In this document: one piece after another, positions 1-64,000 of the stretch | Numbering within the stretch: the stretch's first letter is position 1 | Layout of the letters: each line of letters begins with the position of its first letter | DNA from: a virus | Lineage: Duplodnaviria > Caudoviricetes | Reading direction: 5' to 3' (one strand) | DNA: 64,000 nucleotides | IMG/VR virus record: IMGVR_UViG_3300036824_000037 | Location: 32,001-96,000 of that record | Position numbers and translations under genes: made by a program | The notes under the pieces: model-generated | What the model was told of the DNA's origin: nothing | The model's input: only the letters and a program-made list of their open reading frames with translations | The model's database searches: none

Positions 1-3
1 ACG

Positions 4-38
4 AGGCCCGCACCACCGACGAGCGGTGGTGCGGGCCT
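4..38 (-). terminator. Hairpin terminator after the leftward operon
   Basis: Perfect 15-bp stem AGGCCCGCACCACCG / CGGTGGTGCGGGCCT with 5-nt loop, just past the stop of ORF 54..842. Confidence 0.7.
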
Positions 39-53
39 TCGGGTTCTGCGCGT

Positions 54-842
54 TCAGCTTCCGTTGATCCCCAACGCCTCGTCCAGCGCGTCCCAGATCG
101 TGTCGCGCTCCGCGAACTCCCGGTCGACCACCACGACCTGCCAGGCGTCGCACAGTGCCTCGACCGCGGCGCGTCCCAGTTCGGTGCGGTAGATCGACCA
201 CACCTCGCGGCGGGGTAGCGGCGGCCCGAACACGCTCGCGGTCAAGGCTGTGGCGGGATCGGCCGGGTCGGTGCGCACGGTGGCGTCCACGTCGAAGTCG
301 GCGCCCCGAATCCGGGAACCGGGCGGCCACACAAAGTACGTCAGCTCATTGCGGCGTTCCCAGAGTGCCTCGCCGAGCCGGACCGCGGTGGCCTCGTCGC
401 AGAACCCGGTCACGGCGGCGCGCTGCGACCACAGCCAGCCGTCGTAGCCCGGAGTGGGTCCGTGGCCGGGCTGGGACTCGGTCGTCATCAGACCGGCGCG
501 GTTGTACGCGGCCAGGCGGCCGGTGAGCGGGAGGGTTTCGTTGTCGGGGGCGATGGCGTCGTAGCCGGGCAGGTAGAGGTTGCAGCCCTGGAGCCAGTCG
601 GCGGTGAGGTTGGCGAGTTCGGGAAGGCTTGCGGCGGACTGCCAGGTGTCGCGATCGGCGCGGTAACGGGCGCGCTCCTCGGCGGTCAGGGGGCGGCTGT
701 GGGTGTAGAACCCGTCGGCGCCGTAGAGCGGCACGGCGGGTTCGTCGGCACTGAACCCGGCCGGGACGCGGTGGCGGCGCTTGAGCCAGAGGTGCCAGCG
801 CAGAGCGAGCGGGAGTTCCGCGAGACGGTAGGCGAGGTCCAT
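54..842 (-). CDS. DUF6919-like hypothetical protein
   Basis: Motifs ELANLTADWL, YLPGY, PDNET, NRAGLMTTESQPG, QRAAVTGF recalled from this actinobacterial family. Confidence 0.6.
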   Translation of the reverse strand: MDLAYRLAELPLALRWHLWLKRRHRVPAGFSADEPAVPLYGADGFYTHSRPLTAEERARYRADRDTWQSAASLPELANLTADWLQGCNLYLPGYDAIAPDNETLPLTGRLAAYNRAGLMTTESQPGHGPTPGYDGWLWSQRAAVTGFCDEATAVRLGEALWERRNELTYFVWPPGSRIRGADFDVDATVRTDPADPATALTASVFGPPLPRREVWSIYRTELGRAAVEALCDAWQVVVVDREFAERDTIWDALDEALGINGS

Positions 843-1021
843 GGTTTACAACCTCTTGCTTACGCGTGTCCCGAACGGCCCGGGCAGCGACATCCAGATA
901 CTTAGCCCGTGTCGGCGCCGTTTGCGGTAGCTGCGGTGGTGCAGCAGCAGGTACGCGGCGATGGCGATGCCGAACGCGATCCCGGGGTGGTGCTCGACGA
1001 AGCTTGCGATGGCGTGCAGCA

Positions 1022-1297
1022 TCAGTTCTCCTCGGTGGTGACTCGTTCGGCGAACCCGTCGCTGTCGGCGGGCTGGTACGGGTCAAGGGTCAGGCGCAGC
1101 TCGGGCGCGCCACCGGCGTTGCCGCCCTCGACGGCTGCGATGGCGATCAGTGCGGCGGCGCAGTAGCCGATGTAGCCGAGCGCCGCGGGCGGCATGTCGG
1201 GCTTATCGAGCAGGTCGATCGCGACCACGGCGAGGAATCCGGCGACGCCGAGGGCTGCCAGGATGCGGGCGAGCACGCGGCTGCGCCGGTCGGCCAT
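1022..1297 (-). CDS. Small membrane protein
   Basis: Two hydrophobic segments; ATG at 1297 directly after the upstream stop. Confidence 0.55.
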   Translation of the reverse strand: MADRRSRVLARILAALGVAGFLAVVAIDLLDKPDMPPAALGYIGYCAAALIAIAAVEGGNAGGAPELRLTLDPYQPADSDGFAERVTTEEN

Positions 1298-1299
1298 GG

Positions 1300-1725
1300 T
1301 CAGTCCCTCCCCGTGTCGCGCGGCCGCGCCTGGGCCTCGACGTCGGTCAGGACGACGACGCGGTCCGGCCCGATCATCTGCGCGAGTTCCTCGATCGGGT
1401 TGCGGTGCTCCCAGTCGGCGATCGGGGTGACCGGCAGCCGCGCGCCATATGCGGTCTCGGCGCCCGCGAGCCACTTCCACAGTTCGGGCACCGCCATGTC
1501 CTCGGGCGGCTGCACTCCGTCCAACTGGGGGTGCTGGGCGAGCAGTGCGGGGCGGCAGGTCTCGGCGGCGCGGGGCAACTGGTGGGTCATCAGGTTGTCG
1601 CCGGTCAGGTGGTTGAGGATGTCGTACACGCCGTCGATGTGGCGGCGCGAGAGTAGCCGTCCGGTGGTGATGGACAGGATGTCGGCGAGGTCGAACTCGC
1701 GGGCAGCAGGATCGGCCATGGTCAA
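1300..1725 (-). CDS. Conserved phage hypothetical protein (DUF7736-like)
   Basis: DILSITTGRLLS...GVYDIL...THQLPRA motif recalled from phage proteins. Confidence 0.55.
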   Translation of the reverse strand: MTMADPAAREFDLADILSITTGRLLSRRHIDGVYDILNHLTGDNLMTHQLPRAAETCRPALLAQHPQLDGVQPPEDMAVPELWKWLAGAETAYGARLPVTPIADWEHRNPIEELAQMIGPDRVVVLTDVEAQARPRDTGRD

Positions 1726-2140
1726 CTCCTAGATGGACGGATATCCGGGGGAACCGGCGTAGTAGCCGGGCAGGTCGGGGTCCGCGACCCGGCTTGCGGG
1801 CGCCGCGGCCTGCTGACGGGCGACCATCGCGTACTGGTCGCGCCCGGGGTGGGTGCAGGCGCGCCGCCCGGTCAGGCACGCCAGGCAGGAGGTGGCCAGG
1901 AGGCCGGACTCGGCGATCGGCTGCAAGGTCACGGCCGGCCAGCCGCCTGCCACTGCGCGGGCAGTGCGACCGCGAACACGCCGAGGGCGCGGGCCCGGCG
2001 CACCAGGGCGTCGGCGTCGGCGCGGCCCATGGGGATGGTGACGTTGCGGGTGTGGCGGCCGGGTTCGGGGCAGTTGAACGCGATCAGGTGCACGACGCGC
2101 AGGACGTCCATGGGGGTTCCCCTCTCGGTGGATGCGGCGG

Positions 2141-2575
2141 TTAGTGGACGGCGGTCAGGGTGAGCGCGGCGATGAGCAGCGCGACAGAGTGGAGCGCCTG
2201 ATCGCACAGATATTGGCCGTTCATCCCGTTGCCGGCGAGGTCGGCGAAGGCGCCGGCGCGCAGCCGGATCAGGATCCAGCGCACCGGCCAGCGCCGGTCC
2301 AGCAGCGCGTGCGTTCCCGCGGACCAGGTCAGCGCGAGGATCGCGCCCAGCGGCCGGTAGCCCAGGTGCAGCACCAGGTCGAGCAGCGCGAGGACGGGGG
2401 CGATGGTCAGGTGGTAGGCGGTGATGTGGCGCAGGTTCGCGGCCCAGCCTTTGCGCCCGGGGTCGGCTTTGTGGCGGGCCATGGTGTCGGTTTGGGTGAC
2501 GTGGTCGGCGAGGTTGTGCAGGGGCAGCAGCGCGGCGAGGGTCGCGGCGAACACGGTCGCGGTGTCGGGGCTCAT
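2141..2575 (-). CDS. DUF3307-family membrane protein
   Basis: HNLADHVTQT...H...THALLDR...DQALH histidine pattern with hydrophobic helices. Confidence 0.7.
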   Translation of the reverse strand: MSPDTATVFAATLAALLPLHNLADHVTQTDTMARHKADPGRKGWAANLRHITAYHLTIAPVLALLDLVLHLGYRPLGAILALTWSAGTHALLDRRWPVRWILIRLRAGAFADLAGNGMNGQYLCDQALHSVALLIAALTLTAVH

Positions 2576-3012
2576 CGCGCACCCCCGCACACCAGGGCCG
2601 CGGTGACGGTGTGCCGGGTGACGGTGTGCCGGGTGCCGGTGTCGCCGTTGGTGACGTGCGCGTGCGCGGTCACGAGGATCATGCCGCGGCTGCCCTCGCC
2701 GGCCGGGCGCCGCACCCTGGGCATGCCGGTGGGGCGGGGGGTGTCGGTGACGCTGAGCGCGAGTTGGCCGCCGGTCAGGTGCATCGCCACCTCGGCGCCG
2801 GCCGCTGGGTCGGCGTGTAGCAGCGCGTTGGTGACCAGTTCGCTGAGGATCAGTTGCGCGGCGTCGATGGTTTCGGCGGCCAGCCCGGCGTCGGCCAGTT
2901 CGTCGCGCACCCACGCGCGGGCGCGGCCCGGGGACTTCGCGGTGAGCGGCTCCAGGTGCAGCGCCCAGTCCCGCACGGCGGCGGCGGGCTGCTCCAACAG
3001 GGTCATCGTCAT
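2572..3012 (-). CDS. HATPase_c / anti-sigma-factor-like ATP-binding protein
   Basis: LILSELVTNALLHA (N box), VTD, GEGSRGMILV (G box). Confidence 0.8.
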   Translation of the reverse strand: MTMTLLEQPAAAVRDWALHLEPLTAKSPGRARAWVRDELADAGLAAETIDAAQLILSELVTNALLHADPAAGAEVAMHLTGGQLALSVTDTPRPTGMPRVRRPAGEGSRGMILVTAHAHVTNGDTGTRHTVTRHTVTAALVCGGAR

Positions 3013-3362
3013 GACGGTCTCACCGCGTTGACCTGCGGTGAATAACTCGAACGGGTGGCGTGGGGCCGGCGCGACCTCATGATGCGGGCGAGGCGCTCGG
3101 CGCGCCGGCCGCGGCGTACCTGGCGCAGCATCGCCTTCGCGTACGCCTCGGCGTCGTCGAGGGTGTAGGTGCCGATCTCGTAGATCAGGCCGCGGGCGGG
3201 GTCGTTGACGACGATGATCGTGCCCTCGTCGGTGTTGTGCTTGAGGGTGGCGTATCCCTTGTCGTCGACCCATCGGGTGGCGGCTTCGCAGTACTCGGTG
3301 CCCTCGTCGTCGCTTTCGTGGCGGCGGCACCAGCGCTTGCAGGTGCGGGTGGGTGGCTTCAT
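3009..3362 (-). CDS. DUF6907-like protein
   Basis: N-terminal CxxWCxxH; similar layout to 5400, 37301 and 61628 ORFs. Confidence 0.4.
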   Translation of the reverse strand: MKPPTRTCKRWCRRHESDDEGTEYCEAATRWVDDKGYATLKHNTDEGTIIVVNDPARGLIYEIGTYTLDDAEAYAKAMLRQVRRGRRAERLARIMRSRRPHATRSSYSPQVNAVRPS

Positions 3363-4664
3363 GGTGTGGCTCCGTCCGGTTGTGCGGCCCAGTGGCCGGT
3401 GGCCTCGCGTGCGCGGTCGAGGTATTCGGCGACGGTCTGCAAGCGCCCGTCGGCGTCGCGCAGCATGTCCGCGATCCGTTCGCCGTTCTCCCAGGACTGG
3501 GCGGCGGTCCCCGCCCAGACGTCCAGTGCGCTGCCGAGGCGCCCCAGGACGGTGTCGGTCTGGGTTAGGTCGTTGAGGGTGCGCAGGGTGTAGGCGAGGG
3601 CGGCGGGGTGCTGGGGTTCGGTGCTCATAGGTCCGCTCCGATCTGCGCGTCGTACTGCGCGGCTTCGAGATCGCGCTGTCGCTGCCACGCTGCGGCGAAC
3701 TGGGCGCGCAGGGCGGCCTGGTCGACGGGCTCGGTGTAGAGCTGGTGGGTCCACAGGCCGTCGATCAGGCGGGAGTCCACGGCGTAGGGCGGGTCGAAGA
3801 TCGGGGCGAGCCAGTGGGCGACGAACAGTGCGGCGCCCTGGTCGCTGCCGGTGGCGAACGGGAAGTCGAGCGCGTTCATCGGGCGCCTGCTGTCGCGGTC
3901 AGGCGCGGGTGGGCGCGCTGGATGTGGTGGGTCTCGGCCTTCGCCGCGGCGGTCTCGGAGGCGTAGCCGGCGCCGCACGAGCGCGGGCCGGTGCAGCCGG
4001 GCACCGTGCAGTGAAACGCGTGGCTCGGCGAGCCGGGCTCGTGGATCGTCATCGGGTGCTCCCGTCGATGTGTCCGCCGACGTAGGAGCAGGACAGGGCG
4101 CGCATCATCCGCGCGAGGTTGCCAGGCGTGGCCGGTACGCCGTAGCCGGCGAGCAGCGCGCGTGCGGTGTCGCGGTGGCCGGCGACCACGTCCGGTGCGG
4201 ACGCTGCGGCCAGTGCGACGTCGCGGGCCGTGGCGAATGCGGGCGGGGTCCAGCCGACGGGTTCGCCGGTGGGGTCCAGGTCGTCGAGGACCAGGGGGCG
4301 GCAGGCGGCCATCAGACGGCGCTCCCGTCCCGGGCGATGTAGGCGGTCAGCCACGCCACGTCGCCCCAGATGAGGTCGTGGTCGGCGTCGCCGTTGTTGG
4401 TGTACCGGTCGCGGTGCCACGCGGAGCGCAGGTGCCACGCTGCGTCCCGGCCGCGCGTGAAGGTCAGGCCGAAAGCCTTGCTGTAGGGGCTGTCCGGGAT
4501 GCGTCCGGGCTCGGTCGCGGCCGGGCGTCCGAGGACGAGGCGGATGCGCCCGGCCTGGTGTGCGTCGGCCTCGACGGTCCAGGCTGCGGCGGTGGCGATG
4601 AGTGTGGGGACGCCGTCGGGCAGGTCCCCCGCGAGTGCCTTTTCGCAGGCGGGGCAGTGGGCGA

Positions 4665-5126
4665 TCATCGCTCGGCGCTCCCGTCCGGCGCGGTGCGCGT
4701 GGTCTCGATCCGCGGGTCGACGAGTCTGCCGAGGTCGCGGGCGCGCCGGCTGCGGCGCGCGGCGTCGCGGCGTTCGCGCAGCCGCTTGACCAGCACGGGC
4801 GCGTGGAGCTGCGCCTCGGGCCGGTCGATCAGCGAGTTGAGGATCTGGTGGTAGCAGACCGCGGACACACCGAACTCGGCGCGGATCGCGGCCTCGCGCT
4901 GGCCCGGGTGACGGAACGTTTTGCCGGCGAAGTCCAGGACGCGCCGGTCGGTGTCGGTCAGCGCGCAGGCCTGGGCGTAGTGCGCGGCCGTCGCGGTGTC
5001 GAACTGCTCCTGGGCGTCGGCGTCGAGGTGTTCGCGTTCGTCGGCGTAGTACTGCGGGTCGGCGGCGGCGCGGGCGATGTCCGGGGCGCGGCGGGCGGTG
5101 GCGGTCTTGGTGGCCATCTCAGGCAC
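4665..5126 (-). CDS. DUF3263-family protein
   Basis: LTDTDRRVLDF...REAAIRAEFGVSAVCYHQILNSLIDRPEA...PVLVKRLR. Confidence 0.75.
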   Translation of the reverse strand: MPEMATKTATARRAPDIARAAADPQYYADEREHLDADAQEQFDTATAAHYAQACALTDTDRRVLDFAGKTFRHPGQREAAIRAEFGVSAVCYHQILNSLIDRPEAQLHAPVLVKRLRERRDAARRSRRARDLGRLVDPRIETTRTAPDGSAER

Positions 5127-5399
5127 CGGCCTTCGGGGTCTCGTTGTTGCGGGCGTATACGGCCCCGTCGCGCCACAGGAGGGCCAGGTGGCCGCTCAGG
5201 GCGAGCGCGAGCGTGGAGTCCAGCGCGAGGCCCAGGCGCTCCAGGGTGGCGTCGACCGCGGTGTGGCACGCGGCCACAGCGGCGGGGCTCAGGGTGTCCG
5301 CTGCGTTGTCGCGGCGGGCGGAGGCGAGGTGGATGACGGGTGCGTCGCCGATGCGGGTGACCGACGCGAGGCCGGGCGCGCTGGTGGTGTGCCGGTTCA

Positions 5400-5756
5400 T
5401 CAGGCACCCGCCGTCTCGCTGCGCAGTGCCTCGCCGCGGTAGTAGTCGGCCCTGGCGGTGTCGCCGGTCAGCAGCGCGTCGTACGCGAGCAGCGCCATGG
5501 CGAGCGGCCGGATCTGGTCGGGTTCCAGCGAGATGCTGGTCATTCCGCCGATCACGGTTAGCAGCGTCTGCTCGGCGGGTCGGGAGAGGAACAGGGACGC
5601 GAGGTCGACGGCGTCGCCGGCGTGGGTGCGCTCGCCGAAGTCGATGTCCAGGGTGTCGCTGAAGCACGCCCCGGTGTATGTGGGGTCGTTGGGGTCCAGC
5701 GGGTGCTCGGTGCACCAGCTCCCGTGGGTGAGCGGGGGCCGGTCCGGGGTGCTCAT
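5400..5756 (-). CDS. DUF6907-like protein
   Basis: SWCTEH N-terminus; LEPDQIRPLAMALL C-terminal helix. Confidence 0.5.
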   Translation of the reverse strand: MSTPDRPPLTHGSWCTEHPLDPNDPTYTGACFSDTLDIDFGERTHAGDAVDLASLFLSRPAEQTLLTVIGGMTSISLEPDQIRPLAMALLAYDALLTGDTARADYYRGEALRSETAGA

Positions 5757-8024
5757 GCGGCACCGCCGGTGGTGTTGCGGTGGTAGGCGTGGCTGATCTC
5801 GGCTGCGGCGTGCGCGAGGTCGCTCAGGTCCTCGGGGTGCAGGGGCAGGCGGATCTCGGGGCGTGCGGCGGCGATCGAGAGCAGCACGGTGCGGGACGCG
5901 GCCAGCTCCGGGGTGGTGTCGGCGAGGGCGGTCAGTTGCTCGTTGCTGAGCGAGCCCAGGACGGCCAGGCCCCGCTCTACGGCGCTGTGCCGCTGTACTG
6001 TGGTTGTCACGATCCGTTTCCTTCCGGAGGCTGGCGGGTCATCTGGCCCTCGATCGGTAGCCGCCGGTCGGGGGCCGCTGGTTTTCGCGGCGGTCGGTGC
6101 TGACGCGGTCTGGGCGCCGCGCGGGCCGGGGAGGTGTGCGTCCCGCGCGGCTGCCACACCGGTCAGTTGCTGTGACGGTTACGGGCCAGGGCGCGCTCGA
6201 GCTTGTGGCGGCGCCACACCTTGGCGTCGGCGACGGCCTGCGCGTCGTGGTGCAGGAGCGCGGCCGGGTTGGGGTCGGGGGCGTGGGCGGCGCAGTGGCG
6301 GCAGCCGTCGCAGTTGGCGTCGAACTGGTTCGCGTTGCAAGCCATCGGAGGGGCCTTCCGGGTCGGTGCGGGCGGGGGTAGGGCCGGTCAGTTCCGGGCG
6401 CTGCCCGACGTGCCGAGACCGGCGCGCGCGACCTGGTCGCGCTGCTTGTTGATGCGGGGGTCGAGCTGCACGGACGCGGTGTCGCCCGCCTTCAGCGCGG
6501 CCCGGAGCTTGTCGTCGCTCGCCTGCGACGCGGCTTTGGTGGCGTCCATGGCCATGGGGTTGGTCTCCTTCGCGTTTGGGTTCGGGCTGAGTGCCCGCGG
6601 CCACCCGGCCGGTGGATTAGCTGCTGGCCGAGCGCGCCTGGTTGAGCAGGTCTTGCGCCTGCCGGTCGGACACGAAGCGGCCCTGATCGGCCAGGGCGCC
6701 GCGCAGTTGCCGGGCGGTGACCGGGCCGCGGACGGCCTCGACCTCGCGCACGACTGCGGTCACTGCGGCGGTGTCGCGCTTGCTCTGCCTGTCCTGTCGG
6801 TTGAACATGGGGCGTCTCCTTCGTTCCTGGTCGGTGTTGTGCCGGGCGGTTCGGGCGTCCGGCGGCCCTGGCGCGAAGCCGCCGGGACGGGGGTCAGGTC
6901 CGCACGTACGCGCGGTGCGCGTCCCGCAGCACCGCCGCGGCCTTCATCAGGTGCCCCGCGAGGTCCTCCTGGTCGAGCGAGGTGAACCGCGGGTCGTCCT
7001 GCAAGGGGCCGGCCAGGATCTCGAGCTGGTGGACGGCTTCGGCGACGGCGTTGGCCGCGTCGCTCAGCGCCTGCCCGAGGGCTTCGGTGGCCTGGGCGGG
7101 GTCGTCGTTGCGGGTCATGCGGGGCTCCGTTCGGGGTCGGTCGGTTGGGTGGTTGGCCGCCCGCGCCCTGGGTGCGGCACGGGGCGCGGGCGGCCGGTCT
7201 GGGGCTACTTGCGGCGCCAGCCCGCGCTGCGGATCGCGGCGGCGTCCTCGCGGGCGCCCACACCATCGACGAGCGTGCGGGCGAGCGACGCCGCGGTGTC
7301 GCGGGAACCGGTGCGGTACCCGTTGCGTTGTGCGGCGGCGGCGAGGTCGGACTTGGTCGCGTTGTCCACGATCGCGCGGGCCTCGGCGCGGGTGGTGGCC
7401 TTGCTCAGCCGGTCGGCGATGCTCATCGGGGTTGCCTTTCGGGGTCGGGTGGTGGCGGTTCTCGGGGTCAGCGCTCGGCGAGGCTCAGCTCGTTGCGCGC
7501 GATCATGAGGGCGGTCTCGGCGCTGTCGGTGGCGGCGCGGGTCAGGAACGCGGCTTGCGGCAGGTCGGTGCCGGCCTGGGTGAGCAGCGCGATGGCCCGG
7601 GTCAGGTTGTCCACGGCCCGGCGGGCCTGTGCGGCGGACATGGGGGGCTCCTTCGGGGCCGGGGTGATCGGGCCGTTGCCGGCCAGCGCGCGGCGGACCG
7701 CGTCCAAGCCCTCGGCCCGGTAGCGGCGGGTGGTCTCGCTGGTGACGTCGCCGGGGTCGGCGGCGGGCGGGAAAACGGCGGCGCTCTCGGTCTCGTCGTC
7801 CGGGACGCGGGTCAGCGGCGCGTACTGCGCCAGCCACGCCGAGGGCTTCCTGTCGCGGTTGTAGCCGCCGAGACAGCGGAAGCTCCAGGTGTCGCCGTGG
7901 CGGCCCCAGAACTTCTTCCACTGCGCGCCCTGGTTGTCGGTGACGACGGCGTGGGTCGGGAGCGCGTCGAGCTCGGCTGCGGTGGTGATCAGGGCGGCGG
8001 CGAGGGTCATCGGGGGCTCCGTTC

Positions 8025-8303
8025 TTAGGCCGCGGCGGACGCGGGGGCGGGGGACTCGAGGTCGGCGTACGTCGTGCGCGCCGGGTGGTGCGTGACGATC
8101 GAACGCGCGATGGTGCGGCGCTCGAGGTAAGCCAGCACCGACGCTCGCGAGACGCGGACGATTCGGCCGGTCGGGCCGAGCCGAGCGACGTCGAACTCGC
8201 CGTCGTCGATCGCGCGCCACACGGACGACTTGCTGAGCCCGGTCATCGCGCACACCTCGACGACCTTGAGCATGTGCTCGCTGGTCAGGGTGGTGGTGTC
8301 CAT
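8025..8303 (-). CDS. Excisionase/AlpA-like HTH DNA-binding protein
   Basis: LKVVEVCAMTGLSKSSVWRAIDDGEF...RIVRVSRASVLAYL (HTH_17 pattern). Confidence 0.8.
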   Translation of the reverse strand: MDTTTLTSEHMLKVVEVCAMTGLSKSSVWRAIDDGEFDVARLGPTGRIVRVSRASVLAYLERRTIARSIVTHHPARTTYADLESPAPASAAA

Positions 8304-8346
8304 CGGACTTGGCTCCTTCGTTGTCGCTTGTCTTAATAAGACCACC

Positions 8347-8381
8347 CATCCCTAGGGATGTCAACTGGATCCCTGGGGATG
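8347..8381. promoter_or_regulatory. Two palindromic operators, probably bound by the GntR protein, overlapping a TTGACA box
   Basis: CATCCCTAGGGATG (8347-8360, perfect palindrome) and GATCCCTGGGGATG (8368-8381); TTGACA on - strand at 8364-8359; third copy at 9254. Confidence 0.7.
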
Positions 8382-8403
8382 TAGTATGTTCTCTGGTACC
8401 AGA

Positions 8404-8438
8404 AAGCCCCGGCGTCTCCGAAGAGACAGCCGGGGCTT
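8404..8438 (-). terminator. Terminator after GntR gene 1
   Basis: AAGCCCCGGC...GCCGGGGCTT stem followed by U-rich tail on - strand. Confidence 0.7.
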
Positions 8439-8451
8439 AGGCCCTACGCGA

Positions 8452-9195
8452 CTAGGCGGTGATATCGAATTGCAGCGTGAAGACCGTCGAGTCCAGCACC
8501 ATCTCGTTGATCTCGACCACACGCCCAGCCTCGTCAAAGGCCGACCGCAGTTCGGTCAGCACGGGCACGGACGAGCTGACGCCCAAGCGCGCGACCTCTT
8601 CGCGCGTCGGATTGCGTGCGTTCACCAGGACCTCGAACCGGACCGGGCTGTGCCCGGCGTCGGCCAGGCGCGCGTACGTCCCGCCAGGGCCCGTGTCCTC
8701 CTGCGTGATGAGCGTGCCCTCGGCAATCTCCTCCGGGACGTACGAGTTCGCGAGCAGCACCACCTGCTCGCCGACCTTGTAGCCGCGGCTGCGGGACCAC
8801 GTCTTGACCTGGCCGAGCGCCAGCGCGATGTGGGCCGGCGCGTCGGCACGTCTGATGATCAGGTCTTCAGGCGTCGGCACGGTGCCGATGTCCTCGATCC
8901 ACATCGACCGGCCGTCACCCCAGACGCTCGCCAGCAGTCGCTTCGTCTCGTTGCGCACGATCTTGTGACTCGATCGGACGAAGAATCCCTTACCGCGCTG
9001 CGCCGCGATCAGCCCCTCGCGTTCGAGGATGGCCAGCGCGGAGCGGGTGGTCGGCCTGGCCACTCCGTATTCCTTCGCAAGGTCACTCTCCATGGGGAGT
9101 TGGTCGCCCGGTTTGAGGCTGCCCGATTTGATCCGCGTGCGGATCTTTTCGGCCACCTGCTCGAACTTGGGCGCCTGCGCGCGGCGACCTGGCAT
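8452..9195 (-). CDS. GntR-family (HutC/UTRA, KorSA-like) repressor
   Basis: wHTH PGDQLPMESDLAKEYGVARPTTRSAL...GKGFFV plus UTRA domain with GPGGTYARL. Confidence 0.9.
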   Translation of the reverse strand: MPGRRAQAPKFEQVAEKIRTRIKSGSLKPGDQLPMESDLAKEYGVARPTTRSALAILEREGLIAAQRGKGFFVRSSHKIVRNETKRLLASVWGDGRSMWIEDIGTVPTPEDLIIRRADAPAHIALALGQVKTWSRSRGYKVGEQVVLLANSYVPEEIAEGTLITQEDTGPGGTYARLADAGHSPVRFEVLVNARNPTREEVARLGVSSSVPVLTELRSAFDEAGRVVEINEMVLDSTVFTLQFDITA

Positions 9196-9253
9196 ACGCC
9201 TCTCCCTCGTGGGTTGGGGTGGGTGCGACTCTCGCTCCCGCGGTCCAACCGTA

Positions 9254-9266
9254 CATCCCTAGGGAC
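9254..9266. promoter_or_regulatory. Third copy of the operator, upstream of GntR gene 1
   Basis: CATCCCTAGGGAC between divergent gntR and prim-pol genes. Confidence 0.65.
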
Positions 9267-9379
9267 CTGCCGTAACTACAGCAACAGCCTCACTTCCCAG
9301 GCTTGGACGATCGGAGTACGGAGTTGAGCCGGTTCGCAGTGGAGTGGGCTAAGCGAAACCGACTGACGTCGACCAGGCG

Positions 9380-10369
9380 GTGCACATGAGCGCGTCGCCG
9401 GATGTCCAGCGCAAGCACCGCGCGGCGGACGCGTTCCTCGAACGCGGCTGGCATCTGATCCTGATCGGGCCGACCCGCAAACCCCTGCGCAACTGCGACC
9501 TGTGCCGCGACGCGACCGACAACGAGCACTACGTGCCCCACGGCAGCGTCGAGGACTGCCCCCACGAGCCGGAGACCTGCCACGGCTGGCAGGCCGGAAC
9601 CCTCGACCCGCACCGCGTACACCGGCTGATCGAGGCGAACCCGTCCGCGAACCTCGGCGTCGTCACCTCCCTCTCCCGCCTCGTGGTGATCGACCTCGAC
9701 GTCAACAAGCGGGGCGCCGCGCCGCCGGAGACGTACCGCGGCATGCTCGGGATCAACGACGGATGGGACGCGTTCGCCGCCGTGCTGCAACGCTACGAGC
9801 AGCGCTGGCCGGACGACACCCTGACCCTCGACACCCCGTCCGGCGGACTGCACCTGTGGTGGACGCTCCCGGCCGGGCTCACCATCACCTCATCCAGCGA
9901 GGGCAAATTCGCGTGGCTCGTGGACGTGCGCGCGCAGGGCTCGTACGTGCCCGCGCCGGGCACCCGCACCCGCGACGGCGAATACAAGCGCTGGGCCGGA
10001 GTGATGGACCCGGCGCCCGCACCCGGCTGGCTCCTGTCGCACCTGAAGGCCACCGGACACTTCCCCGAGCCAGCCAAGCCGCGCGGCACGTACCGCTTCA
10101 CGCCGAAGCCGGGCGCCGCAACGGATGGCGAGGAACGCCTGGGCCGGATCGCCGACGCCCTCGTCTCGGCGCCGGAGCACACCGGACACGCCGCACTGTG
10201 CACCGCGACTACGGCCGCCGCCCACCTGGTCGCGGACGGAATCGTGGACGAGGCCCGCGCCTACGATGTGATCCTGGACGCCGGCCGAGCGCGCGACCGC
10301 ACCGACCCGGAGATCAAATCGGCGTGGCGCACCGCGCTCGCCAAGGCCGAAACGGGGAACCATCGGTGA
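9380..10369 (+). CDS. Bifunctional DNA primase/polymerase (Prim-Pol)
   Basis: ANLGV, LVVIDLD, TPSGGLHLWW, VDVRAQGSYVPAPG motifs. Confidence 0.9.
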   Translation: MHMSASPDVQRKHRAADAFLERGWHLILIGPTRKPLRNCDLCRDATDNEHYVPHGSVEDCPHEPETCHGWQAGTLDPHRVHRLIEANPSANLGVVTSLSRLVVIDLDVNKRGAAPPETYRGMLGINDGWDAFAAVLQRYEQRWPDDTLTLDTPSGGLHLWWTLPAGLTITSSSEGKFAWLVDVRAQGSYVPAPGTRTRDGEYKRWAGVMDPAPAPGWLLSHLKATGHFPEPAKPRGTYRFTPKPGAATDGEERLGRIADALVSAPEHTGHAALCTATTAAAHLVADGIVDEARAYDVILDAGRARDRTDPEIKSAWRTALAKAETGNHR

Positions 10370-11760
10370 GCGCACCCGCCGTCACCAACACCGGCCTCGT
10401 CGAGAGCGACGAACCGGACCCGTGGGCCGTCGTCGATCCGCCGGGGCGCGCGCCCGCAGATCGTCCCGGCCTGCTGCCGGAGGAGTTCTGGGACGCGCGC
10501 GCCGTGTTCAACCACATCCGACGGGCGGCCCACTCACAGGCGTGCTCCGGCGATGTGGCCTTCTGGGCGACGCTTTCCCGCCTCTCCGCGATGCTCTCGC
10601 ACCACATCCGCGCCCAGACGGACATCGCCGACCGCGCATCGCTGAATTTGTTCGCTGCGCCGGTCGGGCCGTCCGGCACCGGGAAGTCCACCGGGGCGAG
10701 GGTCGCCCGCAAGATGATGCCGACGCCGTTCGAAGGCTTCCTCGACGGCATGCCGATCGGCACCGGGGAGGGGATCGCCGAGGCGCTGATGGGTACCGTT
10801 GACCAGGACACGGGCAAGTTCAACAAGGGGGAGCCCGTCACGATCAAGGTCCGCAAGCAGGTGCGGCACAACGTCTTCTACTACGTGGATGAGGGCGCGA
10901 CGCTCGCTCAGATCGCGTCCCGGCCGGGCTCCACGCTCGGTGAGGCGATCCGCAGCGCGGCGATCGGCGAGTCCCTGGGGCAGACCAACGCGTCGGAGGA
11001 ACGCAGACGGTTCATCGAGGCAGAGACCTACAGCATGGGCATGGTCATCGGGTTCCAGCCCAGCACCGCTCTGCCACTGCTTTTGGAGTCCGGCAAGGGG
11101 ACGCCGCAGCGATTCTTCTGGCTTTGGTCGATCGACCCGTCCATCCCGCGCAGGGGCTTCCCGTGGCCCGGTGGGATCGAGATTCCCGGGGAGTTCATCT
11201 CCCGCGACTGCCCGCTGGACGTGACGTTCCCGCAGCGGATCAAGGACGAGTTGCGCGACGCGCTGGTTGACCGGGCCACGGGGGAAGTCGAGGTTGCGGA
11301 ACTCGACGGGCACGCGGGCCTGATGAAGGTGAAGGCGGCCGCGCTGTTCGCGCTGCTCGACGGTCGCACGGACGCCAGCGAAGAGGACTGGTCCCTCGCT
11401 GAGGTCGCGTGGGCGTGCTCGTGCGCTGTGCGGGACGCGCTGATCGAGCGCGCGCAGCGTGAGGCTGCGGTGCAGCGCGAGCGGGAAGACGACGCCAAGG
11501 TGCGCCTCGCCGTGCGGACGCACGACGCGAAGAGTTCGGCCGACCGCGACGCTCGGCGTATCGGTCTCGCGATCTGGCGCCACGCATCCCGATCCGGAGG
11601 CATCTCCCTCGGAGCATGCCGTAAGGCGCTCGCTGGCCGGGACCGGGATCTCTTCGACAAGGGCCTCGACTACGCGGAGGCGGAGGGCTGGGTGTTCGTA
11701 GAGAGGAACCAGATCTGCGTCTGCGCGGGCGTCGCGCCGGAAGGTGGACAGCGGTCGTGA
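10366..11760 (+). CDS. DUF3987/YfjI-type P-loop ATPase, putative replicative helicase
   Basis: Walker A GPSGTGKS, Walker B YYVDEG, GFQP, GTPQRF; GTGA overlap with prim-pol. Confidence 0.75.
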   Translation: MSAPAVTNTGLVESDEPDPWAVVDPPGRAPADRPGLLPEEFWDARAVFNHIRRAAHSQACSGDVAFWATLSRLSAMLSHHIRAQTDIADRASLNLFAAPVGPSGTGKSTGARVARKMMPTPFEGFLDGMPIGTGEGIAEALMGTVDQDTGKFNKGEPVTIKVRKQVRHNVFYYVDEGATLAQIASRPGSTLGEAIRSAAIGESLGQTNASEERRRFIEAETYSMGMVIGFQPSTALPLLLESGKGTPQRFFWLWSIDPSIPRRGFPWPGGIEIPGEFISRDCPLDVTFPQRIKDELRDALVDRATGEVEVAELDGHAGLMKVKAAALFALLDGRTDASEEDWSLAEVAWACSCAVRDALIERAQREAAVQREREDDAKVRLAVRTHDAKSSADRDARRIGLAIWRHASRSGGISLGACRKALAGRDRDLFDKGLDYAEAEGWVFVERNQICVCAGVAPEGGQRS

Positions 11761-12009
11761 GTCGCCGAGGTGGACAAACTCCGACAGGTGGACACGATGT
11801 CCACCCCGCCGACCTGCGGTGGACAGGTGGACACGATGTCCACCTGTCTCGCTCGAACCCCCACGAAGCCCCGCTTCAGATGCGCGGAATATATAACAAA
11901 AAGGACATCAGATTCTTTCACGCGGGAGGACCCGCGAGGGTGGACATGTCCACCTGTCCACCTGTCCACCCCAGGTCAGGGCAGGTTTCGCGTGTCCACC
12001 TTGTCCACC
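11743..12009. repeat. Putative replication origin 1: 8-bp iterons around an AT-rich core
   Basis: GGTGGACA at 11743, 11769, 11787, 11818, 11826, 11939; inverse TGTCCACC at 11798, 11837, 11947, 11955, 11963, 11993, 12002; AT-rich core about 11888-11918. Confidence 0.8.
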
Positions 12010-12023
12010 TCGCACCGGGTGAG

Positions 12024-12743
12024 TCAGCCAGCGTGCGGGGTGGGGTCTTCCAGGTGCCGCTGCACGCTCTCCGCCACGGCCTCGACCGCCGACTCCACCA
12101 GCGCCGTCTCCGTCTTCAGCGCCGCGATGTCCGCGCGCACCTGCCCGAACTCCGCATCCACCCGGTCGAACCGGCGGTCCACCCGGGTCGCGTTGCGGTC
12201 GAACCGCTTGGACAGCTCGTCCAACTCGCGCTCGTGCTTGTGCGCGAGCGTGGACAGCACCTCGATGTCCGCATTCACGTTGTCGATCTTCGCGTGGACG
12301 GAGGCGAACCCCGACTCCATCCGCTCACCCAAACCGGCGATCGCGGCCAGCACCCCGTCAAGGGTCGGCTCAAAGGCGCCCGGGTCGGTCATACCACCAC
12401 CGTAGCCAATCGGGTTGTCGTGTTGAAGACGTGCACGGATCTGCTCCACCAAGCCCCCGTACCCGGCCGCGGCCAGCGCCTCGAGGCCGGGGGCGTGCAG
12501 GGTCGCGGCGATGGCCAGGACCGTCTCGGGGGGAGGGATCGCGCCCGCATGCAGAAGCGCCGCCGACATGCCGTGGCTGATGTTGCCCCGGCCGCGCTGA
12601 GCCAACTCGGCGCGGCCCATGGTGGAGTGTTCCATCGCGACGCTCAGCCAGTTGCGCCACGCCTGCACTCTCGCTCTGTTCGACTTTCCCCGGACCACCA
12701 CGGCCGGAGTCTGCTCGGAGGGTTCGGGCGCGGGCTGCGACAT
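12024..12743 (-). CDS. XRE-like HTH domain fused in frame to a coiled-coil protein (internal start 12392)
   Basis: N-terminal RAELAQR...PPPETVLAIAATL; C-terminal heptads; both ATGs have TANNNT 6 nt upstream. Confidence 0.55.
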   Translation of the reverse strand: MSQPAPEPSEQTPAVVVRGKSNRARVQAWRNWLSVAMEHSTMGRAELAQRGRGNISHGMSAALLHAGAIPPPETVLAIAATLHAPGLEALAAAGYGGLVEQIRARLQHDNPIGYGGGMTDPGAFEPTLDGVLAAIAGLGERMESGFASVHAKIDNVNADIEVLSTLAHKHERELDELSKRFDRNATRVDRRFDRVDAEFGQVRADIAALKTETALVESAVEAVAESVQRHLEDPTPHAG

Positions 12744-13901
12744 GCCGTCAACGTATCCGCCACGTCTCGCGTCCGAGAGTGGTTGGCCGAAACCTGTCCC
12801 GCCGAAGCATGGAAGGGGACACCATGACCACCGAAACCACCGCGCGCGCCCGCCGCAGCCGCCGGCCATCCAACGCGGACCGCTCGCACCGCCTCGACGA
12901 CCTCACCGCGTGGCTCACCGCCCGCAACAGCGTGGCACCCACGCAGAACCAGGAGACCCGCTCATGCTGATGCTCGAAGGCGCCCTGATCGCGCTCGGCG
13001 CGTTCCTGCTCGGCCGCGTACTGCCCGGCCGACGCCGCACACCCAAACCCGCGCCGCCACCCCGGCCGATCTGCGACTGCCGGCACAGCATCAGCTTCCA
13101 CACCGACGGAACCGGCGGCTGCGCGTGGGTGGGCGAGAAGTTCTACAAGTCCGGCTGCGGCGCGATCACCCCGAAGTGCACCTGCCTGCGGTACGTCGGC
13201 CCGACCCCGCTGCCGGAGTACTTCGCCAACGAGATCAGCGCGACATGACCGCCCTGCCGCCGGAGATCACCCGCAACCTCGACGCGCACCGCACCGCGCT
13301 CGCGTTCATCCGCGCCATGCTCACCGACCGGATCGACGACGCACTCGAGCTGTGGTTCACCTGCCCCGAAGACCAGCGCATCGACATCGGCTTCGCCCTC
13401 GCCACCCAAGCCGCCGCATACCTGAGCGCCCGATGCGGCGGAGGGGAAGCCGGCGGCCGGATGGCGCTCCGCTACGCCGACGAGACGCTGCTGGCCATGG
13501 CGCAGGAGGACGGCGGATGAGCGCCCCGGCTGGCTTCGAGCCTTATCGAACAACACCCCGGCCCGCTGCCGGGCCATCCCCGCTAGCAAGGAGGCACCAC
13601 CCATGACCCTGACCGCCCTCGACGCCCTAGACACTGACCTGCTCGACGCCCTCGCGGCTGTGGAGCGGGCACGCCGACGACTCGAACAGGCGCGGTCGGC
13701 CGGCGGATCCACCGTTCGCGGATCCACCGCCGGCGTACCCGCGCTCGCCGCAGCGTCGGACCCGAACCGCGCGCAGCGTCCGGACGAGTGCGTCATCCGG
13801 GGCGTCCGCTACCGCCTCGTGCCCAACGCGCACGAGGTGATCGAGGCGGCACTGGCCCGGAAGACGGCCGCACGTGGTTGAGGTCGCCCCGCGCCAAAGA
13901 G

Positions 13902-14446
13902 CGGCCAGGCCGCGCCTCACCCCGCCAGGGCGCGTCGCGCCAAACCGGGCCGGGCCATGCCACGCCTGCCATACCTGGCCCGTCCTCGCCGCGACGCGCC
14001 CAGCCAGGCCGGACCCCGCCTGCCGTGCCATGCCTGGCGATACCTCGCCTAGCCACGCCTGCCACACCAAGTCGGAACCCGACCCACCTGGCCAATCCGG
14101 GACTGGACGCACCATGACGTGCCGGAACGCGCCTGCCAGTACCTGCCAAGCCATACCGAGCCGAGCCCGGACCTGCCGTGCCTGCCGCGCCATGCCGTGC
14201 CGGGCTCTGCCGGGACGGGACACGCCGGGACTCGCGATGCCCTACCTGCCCCACCGAGCCGGGCCTAGCCTATCCGCGCCCTGCCTGGACGAGTCCGACC
14301 GAACCGGGCCTGCCGGGACCCGCCAAGCCTCGCCGTGCCTCAACGCGCCTATCCGTGCCGAGCCCGAACTCGCCCCGCCTGCCGGGCCATGCCAAGCCAA
14401 ACCGCGCCAAAACCACCGTGCCCAACCACGCCAGGACGTGCCTGCC
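13902..14446 (-). ncRNA. Guide-like array: 9 units of GGCA + 7-14 GGY-NN pentamers (VIPR-like)
   Basis: Manual parse of - strand. Units start at 14446, 14383, 14314, 14250, 14186, 14137, 14063, 14024, 13970; lengths 63, 69, 64, 64, 49, 74, 39, 54, 69. 73 of 101 pentamers start with exact GGY; NN is variable. Begins 4 nt after the accessory gene stop. Confidence 0.85.
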
Positions 14447-14450
14447 GCGC

Positions 14451-14888
14451 TCACGCAGCGGCGCTATCCGCCCCGCCGACGTCCTGACGCACCATCGCCA
14501 CGAACTCCTCGAACTCCCTGTAGCGGCGATACAGCGCCTTCCACTCCCGCTCCATCGCCCGCAACACCAACTCGCTGCGAAAAGGATCCTCCCGCACCTC
14601 CTCGGCCGGGTCGTACGCGTACCCGTCCTTCGACGGCACCGACACGAACGCCCGCACCGACTTGGCCGGCCCCGACTCGTCGGCCTCCCGGTACGCGATC
14701 CGCACACTGCGGATCAACTCGCGCGCCTGGTGCAGCCGGTACGCCTCGCCCGCGGCCGAGTCGTCCCACTCGAACCGCGAGTGCAGCGGATGCGACGGCT
14801 CGCGCGCGGCGGTCACCACGTGCCTGTCTGCGAGCGTTCCGTACTGTGAACGGATCGCCAGCAGTTCCGAACGCAGGTCGGTGCTCAC
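14451..14888 (-). CDS. Conserved accessory protein of the RAMP-array locus
   Basis: HPLHSRFEWDDSAAGEAYRLHQARELIRSV motif; GTG start overlaps the RAMP stop (GTGA). Confidence 0.8.
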   Translation of the reverse strand: MSTDLRSELLAIRSQYGTLADRHVVTAAREPSHPLHSRFEWDDSAAGEAYRLHQARELIRSVRIAYREADESGPAKSVRAFVSVPSKDGYAYDPAEEVREDPFRSELVLRAMEREWKALYRRYREFEEFVAMVRQDVGGADSAAA

Positions 14889-15520
14889 GCAGCCACCAGC
14901 TCGCGGAGTCCGCGCACTACCTCGACCGGGCGGTTCGGGTCCAGGACATAGGTGCCGAAGTCGCCGTCCTTCTCCGGACGCCACTCGCCAACCCCGACGC
15001 CACCCCCACCGGCCTCGATCAGCGAGAGCACCGATTCCTGGGTGAGCGCCGAGGTGACGTACGTGACCTCCAGCGTCGCCGACCAGGGCAGGAACTGCGG
15101 CCGGTAGCGCAGGTCCGAGCCGCTGCGGTTGACCGTGACCACGTCCTCGCGCATCACCGGCTCGCCGACGATCCGCACGAGCCCTCGGCCATCGGAGCCG
15201 ATCTCGCCACGGAAGAACATGTACTGCTTGAGCGCGGTCATCGTGACGCCGCTGAAGAGGCGCGCACCGCTGACGGTGGCCGCCTTGAACGCGAGGGCGG
15301 GAAAGCCGTATCCGCCGTCGGCGAGCCGGTAGAACGCGGCCTCGTACTCGCCCTGCGGGTCCTTGTTCTGCTTGGGCGCCTTGCGGCCCTGCATGTTGTC
15401 CAGCATCTGGCGCTTGGCCTTCTCGCTGAACTTGTGCACGATCAGCGGCGCGGTCCCGGCGATGGGGACGTGGATCGTCTCGGTGCCGATCCGGCTGATG
15501 TTGATCGTGGCATCGGTCAT
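14885..15520 (-). CDS. Cas7/RAMP-like RNA-binding protein (Vipr-like), 211 aa
   Basis: RAMP-like elements: first strand IHVPIAGTAPLIVH, GFPALAFKAA, C-terminal Gly-rich loop GGGGVGVGEWRPEKDGDFG; GGAGA RBS; no other cas genes nearby. Confidence 0.75.
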   Translation of the reverse strand: MTDATINISRIGTETIHVPIAGTAPLIVHKFSEKAKRQMLDNMQGRKAPKQNKDPQGEYEAAFYRLADGGYGFPALAFKAATVSGARLFSGVTMTALKQYMFFRGEIGSDGRGLVRIVGEPVMREDVVTVNRSGSDLRYRPQFLPWSATLEVTYVTSALTQESVLSLIEAGGGGVGVGEWRPEKDGDFGTYVLDPNRPVEVVRGLRELVAA

Positions 15521-15589
15521 GGCTGTCTCCAGAGAGAGATCAAGGGAATGGTGAGTTTTCAGCCACTCCGCGCCACGAACCGTGCGAGC

Positions 15590-15620
15590 AGTATAGGAGA
15601 TGCAATGCGAAGATATGCAA
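15590..15620 (-). promoter_or_regulatory. Putative promoter of the RAMP-accessory-array operon
   Basis: TTGCAT-19 nt-TATACT on - strand, 70 nt upstream of the ATG; spacer longer than usual. Confidence 0.55.
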
Positions 15621-16125
15621 GTGAGGCCACGCCCCGGAGCCGGGCGGCGGCGGTTACCTGCCACGAATCGACCTGCACGGCCGGCTCCGGGGATGGGGTT
15701 CAGGGCGTGCGCCCCCTCGCGGACCGATGCCACGGCGCGGCGAGGGAGGACTCCCGATGACCTACGTCACCTGGCGCCGCCCGAACCCGGACGACGACCG
15801 CCCCACCGTCCCCTACTCGTGGTTCGGCTGGGGCCACCTGTACGGGCGCCGCTGGCAGTACTGGCCGCCCTGGGGCGTGACGTACTGGTGGCGGCCTCAG
15901 GCCATCGACGCGTGCGACGGCGAGCGAGCGTCGAAACTCGTCACCGTGCCACTGCTCGGCGCCATCGTGTGGTTCTTCAACTCGCCCTGCGACTGCCCGG
16001 GCGACGCGTCGGCCCAAGGCTGCGAGCCGGGTCAGCGATGACTGCACGTCACGGTTCTGCATCTTCGCCGTGCGCGGCCCCGTCCGGCCGTACGGTTGCC
16101 CCGTCGCCGTCCCGTGGGGGGAACC

Positions 16126-16668
16126 ATGCGCAAGCGCGCCCGCATCATCCTGTGGTCCGTCGGGACCGCCGCGGCGGTCCCGGTCGCGGTCGGCATGGTG
16201 CAGGGCGCCCAGGAATCGCTGCACAGCACACCGGCCGCGGCTACCGCGTCTTCAGCGGCGCCGAGCAGGCCCGCGCCGGCCACCTCCACCCCCGCAGCGC
16301 CGCCACCGTCGAGCGCCCCGCCCAAGCCAGCGCCGTCCACGCAGCCCCCGTCCCCCGCGCCCACCGTGCTCGTGTCGGACCTGCCGTCCTGGGACCAGGA
16401 CGGCGACCCCGCCTGCCGGATGCACTACTCCCAGACCGCCGACGGGCGCACGGTCACCCGGTTCACGATCACCAAGCCCGGGGAGCTAATCACCCACGTG
16501 TCCGGGCCCGCAGGCTTGCAACGCCACGACGAGCAGGTCACCGCGAACACCTGGGCGTACACCTACGACACGACCCTCGCGCAGATCACCGACATGGGGG
16601 CGGTGCTGCACCTGCCGGGCGGATCACAGGTCGCCTGCGGCATCTCGGCGGGCGCGATGGCGCCCTAG
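16126..16668 (+). CDS. Secreted or membrane-anchored protein with Pro/Ala/Ser linker
   Basis: Basic then hydrophobic N-terminus, low-complexity linker, small C-terminal domain with two Cys. Confidence 0.6.
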   Translation: MRKRARIILWSVGTAAAVPVAVGMVQGAQESLHSTPAAATASSAAPSRPAPATSTPAAPPPSSAPPKPAPSTQPPSPAPTVLVSDLPSWDQDGDPACRMHYSQTADGRTVTRFTITKPGELITHVSGPAGLQRHDEQVTANTWAYTYDTTLAQITDMGAVLHLPGGSQVACGISAGAMAP

Positions 16669-16913
16669 CCGCGCCAGGTCACACGGCGGATGTACACCAG
16701 CCGGTCCAACTCGTCGACCTGGTACTGCACCGCGAGCAGCCCCGCATCGCGGACCCGGGTGCGCGGAACGTCCGGGGGCTCGAACGAACCGCGCCCCGAC
16801 GGGTCCCGGCAGATCTCCCGCACCAGCGCCTCGACCTGGTCGCGCACCGCGGTAGGCAGCGCCTGCACGTCGGCGACCGCCGCGGCGGACCACAGTTCGT
16901 CGTAGCCGCTCAA
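16665..16913 (-). CDS. RelE/ParE-like putative toxin
   Basis: WSAAAVADVQALP...VQYQVDELDRLVYIRRVTW; TTG start overlaps upstream stop. Confidence 0.55.
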   Translation of the reverse strand: MSGYDELWSAAAVADVQALPTAVRDQVEALVREICRDPSGRGSFEPPDVPRTRVRDAGLLAVQYQVDELDRLVYIRRVTWRG

Positions 16914-17182
16914 CCTCGGCGCGCGAACGGGCTCGGCAGCCACGCCACCTCGTCGAGCGGCTTCAACAGGTCCGCTTTGAGTGTCGGGTCGGTCTCGACC
17001 AGCGCCTGCGCCCACCAGCGGCGCTTGACCAGGTCCACCGCTACCAGGTCGCCGGCGTCCACGGCGGTACCGAGTTCGTCGAGGAACCGCTCGAGCAGGG
17101 GTTCGGGCAGGTGCGCGCGGATCGAGGCGACGGTCTTGGCGACCCGGGGCGGCGCGGGCTGGTCGATCGGCTGCGCGGTCAT
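16910..17182 (-). CDS. DUF6247-family putative antitoxin
   Basis: MTAQP...SIRAHLP...FLDEL...RRWWAQA; leaderless -10 TAGCGT. Confidence 0.6.
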   Translation of the reverse strand: MTAQPIDQPAPPRVAKTVASIRAHLPEPLLERFLDELGTAVDAGDLVAVDLVKRRWWAQALVETDPTLKADLLKPLDEVAWLPSPFARRG

Positions 17183-17781
17183 GCCGTCAACGCTACCCGC
17201 GGCGGCGAGGCGCGTCAGCTGGTCCGGCAATCCCCGCGCGCGGCGTCCCGGCGGCGCGGCATCATCGAACAACCCCAGGAGGAATCCGTGACCGACATGA
17301 CCCCCTATGGCGCGCTGGCCGGGATCGTGGTCGAACCCACCGCCGGATACCTCACCCTGATCGTGCCCCCGGTCAGCCCCATGCCCGACGGCGCGCTCAT
17401 GCCCCCGTCCCCGTACCTGATCGGCGCGAAGGACACCGCCACCGGACAGTTGCGCTGCGGCGTGCTCGGCGTGCACCTGCACTCCACGATCGCGAAGGAC
17501 CAGATCGAGATCCACGTCTACCTCGACGAGATCGCGCAGCCCGACGGCGCCCCCGCCGTCACGCCCGAGCAGGTCGGCGAAGTCCTGCGGCGCGTCGGCC
17601 ACGACGCCGCGCGCTGGCCGGAAGGGGTGCCGACGGTGCGCAGCCGGTTCCGGGTGGACGGGTTCGAGCTCGGCGAGCAGCGTTCGCCGTTCTTCGACCC
17701 GGAGAGGTTCTGGCGCGACGTGGGCGATGTGAAGCGGGCGCTGGAGCTCGACGATCCCGAAGCGGACGGAGACGAGACCGC

Positions 17782-18360
17782 ATGACGATCACGGAGGACC
17801 CGACTATGACCAGTGAACCGCTCGACGACGACCGTCTCGAGCGGATCCTCGCGCACGTCCCGAACTGCCGCTACGGCTGCATCGCCTGCGAGTCGGCACC
17901 AGCCCTGATCGCCGACCTGCGGGAGCTGCGCCGGCGCCTGGACGACCTCGGAGATCAGGCCGTCGAGCGCATGGCCGCCCGGCTGATGGAGGACATGCGG
18001 CTGCGGTCCCTGGAGATTCGCGGCGGCAGCTTCGAGATGGACATCACCGAGGCCCGCGAGATGTGCGCCCTGTTCGTCGGCGCTGCCCGCGCGATGCTGG
18101 GGGACGCACCCAACTACACCGAGACGCGGGTGGACTTCCCGACGGCGAGGGTCGAGTTCGAGGTGAAGATCTCCGAGTCGTTCGACTCATACGTGCTGAC
18201 CGTGCAACGCGCCGGGAAACTCACCCCGCACGAGGCGCGCAAGCAGGCGGAGAAGGAGCGCGACGAGGCGCTTGAGCGGGTCGCGGACCTCGAGGCGCAA
18301 CTCGCCGAGACGCGCGAAGAGCTCGACCAGGCCCGCACGACAGGATGGACCGGCAAGTGA
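17782..18360 (+). CDS. Conserved actinophage hypothetical protein
   Basis: APNYTE...VQRAGKLTPHEARKQAE followed by coiled coil. Confidence 0.55.
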   Translation: MTITEDPTMTSEPLDDDRLERILAHVPNCRYGCIACESAPALIADLRELRRRLDDLGDQAVERMAARLMEDMRLRSLEIRGGSFEMDITEAREMCALFVGAARAMLGDAPNYTETRVDFPTARVEFEVKISESFDSYVLTVQRAGKLTPHEARKQAEKERDEALERVADLEAQLAETREELDQARTTGWTGK

Positions 18361-19426
18361 GCGACGCGACCATGGAAGACCCGGCCGGGCGCCTGCTGTG
18401 GGACGAGGCGCGGGAGCTGGCGCGCGACGCGCTCGGCGACCAGGCCGACGACGAGGTGCTGCTCCAGGAGGTCACCGAGCAGATCTGCGAGCAGCTGAAA
18501 GCCGGGCAGCGGTGACCGGGCGCGCCGTCGCCGCCGGCTACTTCCTGTGGTCCCTAGTCGACTCCGTCCTGGGCGGGCTCTGCGCGACCGCGGTCCTGCG
18601 GTGGCACGGCTCGACGTTCACCGGGAGCTGGCTGACCGACTTCGCGCTCATCATGGCCGCCCACGCGGCTGCGGCGCCATTCCTCGGTCCCCGGCTCGAA
18701 CGCTGGCTCACCCGCGACGACTGAGGTCGCGTGACCGCACTGGGCGCCACGCCGTGGACCCGTGACGGACTGTCCGCTACAGTAGCGATATGAGCCCACG
18801 CAAGACCGTCTTCGTCTCGGTCAACCTCACGGAGGCGGCCCGCGACGAACTGCGCCAAGCCGTTCTGGACCTCACCACACCGGCCGGACGCCGACTGTCC
18901 ATGTCCGACGTCCTGACCGCGGCGCTGCAGGTCGCCGCCGACAACCCCGAGCAGATGCTCAACAAGCTGGGCGACAAGCCCGGAGAGGACTGATCATGGC
19001 CAAGTTCAAGGTCTACCTCGACACCGACCTCGTGAACTCCCGCGTCGAGCGCGAGTTCGAGATCCCCGACGACGAACTTGACGGGCTGTCCGACGAGTCG
19101 CGCAACACCCTGATCCGCGAGTACGCGCAGGACGAGGTGTGGCACCTGTTCGACTGGGGCTACGAGGAAGTCGGCGCCTCGACCGCGGCGCCCGAGGCCG
19201 CCGTGAAGGACGGCCTCGGCAAGCGCTACCTGCGCAGCCTGACGAGCTGACCATGGGCCGCGACACCCGCACCGCCACGATCCACGCGACCGTCTCCCGG
19301 CACAACAGCGGGCAGGACGACATCGACGACGCCCTGTGGGACAAGCTGCTCGCCGAGGTCCGCGCGATCGTGAACAAGCCCGAGTACGAACCCATCCGCC
19401 CCGACCTCGGATAAGTGAGGGTCCGC

Positions 19427-20272
19427 GTGACCGACAAGACCGCGCTCGGCGACCGCGTCAAGCGATACGAGCAAGCCGCCCACACCGTGCTGCCGCGCCG
19501 CTGCTACACCCTGATCCGCTGCGACGGACGCGCCTTCCACTCCTACCTGCGCGGCGCCGACAAGCCCTTCGACTACGCCTTCATGGACGACATGGACGCC
19601 ACCGCCGCAGCCCTCTGCGCGGAGATCTCCGGCGCCGCGTTCGCGTATGTGCAGTCCGACGAGATCAGCGTGCTGCTCACCGACTTCGCCACCCACGGCA
19701 CCGAGCCCTGGTTCGGCGGCGAGGTGCAGAAGATGGTGTCCATCGCCGCGGCCACCGCGACCGCGGCCCTGAACGCACGCCGCTACGACGGACCCAACGG
19801 CGCCCCGGGCACGGACCGTCTCGCGACGTTCGACGCAAGGGTGTTCACCCTCGCCGACGCCGCCGAGGTCGGCAACTACTTCATCTGGCGCCAACGCGAC
19901 GCGGTCCGAAACTCGATCACCATGGCGGCGCAGGCCCTGTTCTCGCATAAGCAACTCAACGGGGTGAACAGCGACCAGAAGCAGCAACTGCTGTGGGAGT
20001 CGGGCATCAACTGGAACGACTACCCGGACGGCGCGAAACGCGGCCGGATCGTCACCCGCAAGACCGGCGAGCGGGAGGTGACGTTCACCCACAAGCGCAC
20101 CCAGGAAACCGAGACGGTCACCGCGATGAGGTCGTGGTGGGACGCTGAGCCCGCCCCGCACTTCACGCTGGAGCCGGGTGGGTTCCTCGCGCGGACAATC
20201 CCGCCGCTGCCGACCCTGGCTGCCGCATCGGCAGAGTCGCCCGCCCTCGCAGAACTGGAGCCGACGCCGTGA
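19427..20272 (+). CDS. tRNA(His) guanylyltransferase Thg1-like protein
   Basis: IRCDGRAFH, YVQSDEIS, FGGEVQKMVS, FDARV, YFIWRQRDAVRNS, GINWNDYP...KRG. Confidence 0.92.
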   Translation: MTDKTALGDRVKRYEQAAHTVLPRRCYTLIRCDGRAFHSYLRGADKPFDYAFMDDMDATAAALCAEISGAAFAYVQSDEISVLLTDFATHGTEPWFGGEVQKMVSIAAATATAALNARRYDGPNGAPGTDRLATFDARVFTLADAAEVGNYFIWRQRDAVRNSITMAAQALFSHKQLNGVNSDQKQQLLWESGINWNDYPDGAKRGRIVTRKTGEREVTFTHKRTQETETVTAMRSWWDAEPAPHFTLEPGGFLARTIPPLPTLAAASAESPALAELEPTP

Positions 20273-22403
20273 CCGAAACCAACGATCGTCCGCTGTGCGG
20301 CCACTGCGGACGGCCCGTCACCGGCCGCGCCAGCGTCGGCGGCATCGACGTCTGCCACGCCGGCACCATGCCACCCCAAGCCGACCCGCCGGACTGCTAC
20401 CGGCCCGTCACCGTCTACCGCGAACCACTCGGCGCAAGGATCGGGGCCGAGCTCGCCGAAGCCCCGGACGACGACCGGGCGCACCGCCTCGTCATGAACC
20501 GCCTCTCGGAGGTCACCCTACTGACCGGCGAGCAGTGCCGGCGGGTCGCGCGGGACGTGCTGCACACGCTCGCGGCGGACGGGTTCGTGCTCGCCCGCAG
20601 ACAACCGGCATCGCCACAGGAAGGGGCGTCGCGGTGACCACCGACTACATGCCCGAGTTCGACGACCCACGCCCGGACAACCCGGTCGCCCGGCCCATCG
20701 TGTACGCCGTGACCTGCATGCCCGAGGACGCCCCGGACGCGGACCTGTACGAACTCACCGTCGAACACCGGGGCCCGGGCGACCGCTGGGCGGTCAAGCG
20801 GCGGTCGGGTCCCTGTGGCGCGACTCTCGGCCGGGACGGCTCCTGGGACCACAACGGCATCACCGCCCGGGACACCGCGGCCGCGTGGCGTGAGGCGCAC
20901 TACCTGCCGTTCGCTGTGGCGATGGACCTCGCCAAGCGGTACGCGCCGCTGATCGAGGTGAGCGGTATGACCGCGGCCGGGCGCCTGGAGTGGCACGCCA
21001 ACCAGGCGCAGAGGGAAGGCGTAGCGCCATGAGCGACGCCGTCCACGAAGAGCCGACCGCCGACCCCGAAGAGGGCGCCGCGATCATCGACCCCGCGGTG
21101 CGCGACACCAGCCTCGCCGAGAAGCTGCGCTGGCTCGCCGGCCAAAGCGTCATCGTCGAATCGCCCGGCGCCCGGCATGTGCTCGCGTACCTGGTGCGCG
21201 ACGCCGAAACGCTCGAAGCCGACCTCGCCGCCTTCACCGTCCACACGAGCCGCGGCGGCACCAACGAACTACGCTGCGACCGCGAACCCGCCGACCACGG
21301 CCCGGACCAGGTCAACCGCACCAGCCTCGCCGGGATGTGGGACGGGAGCATGCCGCTGCCCCGGATCGTGGGGCTCGCCCGCGAGCACAACCGGCTGCAC
21401 CACACTGGACAGGCCGCGCCCGCAACCGAGGAGAATCCGTGATCCCGATCCGTGCCCGCTCCGACTCGCCCATCACCACCGTCGGCGGGGTGCGCGACCT
21501 CACCCCGAATCATCCGCTCGTCGGCGAGCGTTGCCCCGTGTGCGACGGCTGGCTCGTCGACGCCCCGATCACGCTCGTGCTGGTCGGTTTCGACCCCGAG
21601 GTGCGCGCCGAGGGCAAGACCTGGTGCACCGGCGCCGCGGTTGCCGTGCACGCCGCCTGCGCGGGCGTGGCGGCCGAGTCCGGGGCGCCGGAGCCGACGT
21701 GACCGCAGTCCCGCTGCCGCGCCGCGACCGGATGGCCGGCCGCTACTTCTCGCAGTGCCCGTCCTGCCGCACCGGACGCACCCTCGGTCCGTGCTGCGGC
21801 GGGGGCGGACCCGTGGACCCCAAGACGCGGCGCAAGGCCGAGAATGCCGCTGTGCGGCGACACGTGGATGACGTGCTCGGCGGGTCGGCGTGGCGCAATG
21901 ATTGGGACAATGAGACACCCGACGACGCGCCGGAACTGTGCGAGTACTGCGGCCACAACCCGGCGCTCTACGACACGCAGGAAGGCTTCCTGTGCGGCTG
22001 GTGCGACCGGCGGCTCAATCCGCGCGAGGCAGACGATGACTGAGCGCGAGACGCTGGAGGAGACCCGTCGCTGGCGCGTCGCGAAAATCGGTGCCGTGCT
22101 CGCCGAAGCCGGACTCCCCGCCTACGAGATGAACCACCTCGCGACCAACCCGTTCAACGACCCCGTGCGCCAGCCCGGATACGCCGCCGCCTCCTGGAAA
22201 GACCACCCCGACTGCGTGTTCACCGAATGGATCGACTCCTTCTTCGGCCACGGCAGTAACTGGCGCTACGGCTGCGACCGGATCATGCGGGCCCTGCGTG
22301 ACGCCGGCTACACGGTCGAGGAACCGGGGGCGTGCGGCCCGATCAATGAACAGATACGGACGCACGACTACATGCGCGTCACACGACCGGCGCGGGAACC
22401 CGA

Positions 22404-22955
22404 GTGACCGCCCGAACGATCGCGGCGTCGGCCCGCGCGGAAGCCGAACGGGTACTGGCCGAGCATCACCCCGACGCCACCGTGCCCGTCCCGGTCGAAT
22501 CGATCACCCTGCGCCTGGGTGCGAAACGGGTCGGCAAGCGCCACGACGGCACCGACGCGGTCGTGTTCGCGCTGCAATCCGCCTACGGCGAGCAGGTCAT
22601 CGGCGTGAACAGCAGCCACGGCGGCCCGCGTCAGCGTTTCGCCCTCGCGCACGCCCTCGGCCATGTACGCCTGCACGAGTACGAGTTGGTGATCTGTCAT
22701 GAGATCCGCGACGGCGGCAGCGGGAAACGCCCGGCGGCCCGCGCCACGATCGAGCAGGAACGCGCCGCGAACCATTTCGCCGCCGAGTTACTGATACCCG
22801 CACCCCTAGTGCTACGAGAGGTGCGCGGCTGGCTGGACGGCGCCGACACCGGCTCCGACCGGGACCGGCTCACCAAGGACCTCGCGAAGCTGTTCGTCGT
22901 CTCCTACGAGGCCATGGCGTTCCGGCTGGTCGACCTCGCGGTAATCGTGCCGTGA
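22404..22955 (+). CDS. ImmA/IrrE-family protein with degenerate HExxH (HALGH)
   Basis: RQRFALAHALGH...ERAANHFAAELLIP...VSYEAMAFRL. Confidence 0.8.
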   Translation: MTARTIAASARAEAERVLAEHHPDATVPVPVESITLRLGAKRVGKRHDGTDAVVFALQSAYGEQVIGVNSSHGGPRQRFALAHALGHVRLHEYELVICHEIRDGGSGKRPAARATIEQERAANHFAAELLIPAPLVLREVRGWLDGADTGSDRDRLTKDLAKLFVVSYEAMAFRLVDLAVIVP

Positions 22956-23844
22956 CGTGTCCCGATGTCTCAATCATTGCGCCACCAGGCGGGATACTGG
23001 ACGGGTGACCGCCGACGAGCCGCAGACCACGCCCGACTGGTTCGGCGACCCGGACGCCACACACGAACCGTTCGCCGAACCCACAGGCGCCGGGTTCCGG
23101 CCCGCGTGCTCCTGCGGGTTCCGCGCACCGCTCACCCACGACACCGAGGACGGGGCCATGCGCGCCGCGCGGGTCCACGTCGCGTGCTCCACGCCCCAGC
23201 CGCCGCCGCGGTACATGGCGGACATGAACGGCGACGACACGGTGGTGTTCTGCGTGCAGCACCCGAACCCGCCGCTGATCGTGGTCGCGCCGCCGCCAAA
23301 CGAACACCAAACCGAGATCGCCCAGGCGGTGCAGGCGCATGAACGGGAGTTCCACGGTGACGGCTCGGCCGGCTGAGTACCCGATCACGGGCCGGTATTT
23401 CGCCACGGCGCAGGACTGCGCGGTCAACTACTGGTGCCGCAGCCACCCGGACACACCGGTGTTCACGCTTCCCAGCCGCCGCTACGACCGTGACGACGTG
23501 ATCGAGGAGTTGTGCCGCCACGAACTGGCCGAGCACCCGTTCCCGCAGGACGAGGATCTGGGCCTGGTCGAGCTGGTACGCCTCGGATTCCAGGGCGACT
23601 TCTGGTCTCCGCAGCCGCTGACGCCCCGGGCAGCCGCGGAGATGATGCGCCAGGGGTTCGCGTCCCGGCCGAAGAACCCGCTGCTCCCGCCCGCCACGTT
23701 CTAAATCCTGCCGGTGCGGGCGAGCTCGAGCAGCGTGGCCGCGTCACCCGGTCGCGTGCAATCCGAGGAAACTCCTGACGCGCCATCAACCGGGTGCTAA
23801 GACAAGAAACACCCGCGCCACCCAACCCGGAAAGGATCACCCTG

Positions 23845-24216
23845 ATGCGCATCGAACGTGTGGTGCTGACCGACGACTTGGACCCCGAGAGCGAAGCCGC
23901 GGAAACGGTCTTGTTCAGCCTCGACGGCACCAACTACCAGATCGACCTCAACGACGAGAACGCCGCCGCGTTTCGCGCAACCGTCAGCCGATACGCCGAC
24001 GCCGGCCGACGCGTGCGCGGCCAGCACGCCCGGGCGCCGCGCGTCTGGCGTCCCGCACCCAAAGCGCCCGCCCGCCCGGTCGTGGCGTCCGCGCCGCCAG
24101 AGCCGAGCACGCACGACGTGCGGGCCTGGGCGCGCAGCGAGGGCATCGCGGTCAACGACAGGGGGCGCCTGAGCCGCGAACTGATCGACCGGTACCAGAG
24201 CGCCCACGCGCACTGA
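23845..24216 (+). CDS. lsr2: Lsr2 nucleoid-associated protein
   Basis: LTDDLD...FSLDGTNYQIDLNDENA dimerisation domain; VRAWARSEGIAVNDRGRL with RGR hook. Confidence 0.9.
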   Translation: MRIERVVLTDDLDPESEAAETVLFSLDGTNYQIDLNDENAAAFRATVSRYADAGRRVRGQHARAPRVWRPAPKAPARPVVASAPPEPSTHDVRAWARSEGIAVNDRGRLSRELIDRYQSAHAH

Positions 24217-24397
24217 GCCAGCCAGCGTCGCGCAGGCGGCACACTGGAGCCGTGACCACGCAACCAGTCTCGCCCGGCGAGCGGATCGCGCACGCACTGC
24301 GCATCCAAGCCGAGACCCGCAGCCGCCGCGACGCCCACCCCGTCGGGCTCGTGCACCACCGACCCCTGCGCGCCGCCACGCCCACGCTGAGGCTGCG

Positions 24398-24688
24398 ATG
24401 ACCGGCGAGACCCGCGTCGTATCCGCTCGCGTGCCCGACGCCCTCGCGGCGCGGTTGAACCACCTCGCCGACCACAGCGGACGCACCCTGTCCGAGATCA
24501 TGCGTGACGCCGTCGAGGCGTTCCTGCACCCGCAGCCGCCGCCGGTGACCCTGATCGCGTCGCACGGCGCCCGCATCCGGATCCGCACGCCCGTGTGGCC
24601 GATGTGCACCGAGAACTCGAACCCGGTCACCGGGCAGCAGATGACGTTGACACACATCCCCGGGATTCAGGGGGCGACGCGTGGATGA
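24398..24688 (+). CDS. CopG/ribbon-helix-helix protein
   Basis: VVSARVPDALAARLNHLADHSGRTLSEIMRDAVEAFL. Confidence 0.7.
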   Translation: MTGETRVVSARVPDALAARLNHLADHSGRTLSEIMRDAVEAFLHPQPPPVTLIASHGARIRIRTPVWPMCTENSNPVTGQQMTLTHIPGIQGATRG

Positions 24689-24987
24689 GTGACGCCTTGG
24701 ACGTGTTCATCGCCGAGCAGCAGCATGATCCGGTTTTCGCCGATGCCTACGAAGACGCCGAGGCGCGCGCCGCTCTGCTGCGCAGCCTCGTCGAGCAGCG
24801 CAAGGCGCGCGGGCTCAGTCAGTCGCAGGTCGCCGAGCGAATGGGCACGACCCAGTCCGCGGTGTCGGATCTGGAGTCCGGCGGCAGCGACCCGCGCTTG
24901 TCCACGCTGCAGCGCTACGCCCGCGCGGTGAACGCTGCGATCCGCCTCGGGCTGGTCGGTCCGCGCGGTGGCACGATAGGCGCGTGA
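24685..24987 (+). CDS. XRE-family HTH regulator (HigA-like)
   Basis: RKARGLSQSQVAERMGTTQSAVSDLESGGSDPRLSTLQRYA. Confidence 0.85.
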   Translation: MSDALDVFIAEQQHDPVFADAYEDAEARAALLRSLVEQRKARGLSQSQVAERMGTTQSAVSDLESGGSDPRLSTLQRYARAVNAAIRLGLVGPRGGTIGA

Positions 24988-27900
24988 CCACCTACCCCGC
25001 CGAGCCGACCGGCCTCGAGCAGGCCGAAGCGCTCGCCGCCGACAACCCGATCCCCGCCGAGCTGCGCAAGCAGATCGGGAACTGGATCGAACCGCAGACC
25101 ATGAACACGGAAACGAAGCACCGCGACGCCATGGCCTGCGTTGACATCGCGTACCCGCTGATCCGCGCGTACATCGGCGAACGCGAGCGCCTCGTTCACG
25201 ACGACCCGCAGCTGGCGCAGCAGATCCGGGAGGGTGTCGCGGACGCCGAGCGGGGCGACACCGTCTACCTCGGGTCGTTCGCGCAGTTCCTCGACGAGCC
25301 GGCGGCCGATGCCTGACCCCGACGCGGAGCTGCGCCGCATGCAGCGCCCGTTCACACCCGCCTACTACCGCGCTGACCTCGGTCCGCGCCGGGAGGACGG
25401 CACCCCGTACAACCTGCCGCCCGCGTACTACTGCCTAACGGAGTCCATCGCGAGGTCGTGGTTTCCGTCGTGGCCGTACGACGTCGTGCGGCTGCGCGTC
25501 GAGGAAGACGATGCCTGACCGGGTCGGCCGCTGGGTCGAGCCGCCGATCCTGCCCGAGGTCGACGCGCCGGCCCCGGACCTGATCCAAGTGCCGGGCGCG
25601 CAACTCTGGCGGCGCCTGAACGTCGAGGCGCACAACAAGGCCAGCCGTGGCGGCCACACCGAGTTCGTGGTCCTCGCCCGGGCGCCGCTACCCGACGGGT
25701 CCTGGGCGGTCCTCGCGGCGTGGCAGGGGGCGTGGCGGCAACCGGGCGGGCGAACCACGGGCAAGGCGCGCTTCGGGTGGGTGCGGCTGCTCGAAGACCG
25801 GGTCACGCCCGCGACCCCGCCGCCGGGCCTGGTCGCCCGTGAGGGCTTCGAATGGCACGGGTGGGCGCAGAGCAGCCAAATCGCCGAGGCGGTACGGCAG
25901 GCGGCCGCGCTGCTGCCGGAGTACCTGCGCGCTGCGGCGCTGACGCCGAAACCGGCCGTGCCGGACGACGAACTTCCTTGACGGGGAAGTGCGAAAAACG
26001 ATCCCTTGCGCCCATCGCCGCAGGTCGCTACTTGACGACTTGATGCGCCTGGCGCGCGTCACAATGAGCGGGTGACAACCGAACAGCCCGGGGCGCCGCG
26101 TTCCCGATCGTGGCGATGGACCCTGCCAGCGGCCTCGACAGCCCGCTGATCTCCGGTGTGCGGGAACCGGACGGCACGTTCCGCCTCGACCAAGAGGCCA
26201 GAAGCGGCCTGGGGATCTCGTGCACGGTGTTCGACGCTGCGGGCAACCCGGTCGGCGGCGAGTTCCAGATCGACCGGGCCACCTACGCCGAACTGGTCGG
26301 GCGCCTACACGGGCCGGTGCGCGAAGCCGCCGAGGCGCTGAGTCGGGCCATGGAGCCCATCGCGGCCGCCACCGAGACGATGGGGAGCCTGACCGAGCGG
26401 CTGATCGCGTCCGTGATGAACGCGCGGCCCGAGCCGCGGGACTTGGTGATCGAACTCACGGCGGACACCACGCAGTTCGCCGAAGCGCTGATGCAGATGG
26501 GCGCGTCGCGGCGACTGGCGCCGGCGCCCGCGGCCTCACGCGGCCCGACCCGGTTCGACGACGACCGCGACATGTCCGCCGCGGTCCCGCTCACCGACGC
26601 CGACCGGGACTGGAAGTCCTACGGCAACACCTGCGCCCACGTGTGCGGCGCTGATCCGGGGCACGCGTGCGACGCCCGTGCGACCACGACCCTGAAGCAT
26701 CCGCTGCCCTCGGGCGGGGTGCGGGACCTGCCGCTGTGCTCGCCGTGCGCGCAGGCCGAGGCTGCGGACAGCGACCCGGCGCCAACGGAACCGCCCCCGA
26801 TCGCGGTCGCTGAGCGCTCGATGGATCTCGACGAGATGCTCGAGCACTTCTCGCGACTGCGCCCGGCCTCGGACTTCCTCGTCCCCGCGGACGCGGCCCA
26901 GCCGGTTGTGCCGCCCGGCCGCGTGTCCACGGTCTGCGCCGGACTGCCCCTCGACGACGAACACCGGCAGGTGCTGGACGCGTACCGTGAGGCGCACCGG
27001 GGAGCGGCCGGGATGCCCTGGACCGGCGAGACACTGAGCGACGCGATGGTGAACGCGGCCGTGGACTGGTGGAACCGGGAGCACGCGGAGGCTGGTGATG
27101 AGTGACGACGACCACGAAGACCTGGACGCCCTCACCCGCGCGGAACTCGCCGAACTCGACGGCCCCGCATCCACCGTCGCGACCGTGCTCGACGAGTGGA
27201 ACCACCGGCTGCACGGGCTGACGTCCAGCAGCCACGGCGCCGGCCTGTTCCTCGACCTGCTCGCGGCGGAAGGCTGGCGGGTCACGCCGATCAACGCCCC
27301 GGACCTTGACGGCCTGCTCGCCGCGCCACGGCCGATGGCCTCGGTCGAGTTCCCGCCGGACACCACCGACGAGGAGATAATCCGGTTCCGGGTCGCGTGG
27401 ACCGAAGCCGGCGGTGGGCCGCTTCAGCTCAAGCGTGAAGGCGACCAGCGACCGTTCACGGGTGTGCAGGTGCCCTCGGAGCCGGTGCGGGTCACGTACT
27501 TAGCGGGCGTCAGCGAAGAGGAACTTGAGCGGGCGCGGCAGGCCGTGCTCGAATCCGCGACCGCGGTACTGCGCGAACAGCAGGCGGCGAGCGATGACTG
27601 AACGGTTCACGGCCCCCATATCCGGCCTGTACCACCTGCCGATATCCGACACCCCGCACCTGGCCTCGGAGTGCACCGACACCTGCCAGACGGTCGGCGG
27701 CCCGTTCACGGCACTGCCCGGCACCTACCAGCAGATCACGCTCGACAGCGACCCACGCCCCGAGCCGCGAGCCCACCAGTACGTAGTCGGCGGACTGCCG
27801 CACGACCCGACACCCGAACAACTCGCGGCCATCGCATCCGGCGACTGGCCGATCCGGCAGCCGGACGACGCCCGGCGCGAGGCAGCTGATGATGACTGAC

Positions 27901-28454
27901 GCGGACGAGCTGACTGCGGCACGGCGATGGGCGTCAGCGCGGACTGCCGAGGATGCGGCGCGGCGGATGGAGAAGCTGGCCGAGGATCTGGAGCGGGTGA
28001 TCCTGTCAATGCCGGACACGGACAAGGACCGGGAACGGTGCGACGCGGCGGCCCTGGCCTATCGGGAGTCGGCCAGGATCGTGCGGGAAGAGGGCGGGGA
28101 CGTCGATGGCTGACGATCTGGACGCGGCGGTCCGTGCGTGGCTTACCCCGGTGCCGACGGTCGAGCCGTGGGGCGAGTGGATGCGCCGCAGCCACGCCGC
28201 GCTGATCGCCGTGCTCGACCTGCACCAGCCGCAGTGGAACGGCGGCAAACGAATCTGCTGGCACTGCGTCTACCCCATGGGCGGCGACAACGTGGACTGG
28301 CCATGCGAAACGGTCGAGTCGATCGCGAAGGAACTCGGCGTGGAGGTGGCCGGCCCCGACGCGCCGCACCCGGTCACGTCCGCGGACATGGCCGCCGGAT
28401 TCAAGGCGATGGACGCGGCAGGCCTGCGGCTGTTCGGGCCGAAGGAGACGGACG

Positions 28455-28907
28455 GTGGCTGACGGCCTCGCCGTGTTCCTGCGCCAACGCTACGAGCAGG
28501 AGGCGGGCACCGCGCGGTTCGCGACGCAGTACAACTCCGGGACCTGGCGCCTGATGGCGAGCTGCACCATCGACATGGGCGTGCGGGTCGACGACGACGG
28601 CGACGCCTGGGGCGGCACGTTCGCCACCGACTCGGACCCCGGGGCCGCGCAGCACATCCTCGACTGGCAGCCCGCGCGAGTGCTGCGCACGGTCGCCGCC
28701 AAGCAGCGGCGCCTGGAGTTGCACTCGACCGCCGGGGACACGTGCCGGGTGTGCGCGACCGTGTGGCCGTGCGAGACGCTGCTGCTCGACGCGGCCGAGT
28801 ACGCGGGCGAGGACGGGTGGTGCGCGGCGTGGGCGCCGGCGGAGTTCACTGAGCGCCCGGACGTGGTCGTCGCGGGCGAGGTCGTACGCAGGGAGCTGAC
28901 GGCATGA
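28455..28907 (+). CDS. DUF6221-family phage protein
   Basis: LAVFLRQR...HILDWQPARVLRTVAAKQRRLELH...WPCETL. Confidence 0.65.
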   Translation: MADGLAVFLRQRYEQEAGTARFATQYNSGTWRLMASCTIDMGVRVDDDGDAWGGTFATDSDPGAAQHILDWQPARVLRTVAAKQRRLELHSTAGDTCRVCATVWPCETLLLDAAEYAGEDGWCAAWAPAEFTERPDVVVAGEVVRRELTA

Positions 28908-30033
28908 GCGAGCTAGTCGAGGACGAGTGGAGGCTGGCGTGAGCCTGGAAGAGATCGAGCGGGAGATCGACGACCTCGGACTGCGCGACGAGGTCGAAGC
29001 CGCAGCGGCCGAGTACGCCGCCCTGCAACAGCCCGTGTACTGGCCCGGACTGGGCGAGATATCGCTGCTCGCCGCACAGATGTTGTCGGCGCCGTCCCTG
29101 CGGATCGGCAGCCCGGCCGGCAAGTGCTACACGGTTGGCGAGTCGCTCGTGCACGTCAAGCCCGACTGCCGCTGCCCCAAGAGGCGGCGGTGACCTGGCC
29201 GCTGCGCCTGCTGGTGCGTGCGCTGCGCCGACGACGCCACCGGGAGGCAGCGGGCCGGGTCCGGGCGCTTGAGGTCGCGCTGGGCCTGATCGAGCCGGAC
29301 TTCGTCGAGCTGCACGCGGACCCGGACCTGATCGACTGGGGTCACGGCCGGCGCGCACGCAAGCAGCGGGAGCGGTACGTGTGGCCGGAGAAGGGCGGCT
29401 ACACCGCCGGGAACGTGTCCGTGAGCGAGATGGGGCCGCTTCCCGAGGTGCTGATGCGGCCCGGACTCGGGTCGCGCACTGGGACGGGTCAGCGTTCGCC
29501 GAAGGGCGTCGCCAGGCCGCCGCTGGTCACGGAGCAGCAGGAGACTCCGCCGGCCGCGACGTACGTGCCGGAGCGGTGAGTTGTCGCCACCCGCTGGCAG
29601 GATGAGCGCATGGAGACCGCGACCGCTGGCACCGTCCCCTTCGAGCACGACGGCCTTGACTGGGCGATCCCGCGAGACCTCATCGACGCGCAGGTCGAGT
29701 GGGACCGCGCCCACGCCGCGTGCACCCGTCTCGCCGACGGCGGCGACCGGGCGCAGTACGAGCGGATGCGGACCCGCAGACTCGGGATCACGCTCTACCT
29801 GCACCGCCACCCATGGCTGATCGACCACATGGCGGCGGGGCGCAGGCATCAGGCGGATCAGGCGCTCAAGGCGTGCGCGCGGGTATCGGATCCAACTTTC
29901 GGCCCTCAGGCTTGAAGTCGAAGGCCTTCAGTTCAACTTCCCTTCGGTATCGTCGTATGTGGCGTCGCGCGACGCCCACGTTCGACATCCCGACCCGGGC
30001 GCGGTGCCGGCCAAGGCCCTCTGGGTCCGCGCA

Positions 30034-30065
30034 GAACGGCGCCCTACCCCCGTAGGGCGCCGTTC
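30034..30065. terminator. Hairpin between convergent transcription units
   Basis: 14-bp stem GAACGGCGCCCTAC / GTAGGGCGCCGTTC. Confidence 0.55.
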
Positions 30066-30428
30066 GCGTTCCCCCGAAGACGGCAGCGCCGCCCCCCAAT
30101 CAGCGAGGGGCGGCACCTGCTCAACCCCGGTCGAGCGCCCTACGCGGCCCACGGTAGCGCCGAGTGGCCGTCGCCGAACGGTGGCGTGCGCGAGCGAACC
30201 CCCGAAGTGTCCGGGCGGACAGCCCAAGTGGCCCGTCGGACAGGTTCGGACAGTCTCGGGCGGCGCGCGCAACAACTGGAAACAACTCGCCGACCTGCGC
30301 GGACGCCCCGGGAGGTGCGGTAGGCTGACGGCGCAACAACGCCTGGCGCAGAAGCGGCCCCGGTGGCGACCCGGGGCCGCTGTCGCTTTTCCGGGTGAAC
30401 TCCCAATCCGGGACCTACTAGTCGGTAG

Positions 30429-30848
30429 CTAGTAGTTGGCCCGCGCCTTCGATTCCAGTGCCGCGAACTCGCCCCGCCAGAACGCCGCCAGCAGCCGCTC
30501 GCGCGCCTCGGCCGAGGTCGCCACCTCGCCCCACCGGTCCGCGTGCGTACCCCGCTCGACCCGCCCGGCCCTGACGTCCGCCCACAGCCGGTCCAGCGCC
30601 GCGTCCAGCAGGTCCTGCGCCTCCGCCTCGACCAGCGCCACCACGTCGACCGCGAACGACACCTCGCGCCCGACCCGGTCCCACGCGTACGCGTACACCT
30701 TCACCAGTGCCTCGTCCGCGATCGCGTGGACCGTCTCCAGGGGCGCTGGCAGCCACGACAACGAGACGCGGGCGCCCCCGGCGTCGGTGACGTACGCGCT
30801 GGCGTAGACGACCGTCGCGGTCAGCTCCCGGCGCCGACGTCGGCGCAT
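30429..30848 (-). CDS. Hypothetical protein, last gene of the rsr-csp unit
   Basis: ATG a few nt after the csp stop; coding-like composition. Confidence 0.45.
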   Translation of the reverse strand: MRRRRRRELTATVVYASAYVTDAGGARVSLSWLPAPLETVHAIADEALVKVYAYAWDRVGREVSFAVDVVALVEAEAQDLLDAALDRLWADVRAGRVERGTHADRWGEVATSAEARERLLAAFWRGEFAALESKARANY

Positions 30849-30852
30849 GGCG

Positions 30853-31053
30853 TCAGGCGAGACGGATGTTCGCCGCCTGCAAACCTTTCTGCCCCTTCTC
30901 CACATCAAATTCGACGCGTTGCCCCTCCGCCAGTTCGCGGAACCCGTCCGCCTGGATCGCTGAGTAGTGCGCGAACACATCCGAGCCGTTGTCCACGGCG
31001 ATGAAGCCGTAGCCCTTCTCGGCGTTGAACCACTTGACCGTGCCGGTTGCCAT
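30853..31053 (-). CDS. cspA: Cold-shock protein
   Basis: [18 protein letters not shown]...DVFAHYSAI (RNP1/RNP2). Confidence 0.95.
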
Positions 31054-31111
31054 GACGCTGCCTTCTCGTGCAGTGATCTGTTTCACCGAGTATGCCCTGC
31101 CTGTGCGCCCG

Positions 31112-32782
31112 TCAGCCGCGCACGAACCCCGTCACCAGTTGCGGCAGCGACGCGTCGAACCCCGCGACCGCGAGCACCCCCGGGTCGCGCGGGTCGCCGA
31201 TCGAATGCCCGGCCGCCGTCATCGACGCGACCACCAGCCGCGCCGCCGGATTGACCGCCGCGCGGTACGCCGCGAGCTCCTGCACCGGATGCGAACCGCC
31301 CTGCCACGTCTCGTTGTCCGTGAGCGCCAGCACCCCGTCCACCGCGAGCCCCTGCCGGCACGCCCACGAGAACGGCAGCGCGAGGTTCGTGCCGCCGCCC
31401 GACGGACGCCACGACGCGATCTCCCGCAGGTTCGTGCGCGCAGTGACCCGCGAGGCGTGCACGGAGGTGTCCACGTCGATGACGTGCGCGTTGCCGCGCT
31501 CGATCCGCGCCATGATGACCGCCATCGCGCACCCGACCTCGTACGGCGACCCGATCGGCGAACCGCCGACCGTGACCGCCGCGCCCCAGGCGCCGGACAT
31601 GGATCCGCTGGAGTCCACCGCGACCAGCAGGCGCCGGCCGGAGGGCTGCACGTGCCCGAAGGAGAGCTCGTACGCCTCCTCCAGTGCGTCGCTGATCGCC
31701 GGGACCGGCGCCCACGTCTGTACGGGCACCTTCGGGTTGGGCTGCGAGCGCCCGGAGCCGTAGACCCGCAGCGCGAGGAACACGTCCAGCGGGTGGATGC
31801 GCCCGGCCGCGAGCGCCGACTGGTCGGTCAGCCGGGCTGCGGCGCGCCGGGTCGCGTCGCCCATGGGCTTCAGCGCCCCGATCCGGGTCATCCGCGCCAG
31901 GTTGCGGATCAGCGCGGTCATCCCGACCGTGTCGACCAGCGCCTCCCACACCTGCGGCGAGGTGAGCACGGCGTCGGGCAGGAACTCCCACGGCACGCCG
32001 CGCTCTGTGACGACCCGCACCGCGTCCTTCGGCGTGGTGACGGCCTTCGCGGTCAGGAACGCGTCCACGCTCGGCAGTACCTCCCGTGCGGTCTCGTCGG
32101 TGACGTTGCCCGCGATCCACCCCAGCAGCACCCGCCGCTGCTCGCTCTCGGCCTTCGGGTGAGCGATGCGCAGCAGGTCGCGCAGGCTGAAGGGCTCCCC
32201 GGTGGGGGTCTTGCGGGCCATGGCCTTGCACGCCTGGAACGCGATCCGGTCCGGGGCGTCGCCCAGGAACAGGTCAGCGAACGCGCCACGGGTGAGGCGT
32301 CCGATCTTCGGGGAGGATCCTGCGCCGGAGGGCTTGCCGTGGGCGTTCTTCCAGTAGCCGAAGAACACGGCCCGGTGGAAGGTGGTGCGTGCGACCTTCG
32401 GCAGCGCCGCGCGGGCGGCGCGGCGGGTGTCCAGGTCGCCGCGGGTGATCGCGGCGGCGAGCAGGAACAGCGCGGGGTGGTTCTTGGGTGCACGCGGCGG
32501 ATGTCCGGCGGAGACGTCCACGGCCAGGGCGACGGCGCGGGGCCCGTCCTGCGCGATGGCGTCGTACACGACCTGGACGTTGTCGAGGGTGAGCTTCTGC
32601 TCGCCGACGTAGTACGTTCCGCCCGATGTGCCGATGATCAAGAAATCCTCGAGGCGGGTGAAGGTGTCCTTGGCGTAGGTGTAGCCGCCGGCGTTGTTCT
32701 GTACCTGGCCGGTGGCGCCGGGGATGGGCTGGGTCTGCGGGGTGCGCAGCGTGGTGACGGCCGCGAGGGGGTCACGGGACAC
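31112..32782 (-). CDS. rsr: Ro60/Rsr TROVE-vWA RNA-binding protein
   Basis: [37 protein letters not shown], vWA MIDAS DSSGSM, GGTN, LTDNETW, GFDAS. Confidence 0.92.
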
Positions 32783-32794
32783 GGGTGCCTCCGG

Positions 32795-32825
32795 GTTCGA
32801 CCCGCCACAGGGGGCGGATGTGGGG
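32795..32825 (-). promoter_or_regulatory. Permuted Ro-binding hairpin in the rsr leader
   Basis: CCCCACAUCCGCC-CCCUGU-GGCGGGUCGAAC: the two Y-RNA stem strands in reversed order, 2 nt before the GGAGG SD (32792-32788). Confidence 0.6.
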
Positions 32826-32836
32826 TTCGAAAGCGT

Positions 32837-32969
32837 GGAGCGGATGTGGGGGTGAGTACCGCGTTAATGTCCTAGGCCGCTAGACGACAGGGCGCTTGCG
32901 CGCCCCGGTGGGATTCGAACCCACGTCCTTCCTGGGAAAGAGGTAAGCGACACTCGTTCGACCCGCTCC
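32837..32969 (-). ncRNA. yrlA: YrlA-type Y RNA with permuted tRNA-like domain
   Basis: Terminal stem GGAGCGGGUCGAAC...ACAUCCGCUCC; T arm GUGGG-UUCGAAU-CCCAC, acceptor-like stem closed by GCAA, then D arm GUCU-AGCGGCCUA-GGAC; directly upstream of rsr. Confidence 0.88.
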
Positions 32970-33003
32970 CAAGCCTTCGCTGTTCAGTTGTAGCCGAGGC
33001 GGA

Positions 33004-33069
33004 ACGGATGTGGGCGTTGGGACCGGAAAGGAACCCAAGCAATGGATAACCGATCCCTGTTCGACCCGT
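33004..33069 (-). ncRNA. Second, short Y RNA without tRNA-like domain
   Basis: Same stem motif ACGGGUCGAAC...CCCACAUCCGU enclosing a different inner sequence. Confidence 0.7.
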
Positions 33070-33791
33070 CGAGCGCGTGCGCCAGGTACTGGACGGGACG
33101 ATAGCCGCCCGCCCGCCTAGGCGCGAATCGTTTCCCGCCACATCGCGCGTTTCGTTGCGTGGCGTCGCCTTTCGTCATCGCTTCGTTGCGCGACTCTGGC
33201 CAGAAGCGTTCGATTGGATCGCTGCGCACCACAGTGCCACCATCGGGGCCATGGCAACTGATCGGCCGTTGACCACCGCCCAGACCCAGGCGCTGCGGTA
33301 CGTCCAAGACGTGACCGCGACGGCATTGGACCGCTGGCCGCAAGCGAGCGACGAGGAGCGGCGGGACCTGCTCGCGTCGCTGCGCCTTCACGCGGACCAG
33401 GCGGCGCTGCTGCTGCACGCGGACCTGGACGGGAGTGGCCGATGATCCGCGCGTATGTGGCGCACGCCCAGTACGGCGGCGCGGTCGCGATCTCCCTGGT
33501 GTTGCACGGCGCGGAGCCGGACATCCCGCGCCGGATCCTGCGGGTCGTCTCGTCCGGTGAGGGCGACGAGTACCGGATGCACACCGAGTGGCATCAGTTC
33601 GACCCCTATGACGCGGTGCCGCCGACGCTGACTCTGGGCCACGACGAGGCGATCGCGCTGATGGAGGCGCTGCGCACCCACTACTCGGGCGTGGACGACG
33701 CGCGGATGCTGCGGTCGGACTACGACAAGGAACGCGGCCGAGTGGATGACCTGCTCAAGGTCGTGTCCGAGGTGGCACTCGGGAGGGCGGC

Positions 33792-34238
33792 GTGACCAGA
33801 TTCAACGCGATCGAAGCGCCCCTGCAGGCCGCAGCGGAGCGCGCGGCCGAGCGGATACGCGTACATCTCGTCGAGGACGGGGAGGCCGCCAGGGCCGCAA
33901 CGCCCGGGCGGTGGGAGAAGGTCGCGGACATCGACGAGTGCGACGAGTTCGAGGTGCGCTCGGATCAGAGTCCACCGGGACGCCCGCGCACCCTGTACCG
34001 CTGGGTCGTCAGCGCGGGCGGCCGTGGCGGCGTGTATGACGAGGCGGACGCCGACCACATCGCCCGGCACGACCCGGCGCGGGTGCTGGACCAGTGCGGT
34101 TCGCTCGCCGACGCGCTGATGGATCTGGAGCGGATCGCGACGCGCAGCCCGGACCCGGATTCGCGCATGTGGGCACGAGGCGTGATCCATCACCTGGCGC
34201 GCATCTGGGAACCGGACGAGGACGGCGCCGATGGCTGA
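33792..34238 (+). CDS. DUF6221-like phage protein
   Basis: ARAATPGRW...ADHIARHDPARVL. Confidence 0.55.
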   Translation: MTRFNAIEAPLQAAAERAAERIRVHLVEDGEAARAATPGRWEKVADIDECDEFEVRSDQSPPGRPRTLYRWVVSAGGRGGVYDEADADHIARHDPARVLDQCGSLADALMDLERIATRSPDPDSRMWARGVIHHLARIWEPDEDGADG

Positions 34239-37200
34239 CCGTGATGCGGTGCTCGTGACGCTGACCGCCGAAATCCCGACGCGGCCCGGCCCGGCGCCGG
34301 TGGCGCCGGCAGGGCCGTACGCGCGCCTACTCCGGAGTCAAGGCGTCAGCGCCGGCGAACTGGAGCGGATCAAGGCGGGGCTACTCGCGCTCGCCGGACC
34401 GGAGGCCACCGCATGACCGAGTTTACGATCCAACTCGTCGGCGACCGGGGCGTGCTGCTCGTGGAGGGCCGCGTGAGCCCCCTGTTTGGCGAGCTGGTCG
34501 GCTGCAAGATCGAACGCATCATGCCGCTGGACTTCACACGCCCCGACCCGCCCCCGTCCCACATCAGTGCGTTGCCCAAGCCCGTCGTGGAGGTGACGCT
34601 GCGCCTGCCGCTCGGCGGCAACGACCGGCTCACGCTGGTGCGCGACACCAGCATCGAGACGCTGAACGGGCCGACCGAATCGGAGATCCGCTCGTCGGGG
34701 CCGGGTGCGGTGGCGCTGCTGGACCGGTGGCTCGCCCAGCATGAGGACGAGCCGGGTGGGGCGCTGATCGCGAAGGCGCGGGAACTGCTCACCGGGAACG
34801 CCGATTGGAGGCGGCAACCGTGAGCGGGCACACGTCCTGGGCCGCTTACAGAGCGTGCCGAGAGCGTGCCATGTGGGACGCATCGACCCCGCAGCAGCGC
34901 CGTGAGCGCGCGACATGCAGGCGCCGCGACAGGGGCACCCTCGACCGCGCCCTGTGGGCCGGGCAGGTGCGCGACAAGCTCACCCAAGCCTTGGGCGCGG
35001 CCAGCCGGGCGAGCCGTTCGACTGGCGGGTATGGCCACCCACCGACGAACAGGAGATCGCGGACGCTGCGGCGCGCGAGTTCGGGTTCAAACCGTTCAGG
35101 GCGCCGGGGCGTTACGATCCGGCGCTTGACGGCGTCACCACCGCGGCGGAACGAGAGGCCGCACACCAGGCGCTGATGGACGGGCTGGCCGAGTTGAGGT
35201 TCTCTAGCGCGTACGGCCAGGCGTGGGCCGCGCCAGCCTACGTCGGCCAGTTACGGCGCGACCGGAACGGGGTGTTCGGCGAGTTCGACCCGACGCCCCC
35301 GCGCATCGCTGAACCTGAGCGCCGCCGTCACCGCTGCGACGAGCGCTGCACCTGCCCGGCGGACGGCAAGCCGATGTTCTACGCCCCGTCGCAGGCCGTG
35401 CACGCCTGCGTCGACCCTGACTGCCGCTATGCGCGGCCGGAAGACCTGCCGTGAGCGACCAGGTGACCGCCTACCAGGGCGCACCGTCCACCCCGATGCC
35501 CGCCCTGCCCGCGACGGCGTTCCTGCACGTCTGGTTGGACATCGCCCTGAACGACCCGGTGGGGCGGCCGGTGCTCTGCCCGCGCTGCCGCGCCGTGGCC
35601 GCGTCGGTGGAGGTCGGGCGCGGCGAGCCGGCCTGGTTCCGGATCGGGCCGTGCGGGTGCCTGTTCGAGATCGTTGGGGGCGGCTGATGCGCTTCCGAAC
35701 CTGGGTGCGTTTCCCCGACGGCGCGATCCGCCACGCCCGCTACGACTCGGTCACCGACACCGTGACCCGGTTCCTGTGCGCCGACGCCGACGAGGCCCTG
35801 CATCTCGGCGGGGCGATGGACGACGACTACGACCCGGCGTGGGACGGACTCGGCATGCCGGTGACGCTCGCGACCGATTACGACGACACGCACTGGCCTG
35901 GGACCGCGTACCGGGAGCCGGGCTCGGACTGGTGGTGGCTGACCTCCGGCACCGAGCCGGGCGACGACGTTATCCGCGAGGGGCTGCCGGGGTGGGCGCG
36001 CGGATGAGCGAGGGGAACGCGGCGGCGTGACCCGCGCCCCGGTGGACGAGCGGCACGCCTGCCCGGGTCTGGTGTGGATCGACTCCGACGCCCACCCGTG
36101 CGGACTGTGGTGGCGCCACGACGGCGAGCATGTGCCGTTCGTGGGGGATTACCTGCCGCCGCCGCTCCTGCACCCGCTCGACGCGCGACTGGTCCCGATC
36201 CGGGCGCGCGAGACGGGGACTGCGTGCCCGAACGGGCATGGCGGCCGGTGGTTCGAGCCGTTCCCGGGGCGGCGGTGGTGGATCGAGCCGAGCTACCAGG
36301 TGGAGGCGACGACAGCGTTGCGGCACTTCGTGGACGGCCACTGGCTGGCGCCGCAGACCGAGCTCGAGTGGCGGTTCGAACCATGTGGGTGCACGTTCCG
36401 GGAGATTGTCACAGCGCCCGATGTCGAATTGAACTGAACAACTCGACGCGGTGTTGCGGACACTGCAACGCTGGTCAGGCGGCGCGCCGGGCTTGGCGGA
36501 TCACGCCCTCGACGGCGAGATCACGCGCGAACGCCGCGGCGTCGCGCAGCAGCCGGGGTATCCCACAGGAGCACGGGGTTCCCGCGCCGTCGAACTGGGC
36601 GCAAAGATCGTTATGGATGTTCGTGCTGTCGCTCGAGGCTGCGTCCAGGCGCTCGAGCAGATCCCACTCGGCGTCGGCTTCCGGGACTGTCCCCACGGGC
36701 CATTGTTGTACACCAGTCCGCTGACATGCGCGCCCCGATCACGGAAACCGGGGCGCGCGTGCAGGTCAGTGCTGAGGCGCCTGCCTGTGGCGCATCATGG
36801 CGCACAGCGCGGACCAGGTTGCGCGGGCGGCCTGGTAGATGAGCGCGAACCCGAGCCTCCACGCGGTGCCGACACTGAGGGCGCCCTGCTCCTCGGCGGA
36901 CAGTTTGTCGGGGTGCCAGAGGAACACGGTGGCGCCCTCGCCGGGCTCCGACGCGACACCCACGATCCACTTGCCGCCGCCGGACACGTCGCGCCCGACG
37001 CACACCGTTTCGGAGTGCAGCGCGGGCCTACAGAACGTCGCGTGGGTCATCGCACGGGCCTCAGCAGAGTGAGCACGGGCCGCTCCGGCTCGTCGCCGCG
37101 CCGTTCGGCCGCCTCGGCGGCTTCCCGCCCGAGGGTGATCAGTTCGAACGCGCGGAACAGGTCGGCGAGTTCCTCGCGGGTGACGGTGTCGAGGCGGGCA

Positions 37201-37300
37201 ATGGCGCGGTAGTCGGCGGCGGTCTTGCCCGCGACGTAGCCCTGCCGGTAGGCGACGCTGTTCCACATCAGGTTGTGGACGAGTTTGCGCAGGCGACGGA

Positions 37301-37666
37301 TCATGCTCCACCGCCTGTCGCCGCGTAGAGGCGCCGGGCCAGGGTGTCGATCGTCGCCTGGAGTGCGGCGCGGTCGGCGAAGTCCGCCGCCGTCCACAGG
37401 CGCACCGCCAGCATCCGCGCCCCGTCGGCGGTGAAGTCGGCGGCCGGTCGCGGCAGGTCGCACAGGCGCACGCCCGGCGCCTGCCCCTCGGCCTGGTTGA
37501 CGATGACGTGCTCGCCGAACGCGTCGCCCTGCCCGGTCCAGTGGTCGTCGGTGACGCCCGGCTCGATATGCGCGGCCTGACACCAGGGCGGGCAGGTCGG
37601 CAGGCTGAACTCGTCGTGCAGGCTCGGGGCCGCGGAGGGCGTGGGTGTGGTGGTGAGAGACTGCAT
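37301..37666 (-). CDS. DUF6907-like protein
   Basis: TCPPWCQAAH...FTADGARMLAVRLWTAAD. Confidence 0.55.
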   Translation of the reverse strand: MQSLTTTPTPSAAPSLHDEFSLPTCPPWCQAAHIEPGVTDDHWTGQGDAFGEHVIVNQAEGQAPGVRLCDLPRPAADFTADGARMLAVRLWTAADFADRAALQATIDTLARRLYAATGGGA

Positions 37667-37735
37667 CTGATCCGGATTCCTTCCACGGGACGGATCAAGG
37701 CCCGGCAGCGTTTGCGCGCTGCCGGGCCACTTGTG

Positions 37736-37939
37736 TTACGCCGCGAGGACGGCGTCGATGTTGAGGTACTCGTGCAATGCGGCGTCCGGGATCCGGAACT
37801 GGTTGCCGACTTTCACGGCCTTGAGTTCGCCGCTGTGGATCAGGCGGTACACGGTGGCCTTCCCGATGTGAAGCGCCTCCGCCACCGCCTCTGGTGTGTA
37901 CATCTCGCCGAGGTCGGGCCGGTTTTTCGGCGCTGCCAT
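37736..37939 (-). CDS. Excisionase-family HTH protein
   Basis: YTPEAVAEALHIGKATVYRLIHSGELKAVKVGNQFRIP. Confidence 0.88.
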   Translation of the reverse strand: MAAPKNRPDLGEMYTPEAVAEALHIGKATVYRLIHSGELKAVKVGNQFRIPDAALHEYLNIDAVLAA

Positions 37940-37982
37940 CGGGCCTCCTCTGTGTTGTTGACTCCCATGAGGCAGAGTATCA

Positions 37983-38000
37983 CTACACGCACTGTACTGC
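37983..38000. promoter_or_regulatory. Putative operator upstream of Xis-like gene 2
   Basis: CTACACGCACTGTACTGC matches reverse complement of 38811-38828 at 17/18. Confidence 0.6.
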
Positions 38001-38035
38001 TACACTGATCCTGATGAAACTCATGAGAACGGCGA

Positions 38036-38063
38036 AAGCCCCGGCCATCGGCGGCCGGGGCTT
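38036..38063 (-). terminator. Terminator after GntR gene 2
   Basis: AAGCCCCGGCC / GGCCGGGGCTT stem, same stem base as 8404 terminator. Confidence 0.7.
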
Positions 38064-38085
38064 CACAACGGAGGCACGGGTGGCG

Positions 38086-38787
38086 TCACAACTCGAACTG
38101 CACCACGTACCGCTCCGCACTCATGACGAACTGCGCCACCTCCACCGCACGCCCCGCCGCCGTGCGCGCCTGACGCACCGCGCGCAACAGCGAGATACCG
38201 GTGCGCACACCCAGCTCGCTGCGCTCCTCGCGCCGACCCACGGGTGCGCCGACCCACACCGACGCCGACCCGGCCGGGAAGCCCAGCCGCGCCAGCTCCG
38301 CGACCGTCCCGTCCGGGATGACCTCGCGGCGCGCCAGCGCGGTGCCGTCGGCCACGTCCATCGGGTAGTAGGCCGTGACCAGCTCGACCGGTCCGAGCCG
38401 CTCGCGCACGATCGCCGACCGGCGTTCGATCACCACCGCCCCAGTCTCGATGCCGAGCAGGTCGGCGGCAAAGCGGGGCGCACCGACCGGGCCGACTGCC
38501 GCGATCCTCTCGCTCTCCCCGTCTCGCAGCGCCCGGTCGAGAGTGAGGGGCACCTCCGTGACCTCGGTCGGCACGCGCACGAAAACTCCGACGCCCTGGC
38601 GCACCTCGACCGCGCCGTCCGCTCGCAGGGCCGACAGTGCCCGCTGCACGGTCTGCGTCGAGACGTCGTACTGGTCCATCAGGTCGCGCACCGACGGCAG
38701 CCGGCCGCCGGGGGGCCATTCCCCGTCCGTGATCCTGGCCTGCAACTCGCTCGCGATGCGCTGCGCACCCATGGTCAGCTCCGCCAC
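38086..38787 (-). CDS. GntR-family (UTRA) repressor 2
   Basis: PGGRLPSVRDLMDQYDVSTQTVQRAL...GVGVFV plus UTRA-like C-terminus. Confidence 0.88.
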   Translation of the reverse strand: MAELTMGAQRIASELQARITDGEWPPGGRLPSVRDLMDQYDVSTQTVQRALSALRADGAVEVRQGVGVFVRVPTEVTEVPLTLDRALRDGESERIAAVGPVGAPRFAADLLGIETGAVVIERRSAIVRERLGPVELVTAYYPMDVADGTALARREVIPDGTVAELARLGFPAGSASVWVGAPVGRREERSELGVRTGISLLRAVRQARTAAGRAVEVAQFVMSAERYVVQFEL

Positions 38788-38810
38788 GGCCGTCCTTCCG
38801 TCGTAGCACG

Positions 38811-38828
38811 GCAGCACAGTGCGTGTAG
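38811..38828. promoter_or_regulatory. Putative operator upstream of GntR gene 2
   Basis: GCAGCACAGTGCGTGTAG, inverted copy of 37983-38000. Confidence 0.6.
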
Positions 38829-39103
38829 CACTGATCTCAGTGTCGCACTGTATCGGTTCGGTGCCACGGCAGGCCGCCGGTGACCGCGCTTGACGACTAC
38901 GACTGCGGCTACGCCGATGGCGTCGAGGAAGGGCGCCGACGGGCCGAGGCGGAGATCGCACAGTCCTGGGCCGAACTCGCCCGCAGCATCCGGCGCGACG
39001 CCGAACGGCTACGCGGACCCGTACCGGAACCCCAGCGGCGCGAGCAGCACGACGACAGCATCTGGTTCACGCCCGCCGAGCGGGCCATATGGGCGGGTGA
39101 AGC

Positions 39104-40321
39104 GTGATCGAGGACAACGTCGCCTACGCGGGCTTTCGGGACTTCATGGACGAGCAGGACCGCGCCGAGCACGACCCCGGACCCCCTGACGACGAACCCG
39201 CGCCGGACGATGAACGGGCGCAGTCGCGGCGGATCGTCCTGACCCCGGCGTCGAAGATCAAGCTTCGCAAGGTCGAGTGGCTCTGGGACACCACCCCGGA
39301 GGGCGAGTTCCCCACCTCGCACGGGCGCATCCCCGCGAACACGCTCGCCCTCGGCTCCGGCGGCGCCGGGATCGGCAAGTCGCAGTTCTGCGCCTGGTTC
39401 GCCGCCCGCATCACGCGCGGGACACTGCCCGGCGCGCTGTTCGGCAGGCCCCGCTCCGTCATCTACGCCGCCACGGAAGACGACTGGGAGCGCACCATCG
39501 CGCCCCGTCTCGTCGCGGCCGGAGCCGACCTCGACCGGATCTACCGCATCGACGTCCGCGACGACGAGGACCTGCACGCCCGGCTCACCCTGCCGTCGGA
39601 CATCTCGCTTCTCGGCAAGGCGTCCGAGCAGTACAACGTGGCGCTCGTCATCGCCGACCCGCTGCTGTCACTGATCGACGACAAGATCAACGACTATCGG
39701 CAGAAGGAAGTGCGCAACGCGCTCGAACCGCTGGCCGCCTGCGCGGGCAGGCACGGCTTCACGGTCCTCGGGCTGGTCCACTTCACCAAGTCCGGCGCGG
39801 CCGACCCGCTCAACCGCGTCTCGGGTTCGGGCGCCTTCGGCCAGGTCGTGCGGTCCGTGGTCGCGTTCGTGCGCAACGAGTCGGAGGACGGCGGCCCGAA
39901 GTTCGTGATGTCGCAGGTCAAGAACAACCTGGGCCGGCTGGACCTGCCGTCGTTCAGCTACTCGATCGAACCGGTGACCGTCGCGACGGAAGAGGGCGAC
40001 GCGTACCTGTCCAAGTTCGTGCTCGGCGAGGAGACCACGACGTCGGTCACGCAGGTGATGCGGGCGGAGTTGCAGGGCTCCGAGGACAACGGCGCCACGG
40101 GCGAGGCGATGGAGTGGCTGCGCGGGATTCTCGCGGACAACGGCGGCTCGGAAAAGCTCTCCGAGATCAAGAAGCTGGCGAAGAAGGAGGGCATCGCCGA
40201 GGCGACGCTCTACCGGGCATCCAAGAAACTCGGCGTCCGCTCGAAGGTCGTCGGGTTCGGCAAGGAGCGGACGTCGACCTGGTACCTGCGGGAGGCGTGG
40301 CCGACCGAGGAAGAGGCTTGA
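39104..40321 (+). CDS. AAA_25 / RepA-type helicase-like ATPase
   Basis: VEWLW, Walker A GGAGIGKS, Walker B LVIADP, VHFTK, GSGAF, KNNLG; C-terminal wHTH-like segment. Confidence 0.85.
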   Translation: MIEDNVAYAGFRDFMDEQDRAEHDPGPPDDEPAPDDERAQSRRIVLTPASKIKLRKVEWLWDTTPEGEFPTSHGRIPANTLALGSGGAGIGKSQFCAWFAARITRGTLPGALFGRPRSVIYAATEDDWERTIAPRLVAAGADLDRIYRIDVRDDEDLHARLTLPSDISLLGKASEQYNVALVIADPLLSLIDDKINDYRQKEVRNALEPLAACAGRHGFTVLGLVHFTKSGAADPLNRVSGSGAFGQVVRSVVAFVRNESEDGGPKFVMSQVKNNLGRLDLPSFSYSIEPVTVATEEGDAYLSKFVLGEETTTSVTQVMRAELQGSEDNGATGEAMEWLRGILADNGGSEKLSEIKKLAKKEGIAEATLYRASKKLGVRSKVVGFGKERTSTWYLREAWPTEEEA

Positions 40322-40344
40322 TCAACTATCACTCGCCTGCGCGT

Positions 40345-40548
40345 TGATAGCGATGAGAGTTATGAGAGTTATGCGCTTGACCTGCGGGTTAGCGGGAGGG
40401 GTCTTGATAGTTACGGGCGATCCCGGTGAGAGCTATGGAGCCCGACTTGATCATGGTCATCTTCATAACTCTCAGTCTCCATCCATAACTCTCACCATAA
40501 CTATCAACGAAGAAGAGCAGGTCAGAACCATAACTCTCATAACTATCA
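40345..40548. repeat. Putative replication origin 2: two inverted arms of 9-bp iterons
   Basis: TGA(G/T)AGYTA-like at 40345, 40354, 40363, 40405, 40427; inverse TAACT(C/A)TCA at 40466, 40486, 40498, 40531, 40540; lower GC than surroundings. Confidence 0.8.
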
Positions 40549-42173
40549 GCGCCTCGTGTGTGACGGCGCCGGGTGCGGTCGTCACCGCCGCACCCACACG
40601 CCCGCGCCCCGCGGGTGCGCCTTCTCCAGCGGCCCGGCCACCCGCACATTCACCGCCAGCGGACCGTTGAGCGGGTGTAGTGAGTGCCGGATCTCGCCGC
40701 CCTCCACCACCCGGCCCTTGTCGTCCGTGAGCAGCAGGAATCCGCCGGGATTGAAGTCCGGCTCCCGCGAGAGGATGTCCGCCGCGACCTGGAGCATCGG
40801 CTCCGAGACGGGCCTCGGGATGTGCACCGCCAGCAGCGACCCGACCTGCTTGAAGCCCTCCGGCGGCTTCTTGCCGACCGTCACCCCGGCGCGCGCCAGG
40901 CAGCTGCGGGAGTGCTCGCGCAGCAACGTCTCGGCCGCGCCGTCCGTCTTGAGTACCCGGCGCCACGAGCAGTGCGAGCATCGGGCGTGGTAAGCGCCAG
41001 TTGCCGTGGAGGCGTTCGTGAGGGCGTCGGAGATCCGCTTCGCCATGCCGGTCACCGCCTCGTGCAGCGCCTCCACGTCCGAGGCGAGCGTCCCGCGCGG
41101 ATACACGGTGCACTGCGGGTCGCCCTCGTTGTGCACCAGGCAGAACACGCCCCGCTCGCCACTGGCCGGGACCTTGGCGCACGGCTGCCGCATCGGCTCG
41201 CAGCCGCACGACGTCCACCGGCCGTGAGCCGAGAACCCGAAACAGTGGTGCGCCCGCGCGGTCGCCGGCTTCGTGCTGGCCGCCGCCAGTTCCCCGGCGC
41301 AGCGCGAGCACCCGAACTGAGCGACGTGCACGCCGTTGATGTGGTGCGACTCGTGCGCCAAAGCCTCCCGCTCATCCGCACTCGGCCGGTACGGCACGAC
41401 CTGCGCGCACCCGTAATGCGCCCGGTGCGGCCCATAGGCGACGACCCGCACCAGCGCCGGATCGATCTCGCCGGACAGGCCGTCAGCGTCGAGCGCGGCC
41501 AACTCGTCGAGGTCTTCGAGCCCGCACACAGGACACTGGCCGGGCGCCGGGTCTGGGGCCTTCAGCTCCCAGCCCGGCGGCGACCACTGCGGCGTTGGCG
41601 AGGGCTCAACACTCCACGGCCGCCTTGCGAACAGTCCGCCGGCCGCCGACCGCAGCCACTCCCAGATCGCGGCCATCCGCCCCGTGGCGATCAGCCACAG
41701 CGACACCACGGCCTCCAACGCGACGAGGGCGGCGATCGCGAGGTTCATTGCCCACCCCAAACGCGCGTTCCAGGCGTGGCCTGGTCACTCATCACTTTCC
41801 TCCGCTTCAAGCAGCGACTCCTCCACGGTCGCGCCCATGGCCCGCAGCGCCTGCACCGGGTCCGCCGCGAGCACGCACCCGCACGGCAGCGCACGCACCA
41901 CAGCGCCGGCCATGTTCACCCGGAACGCGCCGTGATCCACGCTGTCCGGGTGCTCCGGCGGCGGCGGGGAACGCAGTTCGCAGCCCTCCACCGCCACATC
42001 CTCAGCCGGCTCGCCGCACTGCGGGCATACGAGCCCCGACGACGCCGGTGTGAGCGTCACGGTCCGCGTCGCCGACTGGCGCCCCGTCGCGTACCGGGCG
42101 AGCAGGCCCGCGTCCTCGGCCTCGAACGGCGCCGAGAACGAGGCGGACAGCGAACCCGCGCGGATCCCGTCGG

Positions 42174-42497
42174 TCACGTCACGCTCACCGTGGCCTTCGG
42201 ATGGCTCGCGCACTCTGCCACGAACCGCTCCAGGAACTCCAGCGTGATTTCCGAGTTGCCCCAGCCGTTCTCCGGGTTCATCGCGCTGTACGCCTTGGGC
42301 CGGTCCTGCATGTCGGCGACCGCCCTGCGCAATCGGGGCAGCACCTCGCCCGCGTTCTCGCCGTCCAAGTCGCGCAGACCGCAGCCCAACGCCTCACGGA
42401 ACATCGGCCCCACGTTGTAGGTGATGTTCCCGACGTCGGCAACGCAGGCCATGCACTCGCCCCCAGTGTCGATCCGCAGGGTCACGTCGTAACTCAC
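42174..42497 (-). CDS. Conserved phage hypothetical protein
   Basis: NITYNVGPM...NPENGWG motif. Confidence 0.6.
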   Translation of the reverse strand: MSYDVTLRIDTGGECMACVADVGNITYNVGPMFREALGCGLRDLDGENAGEVLPRLRRAVADMQDRPKAYSAMNPENGWGNSEITLEFLERFVAECASHPKATVSVT

Positions 42498-43133
42498 AGC
42501 TTCGCCCACCAGTCCCTCAGCCGCAGCAGTGCCGTGATCGCCTCCACGGCCTCGTCCGCGCACACCGGATCGTCGTACTCCACCTCGAGCCGTACCCGCG
42601 TGCGCCCGATCGGCGGGCCCGTCAGCAGATACGCGTCACGGGTCGTGTTGATCGCCCATGTGCAGATGTGCGGACCCCCGTGCGCCTCGGGTTCACTGCC
42701 TTCAGCGACGGACGCGGCGAGCAGGTACTTCCACCCGAACTCGCGCGCCTCATCCGGCGTCATGTAGTCGTCGTCGCCCGGCGACATGACCACGACGCGG
42801 CCGCCCTCGACCCAGCCCTGCTCACGCACCTGCTCGGCGAGGTCGTTGCGGTGGATGTGCGGCATGGTCACCTCGCCCGAGCGTCCGGGTCGACGAAGAT
42901 GGCGTAGGTGTCGATGCTCGCCTGCCGGCCCGCGAACACCCCGCACACCTGCAACACCGCGCCCTTCGCCCGCGCCTCCGCCTGCGCCATGTCCTCCGCG
43001 GTGCGCGCATCCCCGGCCGGGTAGTACTCGAGCCAGCGCTCCATCGTCTCGGGGAAGAATCCGACGACGGTGCACCACCCCATCTCTTCCTGCAGTTCCT
43101 CGGCGAGGATCTCCGCCGCGTCCCGGGACGCCA

Positions 43134-43700
43134 TCAGTGCCGTCCCGCGCTGCGCGAACCGCTGTAGCCGCTACTGCGCGACGAACTCGACCCGGAACCC
43201 GAGCCGCCGCGCGACCCGCCGCCGTACGAGGTCGTGCTGCGCGACCCGGACCCGAACTGCTTCGTGTTCACCTTCGACCCGGTGACCGTGCCCCCCGCCG
43301 ACGACTTGTACACCGCCTTCGCCGAGGCTGTCTTGATCTGGGTGCGGTACGTCGTGGAGAAGTGCACGACGGTGACGCTGCGGTACCGGGTCCGGTAGCT
43401 GACCGGGACGTAGGTGTTGTAGTACGCGGGCGAGGAGTAGTAGTCCCAGTACGCCTCTTCCCAGCTGAGCGCCATCGGGGTGGGGATCGACCCGACGGGG
43501 CACAGCCCGGCCGCCATGAGGTTGTACGCCTCCTGCGCGTCCTGGACGTAGTAGCACTCGCGCACGTTGTTCACGCTCTGCCAGTACGCGGCCGGGGTGT
43601 ACGTCGCTGCGGCACTGTCGTCGGACGAGCCGCAGGCGGCGAGCGTCCCGGCGAACACGGCGCCGGCCATGAGCACCGCGACGCGGCGGGGGATCTTCAT
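43134..43700 (-). CDS. Lipoprotein with Gly/Ser-rich tail
   Basis: Lipobox LAAC after signal peptide; Tyr-rich core; GS-rich C-terminus. Confidence 0.75.
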   Translation of the reverse strand: MKIPRRVAVLMAGAVFAGTLAACGSSDDSAAATYTPAAYWQSVNNVRECYYVQDAQEAYNLMAAGLCPVGSIPTPMALSWEEAYWDYYSSPAYYNTYVPVSYRTRYRSVTVVHFSTTYRTQIKTASAKAVYKSSAGGTVTGSKVNTKQFGSGSRSTTSYGGGSRGGSGSGSSSSRSSGYSGSRSAGRH

Positions 43701-44111
43701 CGGGTCCTTCTCTCGGTTGGTTAAACGTTAGATGATCAGATGTCTGATGAGGCCAGGGTTGTGCGCCGAAGAGCGGTGCGGGTCAGCCGGTCGGCGTCTG
43801 CGCGTCCACGGGCACCTCGACCCACTCCCCGGCGCGATGCCAGCGCTGACGCCGCACCAGCGTCCACGCACCCGCCGGCATCAGCGCGATGAACTCGCGC
43901 GCGTCCTGCTCGTCGTCGCGCAGGTCGACTCGAGCCGGATCGCGCCACGCCCGGCAGCGAACGCCCCACTCGGTGTACGGCGACCCGAACGCCTCGAGCT
44001 CGTCCGCCATCGCCGCGGCGAGCGGAACCAGCGCTTCGCGCGCGTCGAGCCCGTCCGTGGTCGGCTGCTGCGCCCGCTCGACCAGGGCGCGCACCCGGGC
44101 AAGGTCGATAC

Positions 44112-44426
44112 TCACGACCACTCCCGGCCGTTGTAATCGCAATGCGCGCCGTTGTGGTCGCGTTCCTTCTCGCACTGCACGGGCACGTCCTGGACGTCAC
44201 CCTCGGCGAAACACTGCCGCACGATCCCGTGCTTGCGAAACGCGTCCACGATCGCCTCGTCGTCCTCGAACTCGCTAAGGCTCTCGCCTTCCGTGTCCCA
44301 GCCGCGGTTCTGGAGCGCGGCGATTAAGACGTTGCAGACGTCCCGCTTGAGGTCGTCGCTGGCGCCGTGCTCGATCAGTTTGCGCGCGACGGGGTCGAAT
44401 ACCTCGTCGCCACCAGCCCAGCCCAT
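44112..44426 (-). CDS. Conserved actinophage hypothetical protein
   Basis: MGWAGGDEVFDPVA...GWDTEGESL. Confidence 0.55.
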   Translation of the reverse strand: MGWAGGDEVFDPVARKLIEHGASDDLKRDVCNVLIAALQNRGWDTEGESLSEFEDDEAIVDAFRKHGIVRQCFAEGDVQDVPVQCEKERDHNGAHCDYNGREWS

Positions 44427-45202
44427 GTCAGTGCTCCTTGAAAAGTTCGGTGGTGATGTCCTGTCGGCTGAACGATCCGGTGCCAGCGAGTGCGTCACCC
44501 AGCAGGCTCTCCGCGTTCATCCATGCAACGCGTTGGACGTGATCGGTGGACATCTCGACGACCTGTCTCATCGCCTCCCGGCACCGCTCTACGCGTTCAA
44601 TCACCCCGCGCAGGTCCGTGTTCTCCCGCCGCAGCCGGACAGGCTCATCCCCGCCGAGCCCGAGTCGCCGCTGTCGTAGGCGCCGCGTCAGGCGCTTGCG
44701 GTCGGACAACACCAGACGCAGGTCATCATCAACGGCCGCGTCGATGGCCGGCTGCTGGGATTCGGCCGTGAACAGTCTCCCCAGTCGCTCAGCGGCCAGA
44801 TCCGCAGGTGTCTCGTCGGTTTCGGGCATCAGTTGCCTCCTTCACTCTTGCCGCCCACGCGCGCCTCTTCAGCGCAGGGAATGCACGGTGTCTGGTCGAA
44901 CCCGGTCTGCCGACAGTTGTGGCAGCCCTTGCCGGGCACGTCGGGCCGCGGCGAGCAGGACAGGCACACATGCGAGCGCCCGCACGGAAACCTGGCCGCC
45001 TGCGGGTCCGCCGGGTACGGCCACGCTCCGGTGTCCCGCTCCTCGATACGCCGGTCCCGCAATTCCTCGAGCCACTCCACGACCCGGGCGACCCGGCGCA
45101 GCTCGGTGTTGGCGTCCTTCAGGTGCGCGGCGATGGCCTCGGGGGAGGCGTTGCGCTCGAACGACGCGCGGTACGCGGGCTGTACGTCCCAACGGGCGGC
45201 CA

Positions 45203-45829
45203 TCAGTTGCCTCCCGTCGCGACGACGGCCCGGATCCCGGACCGGCTGATGATCCGCTCGACCTTCGCCGCGAACACACCCTCCGTCACGTCCGTGTCCT
45301 GGGTGAAGTGCTGCATCGCGCACAGCGCCGTCACCGCCACGTCCGCCAACTCGTTCAACAGGTCGTCCAGTGAGTGGGTCACACCCTTGCGTGGGTTCTG
45401 CCCCACCATCCCGATATACGCGGCGACGGCCTCGCCGCACTCCTCGGCGAGCTTCATCACCCGCATCGAGTCCTCGTGCGGCCCGACCGGGTTGGACTCG
45501 TCGAGCCACCGCGTGATCGCGCCGATGTCCGCGAACAGGTCGCCGGCGCTGGACGCGGCACGCAGCCGATCCACCTCCGCGGCTAGCTCCTCGCGGCTGC
45601 GGTGGCCTGGCCCCGGGATGCCCAGGTCGACCCAGGCGCCGTCGCGCAACTCCTTGGTCACACCCACGGTGCGCCGGTAGCGCAGCCTGTTGCCCGTCTC
45701 CGGGTGCCAGCCCTCGTGCCAGTTCGCCCGGTGCGTGCAGGGCAGCACGCACTGCACGGGCAGCGACCAGTGGACCGAGATGCAGCGCTCCGGGTTGGTC
45801 ATGTCGGGGGCGAGCGGCGGGATCTTCAT
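45203..45829 (-). CDS. MazG-like NTP pyrophosphatase with N-terminal Cys/His extension
   Basis: KLAEECGE...GQNPRKG...ELADV. Confidence 0.8.
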   Translation of the reverse strand: MKIPPLAPDMTNPERCISVHWSLPVQCVLPCTHRANWHEGWHPETGNRLRYRRTVGVTKELRDGAWVDLGIPGPGHRSREELAAEVDRLRAASSAGDLFADIGAITRWLDESNPVGPHEDSMRVMKLAEECGEAVAAYIGMVGQNPRKGVTHSLDDLLNELADVAVTALCAMQHFTQDTDVTEGVFAAKVERIISRSGIRAVVATGGN

Positions 45830-48523
45830 CGCATCTCCAACGCGGTCTTGAGGTCGTCGAAGAACCGCACAACGTTGAGCATTAAGTTCTGGTCGAGTTC
45901 CTCGGCCCGCTTGACAACCGATCTGGCCGCGTCGAGTTGCCCGCAGGCGTGGTCGTACTCCTGCTTGACGGTGGGCTCCCAGCCCACGTACTTCGCCAGC
46001 TCCACGCGCAGCCGGATCACCTCGGCGATCAGGTCCCGCATGTCCGTCGGCGCCGCGGCCACGAACTTGGCGATCAGCTCGGCGTCGTACCGGCGCTCGG
46101 TCTCGACGCAGGTGCGGTACGCGCCCTCGATCTCGCCGACGATGTACTCACCCGCGGTGGCGAGGACGATCTCGTCCGTTTCGATCGTCCAGCCGTTGAC
46201 CCCGTCGTCGTCGTCGTAGTCGAGGTGCGGTTCGGCGGCCCACGGGTGCTCGGTGGCCGGGATGCGCGCCTCGATCTCGGCGAGGCGGTCGTCGGACAGC
46301 GCAGTATCGGCGCCCATCACTCGCCACCCGTCGACGCTGCGGCGAGCAGTGCCCGCTGTGCGTCCGTGAGGTCTTCCATCGGCACGTCGACCTCGGTGGT
46401 GACCTTGATGCGCCACACCCGCCACTCCGTTGGGATGCCGTCGAGGTACATGTCCACCGCGCCCTGCTCCTCGGTGGAGTCGGCCCAGGTGAACGTGCCG
46501 GTTTCGCCGGTGCGGTTCGTGTAGTCGATCTCGGCGGCGAGTTGCGCGAGTACGCGGGTGGCGAACGGGTCGCCGTCCGGGCGCCAGTCCTCACCGTCGG
46601 TGAAGTTCCACACCGGCGCCGGCGGGAGCGGGAACACCGCGTCCAGGTAACCGCGAATCTCGCTGACATCGCGCTCGTCGAGTTCGCGGGTGAGCAGGTT
46701 CTTGCCGGAGCCGTTGAACTTCGGGCCGGCCAGCCGGTAGCCGTGGCCCACACCCGTCTCGTTGAGTTGATTGATGGAGAGTTGGAGTTTGCCGGTCCAT
46801 TCGTCCCGGTCGACGTCGATCACGATCCTGTTGGGCATGTGCTGCTCCTGTCGTTCGGTCGGGTTGGAGCCGGGCGCACCCCGGCGGAGGGGGTCCGGGG
46901 CGCACCCGGCGGCTTATGGGGTTGCCGCCTCGGCGGCTTCGGGGTGCTTGACTTCCGCGTGTTCGGCCAGGTCGAGCACGAGATCACCGCACGCCTCGCA
47001 CTCGGAGCAGTTCTCGCAGAACGAGCACGGCGGATGCGCGGTCACCGCACACTGGCAGGACTCCGCAGGCGCAGCGGTCCACTCGTGGTGCTCCCGGATG
47101 CCCTCGACGATGCGCCGCAGCGCCTCGATCGCGGCGGCGTTCGACACCGGCCGCGAGGTCTCGGGCTCACCCCGGCCGCCGGACTCGAACACGCGCACCC
47201 GCTGGCGGCGGCCGTACGGCACCGAGACGCGCAGGGGTCGTCCGGGGTAGTCGAACGCGAAGGACTTCGCCGGGTTACGCGGTGCGATCAGGTAGCCGCT
47301 GCCGTCCGGCAGGGGCGTTTTCACGCAGCCCCCACGGCTGGCCTCTTCGGCTGCGTCGAGGACCTGGTACCGGGTGGCGCTCGGGCCTCTCGGTCGGCGC
47401 GGCTTACGGGCGGCGTCCTGCCGGATCGTCCGCGCCAGCTCCGCGAATAGCGCCTCGACGACTTCGACTTCGGTGGCCACGGTCAGTTCCCTTCCGGGGT
47501 TGCGTGCTTGGCGAGTTCCGCGCGGCCCGCGCCGGTCACGACGGCGACTGTGTACGTCCCGTAGGCGGCAGGGGTCCGTTCGAGGAGGCCGCACTCGAAA
47601 AGCTTCTTGACGTCGGCGGTTCGGTCGAGCGCGGCGTTCGGCGGACCGACCTGCCAGGGGGCGCCGGGCCCGTGCGCCACACCCGCCCCCACGCGGCCAG
47701 GCGCAGGATCGCGAGGTGCGCGGGCGACAGGCGGGAACCCATGTCAGTGGTCTTCCGGTTCATGGTTGGGGGGTGTCGGGCAGCCATGGCCACGAGGGCA
47801 GCACGCGGCGCACGTCGGCGAGCACCGATAGCCAGCCCGAGCCGTACTCGCTCGTGTACTCGTGCCAGCACGCGTCGGCGTCCATCTCGATCGCGGCATC
47901 CTCGAACGCGTCACCGTCGCCAGCGTCGAGAACGGCACTCAGCCGGCCGCGCGCATCAGCCCGGCCGCCACGGAACGCGGAGGTCCAGGCGCCCTGATTG
48001 GTGTCGCTGCTGCCGTCCGCGATGCGGCACAGCTCGGCGCGCTGGGTGTCGGTGAGGTTCATGCCGAGGCGCCTTCCGTCGGAGTGCCGAGCAGTGCCCT
48101 GCCCGTGTCGGTGATCGCGGCGTACACGACCTGTCCGCGCGCCTCGCCCTCCACGGCCAGCCCGTCCCTGATCAGGGCGCGCATCTGCGCGGTGACCGTC
48201 GCCCGGTAGCCGCGCCGGCCAGGAGCGGACCAGTGCGAGAGCGGGTCGGCGTACCGGTACACCTCGCCGCGCGCGACCCGGGAGAGGACCTCGCGGCGCG
48301 ACAGGCGCGGCTCGGGCGGATAGACGGCCACGGTCAGGCTCCGTTCGGGTCGGTGAGGCGGTCGCGGATGGCGCGCACGATGTCCGCGGCCCGGTCCAGG
48401 TTCTGCACGTCGGCGGCAGTGGTGTCGGCGCACTCGATCAGCTCGACGATCGCGGTCAGCGCCCGGTCCGCCTTCGCGTACGTCAGCTTCCGGGGGTGCC
48501 TGGGGTGCGTCATCGCGGGCATG

Positions 48524-49366
48524 TCAGGCTCCGATCGGGATCTCAGCGGCGGCGACTATCTCCGCCATCGACAGGTCGGCCTTGAACGTGTGGCCCACCA
48601 GCTCCTCGACGGCGAGGTACTCCTGGGCCATGGCCGGATTCAGGCGGGCGGACAGGACGAGTTCCTTGCGGCCCGCGAGGACGCAGAACATGCACGACAG
48701 CCGCGGCATCCCTGCGTCGTAAGCCGGGTGGTGCGGAAGACCTGAGCGGCGGATCGTGTCCCACACCTGCTCAGTTGTCCAGTCGAAGATGGGTAGCCAC
48801 CGGTCGACAGTGCGTCGACTGTTGCTTGCGGCCCCATCAGGGCCGAATGGCACCTTCTTGGCGCGCGCCGGTGACTCCTCGGCCCTGATGCCCAGGCAGT
48901 TCAGGATCCTGATCGGGCGGTCTGGGTGCGCGGCACGATGATCCGCGGCCAGTTGCGTCATGAACTTGGCGACCTGGGCCGTCTTCTGGTCGGACGTGCA
49001 GTACCTGGCCTGGCTGGACGGCCATGCTGGCGTGGTGGTGTCGCCCTTCGCCCGCAGCGTGAGGTGGCGCGAGACAACCTGGTCGAGCAGGTCCTCGAGG
49101 CGGCGGACGGTCACGAATCGAAGCCCGTACGCAGCAGCCTGCGTTTCGGCGAGTTCACGGGTGCCCTCCCACTCGACGCGGCCAAGGTCGGCGTGAACGA
49201 CGACGATCCGGTCGCGGGAGATGCTCTCGGCGTCGGCGCGCTCGACCAGGTGCGTAAGCATCGCCTGGGAATCCTTGCCCGCGCTGGAGTTGACGAGGAC
49301 CACGTCGTAGTCGCCCAGGTCGGGCGTGGTGCGGGCGATGTCGAACAACGCCAGGGCGGCGGTCAT
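48524..49366 (-). CDS. PAPS-reductase-family (PP-loop) protein
   Basis: SSAGKDS, YCTSDQK, GIRAEESPAR, HPAY, RLSCMFC. Confidence 0.88.
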   Translation of the reverse strand: MTAALALFDIARTTPDLGDYDVVLVNSSAGKDSQAMLTHLVERADAESISRDRIVVVHADLGRVEWEGTRELAETQAAAYGLRFVTVRRLEDLLDQVVSRHLTLRAKGDTTTPAWPSSQARYCTSDQKTAQVAKFMTQLAADHRAAHPDRPIRILNCLGIRAEESPARAKKVPFGPDGAASNSRRTVDRWLPIFDWTTEQVWDTIRRSGLPHHPAYDAGMPRLSCMFCVLAGRKELVLSARLNPAMAQEYLAVEELVGHTFKADLSMAEIVAAAEIPIGA

Positions 49367-50202
49367 CGTCAGGCTCCGGTCTCGGTGGTTTCGGCGCCCA
49401 GGTACTCGCCGGTGATGTAGCCGGGGATCGCGGCGTGGCACTCGGCCCATGACGGGCGGCTGCTGACGGACGGGACGCGGGCGATCCCGGTCTCGGTGCC
49501 GCGCGGCGTGCTGGCCGAGTAGCGGACCAGGTGGATCGTCGGGGCGGCCGAGTTGGTCTAGGCGACCTCCGTCAGCGCGGCGGTGCGGGCGTACGTAGCG
49601 GCTGCCTTCTGCAGGACCGCGACGGTGTACGCGTAGACCCGCACGAGTCGGTGGCCGCGCACGTCCAGGCCGCTCTTGGCCGGGTCGGTCCCGTACTGCT
49701 CGCGGTACGCCTTGGCCTCGGCGCGCCCGAACGGGGAGCTGTACGACTTCACGAACGCCGCGTCGGTATGCAGCACGGCCGCCAGGTAGCCGGCGGCGGT
49801 GTGCTGGTCGGTGTTCACGCGGGCGGCGACCTTGCGCAGGTTGTGCAGGCGCCGGGTGACGGAGTCGAACCGGCCAGGCTTGGCGCTGCGGGTGCGCGGG
49901 GTCTTGCGCAGGTGGTCCATCGGCTTCGGCAGTGTGACCGTGACCGTCTCGCCGATCGGGCGTAGCTGCCCGGCCGGGACGCTCCAGTGGCCGCGGTGGG
50001 TGTCGCCGGGCTGCGGGTCCTGCTCGACCAGGAACGTGTCGGCGCCGTCCTGGCGCTCGACGGTGCCGGTGTAGCTCTTGCGGGTCCAGCGCGAGGTGAA
50101 GGCGACGCGGTCGCCGGGCTGGTACTGGGCGGTGGTCGTGGCGGTCATTGCGGGTTCCCCTCCGGTTCAGCGTCCGCCTCTCGGGCGCTCCCTGCACTGA
50201 GA

Positions 50203-50294
50203 ACACTATTCGCGAACCCTAGTCGCGTCAAGGCTGTTCGCGGATGGCATTCACGGTTACTGTGTGAACAGTGGCCCGCATACCGTTCGCGAAC
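50203..50294. promoter_or_regulatory. Leftward promoter with palindromic operators
   Basis: TTGACG(50231-50226)-17-TAGTGT(50208-50203) on - strand; TTCGCGAA in the spacer and GTTCGCGAAC at 50285-50294. Confidence 0.65.
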
Positions 50295-50315
50295 AGAGGT
50301 GACACAATGGCGCCC

Positions 50316-50537
50316 ATGGAAGAAGACCTCGCCGCCCGCATGAAGCAGAGCGCCGCCCGATTCAGGCGCACCAAGAGCGCCTACGAGACCGCGCGCGCCG
50401 ACCTGTACTCGCTGATCTTCGACGCGGACGAGGAGGACTGTGGACCGTCCGAGATCGCTCGGGCCAGCGGCTTTACGCGCGAATGGGTGTCCAAGGTCAT
50501 CGCCGCCGAGAAGAAGCGCCGAGGCATCGGGGACTGA
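50316..50537 (+). CDS. Small HTH repressor
   Basis: GPSEIARASGFTREWVSKV; divergent from the promoter at 50203. Confidence 0.7.
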   Translation: MEEDLAARMKQSAARFRRTKSAYETARADLYSLIFDADEEDCGPSEIARASGFTREWVSKVIAAEKKRRGIGD

Positions 50538-50762
50538 CCCGTTCACCGCACCCCCACCAGCCGCGCCACCTCGGCGATCAGCCACCCGACTGTGGCGAGC
50601 GTCGCGGGCAGCGCGACCACGGTCACGACCGGCGGGACACGGCGGCGCCTGCGTCGAGTGGTCACCGGCCACCCTTCCCAGCGTCGATGAACAGGTTGAC
50701 CAGCCACGCGATCCCGGCGCCGCACGTGAGCGAGCAGGCGACGCGTATCAGCGCCCACCCGG

Positions 50763-51044
50763 TCACCGGGGATCACCCATCTCGGCCCGGCCGCAGCGGC
50801 ACGCGGCGCGCCCGTCGTCCGGGTCCCCGGCGAACCAGCCGGGCGGGATGTCGAGCCACGCGCAGATCAGCAGGAAATTCAGCGCGTCCGGGGTGTTGTG
50901 CCCGCACTCGACCCGGGCCAGGGTCGTGAACGGGACACCGGCCAGGGCGGCGGCATCGCGCAGGGTCAGTCCGCGGCGGCGCCGCTCCTGCCGGACCAGG
51001 CGGCCGAGCACCTTGAGGCACGTGGGTGCGACGGAGTCAGCCAT
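50763..51044 (-). CDS. XRE-family HTH protein
   Basis: RRRRGLTLRDAAALAGVPFTTLARVECG. Confidence 0.8.
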   Translation of the reverse strand: MADSVAPTCLKVLGRLVRQERRRRGLTLRDAAALAGVPFTTLARVECGHNTPDALNFLLICAWLDIPPGWFAGDPDDGRAACRCGRAEMGDPR

Positions 51045-51528
51045 CGGACACCTCGAGGGCGTGGACGATCTGACTCAGGACGCGGCGCTCGCCGGTGTCC
51101 TCGTCGGCGAGCTGCGCGTGAAGGGCGGCGACGGCGGCCCGGACCCGCTCAAGCAGTGCCTCGGCGTTCTCGCGCTGCTCGGCCTCCCCGCGCCAGATGC
51201 GGGCCTGGTCGGTCTCGGTCTGCGCGCGTGCGACCGCGGCGTCCAGCGCCCGGGCGAGCGCCTGGGGGTGTCGGCGGGCAGGTTCGCGCGCACCCAGCGC
51301 AGTTCCGCGGCTAGGGTGCGGTGCGCCGGGGGCGCCTGGAGCTCGGTCATTTGCGCCTCGCCGGGATGCGGTGGCCGACATGGTGGTGCGACGGATCCGC
51401 GGGGCAGCGATACGCGACGAGCACGACGGGCGACGCTCCCGCGGCGACCAGGGCGGCGAGGTGTCCGAGGGCGGCCTTCCGGGTGGCGTGCTTGATCTTG
51501 CCGGTGCAGGCGCGCGCCTTCGTCTTGA

Positions 51529-51903
51529 TCATCGGCGCTCCCGGGCGGTGTCGCCGAGGGTTTTGAGCACGGCCCGGCCCGCGTCGCGCAGGGCTGCGTC
51601 CCGCCCGGATGGGGCCCGAAGCGCGGCCCACCGGGATGCGAGGGCCCGCACCGCGTCCACCTGCGCGCGTGCAGGGGCGTCGTCCCAGGCGGGGCCCAGC
51701 TTCTCGTAGCCGAGCGCCACCGCGTGCGCCCGGCTGGTCGCGCCGAGCCGGTCCAGGATGCGCCGCATGTGCGAGCGCACGGTGTGGCTGGACAGGAACA
51801 GTTTCTCGCCGATCGCGGCGTTGCTCAGGCCCTGCGCGGCCAGCGCGAGCACCTCGAGTTCGCGCCCGGTCAGGGCGCTGCCGGGCTGCGCGGGTTCGCT
51901 CAC
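51529..51903 (-). CDS. LuxR-type HTH protein
   Basis: LTGRELEVLALAAQGLSNAAIGEKLFLSSHTVRSHMRRILDRLG. Confidence 0.88.
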   Translation of the reverse strand: MSEPAQPGSALTGRELEVLALAAQGLSNAAIGEKLFLSSHTVRSHMRRILDRLGATSRAHAVALGYEKLGPAWDDAPARAQVDAVRALASRWAALRAPSGRDAALRDAGRAVLKTLGDTARERR

Positions 51904-52469
51904 CGTGCACCCCCGATGCGGGCGAGTTCCCGGGCGGCGGCCCAGTGGTCGTGCACGCCGAGCAGCTTGTACGCGGCGCCGGCGTCGTGGCGCACGGTGG
52001 CCACGGTCAGGCCCAGGGCGCGCCCGACCTGCCGCTGGGTGTCGCCGGCGAGCATCCCGAGCAGGATCCGGTGCTGGCGTTCGGTCAGCGGGCCGCGGGG
52101 CAGGTGCGCGAAATCCGGCGGGGCGTCGTCGCGCGGGCGGATCCAGCCCTGGCGCACCGCGGCCATCACGACCTCGGGGACCGCGATCGGGGCGGTGGGG
52201 TCCGGCAGTTCCGACGCGGGGAGGCTACGGAGGTCCGTGGAGGCGCCAGGAGCCACGCTGACGGCTTGCGGGGTGGTTTCGCGCAATCGGAGACGCTGCG
52301 GCGCCCCAGCGCCCCCCTGCGGGGCTGTGCGCGGCTCGGCGACGGGCCGGGGATGCCCCGTGGCGGTTCGGTAGGAGGCGCCAGGGTCGCGAACGGGCGC
52401 CGGGGGTTCCGGGACCCCCGCGGGTGCCTGCCGGACGCTCAGGGGCGCTGTGAGGCCGCGGGGGTTCAC
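51900..52469 (-). CDS. Protein with C-terminal LuxR-type HTH
   Basis: LTERQHRILLGMLAGDTQRQVGRALGLTVATVRHD...YKLLGV; start uncertain. Confidence 0.65.
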   Translation of the reverse strand: MNPRGLTAPLSVRQAPAGVPEPPAPVRDPGASYRTATGHPRPVAEPRTAPQGGAGAPQRLRLRETTPQAVSVAPGASTDLRSLPASELPDPTAPIAVPEVVMAAVRQGWIRPRDDAPPDFAHLPRGPLTERQHRILLGMLAGDTQRQVGRALGLTVATVRHDAGAAYKLLGVHDHWAAARELARIGGAR

Positions 52470-52963
52470 GCCTCGCCTCCCGTCATGTCGCTCGGCACGG
52501 TGTCCGGGACCTCGACCGCCACGTCCAGCGCCGCACTCGGCGAGACGGTCAGCGAGTCCGAGCGGTCCGTGTCCAGGTCCACGACCAGGAACGTGATCGT
52601 GTCGGTGGCACGGCCGAACATGCCGGGCAAGTCCCCTTCGCGCTTGTCGGTCACCCGCAGTGCCCGTCGCCCGGGTTCGCCGCTGAGGTACCGGCCGTCG
52701 ACCGCGATCAGGGCGCCGTTGTTCACGTCGGACGCGAACGCGGCCTGCCAGGTGCGGGACTCGACAGCGGGCGCGTCGGGGGCGGCCCGCCGGTCGTGGA
52801 CGTCGCCGCACGCGCAGGGAACGCCCTGCCCGTCGCCGGCCGGTTCGCGTCCGTTGGCGGCGAGGGCGTCGCGCACCTCGGCGGCGAAGTCGGACAGGGC
52901 GTCGAAACCGGCGATGAGGATCTTGTTGCGCAGGTTCATCGGTTCTCCTTCGGTGGTCGGTGG

Positions 52964-53335
52964 TCACGCTGCCGCGGAGTCGGCGCGGGCTTTCGCCTTG
53001 GCTTTGAGCGCCCGGCGCCGCAGCGTGCGGCGCTCCTTGGAGTCCAGGCCCCCGACGACGCCGTCCGCGGGGCCGGATTCCAGGGCCCACGCCCGGCAGG
53101 GGCCGATCACGGCGCAGCGGGCGCAGATCGCCTTGGCCTGCGCGGTGAGATCGGGCTGCGAGGGCGGGGCGAAGAACAGCTCAGGGTCGGCGCCGCGGCA
53201 GGCCCCGTCGCCTCGCCACGACTGCGGGCCGGGCGCTGTGGCCGGGGGTGTGCCCGTGGGCGGTTTCGCCTGCCGGCGGCCCGGCCCGGCGGACTCCATG
53301 TGCCCGACCGGGCGGGCGGTCGTACGTGAGCGCAT
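52964..53335 (-). CDS. whiB: WhiB-family transcriptional regulator
   Basis: Four Cys (AC...CARC...C), DPELFF, GVVGG in place of the usual GVWGG, basic tail. Confidence 0.88.
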   Translation of the reverse strand: MRSRTTARPVGHMESAGPGRRQAKPPTGTPPATAPGPQSWRGDGACRGADPELFFAPPSQPDLTAQAKAICARCAVIGPCRAWALESGPADGVVGGLDSKERRTLRRRALKAKAKARADSAAA

Positions 53336-54488
53336 CTCAGGTCTCCTTCGGGGCGTCGATGTCGGCGTCCGCCACCCCGGCCAGGGCGTGGGCGAGCATG
53401 TCGGCGGCGGCCGAGAGCGCGCCCGCCCGGCTCATCTCGGCGACGGTGGCGAGCGAGCGGATCTCGCCCTGCGCGAACTCGACGCGCTCGACGACCGCCG
53501 CGAGCCGCTCGGCGCGGTGCCGTTCGCGTTCCCAGTCCTCCACGCTCGGCGCCGCGTCACCGCGACCGCACTCGGGGCAGTAGCCGCGCGAGATCTCCTT
53601 GAGCGCGGCGAGTTCCGCGGTGATCCGGTCGCGCTCCTGGTCGGACTCGGCCAGCCGGTCATGCCACCGCAGCCGCTCGACGAGCAGCGCGTGAAGAGCC
53701 TGGGCGGTGAGCGGGTACGCCTTGTCCGCCCATACCCGCTCGATCAGGTCGACCGGCGGCCACGCCGCGAGGAAAGCAGCGATCTGCTCGGCGGCCTCCA
53801 GCGGATCCATCGGGTCGGGCGTCGGGTCGGTGGCATTCACCGGGCGCCCCCTGCCGGCTCGGGCCGTGCCTGAAGGTCCGCCTCGGTGGCGTCGAACCAC
53901 TTCGTGACCGACACCTCGCGCGGCACCACCCGCACGCAGACGATGTGCTGCGCGTCGGCGTACCGCTCCCACCAGTCGTTCTCCTGGTGCTCGGTCGCCG
54001 GGTCGGCGCGCAGCAGCGACCAGGTCGTGCCGTCCGCCGGATCGCGGAAGATCACGCGGTAGACGGTGCACCAGCGGTGGTGGGAGTACTCCTCCTCGTC
54101 GATGTACGCGCCGTCGGGGCCGTGGCTCGGGTGGGGCAGCAGCATGGCGTCAAGCTGATCCGCGGTGAAGGTGCGGGTCAGGGCGGTGTCAGGCTGGCCG
54201 GTGCTGGTCAAGGTCGTTTCCCTTCGGGTCGGGTGGATGCGTGCCGCGGCCGGTAGCCGCGTTTGTCGGTGGCTTTGAGCGCCAGTTCGAGGCGCTGGTA
54301 CCGCTCGGCGGTCACCGTGGGGGTGTCGCCGTAGCGGGCGGCGTACTCGTCGGCGAGCGCCTGCAAGCACGCGGTGCGCTGCGCGGGGGTCAGGTCCGCG
54401 AGCGGGTCGGCGAGGCGCGCGGGGGTGCGCCGGGCGGGGTCGTTCAGCGGCACGGCCCGCTCCGGGTGGGTGCGGATGGTCGCGGCGG

Positions 54489-55343
54489 TCATGCGGCGTA
54501 ACCCAGGCCCAGGTCGAGGACACCCTGCGCACCCAACGGACGGTTCGACCACAGCACCTCGACCCGGGACCGTTTGCCGTCGGCGCCGTTGCCCGTGGTC
54601 GTGGACAACCGCTCGCAGTGCCAGCCCCCGTACAGCTCGTCGTAGAGCGGCGACGTGTAGCCGGACAGCACCACCGCGGCCTTGCAGGCGCCCAACGCCC
54701 CGGCCAACTCGCGGTGACCCGCTTCGCTCGCCATCTCCAGGCCGTAGCGATTCGGGCCGGACCGCGTGGTGCCGAGATACGGCGGATCGACGTACAGCAG
54801 CACGTCACGGTGCGCGCCGTACTTCGCGATCAGGTCCAGCGCAGGCAGGCACTCGAGCGTGACGGTCCGCAGCCGCTCGGCGCAGGGCGCGATCAGGTCG
54901 ACGGCGCGGTCGATGGTTGTGGCGACGGGGTGCTGGCCCCCTCCGGTTGAGGCGCGCCCGATCGCATGCCGCCAGCCCTCGTGTCCGTCGAAACGCCGCC
55001 CGCGGCCCTGGTGCAGGATCACCCAGGCCAGGCGTGCGCGCTCCAGGCCGGGCAGCGATTCGTCACCGATTCTGGCGAGCGCGTCGCTGTATTCGGCGCG
55101 GGAGTGCGGCGTCATCTCGCAGGCGCGGACCAGGTCTCCGGTGGCATCGCGCAGCACCCGCCAGAAGTTCACCAGCCGGCCGTCGAGGTCGTTGACGGTC
55201 TCCTGCGGGGACGGCGGTTTCGCGAGAAGCACCGCAAGTGAGCCACAGAACGGCTCCACGTAGTGCTGGTGCGCGGGGAGCATGCTCACAATCCACGGCG
55301 CCGTGGTGGTCTTTCCGCCGAAGTACGGGATCGCGGACTTCAT
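54489..55343 (-). CDS. DNA adenine methyltransferase (D12/Dam class)
   Basis: PYFGGK, YVEPFCGS, VNDLD, YVDPPY. Confidence 0.9.
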   Translation of the reverse strand: MKSAIPYFGGKTTTAPWIVSMLPAHQHYVEPFCGSLAVLLAKPPSPQETVNDLDGRLVNFWRVLRDATGDLVRACEMTPHSRAEYSDALARIGDESLPGLERARLAWVILHQGRGRRFDGHEGWRHAIGRASTGGGQHPVATTIDRAVDLIAPCAERLRTVTLECLPALDLIAKYGAHRDVLLYVDPPYLGTTRSGPNRYGLEMASEAGHRELAGALGACKAAVVLSGYTSPLYDELYGGWHCERLSTTTGNGADGKRSRVEVLWSNRPLGAQGVLDLGLGYAA

Positions 55344-55638
55344 GCCGCCACCTGCTCGCGCCCGCCGCGACAGCCCGGGCACAGCGGGTTGCCGCCGACG
55401 CCGTACCTGCGGCACCTCGTCGAGCAGGAGGCGCACGGACCCCACTCGGCGCCCTTCATCGCGGCATCGGACGGGGCCTGGGTCCGGACCGGGCGGGGGA
55501 TGCGCGGCGGCACCACGGGCTCGGGCAGGCCCGCGAGCGCGGACGGGGTACAGGAGCGGCACCGCAGGCCGACCAGGAACAGGCGCACCTCGTCCGTGCT
55601 GCCGCAACGCGACAAGGCGCAACGGGGCGACGTGGCGG

Positions 55639-57399
55639 TCACGCGGCACCGCCTAAGCCGAACAGCGACGGCTGGATCGGCTTGCTCAGCCTCAGCTTGG
55701 CGAGTTCCGCCGCAACCGGGTCCCGGTCGATCAGGACGCACCGGAACCCCTCCACGATCGCCGCCTCGCCCGTGGCGCCCGTCCCGCAGAAGGGGTCCAA
55801 GATCACCCCGCCCGGTGGGGTCACGAGCCTGACCAGCCATCTCATGAGATCCACGGGCTTGACCGTCGGCCATGCCGTGCCGTCCGCGAGCCGGGGACGC
55901 TCGGACGCCGCGGCCTTCGGCTCGAACTTGAAGACCGGGTAGAACCTCGAAGCGCCGCCCTCATCGTCGTGGCCGCGAATCGTGTTCGGGCCGGTCGGGC
56001 CGTTGTAGACCGCCCCGCGCCGTTCCCCGCGCCGCGATGCCGCACTGGTCGTTACCCCCGACTGCCGGTCCATCTCCGCGACCGGACAGCCCGGGGTGCA
56101 CCGGAACACGGGCACGACCTCCGGTCCGTGCAGCGGCCCGTTCGGTCGCTGATCGCCCGAGTCCGCGCCCACATCGGCGAAACCGCCCGGCCGACTGCCG
56201 CGCTCCTGCCCGCTGCGCGAGTCGCCCCGCAGCGCGCGCGCACCCACCTGCTCGCACTCCGGGGAGTGCGTCAGCAGCAGGTTCGTCGGCCAGCGGCCCA
56301 GGTCGTGCGCAGAGTCCTCACGGATCCCGGTCCACTCGCCGAGGGTGTCGCCGTTGCGCGGCGAATCGATCCCGACCACGGACGCGCACTTGTCGCGGTA
56401 CTCCGACCCGGCGCGGGTCCGGCAGGCATCCACGTTCAGGGCGCCCGTGCCGTGCTCGAGGACGTTCGCGACGGTGGCGTTGAACCCGGTCCGCTTGCGC
56501 GCCACGATGATCGGCTCGTGCGCCGGCTTCAGCTGGGTGTTCCAGCCGGTCCAGGACTTCGCCTCGTCCGTCGCCGGGGTGGTGATCGGGTACTCGCCGG
56601 CGCTGAGCCCCGCGATCTGCACCGGCGACTCGCGCCGCACCCGGAAGCCTTGGCCGACGACCTCGCGGCGGGCGAAGTCCTCGCCGATCTCGCCCTTGCG
56701 CCCGTTGAGCTCCTCGACGAGCGGCAGGACCTCCGCGTCGTCGAACCCGAGCGCGTCGCGCAGCACCGCCCACTGCTCCAGCGTCGGCACGACCGCGGCC
56801 TTGCCGGCGATCGCGCACCAGTGGCTGGCCATCCCGTTGAACCCGAACAGCGCGTCGATGCGGGCCGTGGTCCAACCGCCAGTGTCGCGGGCATCCCGCA
56901 GCCACGCCGTGACCCGCAGTACGCCCTCGCGGTCGTCGCGGTGGCGGTCGATCGCCTTGCCGATGTCCTGGCCTTTCGGCATCCCCTGGCCGTACGCCCA
57001 CACGAGCGCAGGGCCGATGGAGGAGATCTCGTCTCGGATCTCGAACCCGGCGATCCGGATCGACAGGCCCATCAGGTCGTAGGTGCGCGGCGCGGCGAAG
57101 CACAGCAGGTGGCCGCCGGGCTTGAGCACCCGGTGGCACTCGTCCCACACGCCGGGTGGGGGCACGAAGCTGTCCCACGATTTCGACATGAACCCCTTAC
57201 CGTCGGGGACGTGGGTGCGGTCCCCGGCCATCCACGCGGCGATGGCCTGCAGCACGGTGGCGGTGGACAGCTCGGCCAGGCCGTACGGCGGGTCGCAGAT
57301 CACCGCGTCGATCGACTCGTCCGCGAGTGTGGGCAGCACGTCGAGGCTGTCGCCGAGGTGCAGCACGCAGCCGTCGCCGTCGTCGAAGTACGGCTTCAC
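55639..57399 (-). CDS. N6/N4 DNA methyltransferase (beta class) with internal insertion
   Basis: DPPY near N-terminus; PTVKP and LDPFCGTG near C-terminus; HTH-like insert. Confidence 0.88.
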   Translation of the reverse strand: MKPYFDDGDGCVLHLGDSLDVLPTLADESIDAVICDPPYGLAELSTATVLQAIAAWMAGDRTHVPDGKGFMSKSWDSFVPPPGVWDECHRVLKPGGHLLCFAAPRTYDLMGLSIRIAGFEIRDEISSIGPALVWAYGQGMPKGQDIGKAIDRHRDDREGVLRVTAWLRDARDTGGWTTARIDALFGFNGMASHWCAIAGKAAVVPTLEQWAVLRDALGFDDAEVLPLVEELNGRKGEIGEDFARREVVGQGFRVRRESPVQIAGLSAGEYPITTPATDEAKSWTGWNTQLKPAHEPIIVARKRTGFNATVANVLEHGTGALNVDACRTRAGSEYRDKCASVVGIDSPRNGDTLGEWTGIREDSAHDLGRWPTNLLLTHSPECEQVGARALRGDSRSGQERGSRPGGFADVGADSGDQRPNGPLHGPEVVPVFRCTPGCPVAEMDRQSGVTTSAASRRGERRGAVYNGPTGPNTIRGHDDEGGASRFYPVFKFEPKAAASERPRLADGTAWPTVKPVDLMRWLVRLVTPPGGVILDPFCGTGATGEAAIVEGFRCVLIDRDPVAAELAKLRLSKPIQPSLFGLGGAA

Positions 57400-58518
57400 G
57401 TCGCGCTCCCCGCCGCGTCGCCCGCGTTCCCGGCCGAACCGGCGTGCGGGTCGCCCTGCGCGGCGGCGTAGGCGTTCTCCAGCTCGACGTAGATCCCGGT
57501 GACGTCCTCGTTGAGTTCGCAGAGGTCCTGCGCCCAGCGTTCGTCGTCCGGGGGCGGCGCCTCGTTCGCGTCGAAGTGCAGCAGCCCCGAGACCTTGCCC
57601 TGGATCTGCTCGACGCCGACCATCAGCCGGTCCGCGAGCAGCGACGCGGCCAGGACCTGACGCAGGTCGCCGAAGGTGGCGCTGTACCCGGCGATGTCGA
57701 AGATCGGTGTGTCGTCGCCGATCTCGCCGTCCTGCGCGGCCTGGTCGATCAGGTCCTGGATCCGGTGGGCGGCGGTGTCCGCGCCGCCCGTTGTCGTGTC
57801 CTTCATGTTCTGGGTGGTCATGTGGCGGTTCCTCCACGGCTCGGGTGGCTCAAAGGCGGTCGTGCGGCGCGCTGCGGGCGTTCCGGAGGGCTCGCAGGCG
57901 GCGGGTGGTGCCGGACGGCTGCGCGGCGCGGTCACGGGGCGGCGCCGTCGGTCGGGTCCGGGTCGGGCAGGTACATGGCGCTGATCGCGGCGAGTCCGTC
58001 GGTGAGGGTGCGCAGGTATGCGTTGGCGTCGGCCTCCGCGCCGCGGTCGCGCTGCGGCCACCGGCCACTGCGTCCGACGATGGCCCAGTACGCGGTGTCG
58101 AGGCGCCGCAGGTCGGCCAGCGCCGTGAACGCTGCCGGGTCGATGCGTTGGGCGCAGGTGTCGCAGACGGTGGCGACGTGGTCGGCGGCGAGGGCGAACA
58201 CGAGGGTGTTCAGTTCCTCGGGGATGGGCTGGTGGCAGGTGGCGCAGGGGGAGGTGAACGGGCGCGCCGCGATCCGGAGCGCGGGGTCGCCGGGGAACTC
58301 CCGCTCGCACACGGCGTCGTCGTGGAAACCGCAGTCGGGGCAGTGGTGTCCGTGCGGTGTGCAGACCAGGGGCTGGGTGCAGGTGGGGCAGCGGCCCCGG
58401 GTCGGGTTCGCGGTCTGGGTGGCGGTCATGGTGTGGCTCCTTCCGGGGCCGGAGGGGTTGCGGGGTTCGGGGTGGTTCCGGATGGCTTGCGCCGTCAGCG
58501 AGTGCGGCGTGCTGGAGA

Positions 58519-59946
58519 TCACCGGGCATCCCCCGCGGCGCTCGACGGGGTCCATGAGTTGGGGGCCTTGTCGACCATGCGTCCGTAGTGGCCCTGGAAC
58601 AGGGCTTCGGCGGTGAACGGGGCGCCGCTGCGCTGCTTCTCGACGATGACCTCGATCAGCCCGGCCTTGTTCTCCTCGCCGTACAGCTCGGGCCGGTGCA
58701 GCAGGAGCACGTTGTCGGCGTCCTGCTCCAGTGAGCCGGACTCGCGCAGGTCGGACTTGGTGGGCCGCTTGTCGGAGCGCTTCTCGGACTCCCGGTTGAG
58801 CTGGGCGAGGGCGACGATCGGGATGTCGAACTCGCCCGCCATGATCTTCAGTCCGCGGGAGAGCGCGGCGACGGACTGCTCGCGGTTCTGCTCCCGGGGC
58901 GGGGTGACCAGTTGCAGGTAGTCCACGATCAGCAGGTCGCAGCCGGGTCCGCGGCGCAGGGTGCGCACGAGGTTGCGCAGGTAGCTCAGGTCGAGTTGGC
59001 GCGTGTCGTCGATGCGCAGCGGCGCCTCGGTGATCCGGTCCACGACGGAGGCGATGCGCGCCCAGTCGCCTTCGTCGAGCCGGTCGTCGTCGATGCGGCC
59101 CATGTCGACGCGGGCCTCGGAGCACACGAGCCGGTCCATGACCTCGTCGCCGGTCATCTCGAGCGACGCGAGCAGGACCGGGTGGCCCATGCGCATGGCG
59201 GTGGCGCGGGCGATGCACAGGCCCAGGACGCTTTTGCCGGTTCCGGGGCGCCCCGCGATGAGGGTGACCTGGCCGGGCTTGAAGCCGCGGAACCGGTCGT
59301 CGAGGTCGCGCAGCCCGAAGCAGCCCATGGAGGGCTTGACCTCGCGGGGCTTCTCGAACCGGTCGAGGGTGCGCGGCAGGCGGTCGCCGGCGGACGGCGG
59401 CATGTCGCTGGGGTTGTCGGCCTCGGCCTCGTCGAGCAGCACGCGGGCGCGGGCGAGCGCGGCGGGGATGTCGTCGCGGGTGATGGTGCGGGCGAGGCCG
59501 ACGAGGTTGTGGCCGATGCGGCCGACGGCGCGCAGCTTGGCGCACTGGCGGATGACGGCCGCGTGCGAGGGTGCGGCGTCGGGGATCGGGATGTTCTCGC
59601 AGAGCCCGTACACGTAGGCCGCGGGGATGGCGCCGAGCCGTCCGCGCTCGCGCAGTTCGCTGATCACGCTGAGCGGGTCGGTGAACCGGCTGTCGCGGCG
59701 CAGTTCGAGGATGATCTGGGCGACCTCTTCGAGCTTCGCGTCGGCGAAGTGCTCGGGGCGCACCTGCTGGAAGACGTCGTCGATGATCCGGGGTGCGGTG
59801 AGCATGGAGCCGACGACGATGCGCTCGGCGTCCTGGTCGCGGGCTCCGGTGGCGCCGCCGTCGAGGTGCGCCCAGGGGTCGTTCTCCATGGGGGCGATCT
59901 GGACGTTGTCGTAGCCGCCGCCCCAGTCGACGTCGGTGGTGGTCAC
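58519..59946 (-). CDS. dnaB: Replicative DNA helicase DnaB
   Basis: AGRPGTGKS, SLEM, IVDYLQL, LAQLNR, DLRESGSLEQDAD, KQRSG. Confidence 0.95.
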   Translation of the reverse strand: MTTTDVDWGGGYDNVQIAPMENDPWAHLDGGATGARDQDAERIVVGSMLTAPRIIDDVFQQVRPEHFADAKLEEVAQIILELRRDSRFTDPLSVISELRERGRLGAIPAAYVYGLCENIPIPDAAPSHAAVIRQCAKLRAVGRIGHNLVGLARTITRDDIPAALARARVLLDEAEADNPSDMPPSAGDRLPRTLDRFEKPREVKPSMGCFGLRDLDDRFRGFKPGQVTLIAGRPGTGKSVLGLCIARATAMRMGHPVLLASLEMTGDEVMDRLVCSEARVDMGRIDDDRLDEGDWARIASVVDRITEAPLRIDDTRQLDLSYLRNLVRTLRRGPGCDLLIVDYLQLVTPPREQNREQSVAALSRGLKIMAGEFDIPIVALAQLNRESEKRSDKRPTKSDLRESGSLEQDADNVLLLHRPELYGEENKAGLIEVIVEKQRSGAPFTAEALFQGHYGRMVDKAPNSWTPSSAAGDAR

Positions 59947-60632
59947 TTGGCCCTCCGGCGGTCGGTGCCGCGCAGTTCGACCTGGGTGCACATCGCGGCG
60001 AGGCGGGACGCGGTGCGGTCTCCGATGGCTTTGCGCAGGTCGTCGACCCTCAGGTTGGTGGTGAGGATCATCGGGAGGTTCTGTTCGTAGCGGTGGTTGA
60101 CCAGCCGGTAGGTGACGTCCTCGGTGAACTGGGTGTCTTTGGCGGCGCCGACGTCGTCGAGCAGGAGCAGGTCGAGGTCGGCGTAGCGGGTGAACACCTC
60201 GTGGCTGTCGATGCCGTCGCGGGGGCGCAGTTCGGCGTAGAGGTCGACGGCGGAGGTGCCGCGCCAGCCGATCGGTGGCCGGCCGGATTCGGCGATGAGG
60301 CGTAGTGCGCCGTATGCCTGGTGTGTTTTTCCGGTGCCGGCGTTGCCGAGCAGTAGCAGCGAGCCGCAGGCGGCGCGGTCGGCGATGTAGGCGCGGGCCC
60401 AGCGGATCACCTCGGGGTGGTCGGCGTGGGCGTTGCGGAACAGGGGCGGGGTCCACAGGTGCAGGCAGCGCTGGGCGGTGGCGCGGTTCTGGGCGATGGT
60501 TTCGTCGGGGGTGGGTGGCGCGTCGGGGTTGTGGTCGGGGTCGGGTGTGGTGTCGCGGGCTCGGGCGAACCGGTCGAGCAGGGTTGCGGTGTCGGCCAGG
60601 CCGCGGCGCGGGCGGGGGTCGTCGGCGGGCAT
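59943..60632 (-). CDS. DnaC/IstB-like helicase loader ATPase
   Basis: GNAGTGKT, LLLLDDVG, NHRY, ILTTN, DRTASRL. Confidence 0.9.
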   Translation of the reverse strand: MPADDPRPRRGLADTATLLDRFARARDTTPDPDHNPDAPPTPDETIAQNRATAQRCLHLWTPPLFRNAHADHPEVIRWARAYIADRAACGSLLLLGNAGTGKTHQAYGALRLIAESGRPPIGWRGTSAVDLYAELRPRDGIDSHEVFTRYADLDLLLLDDVGAAKDTQFTEDVTYRLVNHRYEQNLPMILTTNLRVDDLRKAIGDRTASRLAAMCTQVELRGTDRRRAK

Positions 60633-60643
60633 CGTGGGGCCTT

Positions 60644-61516
60644 TCACAGGTTGCCCGCGTAGGGGCGCTCGTCGTCGGGGTCTTCGAGGTACGCCTGATA
60701 GCCGCCGGACGCGCGGGCGTCGTGCGGCTGCTTGGGCTCGTCCTCCCAGCAGCGCTTGTTCAGCCAGGTCGCGGGGAGTTTGGTGTAGGTGGCGTCCTGG
60801 CCCTTGCGGCTGATCGCGTACAGCGCTGCGGCGTCGATGACCAGTTGGGGGTCGGCGCCGACGTCTTCGATCGCCTTGGTCCAGGCGGCTTCGGCTTCGC
60901 CGGGGGCCTCGCGTCTGGGGTATGCGCGGTAGAACTCGTCGAACCGGGGCGCTACGGGGCGGTTGGCTCGCGATCGTGTGCGGCGCTTCGTGGCGGACTG
61001 TGCGCCGGAAGAAGAAGACGAAGTCTTCTTCTTATCTATATCTGTCTCTGTCTCTGTCTCTGCTTCGTTTTGCTTGCCGTTTGCTTCAAGCGAACCCGAA
61101 GCACTTGCTTCGTGTTTTGCTTCACTGCGCCGGGTTGCCCCGGAGGCCTTACCTCCCCGCTGACCTGCGGCTGCGCGCTTCTCGGACAACTCGCGGACCT
61201 CGGCTGCGCTGCGCTGGTGGTCGAGGTAGTCGTGGACCACGTACACGTCGCCGATGCCTTGAGGGCAGTCCTTGCAGTCGTGTGAAGCGGGATGCCACAG
61301 ATTTGCTTCGAGCAACCGCGAAGCAAGTGCTTCGCTTTTGCTTAGGTCCGTCAGGCGCGCCACCATGCGCGCCGGGATCATGCCGTCCGTCAACTGCCGC
61401 GAGCAGTAGCAGAGCCCCGAGACGTACAGCCACGCAGCCTCACCGCCCACCTCGGCGATCTTCGGGTGGTCGGGCAGGCCGTCATGCAGCCGGACGTACG
61501 TACGGCGGTCGGCCAT
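60644..61516 (-). CDS. Phage replication initiator (replisome organiser)
   Basis: DHPKI...LCYC...HDYLDHQ, RAAAGQRGGKAS, FDEFYRAYPRR, PATWLN...WEDE; upstream of DnaC and DnaB. Confidence 0.8.
   Translation of the reverse strand: MADRRTYVRLHDGLPDHPKIAEVGGEAAWLYVSGLCYCSRQLTDGMIPARMVARLTDLSKSEALASRLLEANLWHPASHDCKDCPQGIGDVYVVHDYLDHQRSAAEVRELSEKRAAAGQRGGKASGATRRSEAKHEASASGSLEANGKQNEAETETETDIDKKKTSSSSSGAQSATKRRTRSRANRPVAPRFDEFYRAYPRREAPGEAEAAWTKAIEDVGADPQLVIDAAALYAISRKGQDATYTKLPATWLNKRCWEDEPKQPHDARASGGYQAYLEDPDDERPYAGNL
61041..61343. repeat. Iteron-like TGCTT(C) repeats inside the initiator gene (putative origin 3)
   Basis: Clusters of TGCTT(C)/AAGCA at about 61061-61123 and 61302-61343, next to TCTGTC tandem and an AT-rich stretch. 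Confidence 0.6.
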
Positions 61517-61627
61517 AGGACCGGCGCCTCCTTGCTATGGGTCGATGGGGCGGAGGGCTGCGTTCCGGCGCTCGCGCCGGGCGGCTGGTATCTCGCGGGA
61601 TCAGCCGCCCGGCGCTGCGGCGCGCAG

Positions 61628-61969
61628 TCAGGCGGCGACGAGTTCGGCCAGACGGCGGATGGTGTCGGCGGTGAGTGACGGCTCGGCGTACCGCTCGGCG
61701 AGGTCCGCGGCCTGGAGCATCTGGAGCGCGACGAGGCGGGCCTGCTGCGGGGTGAAGTCGTGCGACGGCGACTCGAGCTCGATCAGGCGCACGGTGGGCG
61801 GCTCGCCGTCGCACTGGCTCACGATCACGGGGCCGTCGGTGCCGAAGAATTCGAGCGCGGTGCCGTGCTGGCTGTAGCTGGTGGGGTCGGCGTGCCCCTC
61901 GCAGAACGGCGGACAGGTCGAGAGCCTGTCGAAGATGCCGTTGGGGGCGGGACCGGTAACCTCTGCCAT
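61628..61969 (-). CDS. DUF6907-like protein
   Basis: TCPPFCEGH...FTPQQARLVALQMLQAAD; resembles 37301..37666. Confidence 0.55.
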   Translation of the reverse strand: MAEVTGPAPNGIFDRLSTCPPFCEGHADPTSYSQHGTALEFFGTDGPVIVSQCDGEPPTVRLIELESPSHDFTPQQARLVALQMLQAADLAERYAEPSLTADTIRRLAELVAA

Positions 61970-62058
61970 GTGGCTCACTACTCCCGGTTGCATCGGGTGA
62001 TGGGCCTAGGCCTCGACCAGTGATCTCACCCGCCGGTCGGGGCCGCCCTGACGCTCCG

Positions 62059-62088
62059 AGTCTAGGTTGTGCAACCGTATCTGCACAA
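62059..62088 (-). promoter_or_regulatory. Putative promoter of the replication operon with operator in the spacer
   Basis: TTGTGC-18-TAGACT on - strand; imperfect palindrome GGTTGTGCAACC at 62065-62076. Confidence 0.5.
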
Positions 62089-62210
62089 GTAAGCTGTGAC
62101 ACATGAACCGAGTCCGCTTGCTGCACCCAACCGGAGCGCCCCGGCCGCCACGCAACCCCAGCCCGATAGGCCATCTCCACTTGGCCAAGTCCGTGTGCGA
62201 CCATGTCCCC

Positions 62211-62501
62211 GTGGCGCGCATCGACCCCGACGACAACGACCCGGCACTCGCCCCCGTGATGGCAGCCGTCGCGGCGCTGACGGATGCCGAAAAGGCGGTT
62301 GAGTCGCGTCGTGCTGAGCTCGGCAAGGCGGTGGCCGAGGCCATCCGCAACGGAGTGAAGCCCGCCGTCCTGGTGCGGAAGACGAAGAAGTCCGCAGAGA
62401 CCATCCGCACGTGGGCTCGCGCAAACGGTGTCGATCCCCTGCGGGACCCACGAGGCGCCGCGAAGTCCGCTGCCAAGCACGCCGCGTCCGCCGAGGACTG
62501 A
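62211..62501 (+). CDS. Small HTH repressor
   Basis: GVKPAVLVRKTKKSAETIRTWARANGV; divergent from the replication operon. Confidence 0.6.
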   Translation: MARIDPDDNDPALAPVMAAVAALTDAEKAVESRRAELGKAVAEAIRNGVKPAVLVRKTKKSAETIRTWARANGVDPLRDPRGAAKSAAKHAASAED

Positions 62502-63269
62502 CCGGTGCCGCCGAAGCCGCTGCCCGAGGTCCAGGAAGCTGGCGGCGCGGTCGAGGATTGACCGGTGAATCCCCCCCGTGACCGTTGGGCGCGTCACCGT
62601 GGACTCCCGGCGGGTTCACGCGCGGGCCGCAGGCACCCGCCACCCGACCCGACCGCCCGCAGCAGCGCACCCCAGTCCGTCGCCGGCAACCACCGCTTGT
62701 CCAGCAGGTGCGCCGTCCACTCCACCAACTTCGGCCACGACGAGATCTGCTCGACCGCGATCTCGTACGACCCCTCATCCCGGTCCGTCTGGCACGCGTC
62801 GTGCAGCATCCGCCAATGCGGCACCGACGGAAGCGCGAACAGCGCCTCCCAATCCAGCGAGGGCGTGTCCGGGATCGCGGACTGCGCCGACTCGAGCGCG
62901 TTGATCTCCCGGTAGGGGACGTACAGCGACCCCTGGCCGGCCGGGATGGGCTTCTTGCACGCGTCGCATATGGCGATCAGTTCGTCGGGCATGATTCGTC
63001 TCCTGATTCGACGGATTGGGTAGCGCAGATCAAAGTGACGGTGAGCGTCGACCCGTCGGGGCGGTGCACCCCGAGCCGGTGCGGCTGCGGTTCGAGCCGG
63101 CGGCCGTCGGGGGTGCGGATGACGGGCTCGGAGCACTGCGGGCAGCGCTGCGTCGTGGTTGTGGTCACCCCTCCTCGCCCCCGTCCGCACCGGGTTCGGC
63201 GAGCAGCTCGGCGAGGCGCGATCCGGCCAACCCGTGCCGATCACGTCCTTCGCTCGCTACGGTGGTCGC

Positions 63270-63605
63270 ATGACGCAGCCCGCCGAGCCGCCCCCGGAGC
63301 CGAGCAACGCGGACCTGCTCGCCGCGATCACGGCCATCGCCACGGCCCAGAGCGAGCAGGGGGCCGCACTCACCGCGCTGACCGGGAAGGTCGACGCCCT
63401 CGCCGCGACACAGGCCGAGCAGGGCGCCGCCCTCACCGCCGTCGCGGGCAAACTCGACGACGTCGAGACCAAGGTCGACCGGCTCGCCGACGACGTCATG
63501 GCCGTCAAGGTCGACACCGGGTTCATCGACCGGCACATCGCCGACTTCCAGGGCTGGGCGCGGGCGCACCAGGGCAACCCCGACGCGCATAGGCCGGCAG
63601 CCTGA
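63270..63605 (+). CDS. Coiled-coil protein similar to 12024..12392
   Basis: EPSNADLLAAI...heptads...HQGNPDAH; internal repeat QxEQGAALTA; -10 TACGGT 6 nt before ATG. Confidence 0.65.
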   Translation: MTQPAEPPPEPSNADLLAAITAIATAQSEQGAALTALTGKVDALAATQAEQGAALTAVAGKLDDVETKVDRLADDVMAVKVDTGFIDRHIADFQGWARAHQGNPDAHRPAA

Positions 63606-64000
63606 GGCGGTCATGTGGCCGCGCCCATCTCAATCCGGAACGGCCCGGGCCCCGGGGGTGGGGGCGGCACATCCTTGGCCGCGTACTCCTGCCAGATCCC
63701 CGCTTCCTTCAGCAGGCCGATGACGAGGCGCCCGGCTTCGGTGAACCGCCAGGAGTCGGCGAATGAGGCGTTGCCATTGAGCATCTTGCGCTCGTCGAAC
63801 GCGACGAGCCCGCGGCGCATAAGCGCTCCGCTCGACGCCGACCAGGCGCGCGGGAACTGGCCCGGGTCCGCAACCCACGGAGCGCGATAGTGCAAATCGA
63901 TGAGGCTCAGGCGGCACGCTTCGGCGTTCGTGATCCCGAACTCCGCGATTTCCTCGGCAGCCTTCTCCCTCGCCGCACGCCAGGCGTCTCGCACGGCAAG

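What the first reader, a model, noticed from the sequence alone, without database searches (positions are those of the whole stretch)
13902..15620. Stand-alone Cas7/RAMP-like gene + accessory gene + GGY-NN pentamer array: candidate RNA-guided system with a gapped code
Seen: on the - strand a promoter, a 211-aa protein, a GTGA-coupled 145-aa protein, then 545 nt that parse into 9 units of GGCA plus 7-14 pentamers with a constant G(G/T)Y triplet and a variable NN. Eight of nine unit lengths are 5n+4 (69, 64, 64, 49, 74, 39, 54, 69); unit 1 is 63. The NN strings differ between units, unlike a satellite repeat. Known: the protein carries RAMP hallmarks (first strand ending G-x-x-PL, P-x-x-x-x-K helix, terminal Gly loop) and Cas7 proteins polymerise on RNA with a fixed nucleotide step. 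Inference: each unit is a guide, one subunit binds each pentamer and exposes NN. No Cas1/2, nuclease or CRISPR repeats are present, so binding/repression is more likely than cutting. I recall a recent report of such phage loci under the name VIPR, so the class may not be new even if this locus and its targets are.
Basis: partly seen in the sequence, partly recalled or inferred. Interest (0 to 1): 0.97.

Follow-up and report, generated by a model that had tools for sequence, protein, structure and literature searches.

The report
Phage VIPR guide-RNA silencing system
A 129-kb high-GC phage carries a VIPR system, a CRISPR-related RNA-guided DNA silencer first described in 2026 preprints, so the finding is real but is a new example of a known kind.

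Summary
On the minus strand lie a 211-aa gene, a GTGA-coupled 145-aa gene and a 545-nt array of 110 five-base units.

The 211-aa protein is a Vipr. Its family profile matches the solved SUSP1 Vipr (PDB 36pp) over the full length at E 1.2e-12. Its model has a Cas7 fold (Z 11.6) and keeps the GGY-binding residues.

The array holds 10 guides of 6-15 units. They abut through a GGCA(G) one-base overlap, the "staggered array" of the VIPR discovery preprint (fig. S18). It has no SUSP1-type 3' tails.

The accessory protein is unrelated to SUSP1 vap1. Its resemblance to a winged helix is weak.

Of 117 homologous loci, 106 carry a same-strand array and none an opposite-strand one.

I found no target for any guide, either in exact scans of viral and metagenome contigs or in mismatch-tolerant scans of the phage and its relatives.

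One extra: the only guide core shared with close relatives matches the operon's own -10 region under the published one-base-skip rule. This may mean autoregulation but is unproven.

This scan has already followed up VIPR loci in other genomes (38 notes, at least 33 genomes).

Verdict: new member of a known kind, modest interest.

The parts
15590..15620 (-). Putative promoter: TTGCAT (15620-15615), a 19-nt spacer, then TATACT (15595-15590). The block is conserved in six related loci.
   Evidence: Sequence read and alignment of six loci. The sigma-70 consensus scanner did not call it, so it is inferred.
15591..15604 (+). A 14-nt site that matches the first five NN units of guide v8 under the one-base-skip rule. 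It overlaps the -10 box.
Evidence: It is the only occurrence of this pattern in the 128.8-kb record.
14885..15520 (-). vipr: 211-aa RAMP/Cas7-like guide-binding protein.
   Evidence: phrog_4652 at E 1.5e-40. PDB 36pp 'SUSP1 Vipr protein' at E 3.9e-5 with the single sequence and 1.2e-12 with the profile. hhalign to SUSP1 gp039 gives 98.2%. AF2 model pLDDT 93.9. Best fold matches are Csm3/Cmr4/Cas7, Z 11.6.
14451..14888 (-). vap-type accessory gene, 145 aa, translationally coupled to vipr (GTGA). The N-terminal ~100 residues are weakly winged-helix-like and are followed by a C-terminal helical hairpin.
   Evidence: phrog_15946 at E 1.4e-30. AF2 model pLDDT 89.5. Fold matches to forkhead, MarR and ArsR winged helices reach only Z 5-5.8. 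A homologue lies next to vipr in about 104 of 117 loci. No similarity to SUSP1 vap1.
13902..14446 (-). vrRNA array: a leader GGCA(G) followed by 10 abutting guides, 110 pentamer units in all.
14413..14442 (-). Guide v1, 6 units.
14379..14413 (-). Guide v2, 7 units, ends GGCA(G).
14310..14379 (-). Guide v3, 14 units.
14246..14310 (-). Guide v4, 13 units.
14182..14246 (-). Guide v5, 13 units. Its reverse reading spells a GxGxxG-type peptide.
Evidence: No matching gene was found.
14133..14182 (-). Guide v6, 10 units.
14059..14133 (-). Guide v7, 15 units.
14020..14059 (-). Guide v8, 8 units. It is the only guide whose five-unit core is shared with relatives, and that core matches the locus's own promoter.
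13966..14020 (-). Guide v9, 11 units.
13902..13966 (-). Guide v10, 13 units, with no terminal GGCA.

Best explanation
This is a VIPR (Viral Interference Programmable Repeat) system of a 129-kb high-GC phage.

Inferred for this locus: one operon is transcribed from about 15590 towards 13900 on the minus strand. It yields Vipr, a small accessory protein and a long precursor RNA.

Shown for SUSP1 and P. fulva VIPR, inferred here from homology and conserved contact residues: Vipr protomers polymerise on the RNA, one per GGYNN unit. They bury G1, G2 and Y3 and expose the NN pair.

Inferred: each one-base register shift at GGCA(G) ends one filament and starts the next, so the precursor gives about 10 separate guide complexes of 6-15 units.

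Shown for type II systems, with indirect support for this clade: each complex binds double-stranded DNA whose sequence reads NNxNNx..., skipping one base per unit, and blocks transcription.

The only accessory gene is a possibly DNA-binding protein and no nuclease is present. The outcome is therefore most likely silencing of a competing mobile element, not cleavage. The targets of these ten guides are unknown.
For: Homology to a solved Vipr:
- phmmer against PDB 36pp_D gives E 3.9e-5.
- The family profile A1 gives E 1.2e-12 over residues 19-198.
- hhalign to SUSP1 gp039 gives 98.2% probability, E 2.9e-14.

GGY-contact residues named in bioRxiv 10.64898/2026.04.26.720927 align as follows: H17 to H29, R138 to R140, D177 to E179, W178 to W180, R179 to R181. 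R140 and R181 are invariant in 50 homologues.

Fold: pLDDT 93.9. The top 30 or so structural matches are all Cas7-family subunits, Z up to 11.6.

Array: statistics.

Family-wide linkage: 106 of 117 homologous loci have an array on the gene's strand and none on the other. 74% of 754 register-shift junctions read GGCAG. Guide length peaks at 10-11 units.

NN hypervariability: against a relative whose Vipr is 91% identical, no guide shares more than 3 consecutive NN units, except one.

The one-base-skip rule appears to hold in this clade. Three relatives' guides hit neighbouring genes of other loci at 90% NN identity or better, against 0.33 expected from shuffled guides. Two of these hits lie in frame with the skip on the wobble base.

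Viral context: portal, capsid and tape-measure genes are present.
Against: There are no RNA data, so transcription, processing at GGCA|G and RNP formation are not shown for this locus. According to the preprint's text, small-RNA sequencing confirmed only the ribozyme-interspersed and single-vrRNA architectures, not staggered arrays.

The promoter and terminator are not called by consensus scans.

26% of units deviate from GGY, mostly to GTY; whether Vipr tolerates these is unknown.

D177 is Glu here.

No target was found for any guide, so activity against any DNA is unproven.
Confidence: 0.93

Rival explanations
1. It is a VIPR locus, but guide v8 is a negative-feedback guide. Its five-unit core binds the operon's own -10 region, so the Vipr RNP throttles its own expression. 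This adds to the main reading rather than replacing it.
For: - The pattern GT.TA.GA.AT.CA occurs once in the 128.8 kb, at 15591-15604 over the -10 box. Any five-unit window of any guide is expected 0.05 times per 200 nt.
- The same core and the same promoter site are present in all six loci of the subclade.
- It is the only guide core conserved among them.
- The three promoter positions that vary among the six loci are all skip positions.
- 40 control windows never reached a run of 5 in five of the six distinct loci; in L040 7% did.
Against: - Only 5 of 7-8 units match (10 bases). That is below the floor of 12 informative positions used in bioRxiv 10.64898/2026.10.15.759431.
- The six loci count as one evolutionary event, so shared ancestry can explain the co-occurrence.
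- Promoter function alone could conserve those bases; the variable skip base at 15593 is the least constrained position of a -10 hexamer.
- Other subclades show no own-promoter match. Across all loci there are 3 independent cases against about 1.7 expected.
- The core can also form a small hairpin, which could be what is conserved.
- The preprint reports no self-targeting hits at 80% NN or better.
Confidence: 0.3
2. The guides are aimed at host genes, for example a defence or metabolic gene with a GxGxxG nucleotide-binding motif, rather than at rival phages or satellites.
For: Other follow-ups in this scan report guides that spell motifs of restriction or modification genes; I did not check those.
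Against: With up to 3 mismatches, v5 hit only one place in 401 Actinomycetes genomes, inside a yidC gene, which is chance level. There was no exact match in viral or metagenome contigs. Published natural targets are mostly satellites and prophages. The host of this phage is unknown.
Confidence: 0.15
3. The array is a decayed or non-functional remnant, or an RNA sponge or decoy, and does not guide DNA binding.
For: 26% of scaffolds are not GGY. No targets were found. Guides v1 and v2 are short (6-7 units).
Against: The same GTY and other variants occur throughout 106 related arrays. Both genes are intact with coding-type GC3. The key residues are kept. The guide lengths fit the family distribution.
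Confidence: 0.05
4. It is not an RNA-guided system at all: a simple G-rich satellite, or a Gly/Ala/Arg-rich coding region beside an unrelated RRM protein.
For: Long ORFs cross the array on both strands.
Against: Those ORFs lack coding GC3. Register shifts every 6-15 units would break any reading frame. TRF sees no satellite there. The array is strictly co-oriented with vipr in 106 of 117 loci from many phyla. There is direct homology to a solved Vipr.
Confidence: 0.01

Closest known systems
VIPR systems with staggered vrRNA arrays (bioRxiv 10.64898/2026.04.26.720920, fig. S18 legend)
   Same: A lone Vipr RAMP gene plus one small vap gene. The GGY/NN pentamer guides abut so that the end of one is the start of the next, with a one-base overlap. 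The locus is phage-encoded and has no cas genes or CRISPR repeats.
   Different: Nothing essential differs. Three details are not stated in the preprint's text: the overlap unit is almost always GGCAG (74% of 754 junctions), GTY is the main variant scaffold, and one guide core matches the locus's own promoter. I cannot say which of the seven types this is, because the type definitions are in figures that are not held as text.
Type II VIPR of Escherichia phage SUSP1 (Vipr structure PDB 36pp; bioRxiv .720920, .720927 and 10.64898/2026.10.15.759431)
   Same: The Vipr proteins are homologous (E 1.2e-12, hhalign 98.2%). The G1, G2 and Y3 contact residues are conserved. The gene order is vipr-vap-array. 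Guides are GGYNN runs of about 10-15 units.
   Different: SUSP1 vrRNAs are separate genes, each with a 40-60 nt structured tail, and one lies upstream of vipr. Here there are no tails and no upstream vrRNA. The accessory protein is unrelated to SUSP1 vap1. The matched stretches of Vipr are about 31% identical.
Cas7 backbone subunits of class 1 CRISPR effectors (Csm3, Cmr4, type VII Cas7, Cas7-11)
   Same: RRM core, thumb and glycine-rich loop fold (Z 9-11.6). Polymerisation on a guide RNA with a fixed nucleotide step.
   Different: The step is 5 nt rather than 6. The guide is non-contiguous. There are no CRISPR repeats, no Cas5, Cas6 or large subunit, and no adaptation genes. Sequence identity is 8-16%.

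Membership tests
VIPR | Vipr protein: a single-RRM RAMP with thumb and G-loop, homologous to characterised Vipr | tested here: met
   PDB 36pp at E 1.2e-12 with the profile. hhalign to SUSP1 gp039 at 98.2%. Cas7 fold, Z 11.6. G-loop GGGGVGVGEWRP.
VIPR | Residues that bind G1, G2 and Y3 of each repeat (SUSP1 H17, R138, D177, W178, R179) | tested here: met
   They align to H29, R140, E179, W180 and R181. The Asp-to-Glu change is conservative. R140 and R181 are invariant in the family.
VIPR | An adjacent, co-oriented array of at least 4 tandem GGY/NN (YNNGG) units | tested here: met
   110 units in 10 registers, starting 5 nt after the vap stop codon. It is the only array in the record.
VIPR | Scaffold conserved and NN hypervariable between related loci | tested here: met
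   Nine of ten guides share at most 3 consecutive NN units (4 in one case, with L005) with any relative, including one whose Vipr is 91% identical.
VIPR | Minimal locus (vipr plus vap) with no cas genes or CRISPR array, in a viral genome | tested here: met
   No Pfam, NCBIfam or PADLOC hit for either gene. No CRISPR-type repeat. The record encodes portal, capsid and tape-measure proteins.
VIPR | vrRNAs are expressed, processed and co-purify with Vipr | not testable with these tools
No RNA data are available for this metagenomic phage.
VIPR | Guides recognise dsDNA by the one-base-skip (NNx) rule | tested here: inconclusive
   No target was found for this locus. In the same clade, 3 relatives' guides reach 90% NN identity or better on neighbouring genes, against 0.33 expected, and two of them are codon-phased.
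VIPR type II (SUSP1-like) | Each vrRNA ends in an invariant structured 3' tail or pseudoknot | tested here: not met
   Guides abut with a one-base overlap and no tails. SUSP1's tails are visible for comparison. The array shows no folding signal (z -1.28).
VIPR type II (SUSP1-like) | vap1 accessory protein | tested here: not met
   BLASTP E 16 and hhalign probability 0.2% against SUSP1 gp038.
CRISPR-Cas class 1 | CRISPR repeat-spacer array and a multi-subunit cas operon | tested here: not met
   No repeats with a 55-80 nt period in the window. There are no other cas genes near the locus: neighbours are Prim-Pol, GntR and Thg1-like genes.

The most novel reading that the evidence does not exclude
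In this actinophage subclade the VIPR operon regulates itself. One short guide, the only one kept while all others turn over, pairs through just five NN units (15 bp of target, the five-subunit period reported for the DNA-bound filament) with the operon's own -10 box. This would be a built-in negative feedback not described for VIPR, and it would imply that a partial five-unit match is enough for function.
Probability: 0.3. Interest if true: 0.5.

Novelty: new member of a known kind. Interest (0 to 1): 0.3.

Why it matters
The class was published in 2026, so this locus does not change the picture. It has three uses.

First, it belongs to a very large Vipr clade (3,459 clusters at 50% identity) that shares the staggered GGCAG-joined array. 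By the preprint's own text, that architecture has not yet been checked by small-RNA sequencing.

Second, the same architecture occurs in cultivable Gordonia and Mycobacterium phages (UmaThurman, Ecliptus, Saal and 26 other mycobacteriophage records). Processing and targeting could therefore be tested at the bench in M. smegmatis or Gordonia terrae.

Third, the own-promoter match gives a concrete and cheap test of whether VIPR systems autoregulate, and of how few units suffice for binding.

Tried and rejected
Target searches, all negative:
- All ten guides against the phage's own 128.8 kb gave best scores at the shuffled-guide level.
- All guides against 117 related loci (0.9 Mb) and against four whole related phages (327 kb) were also at null level.
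- 501 relatives' guides against this phage were at null level.
- Exact NNx patterns in viral contigs gave 0 hits for v3, v7, v5, trimmed v10, trimmed v4 and v9.
- Exact patterns in metagenome contigs gave 0 hits for v5 and trimmed v3.
- v5 with up to 3 mismatches in 401 Actinomycetes genomes gave one hit, in yidC, which I judge chance.
- v5 in five related virus records gave 0 hits.

Exact scans cannot see the 80-95% matches that the preprints accept, so these blanks do not show that targets are absent.

Host identification failed. I first took the two 1,200-aa genes at the end of the record for rpoB and rpoC. The query found nothing in an actinomycete genome, and Pfam shows one of them is a tape-measure protein. 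The portal protein has no close isolated relative (25% identity at most), and the window has no tRNA genes.

Other negatives:
- No Rfam family.
- No folding signal in the array or its 3' end.
- No consensus promoter, and no terminator at the end of the array.
- Foldseek found nothing for the accessory protein.
- No complex prediction was run, because no protein-protein binding is claimed.

Full report
**What is there**

On the minus strand of the window, a 211-aa ORF (14885-15520) is followed by a 145-aa ORF (14451-14888). The second starts inside the first one's stop codon (GTGA). Both have the GC3 expected of genes in this 71% GC genome, 0.92 and 0.89.

Five bases after the second stop codon a 545-nt stretch begins (14446-13902). 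Its bases repeat with period 5: identity at lags 5, 10 and 15 is 0.46-0.49, against 0.22-0.35 at other lags.

A dynamic-programming parse allowed 5-nt units and 4-nt steps. It gives 110 units: GGC 65, GGT 16, GTC 12, GTT 5, other 12. G1 is kept in 97% of units and Y3 in 95%. The last two bases use 15 of the 16 possible dinucleotides.

The register drops by one base at each GGCA|GG. Counting every register shift there are 10 guides, of 6, 7, 14, 13, 13, 10, 15, 8, 11 and 13 units.

A caller run on the whole 128.8-kb record finds no second array. 12 of the 28 runs called fall in these 540 nt, and only here do runs reach 6-10 perfect units. Markov shuffles give 3-18 short runs of 4 or more perfect units per genome. 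ORFs that cross the array lack coding GC3, and TRF sees no satellite or CRISPR-type repeat.

**What the proteins are**

Neither protein hits Pfam, NCBIfam or PADLOC. Both fall in PHROGs of unknown function.

The 211-aa protein alone matches the PDB chain 36pp_D, "SUSP1 Vipr protein", at E 3.9e-5. A profile of 50 diverse homologues matches it over nearly the whole length at E 1.2e-12. hhalign against gp039 of the SUSP1 genome record gives 98.2% probability.

The residues that the cryo-EM preprint names as holding G1, G2 and Y3 (H17, R138, D177, W178, R179) align to H29, R140, E179, W180 and R181. R140 and R181 are invariant in the family.

The AlphaFold model is confident (pLDDT 93.9). Its best structural matches are uniformly Cas7-family subunits such as Csm3, Cmr4, type VII Cas7 and Cas7-11. 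Foldseek gives E down to 4.6e-6 and VIA-align gives Z up to 11.6. This is a Vipr.

The 145-aa protein also models well (pLDDT 89.5). Its first ~100 residues resemble winged-helix DNA-binding domains only weakly (Z 5.0-5.8, below the level the tool calls reliable) and are followed by a helical hairpin. It is unrelated to SUSP1 vap1.

**Relatives**

The Vipr family is very large: 4,246 hits in the word-indexed search and 3,459 clusters at 50% identity.

I fetched 117 loci encoding homologues of 32-91% identity. They come from Actinomycetota, Alphaproteobacteria, Clostridia, Dehalococcoidia, Planctomycetota and other groups, and from isolated phages.
- 106 of the loci have a GGYNN array on the gene's strand and none has one on the opposite strand.
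- About 104 have a homologue of the accessory gene beside vipr.
- 74% of 754 register-shift junctions read GGCAG.
- Guide length peaks at 10-11 units.

The architecture is thus a conserved property of this clade. [quoted passage not shown] By contrast, SUSP1 (type II) has separate vrRNAs, each with a 40-60 nt tail.

The NN bases turn over fast. Against a phage whose Vipr is 91% identical, nine of the ten guides share no more than three consecutive NN units.

**Context**

The record is a phage genome with portal, major capsid and tape-measure genes at its ends, and CheckV rates it complete. The locus sits in a replication and regulation region next to Prim-Pol/DUF3987, a GntR regulator and a Thg1-like gene.

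No isolated phage is close. Whole relatives that carry the most similar VIPR cassette share only about 1-8 kb with this phage. The cassette therefore moves between otherwise unrelated phages.

**How it most likely works**

By homology, Vipr polymerises one protomer per pentamer, hides GGY and presents NN. The complex binds dsDNA that reads NNx per unit and blocks transcription. These steps are shown for SUSP1 and P. fulva VIPR and inferred here.

I infer that the one-base register shift is what separates guides, because a filament with a 5-nt step cannot run through a 4-nt step. Whether a nuclease then cuts at GGCA|G is unknown.

The skip rule gets indirect support in this clade. I tested 372 relatives' guides of 10 or more units against 1 Mb of loci. 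Three reached 90% NN identity or better, against 0.33 expected from shuffled guides. Two of these hits lie in frame in a gene downstream of another phage's VIPR locus, whose translation reads like a ParB-type motif (my recognition, not a tool result), with every skipped base on the wobble position.

For the window's own guides I found no target anywhere I could look (see Tried and rejected). Most of the large-collection searches could see only perfect matches.

**One thing beyond the published picture**

Its first five NN units (GT, TA, GA, AT, CA) match plus-strand 15591-15604 with one-base gaps, over the TATACT box upstream of vipr.
- This pattern occurs only once in the 128.8 kb. Any five-unit window of any guide is expected 0.05 times per 200 nt.
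- All six loci of the closest subclade have both the site and the guide core.
- It is the only conserved guide core among those loci.
- The three promoter positions that differ among them are all skipped positions.

Several points count against the idea:
- Only 10 bases pair.
- The six loci are one lineage.
- Promoter function could conserve the same bases.
- Other subclades show nothing similar.

I rate autoregulation at about 0.3.

**Comparison and verdict**

The locus meets every defining feature of VIPR that sequence can test. It fails the two features specific to type II, the tail and vap1. Four preprints of 2026 cover the class, and this scan has already followed up VIPR loci in other genomes (38 notes in at least 33 genomes). 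It is a new member of a known kind.

Noticed in passing
L002:3632-3940 (Gordonia phage UmaThurman NC_031249, record 33354-33662): The staggered vrRNA array lies almost exactly under the annotated CDS gp40 'hypothetical protein' (L002 3640-3963), so gp40 is probably a mis-annotated non-coding array. In Mycobacterium phage Saal the annotated gp51 starts at L003 2833, inside the upstream array (2598-2842) and about 170 nt before the Vipr match. That start is probably too early.
   Followed up: partly
L054:6434-8619 (IMGVR_UViG_3300036832_001295): This relative has a second array of at least 2.2 kb that runs to the end of the fetched stretch. The locus as a whole has 46 GGCAG junctions and about 50 guides, by far the largest array seen in this set.
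   Followed up: no
L116:5664, L078:5836, L109:8320: Guides of alphaproteobacterial relatives (L113 at 1534, L088 at 5370) match a gene a few hundred bases downstream of other phages' VIPR arrays, in frame, at 24/26, 20/22 and 23/26 NN bases. The gene's translation reads like a ParB-type motif (my recognition, not a tool result). This suggests that relatives target each other's neighbouring early genes.
   Followed up: partly
window 14236-14227, 14044-14035; many sites in L040: The non-canonical scaffold CGC usually follows a unit ending AT or AA (GGCAT CGCNN, GGTAT CGCNN, GGCAA CGCNN), though CGC after TC and AC also occurs in L039. This hints at a context-dependent variant unit. In v8 the same bases can form a 5-bp hairpin.
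   Followed up: no
window 15545-15588 (-) and the same place in L039-L043: An 18-nt block just downstream of the -10 box (ACGGTTCGTGGCGCGGAG in the window) is almost invariant in the six loci, while the flanking sequence varies. It may be the transcript's 5' leader or a binding site.
   Followed up: no
G402 (IMGVR_UViG_3300025915_000013) vs G000: The phage with the most similar Vipr (91% identity) shares only about 8 kb at 76% nucleotide identity with this 129-kb phage. The vipr-vap-array cassette is therefore exchanged between otherwise unrelated phages.
   Followed up: partly
window 9380-11760 (+): The Prim-Pol domain (9380-10369) and the DUF3987-like part (10372-11760) lie in different frames, and a long ORF (9502-11760) overlaps both. 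This is either two adjacent genes or a frameshifted primase-polymerase.
   Followed up: no

What the first reader, a model, noticed from the sequence alone, without database searches (positions are those of the whole stretch)
14187..14250. Array unit 4 decodes to the ThiF/E1 nucleotide-binding motif AIVGLGGTGS
Seen: NN string AG AT GA CC GT CC CC AG CC AC AT GC. Its reverse complement with one skipped base per pair is GCn ATn GTn GGn CTn GGn GGn ACn GGn TCn ATn CTn = A-[I/M]-V-G-L-G-G-T-G-S-[I/M]-L. Known: hydrophobic strand + GLGGTGS is the GxGxxG signature of ThiF/MoeB/E1-like adenylyltransferases, which include E1 components of antiphage ubiquitin-like systems (CBASS Cap2, Bil). Inference: the code skips every third (wobble) base, so synonymous changes would not allow escape, and this guide may silence a host or competitor E1-family gene (possible anti-defence). 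This is the best internal support for the code. I saw no such gene in this window.
Basis: partly seen in the sequence, partly recalled or inferred. Interest (0 to 1): 0.92.

Follow-up and report, generated by a model that had tools for sequence, protein, structure and literature searches.

The report
Phage VIPR guide aimed at Bub E1
The repeats are the guide-RNA array of a phage VIPR system (a CRISPR-like DNA silencer first described in 2026), and one guide spells, codon by codon with the third base skipped, the conserved nucleotide-binding motif of the E1 enzyme of bacterial "Bub" ubiquitin-like operons, so the phage may use it to switch off a suspected host defence.

Summary
Window 14187-14246 is one 12-repeat unit of a 540-bp GGY-NN pentamer array, and its NN string and decode (A-[I/M]-V-G-L-G-G-T-G-S-[I/M]-L) are exactly as stated.

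The array belongs to a VIPR system, known from three 2026 preprints. It comprises a Vipr RAMP protein (14885-15520, minus strand), a conserved accessory gene (14451-14888) and a "staggered" vrRNA array.

**What is new here:**
- The ten 3' repeats of this guide match 20 of 20 positions in at least 120 species' genomes (about 1-6 expected by chance).
- All 120 sites lie in frame at the AIVGLGGTGS loop of E1 genes of Bub operons. These are the E2-E1 fusion BubBD and the JAB-E1 fusion BubCD.
- The best full-length matches are 23/24. No 24/24 target exists in the collections searched.
- The phage has no ThiF gene and no self-target.
- Only this one of 546 related guides decodes to G.GG.G.

The target class is well supported. 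The host, the true target and the anti-defence role are inferred. This scan has met VIPR systems before in at least 9 other genomes, but found no note of one with a defence-gene target.

The parts
14885..15520 (-). vipr gene: 211-aa Vipr protein, a stand-alone Cas7-like RAMP. One protomer is expected to bind each GGY-NN repeat of a vrRNA.
   Evidence: A profile of 24 homologues hits PDB 36pp 'SUSP1 Vipr protein' at E=1e-10 over residues 12-197. The single sequence hits it at E=3.9e-5. The AF2 model has pLDDT 84, and its Foldseek top hits are Csm3/Cas7 of type III and type VII CRISPR complexes at E about 3e-6. It matches phrog_4652 at E=1.5e-40. There are no Pfam, NCBIfam or PADLOC hits.
14451..14888 (-). 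vap-like accessory gene (145 aa). Its GTG start overlaps the vipr stop (GTGA). Function unknown.
   Evidence: It matches phrog_15946 at E=1.4e-30. Homologues lie directly downstream of vipr in 71 of 80 related loci. There are no hits in Pfam, NCBIfam, PADLOC or PDB. The Atlas neighbours are viral hypothetical proteins.
13907..14446 (-). Staggered vrRNA array. It holds ten blocks of GGY-NN pentamers (5, 6, 13, 12, 12, 9, 14, 7, 10 and 12 repeats) separated by 4-mers, GGCA nine times and GGTG once. It begins 5 nt after the vap-like stop codon.
   Evidence: Parsing is. A same-strand GGC-rich pentamer array lies near the vipr homologue in about 68 of 80 IMG/VR loci, and also in Gordonia phage Ecliptus and Mycobacterium phage Donkeykong. 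GGCA is the delimiter at 507 of about 640 junctions. Guides flanked by GGCA on both sides have mostly 8-12 repeats. This fits the 'staggered vrRNA arrays' of the VIPR preprint, fig. S18 legend.
14187..14246 (-). Guide unit 4 (the finding): 12 repeats, NN 5'->3' = AG AT GA CC GT CC CC AG CC AC AT GC. The predicted target strand is GCxATxGTxGGxCTxGGxGGxACxGGxTCxATxCT, which encodes A[IM]VGLGGTGS[IM]L.
   Evidence: Sequence and decode are.
14247..14250 (-). GGCA delimiter on the 5' side of unit 4. The matching 3' delimiter is at 14183-14186.
15590..15620 (-). Promoter-like stretch upstream of vipr: TTGCAT at 15620-15615, a 19-nt spacer, TATACT at 15595-15590. A GGAGA ribosome-binding site precedes the ATG at 15520.
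   Evidence: Read from the sequence. The consensus scanner did not flag it. It overlaps the partial self-match of guide unit 7.

Best explanation
Window 13,907-15,520 (minus strand) is a VIPR system of a 128.8-kb soil actinophage. It consists of vipr, a vap-like gene and a staggered array of about ten vrRNA guides.

By analogy with the characterised SUSP1 system, Vipr protomers bind the GGY triplets of a vrRNA and present the NN dinucleotides. The NN pair with a DNA strand read as N-N-skip, and the bound filament blocks transcription.

Unit 4 is a 12-repeat guide. Its ten 3' repeats specify codon positions 1 and 2 of A-I-V-G-L-G-G-T-G-S. This is the nucleotide-binding loop of the E1 (ThiF) adenylation domain of Bub ubiquitination-like operons (BubBD E2-E1 and BubCD JAB-E1 fusions). 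The vrRNA would pair with the coding strand, and every skipped base falls on a wobble position.

The most likely function is silencing of a Bub operon, including the E1 domain and the downstream bubE. The operon could sit in the host chromosome or in a resident prophage. Bub operons are thought to be damage- or infection-induced immune operons, so this would be RNA-guided counter-defence.

**Shown here:** the system's identity, the guide's sequence, and its match to the Bub E1 motif.
**Inferred:** expression and processing of the guide, tolerance of the 1-3 mismatches seen in natural genes, the identity of the real target, and the benefit to the phage.
For: **System identity.**
- The Vipr profile hits PDB 36pp 'SUSP1 Vipr protein' at E=1e-10, and the fold is Cas7-like.
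- The array grammar is GGY-NN pentamers.
- The vipr, vap-like gene and array are linked in 68-71 of 80 related loci.
- The source record is a virus.

**Target.**
- The 20-base pattern for the ten 3' repeats has at least 120 exact hits in species-representative genomes, against about 1-6 expected.
- All 120 hits are in frame at the same motif. By the motif after the site, 103 are BubBD-like and 17 BubCD-like.
- Pfam confirms DUF6791+ThiF or Prok-JAB+ThiF in the seven proteins scanned. DUF6527/BubE and Multi_ubiq neighbours are present, as defined for Bub in bioRxiv 10.1101/2024.11.21.623953.
- Full-length matches are 23/24 in 5 genomes, 22/24 in 15 and 21/24 in 100.
- A 143-kb, 67%-GC viral contig carries a JAB + E1 operon beside an M78 peptidase gene, with a 21/24 site.
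- In SUSP1, R-loop formation runs 3'->5' along the vrRNA. The two repeats of unit 4 that mismatch natural E1 genes are its 5'-most, which are engaged last.

**Specificity.**
- Only 1 of 546 related guides decodes to G.GG.G.
- The phage has no self-target and no ThiF gene.
- The reversed-pattern and 0-skip controls are empty.
Against: - No 24/24 target was found in viral, genome or metagenome contigs. The d3-d12 pattern was also absent from metagenome contigs.
- BubBD genes read Y-[IV] after the motif, so they can reach only 21/24. One Streptomyces lineage encodes the Ser as AGC and drops to 19/24.
- Matches of 21/24 do occur by chance in GC-rich genomes. The weight therefore rests on the 20/20 run, not on the published 80% threshold.
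- The host is unknown (soil metagenome).
- Bub E1 sites are rare in Actinomycetes: 2 of 401 sampled genomes, one of which was the centre genome chosen for carrying the site.
- Five of the twelve scaffold triplets of unit 4 are not GGY.
- No other guide of the array has an identifiable target, so the code is not independently calibrated for this clade.
- Antiphage activity of Bub is itself only suggested by genomic context.
- Repression of a gene whose protein is already made would not help a lytic phage unless the operon is inducible.
Confidence: 0.6

Rival explanations
1. Unit 4 targets an E1/ThiF gene carried by a competing phage or other mobile element, as part of ordinary inter-element warfare. 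This is what the VIPR preprints report for natural guides. The E1 would matter as the rival's cargo, not as a host defence against this phage.
For: All natural VIPR targets described so far are satellites, prophages or other VIPR systems. A 143-kb high-GC viral contig carries a JAB + E1 operon with a 21/24 site beside an M78 (CapP-like) peptidase gene. Phage-borne ThiF-like genes with the VGLGGTGS core are common in IMG/VR.
Against: Five close relatives of this phage carry no ThiF gene. The viral hits other than L108 read LVGLGGTGS (18-21/24) and come from 35-55% GC contigs, unlikely neighbours of a 71% GC phage. The exact 20/20 sites were found in bacterial (and one archaeal) genome records, although these could lie in prophages that I did not check.
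Confidence: 0.2
2. The decode is a coincidence. Unit 4 targets some unrelated, unsampled sequence, or nothing, and merely resembles a Rossmann/E1 loop.
For: No 24/24 match exists in any collection. Partial matches of 21/24 arise by chance in GC-rich DNA. The motif was recognised after the fact among about 20 decodes of this array.
Against: Ten consecutive dinucleotides equal one family's invariant motif. That is roughly (1/16)^10 for a given motif. There are at least 120 exact genomic sites against 1-6 expected, all orthologous and in frame. G.GG.G occurs in 1 of 1,092 decodes of related guides.
Confidence: 0.07
3. Unit 4 is a decayed or decoy guide that no longer forms a working filament.
For: Only 7 of its 12 scaffold triplets are GGY. 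The others are CGC, GTC x3 and AGC.
Against: GTC/GTT scaffolds make up about 12% of all scaffolds in 80 related arrays, and other units of this array are equally degenerate. The unit has canonical GGCA delimiters on both sides and a typical length. The preprint notes frequent internal degeneracy of vrRNAs.
Confidence: 0.1

Closest known systems
VIPR systems with staggered vrRNA arrays (bioRxiv 10.64898/2026.04.26.720920, fig. S18; type II reference: Escherichia phage SUSP1, PDB 36pp)
   Same: A stand-alone Cas7-like Vipr protein. A small accessory gene translationally coupled to it. Phage-borne. Guides of 7-14 GGY-NN pentamers. The guide decode fits the N-N-skip rule with the skip on the wobble base. 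No self-target of 80% or more.
   Different: Actinophage clade at 71% GC. The Vipr is only distantly similar to the SUSP1 protein (E=3.9e-5 pairwise). There is no 3' pseudoknot tail; units are separated only by GGCA 4-mers. The scaffold is looser (G-[G/T]-Y). The accessory protein has no detectable similarity to anything named. The one decodable guide points at a putative immune operon, not at a satellite or phage regulator.
Bub (bacterial ubiquitination-like, formerly 6E/DUF6527) operons: BubBD and BubCD E1 proteins (bioRxiv 10.1101/2024.11.21.623953)
   Same: The predicted target site is the AIVGLGGTGS nucleotide-binding loop of their ThiF adenylation domain. The architectures seen at the exact-match sites are DUF6791-ThiF + DUF6527/BubE + Multi_ubiq, and Prok-JAB-ThiF. 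These are the defining ones for Bub.
   Different: These are the presumed target, not the thing in the window. The phage itself encodes no ThiF-family gene.
CRISPR interference by class 1 Cas7 backbones, and phage-borne CRISPR or anti-defence RNAs
   Same: A RAMP filament on a guide RNA, with periodic thumb-induced breaks in the guide-target duplex. RNA-guided silencing is used in conflicts between genetic elements.
   Different: The period is 5 nt with only 2 of 5 guide bases pairing, against 5 of 6 in Cascade. There are no repeats and spacers, no cas1/cas2, no nuclease and no PAM.
CBASS Cap2 and Bil E1 proteins
   Same: ThiF-family E1 enzymes of antiphage ubiquitin-like pathways, with a GxGGxG loop.
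   Different: All 120 exact-match genes fall into the two Bub groups by motif, and the seven proteins scanned have Bub architectures. PADLOC Cap2 (E1-E2) models hit them only weakly and locally, at E 1e-5 to 1e-13 around the loop.

Membership tests
VIPR system | Vipr protein: a minimal RAMP (RRM core, G-loop, thumb) homologous to characterised Vipr | tested here: met
   The profile hits PDB 36pp SUSP1 Vipr at E=1e-10 over nearly full length. The pairwise hit is E=3.9e-5 and includes the GVG(E/D)WRP loop. The AF2 model (pLDDT 84) is Cas7/Csm3-like.
VIPR system | vrRNAs made of tandem GGY-NN pentamers (9-16 repeats) with conserved scaffold and hypervariable NN | tested here: met
   In 80 related arrays the scaffolds are GGC 55% and GGT 20%. 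The NN strings differ between arrays, even at 91% Vipr identity. Guide lengths peak at 8-12 repeats.
VIPR system | Minimal locus: vipr plus one accessory (vap) gene, flanked by the guide array, on a virus | tested here: met
   The order is vipr, a 145-aa gene, then the array. The 145-aa gene is conserved in 71 of 80 loci. The record is a virus estimated 100% complete. Whether the 145-aa protein belongs to one of the published vap1-6 families could not be checked, because no supplement is held.
VIPR system | Staggered array architecture (adjacent vrRNAs overlapping by 1 nt, no long tail) | tested here: inconclusive
   The GGCA 4-mers between 5-nt registers fit the legend of fig. S18. The figure itself and RNA ends were not available.
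VIPR system | Guides are transcribed, processed and bound by Vipr | not testable with these tools
   No RNA run holds the locus. This needs sRNA-seq and pull-down.
VIPR system | Targets follow the 1-nt skip rule, with the skip on codon wobble positions | tested here: met
   Unit 4 has 20/20 in-frame matches at one motif in at least 120 genomes. The 0-skip version is empty in 5 site-bearing genomes. This holds for unit 4 only; the other units gave no target.
VIPR system | No self-targeting at 80% NN match or more | tested here: met
   The best self-hit of any long guide is at most 17-18 of 24-28 positions, equal to shuffles.
Bub operon E1 (predicted target) | ThiF adenylation domain fused to an E2-like domain (BubBD) or a JAB peptidase (BubCD) | tested here: met
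   DUF6791+ThiF is found in L200, L146 and L215. Prok-JAB+ThiF is found in L138, L147 and L242; L158 shows ThiF only. L200 matches NCBIfam PRK06153 at E=2.7e-171.
Bub operon E1 (predicted target) | Operon partners DUF6527/BubE and a ubiquitin-like protein | tested here: met
   DUF6527 lies downstream in L146. Multi_ubiq - BubBD - BubE is the gene order in three Streptomyces assemblies.
Bub operon E1 (predicted target) | Antiphage function of the operon | not tested
   This is only suggested by association with CapW/BrxR and CapH+CapP regulators in the literature.
   The proteins scanned have Bub architectures. PADLOC Cap2 models give only weak local hits. L108 (E2?-JAB-E1 as separate genes) is the only Bil-like arrangement seen, and it matches 21/24.

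The most novel reading that the evidence does not exclude
A phage uses a VIPR guide as RNA-guided counter-defence. By aiming at the invariant P-loop codons of the E1 gene, it can silence damage-inducible Bub ubiquitination-like operons across many alleles. This would be the first natural VIPR target that is an immune system rather than a rival element. It would also be independent evidence, from a phage, that Bub operons restrict phages.
Probability: 0.35. Interest if true: 0.8.

Novelty: new member of a known kind. Interest (0 to 1): 0.55.

Why it matters
VIPR was described only in 2026. Its natural targets reported so far are satellites, prophage regulators and other VIPR systems.

A guide that spells the catalytic-loop codons of a suspected immune enzyme would extend VIPR from inter-phage competition to counter-defence. 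It would show that guides can be aimed at invariant protein motifs, so that neither synonymous nor most non-synonymous changes allow escape. It would also give a direct handle on the unproven antiphage role of Bub operons: which phages carry anti-Bub guides?

The case also shows that VIPR guides can be read as peptides. Decoding NN strings into degenerate peptides is a quick way to predict targets when no nucleotide match is in the databases.

If the E1 match turns out to be non-functional, this locus is simply one more actinophage VIPR system.

Tried and rejected
**Readings considered before the VIPR papers were found, then dropped.**
- A TRAP-like protein-wrapping RNA (GAGNN x11).
- A pentapeptide-repeat coding region. 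GGC occupies all three codon phases, so the constraint is on the nucleic acid. The 628-aa + strand ORF 13874-15760 is spurious.
- G-quadruplex or i-motif DNA.
- Iterons or a centromere.

**Searches that gave nothing useful.**
- Rfam: only a sub-threshold SrbA hit outside the array.
- tRNA scan: none.
- Exact full-length scans of unit 4: 0 hits in viral, genome and metagenome contigs. The d3-d12 pattern: 0 in metagenome contigs.
- tblastn with a 21-residue peptide joined from the unit 6 and unit 4 decodes against phages and plasmids: nothing useful.
- Full-length scans of units 2, 3, 6 and 9: 0 hits in viral contigs.
- No guide beats shuffles against the phage's own genome, the E1 loci or the 80 related VIPR loci.
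- Phage-database blastn with another 7.9 kb of the window: no match.

**Unit 6 overlap idea.** The unit 6 decode ends in A[IM]VGA and shares four dinucleotides with unit 4. I tested whether the two guides tile one gene. Unit 6 reaches at most 16/28 upstream of the unit-4 sites. Its 22/28 hits in three low-GC contigs equal the shuffle maximum.

**Host identification failed.** Relatives cannot be drawn for a virus record. The exact Vipr protein occurs on one soil-metagenome contig only.

**Sequencing runs.** No RNA holder is listed. Laying the source soil run on L108 gave only short, diverged pieces. One covers the E1 motif, which is too weak to use.

**The vap-like protein.** The PDB profile search found nothing.

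Full report
**1. The observation**

The stretch 13,880-14,450 is the only part of the window with strong 5-nt periodicity. Lag-5 and lag-10 autocorrelation are 0.47-0.54, against about 0.29 elsewhere.

On the + strand it parses into NNGCC pentamers interrupted by 4-mers TGCC. On the minus strand this reads as GGY-NN repeats separated by GGCA.

The unit in the finding runs from 14187 to 14246. It has twelve repeats and a GGCA on each side. Read on the complementary strand with one free base after each pair, it decodes to A-[I/M]-V-G-L-G-G-T-G-S-[I/M]-L.

**2. What the array is**

The array lies 5 nt downstream of two translationally coupled minus-strand genes of 211 aa (14885-15520) and 145 aa (14451-14888). 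Neither has a Pfam hit. They match phrog_4652 and phrog_15946.

Homologues of the 211-aa protein occur in Gordonia phages and cluster-F-like mycobacteriophages and in 180 IMG/VR stretches.
- In about 68 of the 80 loci fetched, a GGC-rich pentamer array lies on the same strand within 1-2 kb. This holds even in contigs of 45% GC.
- In 71 of the 80 loci, the 145-aa homologue follows directly.
- The same array is visible by eye in Gordonia phage Ecliptus and Mycobacterium phage Donkeykong.

A profile of the 211-aa family hits one solved structure, PDB 36pp 'SUSP1 Vipr protein', at E=1e-10. The pairwise E-value is 3.9e-5. The AlphaFold model (pLDDT 84) resembles Csm3/Cas7 backbone subunits.

A literature search for pentanucleotide-repeat arrays in phages found the 2026 preprint that defines VIPR systems. 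A VIPR system consists of a Vipr RAMP protein, a vap gene, and vrRNAs of 9-16 GGY/NN repeats. The NN pair with DNA under a 1-nt skip rule, the skipped base usually falls on the codon wobble position, and either strand can be targeted without a PAM.

Two companion preprints add detail.
- One gives the structural basis. One protomer binds each repeat, the GGY triplet is sequestered, and the target is read as N1-N2-x3. R-loop formation proceeds 3'->5' along the vrRNA.
- The other reports a phage-satellite arms race.

The preprint also describes 'staggered' arrays whose vrRNAs abut with a 1-nt overlap. That fits the GGCA 4-mers found at 507 of about 640 junctions in this family. Guides bounded by GGCA on both sides have mostly 8-12 repeats.

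**3. What unit 4 points at**

The phage has no ThiF-family gene. No guide matches the phage's own 128.8 kb better than shuffled guides do.

The full 24-base gapped pattern of unit 4 has no exact match in viral, genome or metagenome contigs.

The 16-base core (VGLGGTGS) gave 39 viral hits, about half of them in ThiF-like ORFs. The best is a ThiF gene (PF00899, E=7e-37) next to a Prok-JAB gene and an M78 peptidase gene, on a 143-kb contig of 67% GC, with a 21/24 match.

About 1 hit is expected for uniform composition and about 6 at 70% GC.

All 120 sites are in frame at the same motif, and they fall into two protein groups.
- **103 sites** lie in about 400-aa proteins in which the motif is followed by Y-[I/V]-L-D. 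The three scanned are DUF6791-ThiF fusions (NCBIfam PRK06153). They are followed by a DUF6527 gene, and in Streptomyces they are preceded by a Multi_ubiq gene.
- **17 sites** lie in mostly about 445-475-aa proteins in which the motif is followed by x-x-A-Q-Q-L. Three of the four scanned are Prok-JAB-ThiF fusions.

These are the BubBD (Type II) and BubCD (Type I) E1 proteins of the Bub (6E/DUF6527) ubiquitination-like operons. An antiphage role for these operons is suggested by their regulators but has not been shown.

Full-length matches are 23/24 in five genomes, 22/24 in fifteen and 21/24 in one hundred. The BubCD type comes closest. Its residues after the serine are I/V/L followed by I/V/M/A/L, so an I-L variant would be a perfect target.

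Among the 120 closest BubBD homologues of a Streptacidiphilus protein, 54 have the exact ten-residue motif and most of the rest differ by one residue. Many are from Streptomyces. One Streptomyces lineage encodes the serine as AGC, which lowers the match to 19/24. So six-fold degenerate residues still offer a synonymous escape.

**4. Controls**

- The reversed pattern gave 0 hits in 406 genomes. The real pattern hit 7 genomes, 5 of which had been chosen for carrying the site.
- In an even sample of 401 Actinomycetes genomes, only 2 carry a site with 3 mismatches or fewer. One of those is the centre genome, chosen because it carries the site. This rarity would fit a sporadic accessory gene.
- The contiguous (0-skip) version found nothing in five site-bearing genomes.
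- The 2-skip version found one unrelated 21/24 hit. This shows that 21/24 alone is weak evidence in GC-rich DNA, and that the published 80% threshold should not be leaned on in very large databases.
- Only unit 4 among 546 related guides decodes to G.GG.G.
- Units 2, 3, 6 and 9 have no exact target in IMG/VR. The lack of a perfect unit-4 target is therefore not specific to it. Equally, the code is not independently calibrated for this clade.

**5. Mechanism proposed**

By analogy with SUSP1, twelve Vipr protomers would assemble on the unit-4 RNA. The filament would pair with the coding strand of a Bub E1 gene at the P-loop codons and block transcription of the E1 domain and of the downstream bubE.

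The ten perfectly matching repeats are the 3' ten, where R-loop formation starts in SUSP1. The two that mismatch natural genes are the 5'-most. This is an inference, because this clade lacks the 3' pseudoknot of the SUSP1 vrRNAs.

Bub operons are commonly placed under regulators that respond to infection or DNA damage. Silencing by an incoming phage could therefore act before the proteins are made. Whether the operon aimed at sits in the host chromosome or in a rival prophage cannot be told. Five close relatives of the phage carry no ThiF gene.

**6. Verdict**

The system is a new member of a known kind. This scan has already met VIPR loci in at least nine other genomes. A word search of the scan's notes found none linking a VIPR guide to ThiF, E1 or defence. 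A term search of the first VIPR preprint found no mention of ubiquitin or anti-defence targets. What is new is the predicted target class, and it is directly testable.

Noticed in passing
window 14025-14059 (guide unit 7) and 15591-15604 (upstream of vipr): The 7-repeat guide GT TA GA AT CA AT AC is the only guide conserved across related arrays (L004/L014, L005, L006, L007, L008); all other guides differ. In six of those seven loci (all but L007) its first five dinucleotides match, under the 1-nt skip rule, a site 80-90 nt upstream of the vipr start. In the window the site is GTaTAgGAgATgCA, overlapping the TATACT -10-like box. This suggests a partial-match autoregulatory guide. The 10/14 score alone is at background level; the evidence is the conserved position.
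   Followed up: partly
L002:2919-3305 (Mycobacterium phage Donkeykong, NC_051648.1 36870-37256): The annotated CDS 'gene 48, hypothetical protein' is a GGY-NN vrRNA array of about 350 bp, not a protein gene. Here the array lies upstream of the vipr homologue (gene 49), in the early region near the repressor, antirepressor and excisionase genes. About 27 cluster-F-like mycobacteriophage records carry the vipr homologue.
   Followed up: partly
L003:2497-2710 (Gordonia phage Ecliptus, OP820472.1): An unannotated vrRNA array of about 215 bp follows gene 19 (the vipr homologue). No vap-like gene lies between them. The cassette, with two HTH genes, sits between the tail assembly chaperone and tape measure genes, which looks like a mobile insertion.
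   Followed up: no
L019:6401-8620: One related IMG/VR contig has a pentamer array of about 2.2 kb (342 GGC triplets) in addition to a 470-bp array next to vipr. That is far longer than the arrays of the other loci.
   Followed up: no
window 13874-15760, + strand: A 628-aa ORF runs through the whole array and antisense through both VIPR genes. It is an artefact of high GC content and of the stop-poor repeat, but gene callers may report it.
   Followed up: partly
L249:6186-7625 (also L200:5716-6585 and L146:4069-4923): Actinobacterial Type II Bub operons are preceded by a divergent gene of about 285 aa with weak HATPase_c similarity. In the three Streptomyces assemblies a 188-aa HTH/DUF4325 gene accompanies it. 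This may be the CapK-CapS damage-responsive regulator pair described in 2026, which would make these operons inducible.
   Followed up: no
window 14064-14133 (guide unit 6): The complementary-strand decode T[KN]GPP[CW][KN]G[CW]A[IM]VGA ends with the start of another Rossmann-type loop and shares four dinucleotides with unit 4. No target was found.
   Followed up: partly

What the first reader, a model, noticed from the sequence alone, without database searches (positions are those of the whole stretch)
14025..14063. Shortest unit (7) partly matches the system's own promoter: possible autoregulatory guide
Seen: unit 7 NN = GT TA GA AT CA AT AC. Plus strand 15591-15604 reads GT-a-TA-g-GA-g-AT-g-CA, so the first five dinucleotides match with one-base gaps, over the putative TATACT -10 box. 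The last two do not match in register. Seven of the 10 matched bases are A/T in a GC-rich genome. The guide would pair with the non-template strand, as for unit 4. Known: CRISPR systems use partially matching mini-guides to repress their own promoters. Inference: negative autoregulation. A chance partial match is not excluded.
Basis: partly seen in the sequence, partly recalled or inferred. Interest (0 to 1): 0.78.

Follow-up and report, generated by a model that had tools for sequence, protein, structure and literature searches.

The report
VIPR mini-guide matching its own promoter
The shortest unit in this phage's VIPR guide-RNA array spells a five-step gapped code that matches the promoter of the VIPR genes themselves; about a dozen related phages keep the match and one changes both sides together, so it is probably a built-in brake on the system, which the VIPR papers do not describe.

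Summary
Unit 7 (14063-14025, minus strand) carries the variable pairs GT TA GA AT CA AT AC. The plus strand at 15591-15604 reads GT.TA.GA.AT.CA over five of the six bases of a TATACT -10 box. This pattern occurs once on the 128.8-kb contig.

The system is a known one: VIPR (Vipr RAMP protein, vap, GGY/NN vrRNAs, one-base-skip DNA recognition, transcriptional silencing; three 2026 bioRxiv preprints). This scan has already met VIPR on other DNA.

Within this window the match is only borderline (family-wise P about 0.03-0.08). Related loci decide the case:
- All 12 distinct complete arrays of the clade (Vipr 73-91% identical) hold exactly one such short unit, while the other units differ.
- In 12 diverged promoters all 10 paired positions are invariant and 4 of 5 skipped positions vary (P = 0.004).
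- One lineage changed two pairs in both guide and promoter.
- The sixth and seventh pairs never match.

Best reading: a conserved, partly matching mini-vrRNA represses its own vipr-vap-array promoter, like CreR or tracr-L in CRISPR. None of the three VIPR papers uses the term "autoregulation". Repression itself is inferred and untested.

The parts
14885..15520 (-). vipr: 211-aa Vipr (Cas7-like RAMP) protein
   Evidence: The profile of 36 homologues hits PDB 36pp_D 'SUSP1 Vipr protein' at E 2.4e-10. The AF2 model has pLDDT 84.6, and its top Foldseek matches are Csm3/Cas7 chains at E about 1e-5. Matches phrog_4652. The GGY-binding residues line up: H29, R138/R140 and E179-W180-R181 against SUSP1 H17, R138 and D177-W178-R179.
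14451..14888 (-). vap: 145-aa accessory protein, translationally coupled (GTGA overlap)
   Evidence: Matches phrog_15946. It follows vipr in nearly all related loci. The AF2 model has pLDDT 93.2. Residues 1-99 resemble winged-helix DNA-binding domains only modestly (VIA-align Z 5-5.9). Foldseek gave nothing at E <= 0.001.
13901..14446 (-). Staggered vrRNA array: nine units of G(G/T)Y-NN pentamers, joined by GGCAG|GC one-base overlaps
   Evidence: GGC keeps a 5-nt phase and shifts by one base at each GGCAGGC. The same grammar lies on the vipr strand in most related loci. Staggered arrays with 1-nt overlaps are described in the VIPR paper.
14025..14063 (-). Unit 7, the mini-guide: variable pairs GT TA GA AT CA AT AC, of which the first five form the conserved core (pentamers at 14059-14035)
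   Evidence: One copy is present in each of 12 distinct arrays of the clade, always with the core pairs intact, while the GGY letters and the sixth and seventh pairs vary. It is the only run of four pairs shared by 7 or more arrays.
14035..14049 (-). Possible hairpin inside unit 7 (GGCGA, 4-nt loop, TCGCC), created by a conserved non-GGY repeat (CGC)
   Evidence: The CGC repeat is kept in all 12 copies. The stem is predicted in most copies. It varies only by one G-U in L084, so there is no covariation for or against it.
15591..15604 (+). Gapped target site GT.TA.GA.AT.CA; the vrRNA would pair with the minus (vipr sense, non-template) strand
   Evidence: Unique on the contig. In 12 diverged promoters, 10 of 10 paired positions are invariant and 4 of 5 skipped positions vary. 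It covaries with the guide in L084/L314.
15590..15595 (-). Putative -10 hexamer TATACT of the vipr-vap-array operon
   Evidence: TA[TC]ACT is conserved in all 13 promoters of the clade, at a fixed distance before a conserved leader and 54-65 nt before the start codon. The strict sigma-70 scan did not call it, because the spacer is 19 nt. No transcript data were available.
15615..15620 (-). -35-like TTGCAT
   Evidence: TTGC(A/G) sits at the same place in most of the 13 promoters. This is inference only.
15574..15584 (-). Conserved leader palindrome or hairpin just after the -10
   Evidence: Nearly invariant across the clade. The A-T pair of the longer L086 form of this stem is replaced by G-C in L319. 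Its function is unknown.

Best explanation
The locus is a VIPR system: vipr, vap and a staggered vrRNA array, transcribed leftwards from a promoter at about 15590-15620.

Unit 7 is a conserved mini-vrRNA. Vipr protomers load on its GGY triplets and present the variable pairs. The first five pairs (10 bp read over 14 nt, with one base skipped per step) pair with the non-template strand across the spacer and -10 box of the system's own promoter. The bound filament keeps RNA polymerase off the promoter. Rising Vipr and vrRNA levels therefore lower transcription of vipr, vap and the array, which is negative feedback.

The match is deliberately partial: the last two pairs never match. One repeat is non-canonical (CGC) and can close a small hairpin. 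Both features may make this guide a weak Vipr substrate that acts only when Vipr is in excess. This resembles CreR RNAs, which sense spare Cas protein.

Shown: the system's identity, the match, its conservation and its covariation. Inferred: binding by a five-pair match, promoter occlusion, the sign of regulation, and the roles of the hairpin and the CGC repeat.
For: System identity:
- The Vipr profile hits the solved SUSP1 Vipr.
- The fold is Cas7/Csm3-like.
- The array grammar and the staggered joints match the paper.
- VIPR binds dsDNA by the one-base-skip rule without a PAM. It silences promoters on either strand.

Match: unique on 128.8 kb.

Conservation:
- One unit with the same core occurs in each of 12 distinct arrays: WIN, L003, L084, L004-L007, L087, L316-L319.
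- Vipr identity to the window is 73-91% where measured.
- The other units differ.
- L316 and L317 encode the identical Vipr protein (P0027) but hold arrays of different length, and both keep the unit.

Target side: in 12 promoters whose upstream flanks are 45% identical, all 10 paired positions are invariant. The only variable positions in the site are 4 of the 5 skipped bases (P = 0.0037).

Covariation: L084/L314 has guide GT TA GA GT TA and promoter GT.TA.GA.GT.TA, two changes on each side.

Guide side: the normally fixed GGY letters vary while the core pairs do not.

No rival target: no window unit reaches 80% against 204 VIPR loci.

Geometry: five subunits make one turn of the DNA-bound filament. 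Five subunits is also the smallest dsDNA intermediate seen by cryo-EM.

Precedent: CreR and cr-like RNAs repress cas promoters through partial matches.
Against: - No expression or binding data.
- The promoter is inferred from conservation only. The strict consensus scan found none.
- In this window alone the match is borderline: P about 0.03-0.08.
- Ten paired bases are far fewer than the 9-16 repeats of characterised vrRNAs. The papers kept only matches of 80% or more and found no self-targets at that level.
- In type II VIPR, DNA engagement starts at the 3' end of the vrRNA. Here the 3' pairs are the ones that do not match.
- Four of the ten invariant positions lie in the -10 hexamer and would be conserved anyway. 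Without them the periodicity test gives only P = 0.033.
- The CGC repeat lacks the first G that Vipr reads, so loading may be impaired.
- Covariation rests on one lineage, plus one unreplicated second example, L113.
- Loci with upstream arrays show no enrichment.
Confidence: 0.62

Rival explanations
1. Cross-silencing of relatives. Unit 7 is aimed at the conserved vipr promoter of related phages that superinfect or co-reside, so as to disarm their VIPR. The match to the phage's own promoter is an unavoidable by-product or a secondary effect.
For: The VIPR papers report vrRNAs that target other VIPR systems, including vipr itself. The five-pair site is identical in nearly all clade members, so the guide would hit rivals as well as itself.
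Against: Published anti-VIPR guides score lower on self than on non-self. Here self and non-self matches are equal. No extra pairs match any of the other promoters. A weapon that also hits its owner should select for escape changes in the owner's promoter. The opposite is seen: in L084/L314 guide and own promoter changed together.
Confidence: 0.17
2. Structural or processing element. Unit 7 is conserved because it forms a hairpin (GGCGA, loop, TCGCC) or another signal needed to process or terminate the array. The promoter match is then coincidence, helped by the -10 box being conserved for its own reasons.
For: A non-GGY repeat (CGC) that completes a 5-bp stem is kept in all 12 copies. The hairpin is predicted in most. 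The window-alone statistics are borderline.
Against: The hairpin needs only pentamers 3-5, yet pairs 1 and 2 (GT, TA) are equally invariant. It does not explain why spacer positions of the promoter are invariant exactly at the paired positions and vary at the skipped ones. It does not explain the double change on both sides in L084/L314. The stem shows no compensatory change of its own.
Confidence: 0.1
3. Ordinary guide against an outside target not in the collections. All seven pairs would match a gene of a competing element or host, and the promoter match would be irrelevant.
For: Other units look like ordinary guides. For example, nine pairs of unit 4 spell a ThiF/E1-type nucleotide-binding motif.
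Against: The sixth and seventh pairs differ between lineages while the five promoter-matching pairs do not. A scan of viral contigs for all seven pairs gave only scattered hits in AT-rich contigs (median GC 37%), as expected by chance. The unit is conserved while real guides turn over.
Confidence: 0.05

Closest known systems
VIPR systems (Vipr + vap + vrRNA), bioRxiv 10.64898/2026.04.26.720920, 10.64898/2026.04.26.720927 and 10.64898/2026.10.15.759431
   Same: - A Cas7-like Vipr protein with the same GGY-reading residues.
- A coupled small accessory gene.
- GGY/NN pentamer guides on the same strand.
- A staggered array with one-base overlaps.
- One-base-skip reading of dsDNA.
- Silencing of promoters.
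- A phage-borne locus.
   Different: The characterised systems (phage SUSP1 and a Pseudomonas fulva prophage, type II) have vrRNAs of 9-16 repeats with a 3' pseudoknot tail. They aim at other elements. The authors found no self-target at 80% match or more, and the term "autoregulation" appears in none of the three papers. Here a 7-8-repeat unit with a conserved five-pair partial match to its own promoter sits among ordinary guides.
CreR / cr-like RNAs of type I-B, I-E and V-A CRISPR-Cas (bioRxiv 10.1101/2023.03.10.532045; 10.1101/2023.03.03.530964)
   Same: A degenerate mini-guide is encoded in the locus. It is partly complementary to the effector genes' own promoter and uses the effector itself for autorepression. 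Partial matching is a conserved design feature.
   Different: CreR uses contiguous pairing with a PAM, and the partial match serves to avoid cleavage. VIPR has no nuclease here, so partial matching would tune affinity only. The pairing is gapped, two bases in three. No experiment exists for the VIPR case.
tracr-L of Streptococcus pyogenes Cas9 (from my own knowledge: Workman et al., Cell 2021; related work in bioRxiv 10.1101/2023.10.22.562561)
   Same: A natural short guide with an 11-nt match directs the effector to its own promoter and represses the whole operon.
   Different: A single-protein class 2 effector, a different RNA architecture and contiguous pairing.
vipr-targeting solo vrRNAs of SUSP1-like phages (bioRxiv 10.64898/2026.10.15.759431)
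   Same: vrRNAs whose target is a VIPR locus.
   Different: Those match the vipr coding sequence or vrRNA loci of rivals at a score of 0.8 or more, and they match self less well. Here the target is the promoter, the match is to self, and it covaries with self.

Membership tests
VIPR system | Vipr protein: a single-RRM RAMP homologous to characterised Vipr | tested here: met
   The profile hits PDB 36pp_D SUSP1 Vipr at E 2.4e-10 over 179 of 193 positions. The AF2 model is closest to Csm3/Cas7 chains.
VIPR system | Residues that read G1, G2 and Y3 of each repeat (SUSP1 H17, R138, D177, W178, R179) | tested here: met
   Aligned and invariant in 36 homologues: H29, R138/R140, E179, W180, R181 (D to E at one position).
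VIPR system | vrRNA array of GGY/NN pentamers next to vipr on the same strand | tested here: met
   Of the 82 loci scanned, 47 had GGC-phased arrays on the vipr strand and 3 on the opposite strand, two of which are inverted-orientation loci. The fixed triplet is looser here: G(G/T)Y, with occasional others.
VIPR system | Staggered array: consecutive vrRNAs overlap by one base | tested here: met
   There is a one-base phase shift at each GGCAG|GC joint, and eight of nine unit lengths are 5n+4.
VIPR system | Accessory vap gene | tested here: inconclusive
   A coupled 145-aa gene is conserved after vipr. Its winged-helix likeness is only Z 5-5.9. It could not be compared with the published vap1-6 sequences.
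VIPR system | Targets follow the one-base-skip rule | tested here: met
   The promoter site varies only at every third base across 12 loci. Nine pairs of unit 4 read with one skip spell a ThiF-type motif, with skips at wobble positions.
VIPR system | vrRNAs are expressed, processed and bound by Vipr | not testable with these tools
Autoregulatory mini-guide (CreR / tracr-L kind) | Partial complementarity to the effector operon's own promoter | tested here: met
   Five of seven pairs lie over the spacer and -10, and the site is unique on the contig.
Autoregulatory mini-guide (CreR / tracr-L kind) | Guide and target are conserved together across homologous loci and covary | tested here: met
   12 of 12 complete arrays carry it. 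There is a double compensatory change in L084/L314. Only one covarying lineage was found.
Autoregulatory mini-guide (CreR / tracr-L kind) | Removing the guide or mutating the site derepresses the operon | not testable with these tools
   Needs a reporter assay.

The most novel reading that the evidence does not exclude
VIPR systems of this actinophage clade carry a dedicated feedback guide. It is a short vrRNA whose five-pair match (one turn of the DNA-bound filament) to the -10 and spacer of their own promoter sets Vipr and vrRNA levels. If so, ten gapped base pairs are enough for functional VIPR binding in vivo. Effector autorepression by a partly matching mini-guide would then not be a CRISPR invention: it would also exist in the lineage proposed as CRISPR's ancestor.
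Probability: 0.55. Interest if true: 0.8.

Novelty: new variant of a known kind. Interest (0 to 1): 0.68.

Why it matters
VIPR was described only in 2026. How its expression is controlled is unknown. The minimum match needed for binding has not been reported in the papers read here.

A conserved, covarying five-pair self-match gives a natural lower bound for functional recognition: 10 bp over 14 nt, one filament turn. That matters for off-target prediction when VIPR is used as a programmable silencer.

It also points to a feedback circuit of the kind found in CRISPR-Cas (CreR, tracr-L). The two systems would then share regulatory logic as well as the RAMP fold.

The pattern of invariant paired bases and free skipped bases in a non-coding promoter is independent comparative support for the one-base-skip rule in a clade far from the E. 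coli and Pseudomonas models.

The claim is cheap to test with a two-plasmid reporter.

Tried and rejected
- Known-family searches: Pfam, PADLOC and Rfam gave nothing for the two genes or the array. Before the PDB hit I considered a TRAP-like RNA-binding ring, plasmid iterons or a centromere, and a type III toxin-antitoxin RNA. I dropped them once Vipr was identified.
That is chance background and not informative.
- Second example, L113: pairs TA AC AT GT TG, a short unit, site 68-81 nt before the start codon. It looks alike but has no relatives in viral contigs. I treat it as suggestive only.
- Pattern scan for further variants of the mini-guide: it returned the known contigs plus three unrelated loci, L321, L326 and L327.
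- Other 5-pair self-hits: L048 crosses a unit boundary. L010 lies in coding sequence. L004 is at +10, L055/L057 at about -53, and L049 and L030 also hit. All are consistent with the null of about 4.6 hits, and I did not pursue them.
- Upstream-array loci: across 25 loci where the array lies upstream of vipr there were 2 hits against 0.95 expected, so no enrichment.
- Hairpin: no compensatory change in the unit 7 stem.
- Vap: Foldseek found no match at E <= 0.001. The profile search of PDB sequences found nothing credible.
- Supplementary tables of the VIPR paper are not held, so the VIPR type (I-VII) could not be assigned.
- Complex prediction was not used, because it cannot model a protein-RNA-DNA filament.

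Full report
**What is there**

The 560-bp stretch 13901-14446 lies after two minus-strand genes. Read on the minus strand, GGC recurs every 5 nt. The phase slips by one base at each GGCAGGC. This parses into nine units of 7-14 pentamers, each a G(G/T)Y triplet plus two variable bases, joined by one-base overlaps. Unit 7 (14063-14025) is the shortest. Its variable pairs are GT TA GA AT CA AT AC.

**What the system is**

- The 211-aa protein (15520-14885) has no Pfam or PADLOC hit. It belongs to a family with 4,246 hits in the protein search.
- A profile of 36 members hits PDB 36pp_D, "SUSP1 Vipr protein", at E 2.4e-10.
- Its AlphaFold model (pLDDT 84.6) is closest to Csm3/Cas7 backbone subunits.

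This is the VIPR system described in three 2026 preprints:
- A Vipr RAMP protein polymerises on vrRNAs made of GGY/NN repeats.
- The GGY bases are buried, and the NN bases pair with dsDNA while every third target base is skipped.
- There is no PAM. Binding silences transcription on either strand.
- The papers also describe staggered arrays with one-base overlaps.

The residues that read GGY in SUSP1 Vipr align with invariant residues here. The coupled 145-aa gene is the accessory vap. Its model is confident (pLDDT 93.2) and loosely winged-helix-like.

The array-vipr association holds in viral, metagenomic and genomic loci, with the array on the gene's strand. It is also present in Mycobacterium phage Donkeykong, where the array is annotated as a protein gene. 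Earlier notes of this scan found VIPR on other DNA as well.

**The observation**

Plus strand 15591-15604 reads GT.TA.GA.AT.CA, so the first five pairs of unit 7 match with one-base gaps. The sixth and seventh pairs do not match. On the vipr sense strand the site covers the first five bases of TATACT (15595-15590) and nine bases of spacer. TTGCAT lies 19 nt upstream, and the ATG is 70 nt downstream of the TATACT hexamer.

The pattern occurs once on both strands of the 128.8-kb contig. Corrected for nine units, all offsets and both strands within the 237-bp intergenic region, a run of five or more pairs arises in 3-4% of shuffles. On the real contig such hits occur at 0.077 per 237 bp. By the published full-length score the site is 0.71, below the 0.8 cut-off used by the authors.

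**What related loci show**

I collected about 200 loci that encode Vipr relatives. In the clade that shares this architecture (vipr, vap, then the array, with a promoter marked by TA[TC]ACT and a conserved leader) I found 13 distinct promoters. Twelve of these loci have distinct complete arrays.

- **Guide.** Every complete array holds exactly one short unit with the same five-pair core. It includes an odd CGC repeat and lies at varying positions in the array. Everything else in the arrays differs, and the core is the only run of four pairs shared by seven or more arrays. L316 and L317 encode the identical Vipr protein but hold arrays of different length, and both keep the unit. Within the unit the usually fixed GGY letters vary (GGC, GGT, GGA, GCT). 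The sixth and seventh pairs vary. The five core pairs do not.
- **Target.** Each of these loci has the gapped site on the antisense strand, 60-71 nt before the vipr start. In 12 promoters whose 30-nt upstream flanks are only 45% identical, all 10 paired positions are invariant and 4 of the 5 skipped positions vary. The chance that the four variable positions all fall on skipped bases is 0.0037. Four paired positions lie in the -10 hexamer. Leaving the hexamer out gives 0.033.
- **Covariation.** In L084/L314 the promoter reads GT.TA.GA.GT.TA, and that lineage's unit reads GT TA GA GT TA. That is two substitutions on each side, and the match is kept.
- **Partial match.** The sixth and seventh pairs match the promoter in no lineage, so the partial match is itself conserved.
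- **Other examples.** L007 extends the match to six pairs. One unrelated locus, L113, has a short unit whose first five pairs (a different sequence) match a site at the same distance from its start codon. It has no relatives to test.

**Mechanism**

VIPR complexes aimed at promoter-proximal sites repress transcription. The best reading is therefore that Vipr loaded on unit 7 occupies the spacer and -10 of its own promoter. This would lower transcription of vipr, vap and the array.

Five subunits make one turn of the DNA-bound filament, and five is the smallest dsDNA intermediate seen by cryo-EM. A five-pair core is thus structurally plausible. It is still untested. In a 70% GC genome this A/T-rich 10-bp code should be nearly unique.

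The non-matching 3' pairs, the CGC repeat (which lacks the G1 that Vipr reads) and a possible 5-bp hairpin may weaken this guide. It would then act only when Vipr is in excess, much as CreR RNAs sense spare Cas protein. That last step is speculation.

**Against**

- There are no expression data, and the promoter is inferred.
- The match is shorter than any tested target.
- In type II VIPR, DNA engagement proceeds from the 3' end of the vrRNA, which is the non-matching end here. The same paper notes that pairing can complete independently at separate positions. This staggered type also lacks the 3' pseudoknot.
- Loci with upstream arrays show no enrichment for self-matches.

**Rivals**

- **A weapon against relatives' VIPR promoters.** This fits published anti-VIPR guides. 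However, those discriminate against self, whereas here guide and own promoter change together. No window unit reaches 80% on 204 other VIPR loci.
- **A structural hairpin element.** This does not explain pairs 1-2, the periodic conservation in the promoter, or the double covariation.
- **An ordinary guide with an unknown outside target.** This is contradicted by the variable sixth and seventh pairs and by the unit's persistence while other guides turn over. The seven-pair scan of viral contigs gave only background hits.

**Novelty**

The system is known. A text search of the three VIPR papers finds no mention of autoregulation. The authors report no self-targets at 80% or more. A conserved, covarying, partly matching self-guide is therefore a new feature of a known kind of system.

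Noticed in passing
L001 3440-3790 (Mycobacterium phage Donkeykong NC_051648, about 36870-37256): The annotated 'gene 48, hypothetical protein' is a near-perfect GGCNN staggered vrRNA array. It lies directly upstream of the vipr homologue (gene 49, whose likely true start is the ATG at L001 3305). Many Cluster F-type mycobacteriophages matched the same gene in the DNA search.
   Followed up: partly
window 15574-15584 (minus strand) and the same place in 13 related promoters: A nearly invariant palindrome or hairpin sits just after the -10, at the start of the leader. The A-T stem pair seen in the longer L086 form of this hairpin is replaced by G-C in L319. It may be an RNA hairpin or an operator for a dimeric protein such as Vap.
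   Followed up: partly
window 14035-14039 (minus strand): The fifth repeat of unit 7 is CGC rather than GGY in all 12 lineages. It completes a 5-bp stem with the third repeat. It should weaken Vipr binding at that position.
   Followed up: partly
window 14187-14250 (unit 4); L313 930-965: Nine consecutive pairs of unit 4, read with one skipped base, match exactly a ThiF/E1-type GxGxxG motif (VGLGGTGS) in a low-GC viral contig, with skips at wobble positions. The natural high-GC target was not found.
   Followed up: partly
L316 and L317 (arrays at 3550-4422 and 3558-3953): Two contigs encode the identical Vipr protein but carry arrays of different length. This suggests that arrays change faster than the protein gene, by a mechanism not yet known for VIPR.
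   Followed up: no
L113 4590-4638 and 2131-2144: A more distant locus (Vipr 70% identical) has a short 8-pair unit. Its first five pairs (TA AC AT GT TG) match a site 68-81 nt before its own start codon, and it also contains one non-GGY repeat (GCC). It may be an independent example of the same design.
   Followed up: partly
L002 (Gordonia phage Ecliptus, genes 16-21): The vipr homologue (gene 19) sits with two helix-turn-helix genes and a weak array between the tail assembly chaperone and tape measure genes. It looks like a mobile cassette inserted in the structural module.
   Followed up: no
window 14451-14888: The Vap model is confident (pLDDT 93.2). It has an N-terminal winged-helix-like domain (Z 5-5.9 to forkhead and MarR-type domains) and a C-terminal helical hairpin. 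A conserved HPLH..FEWD motif has unknown function.
   Followed up: partly
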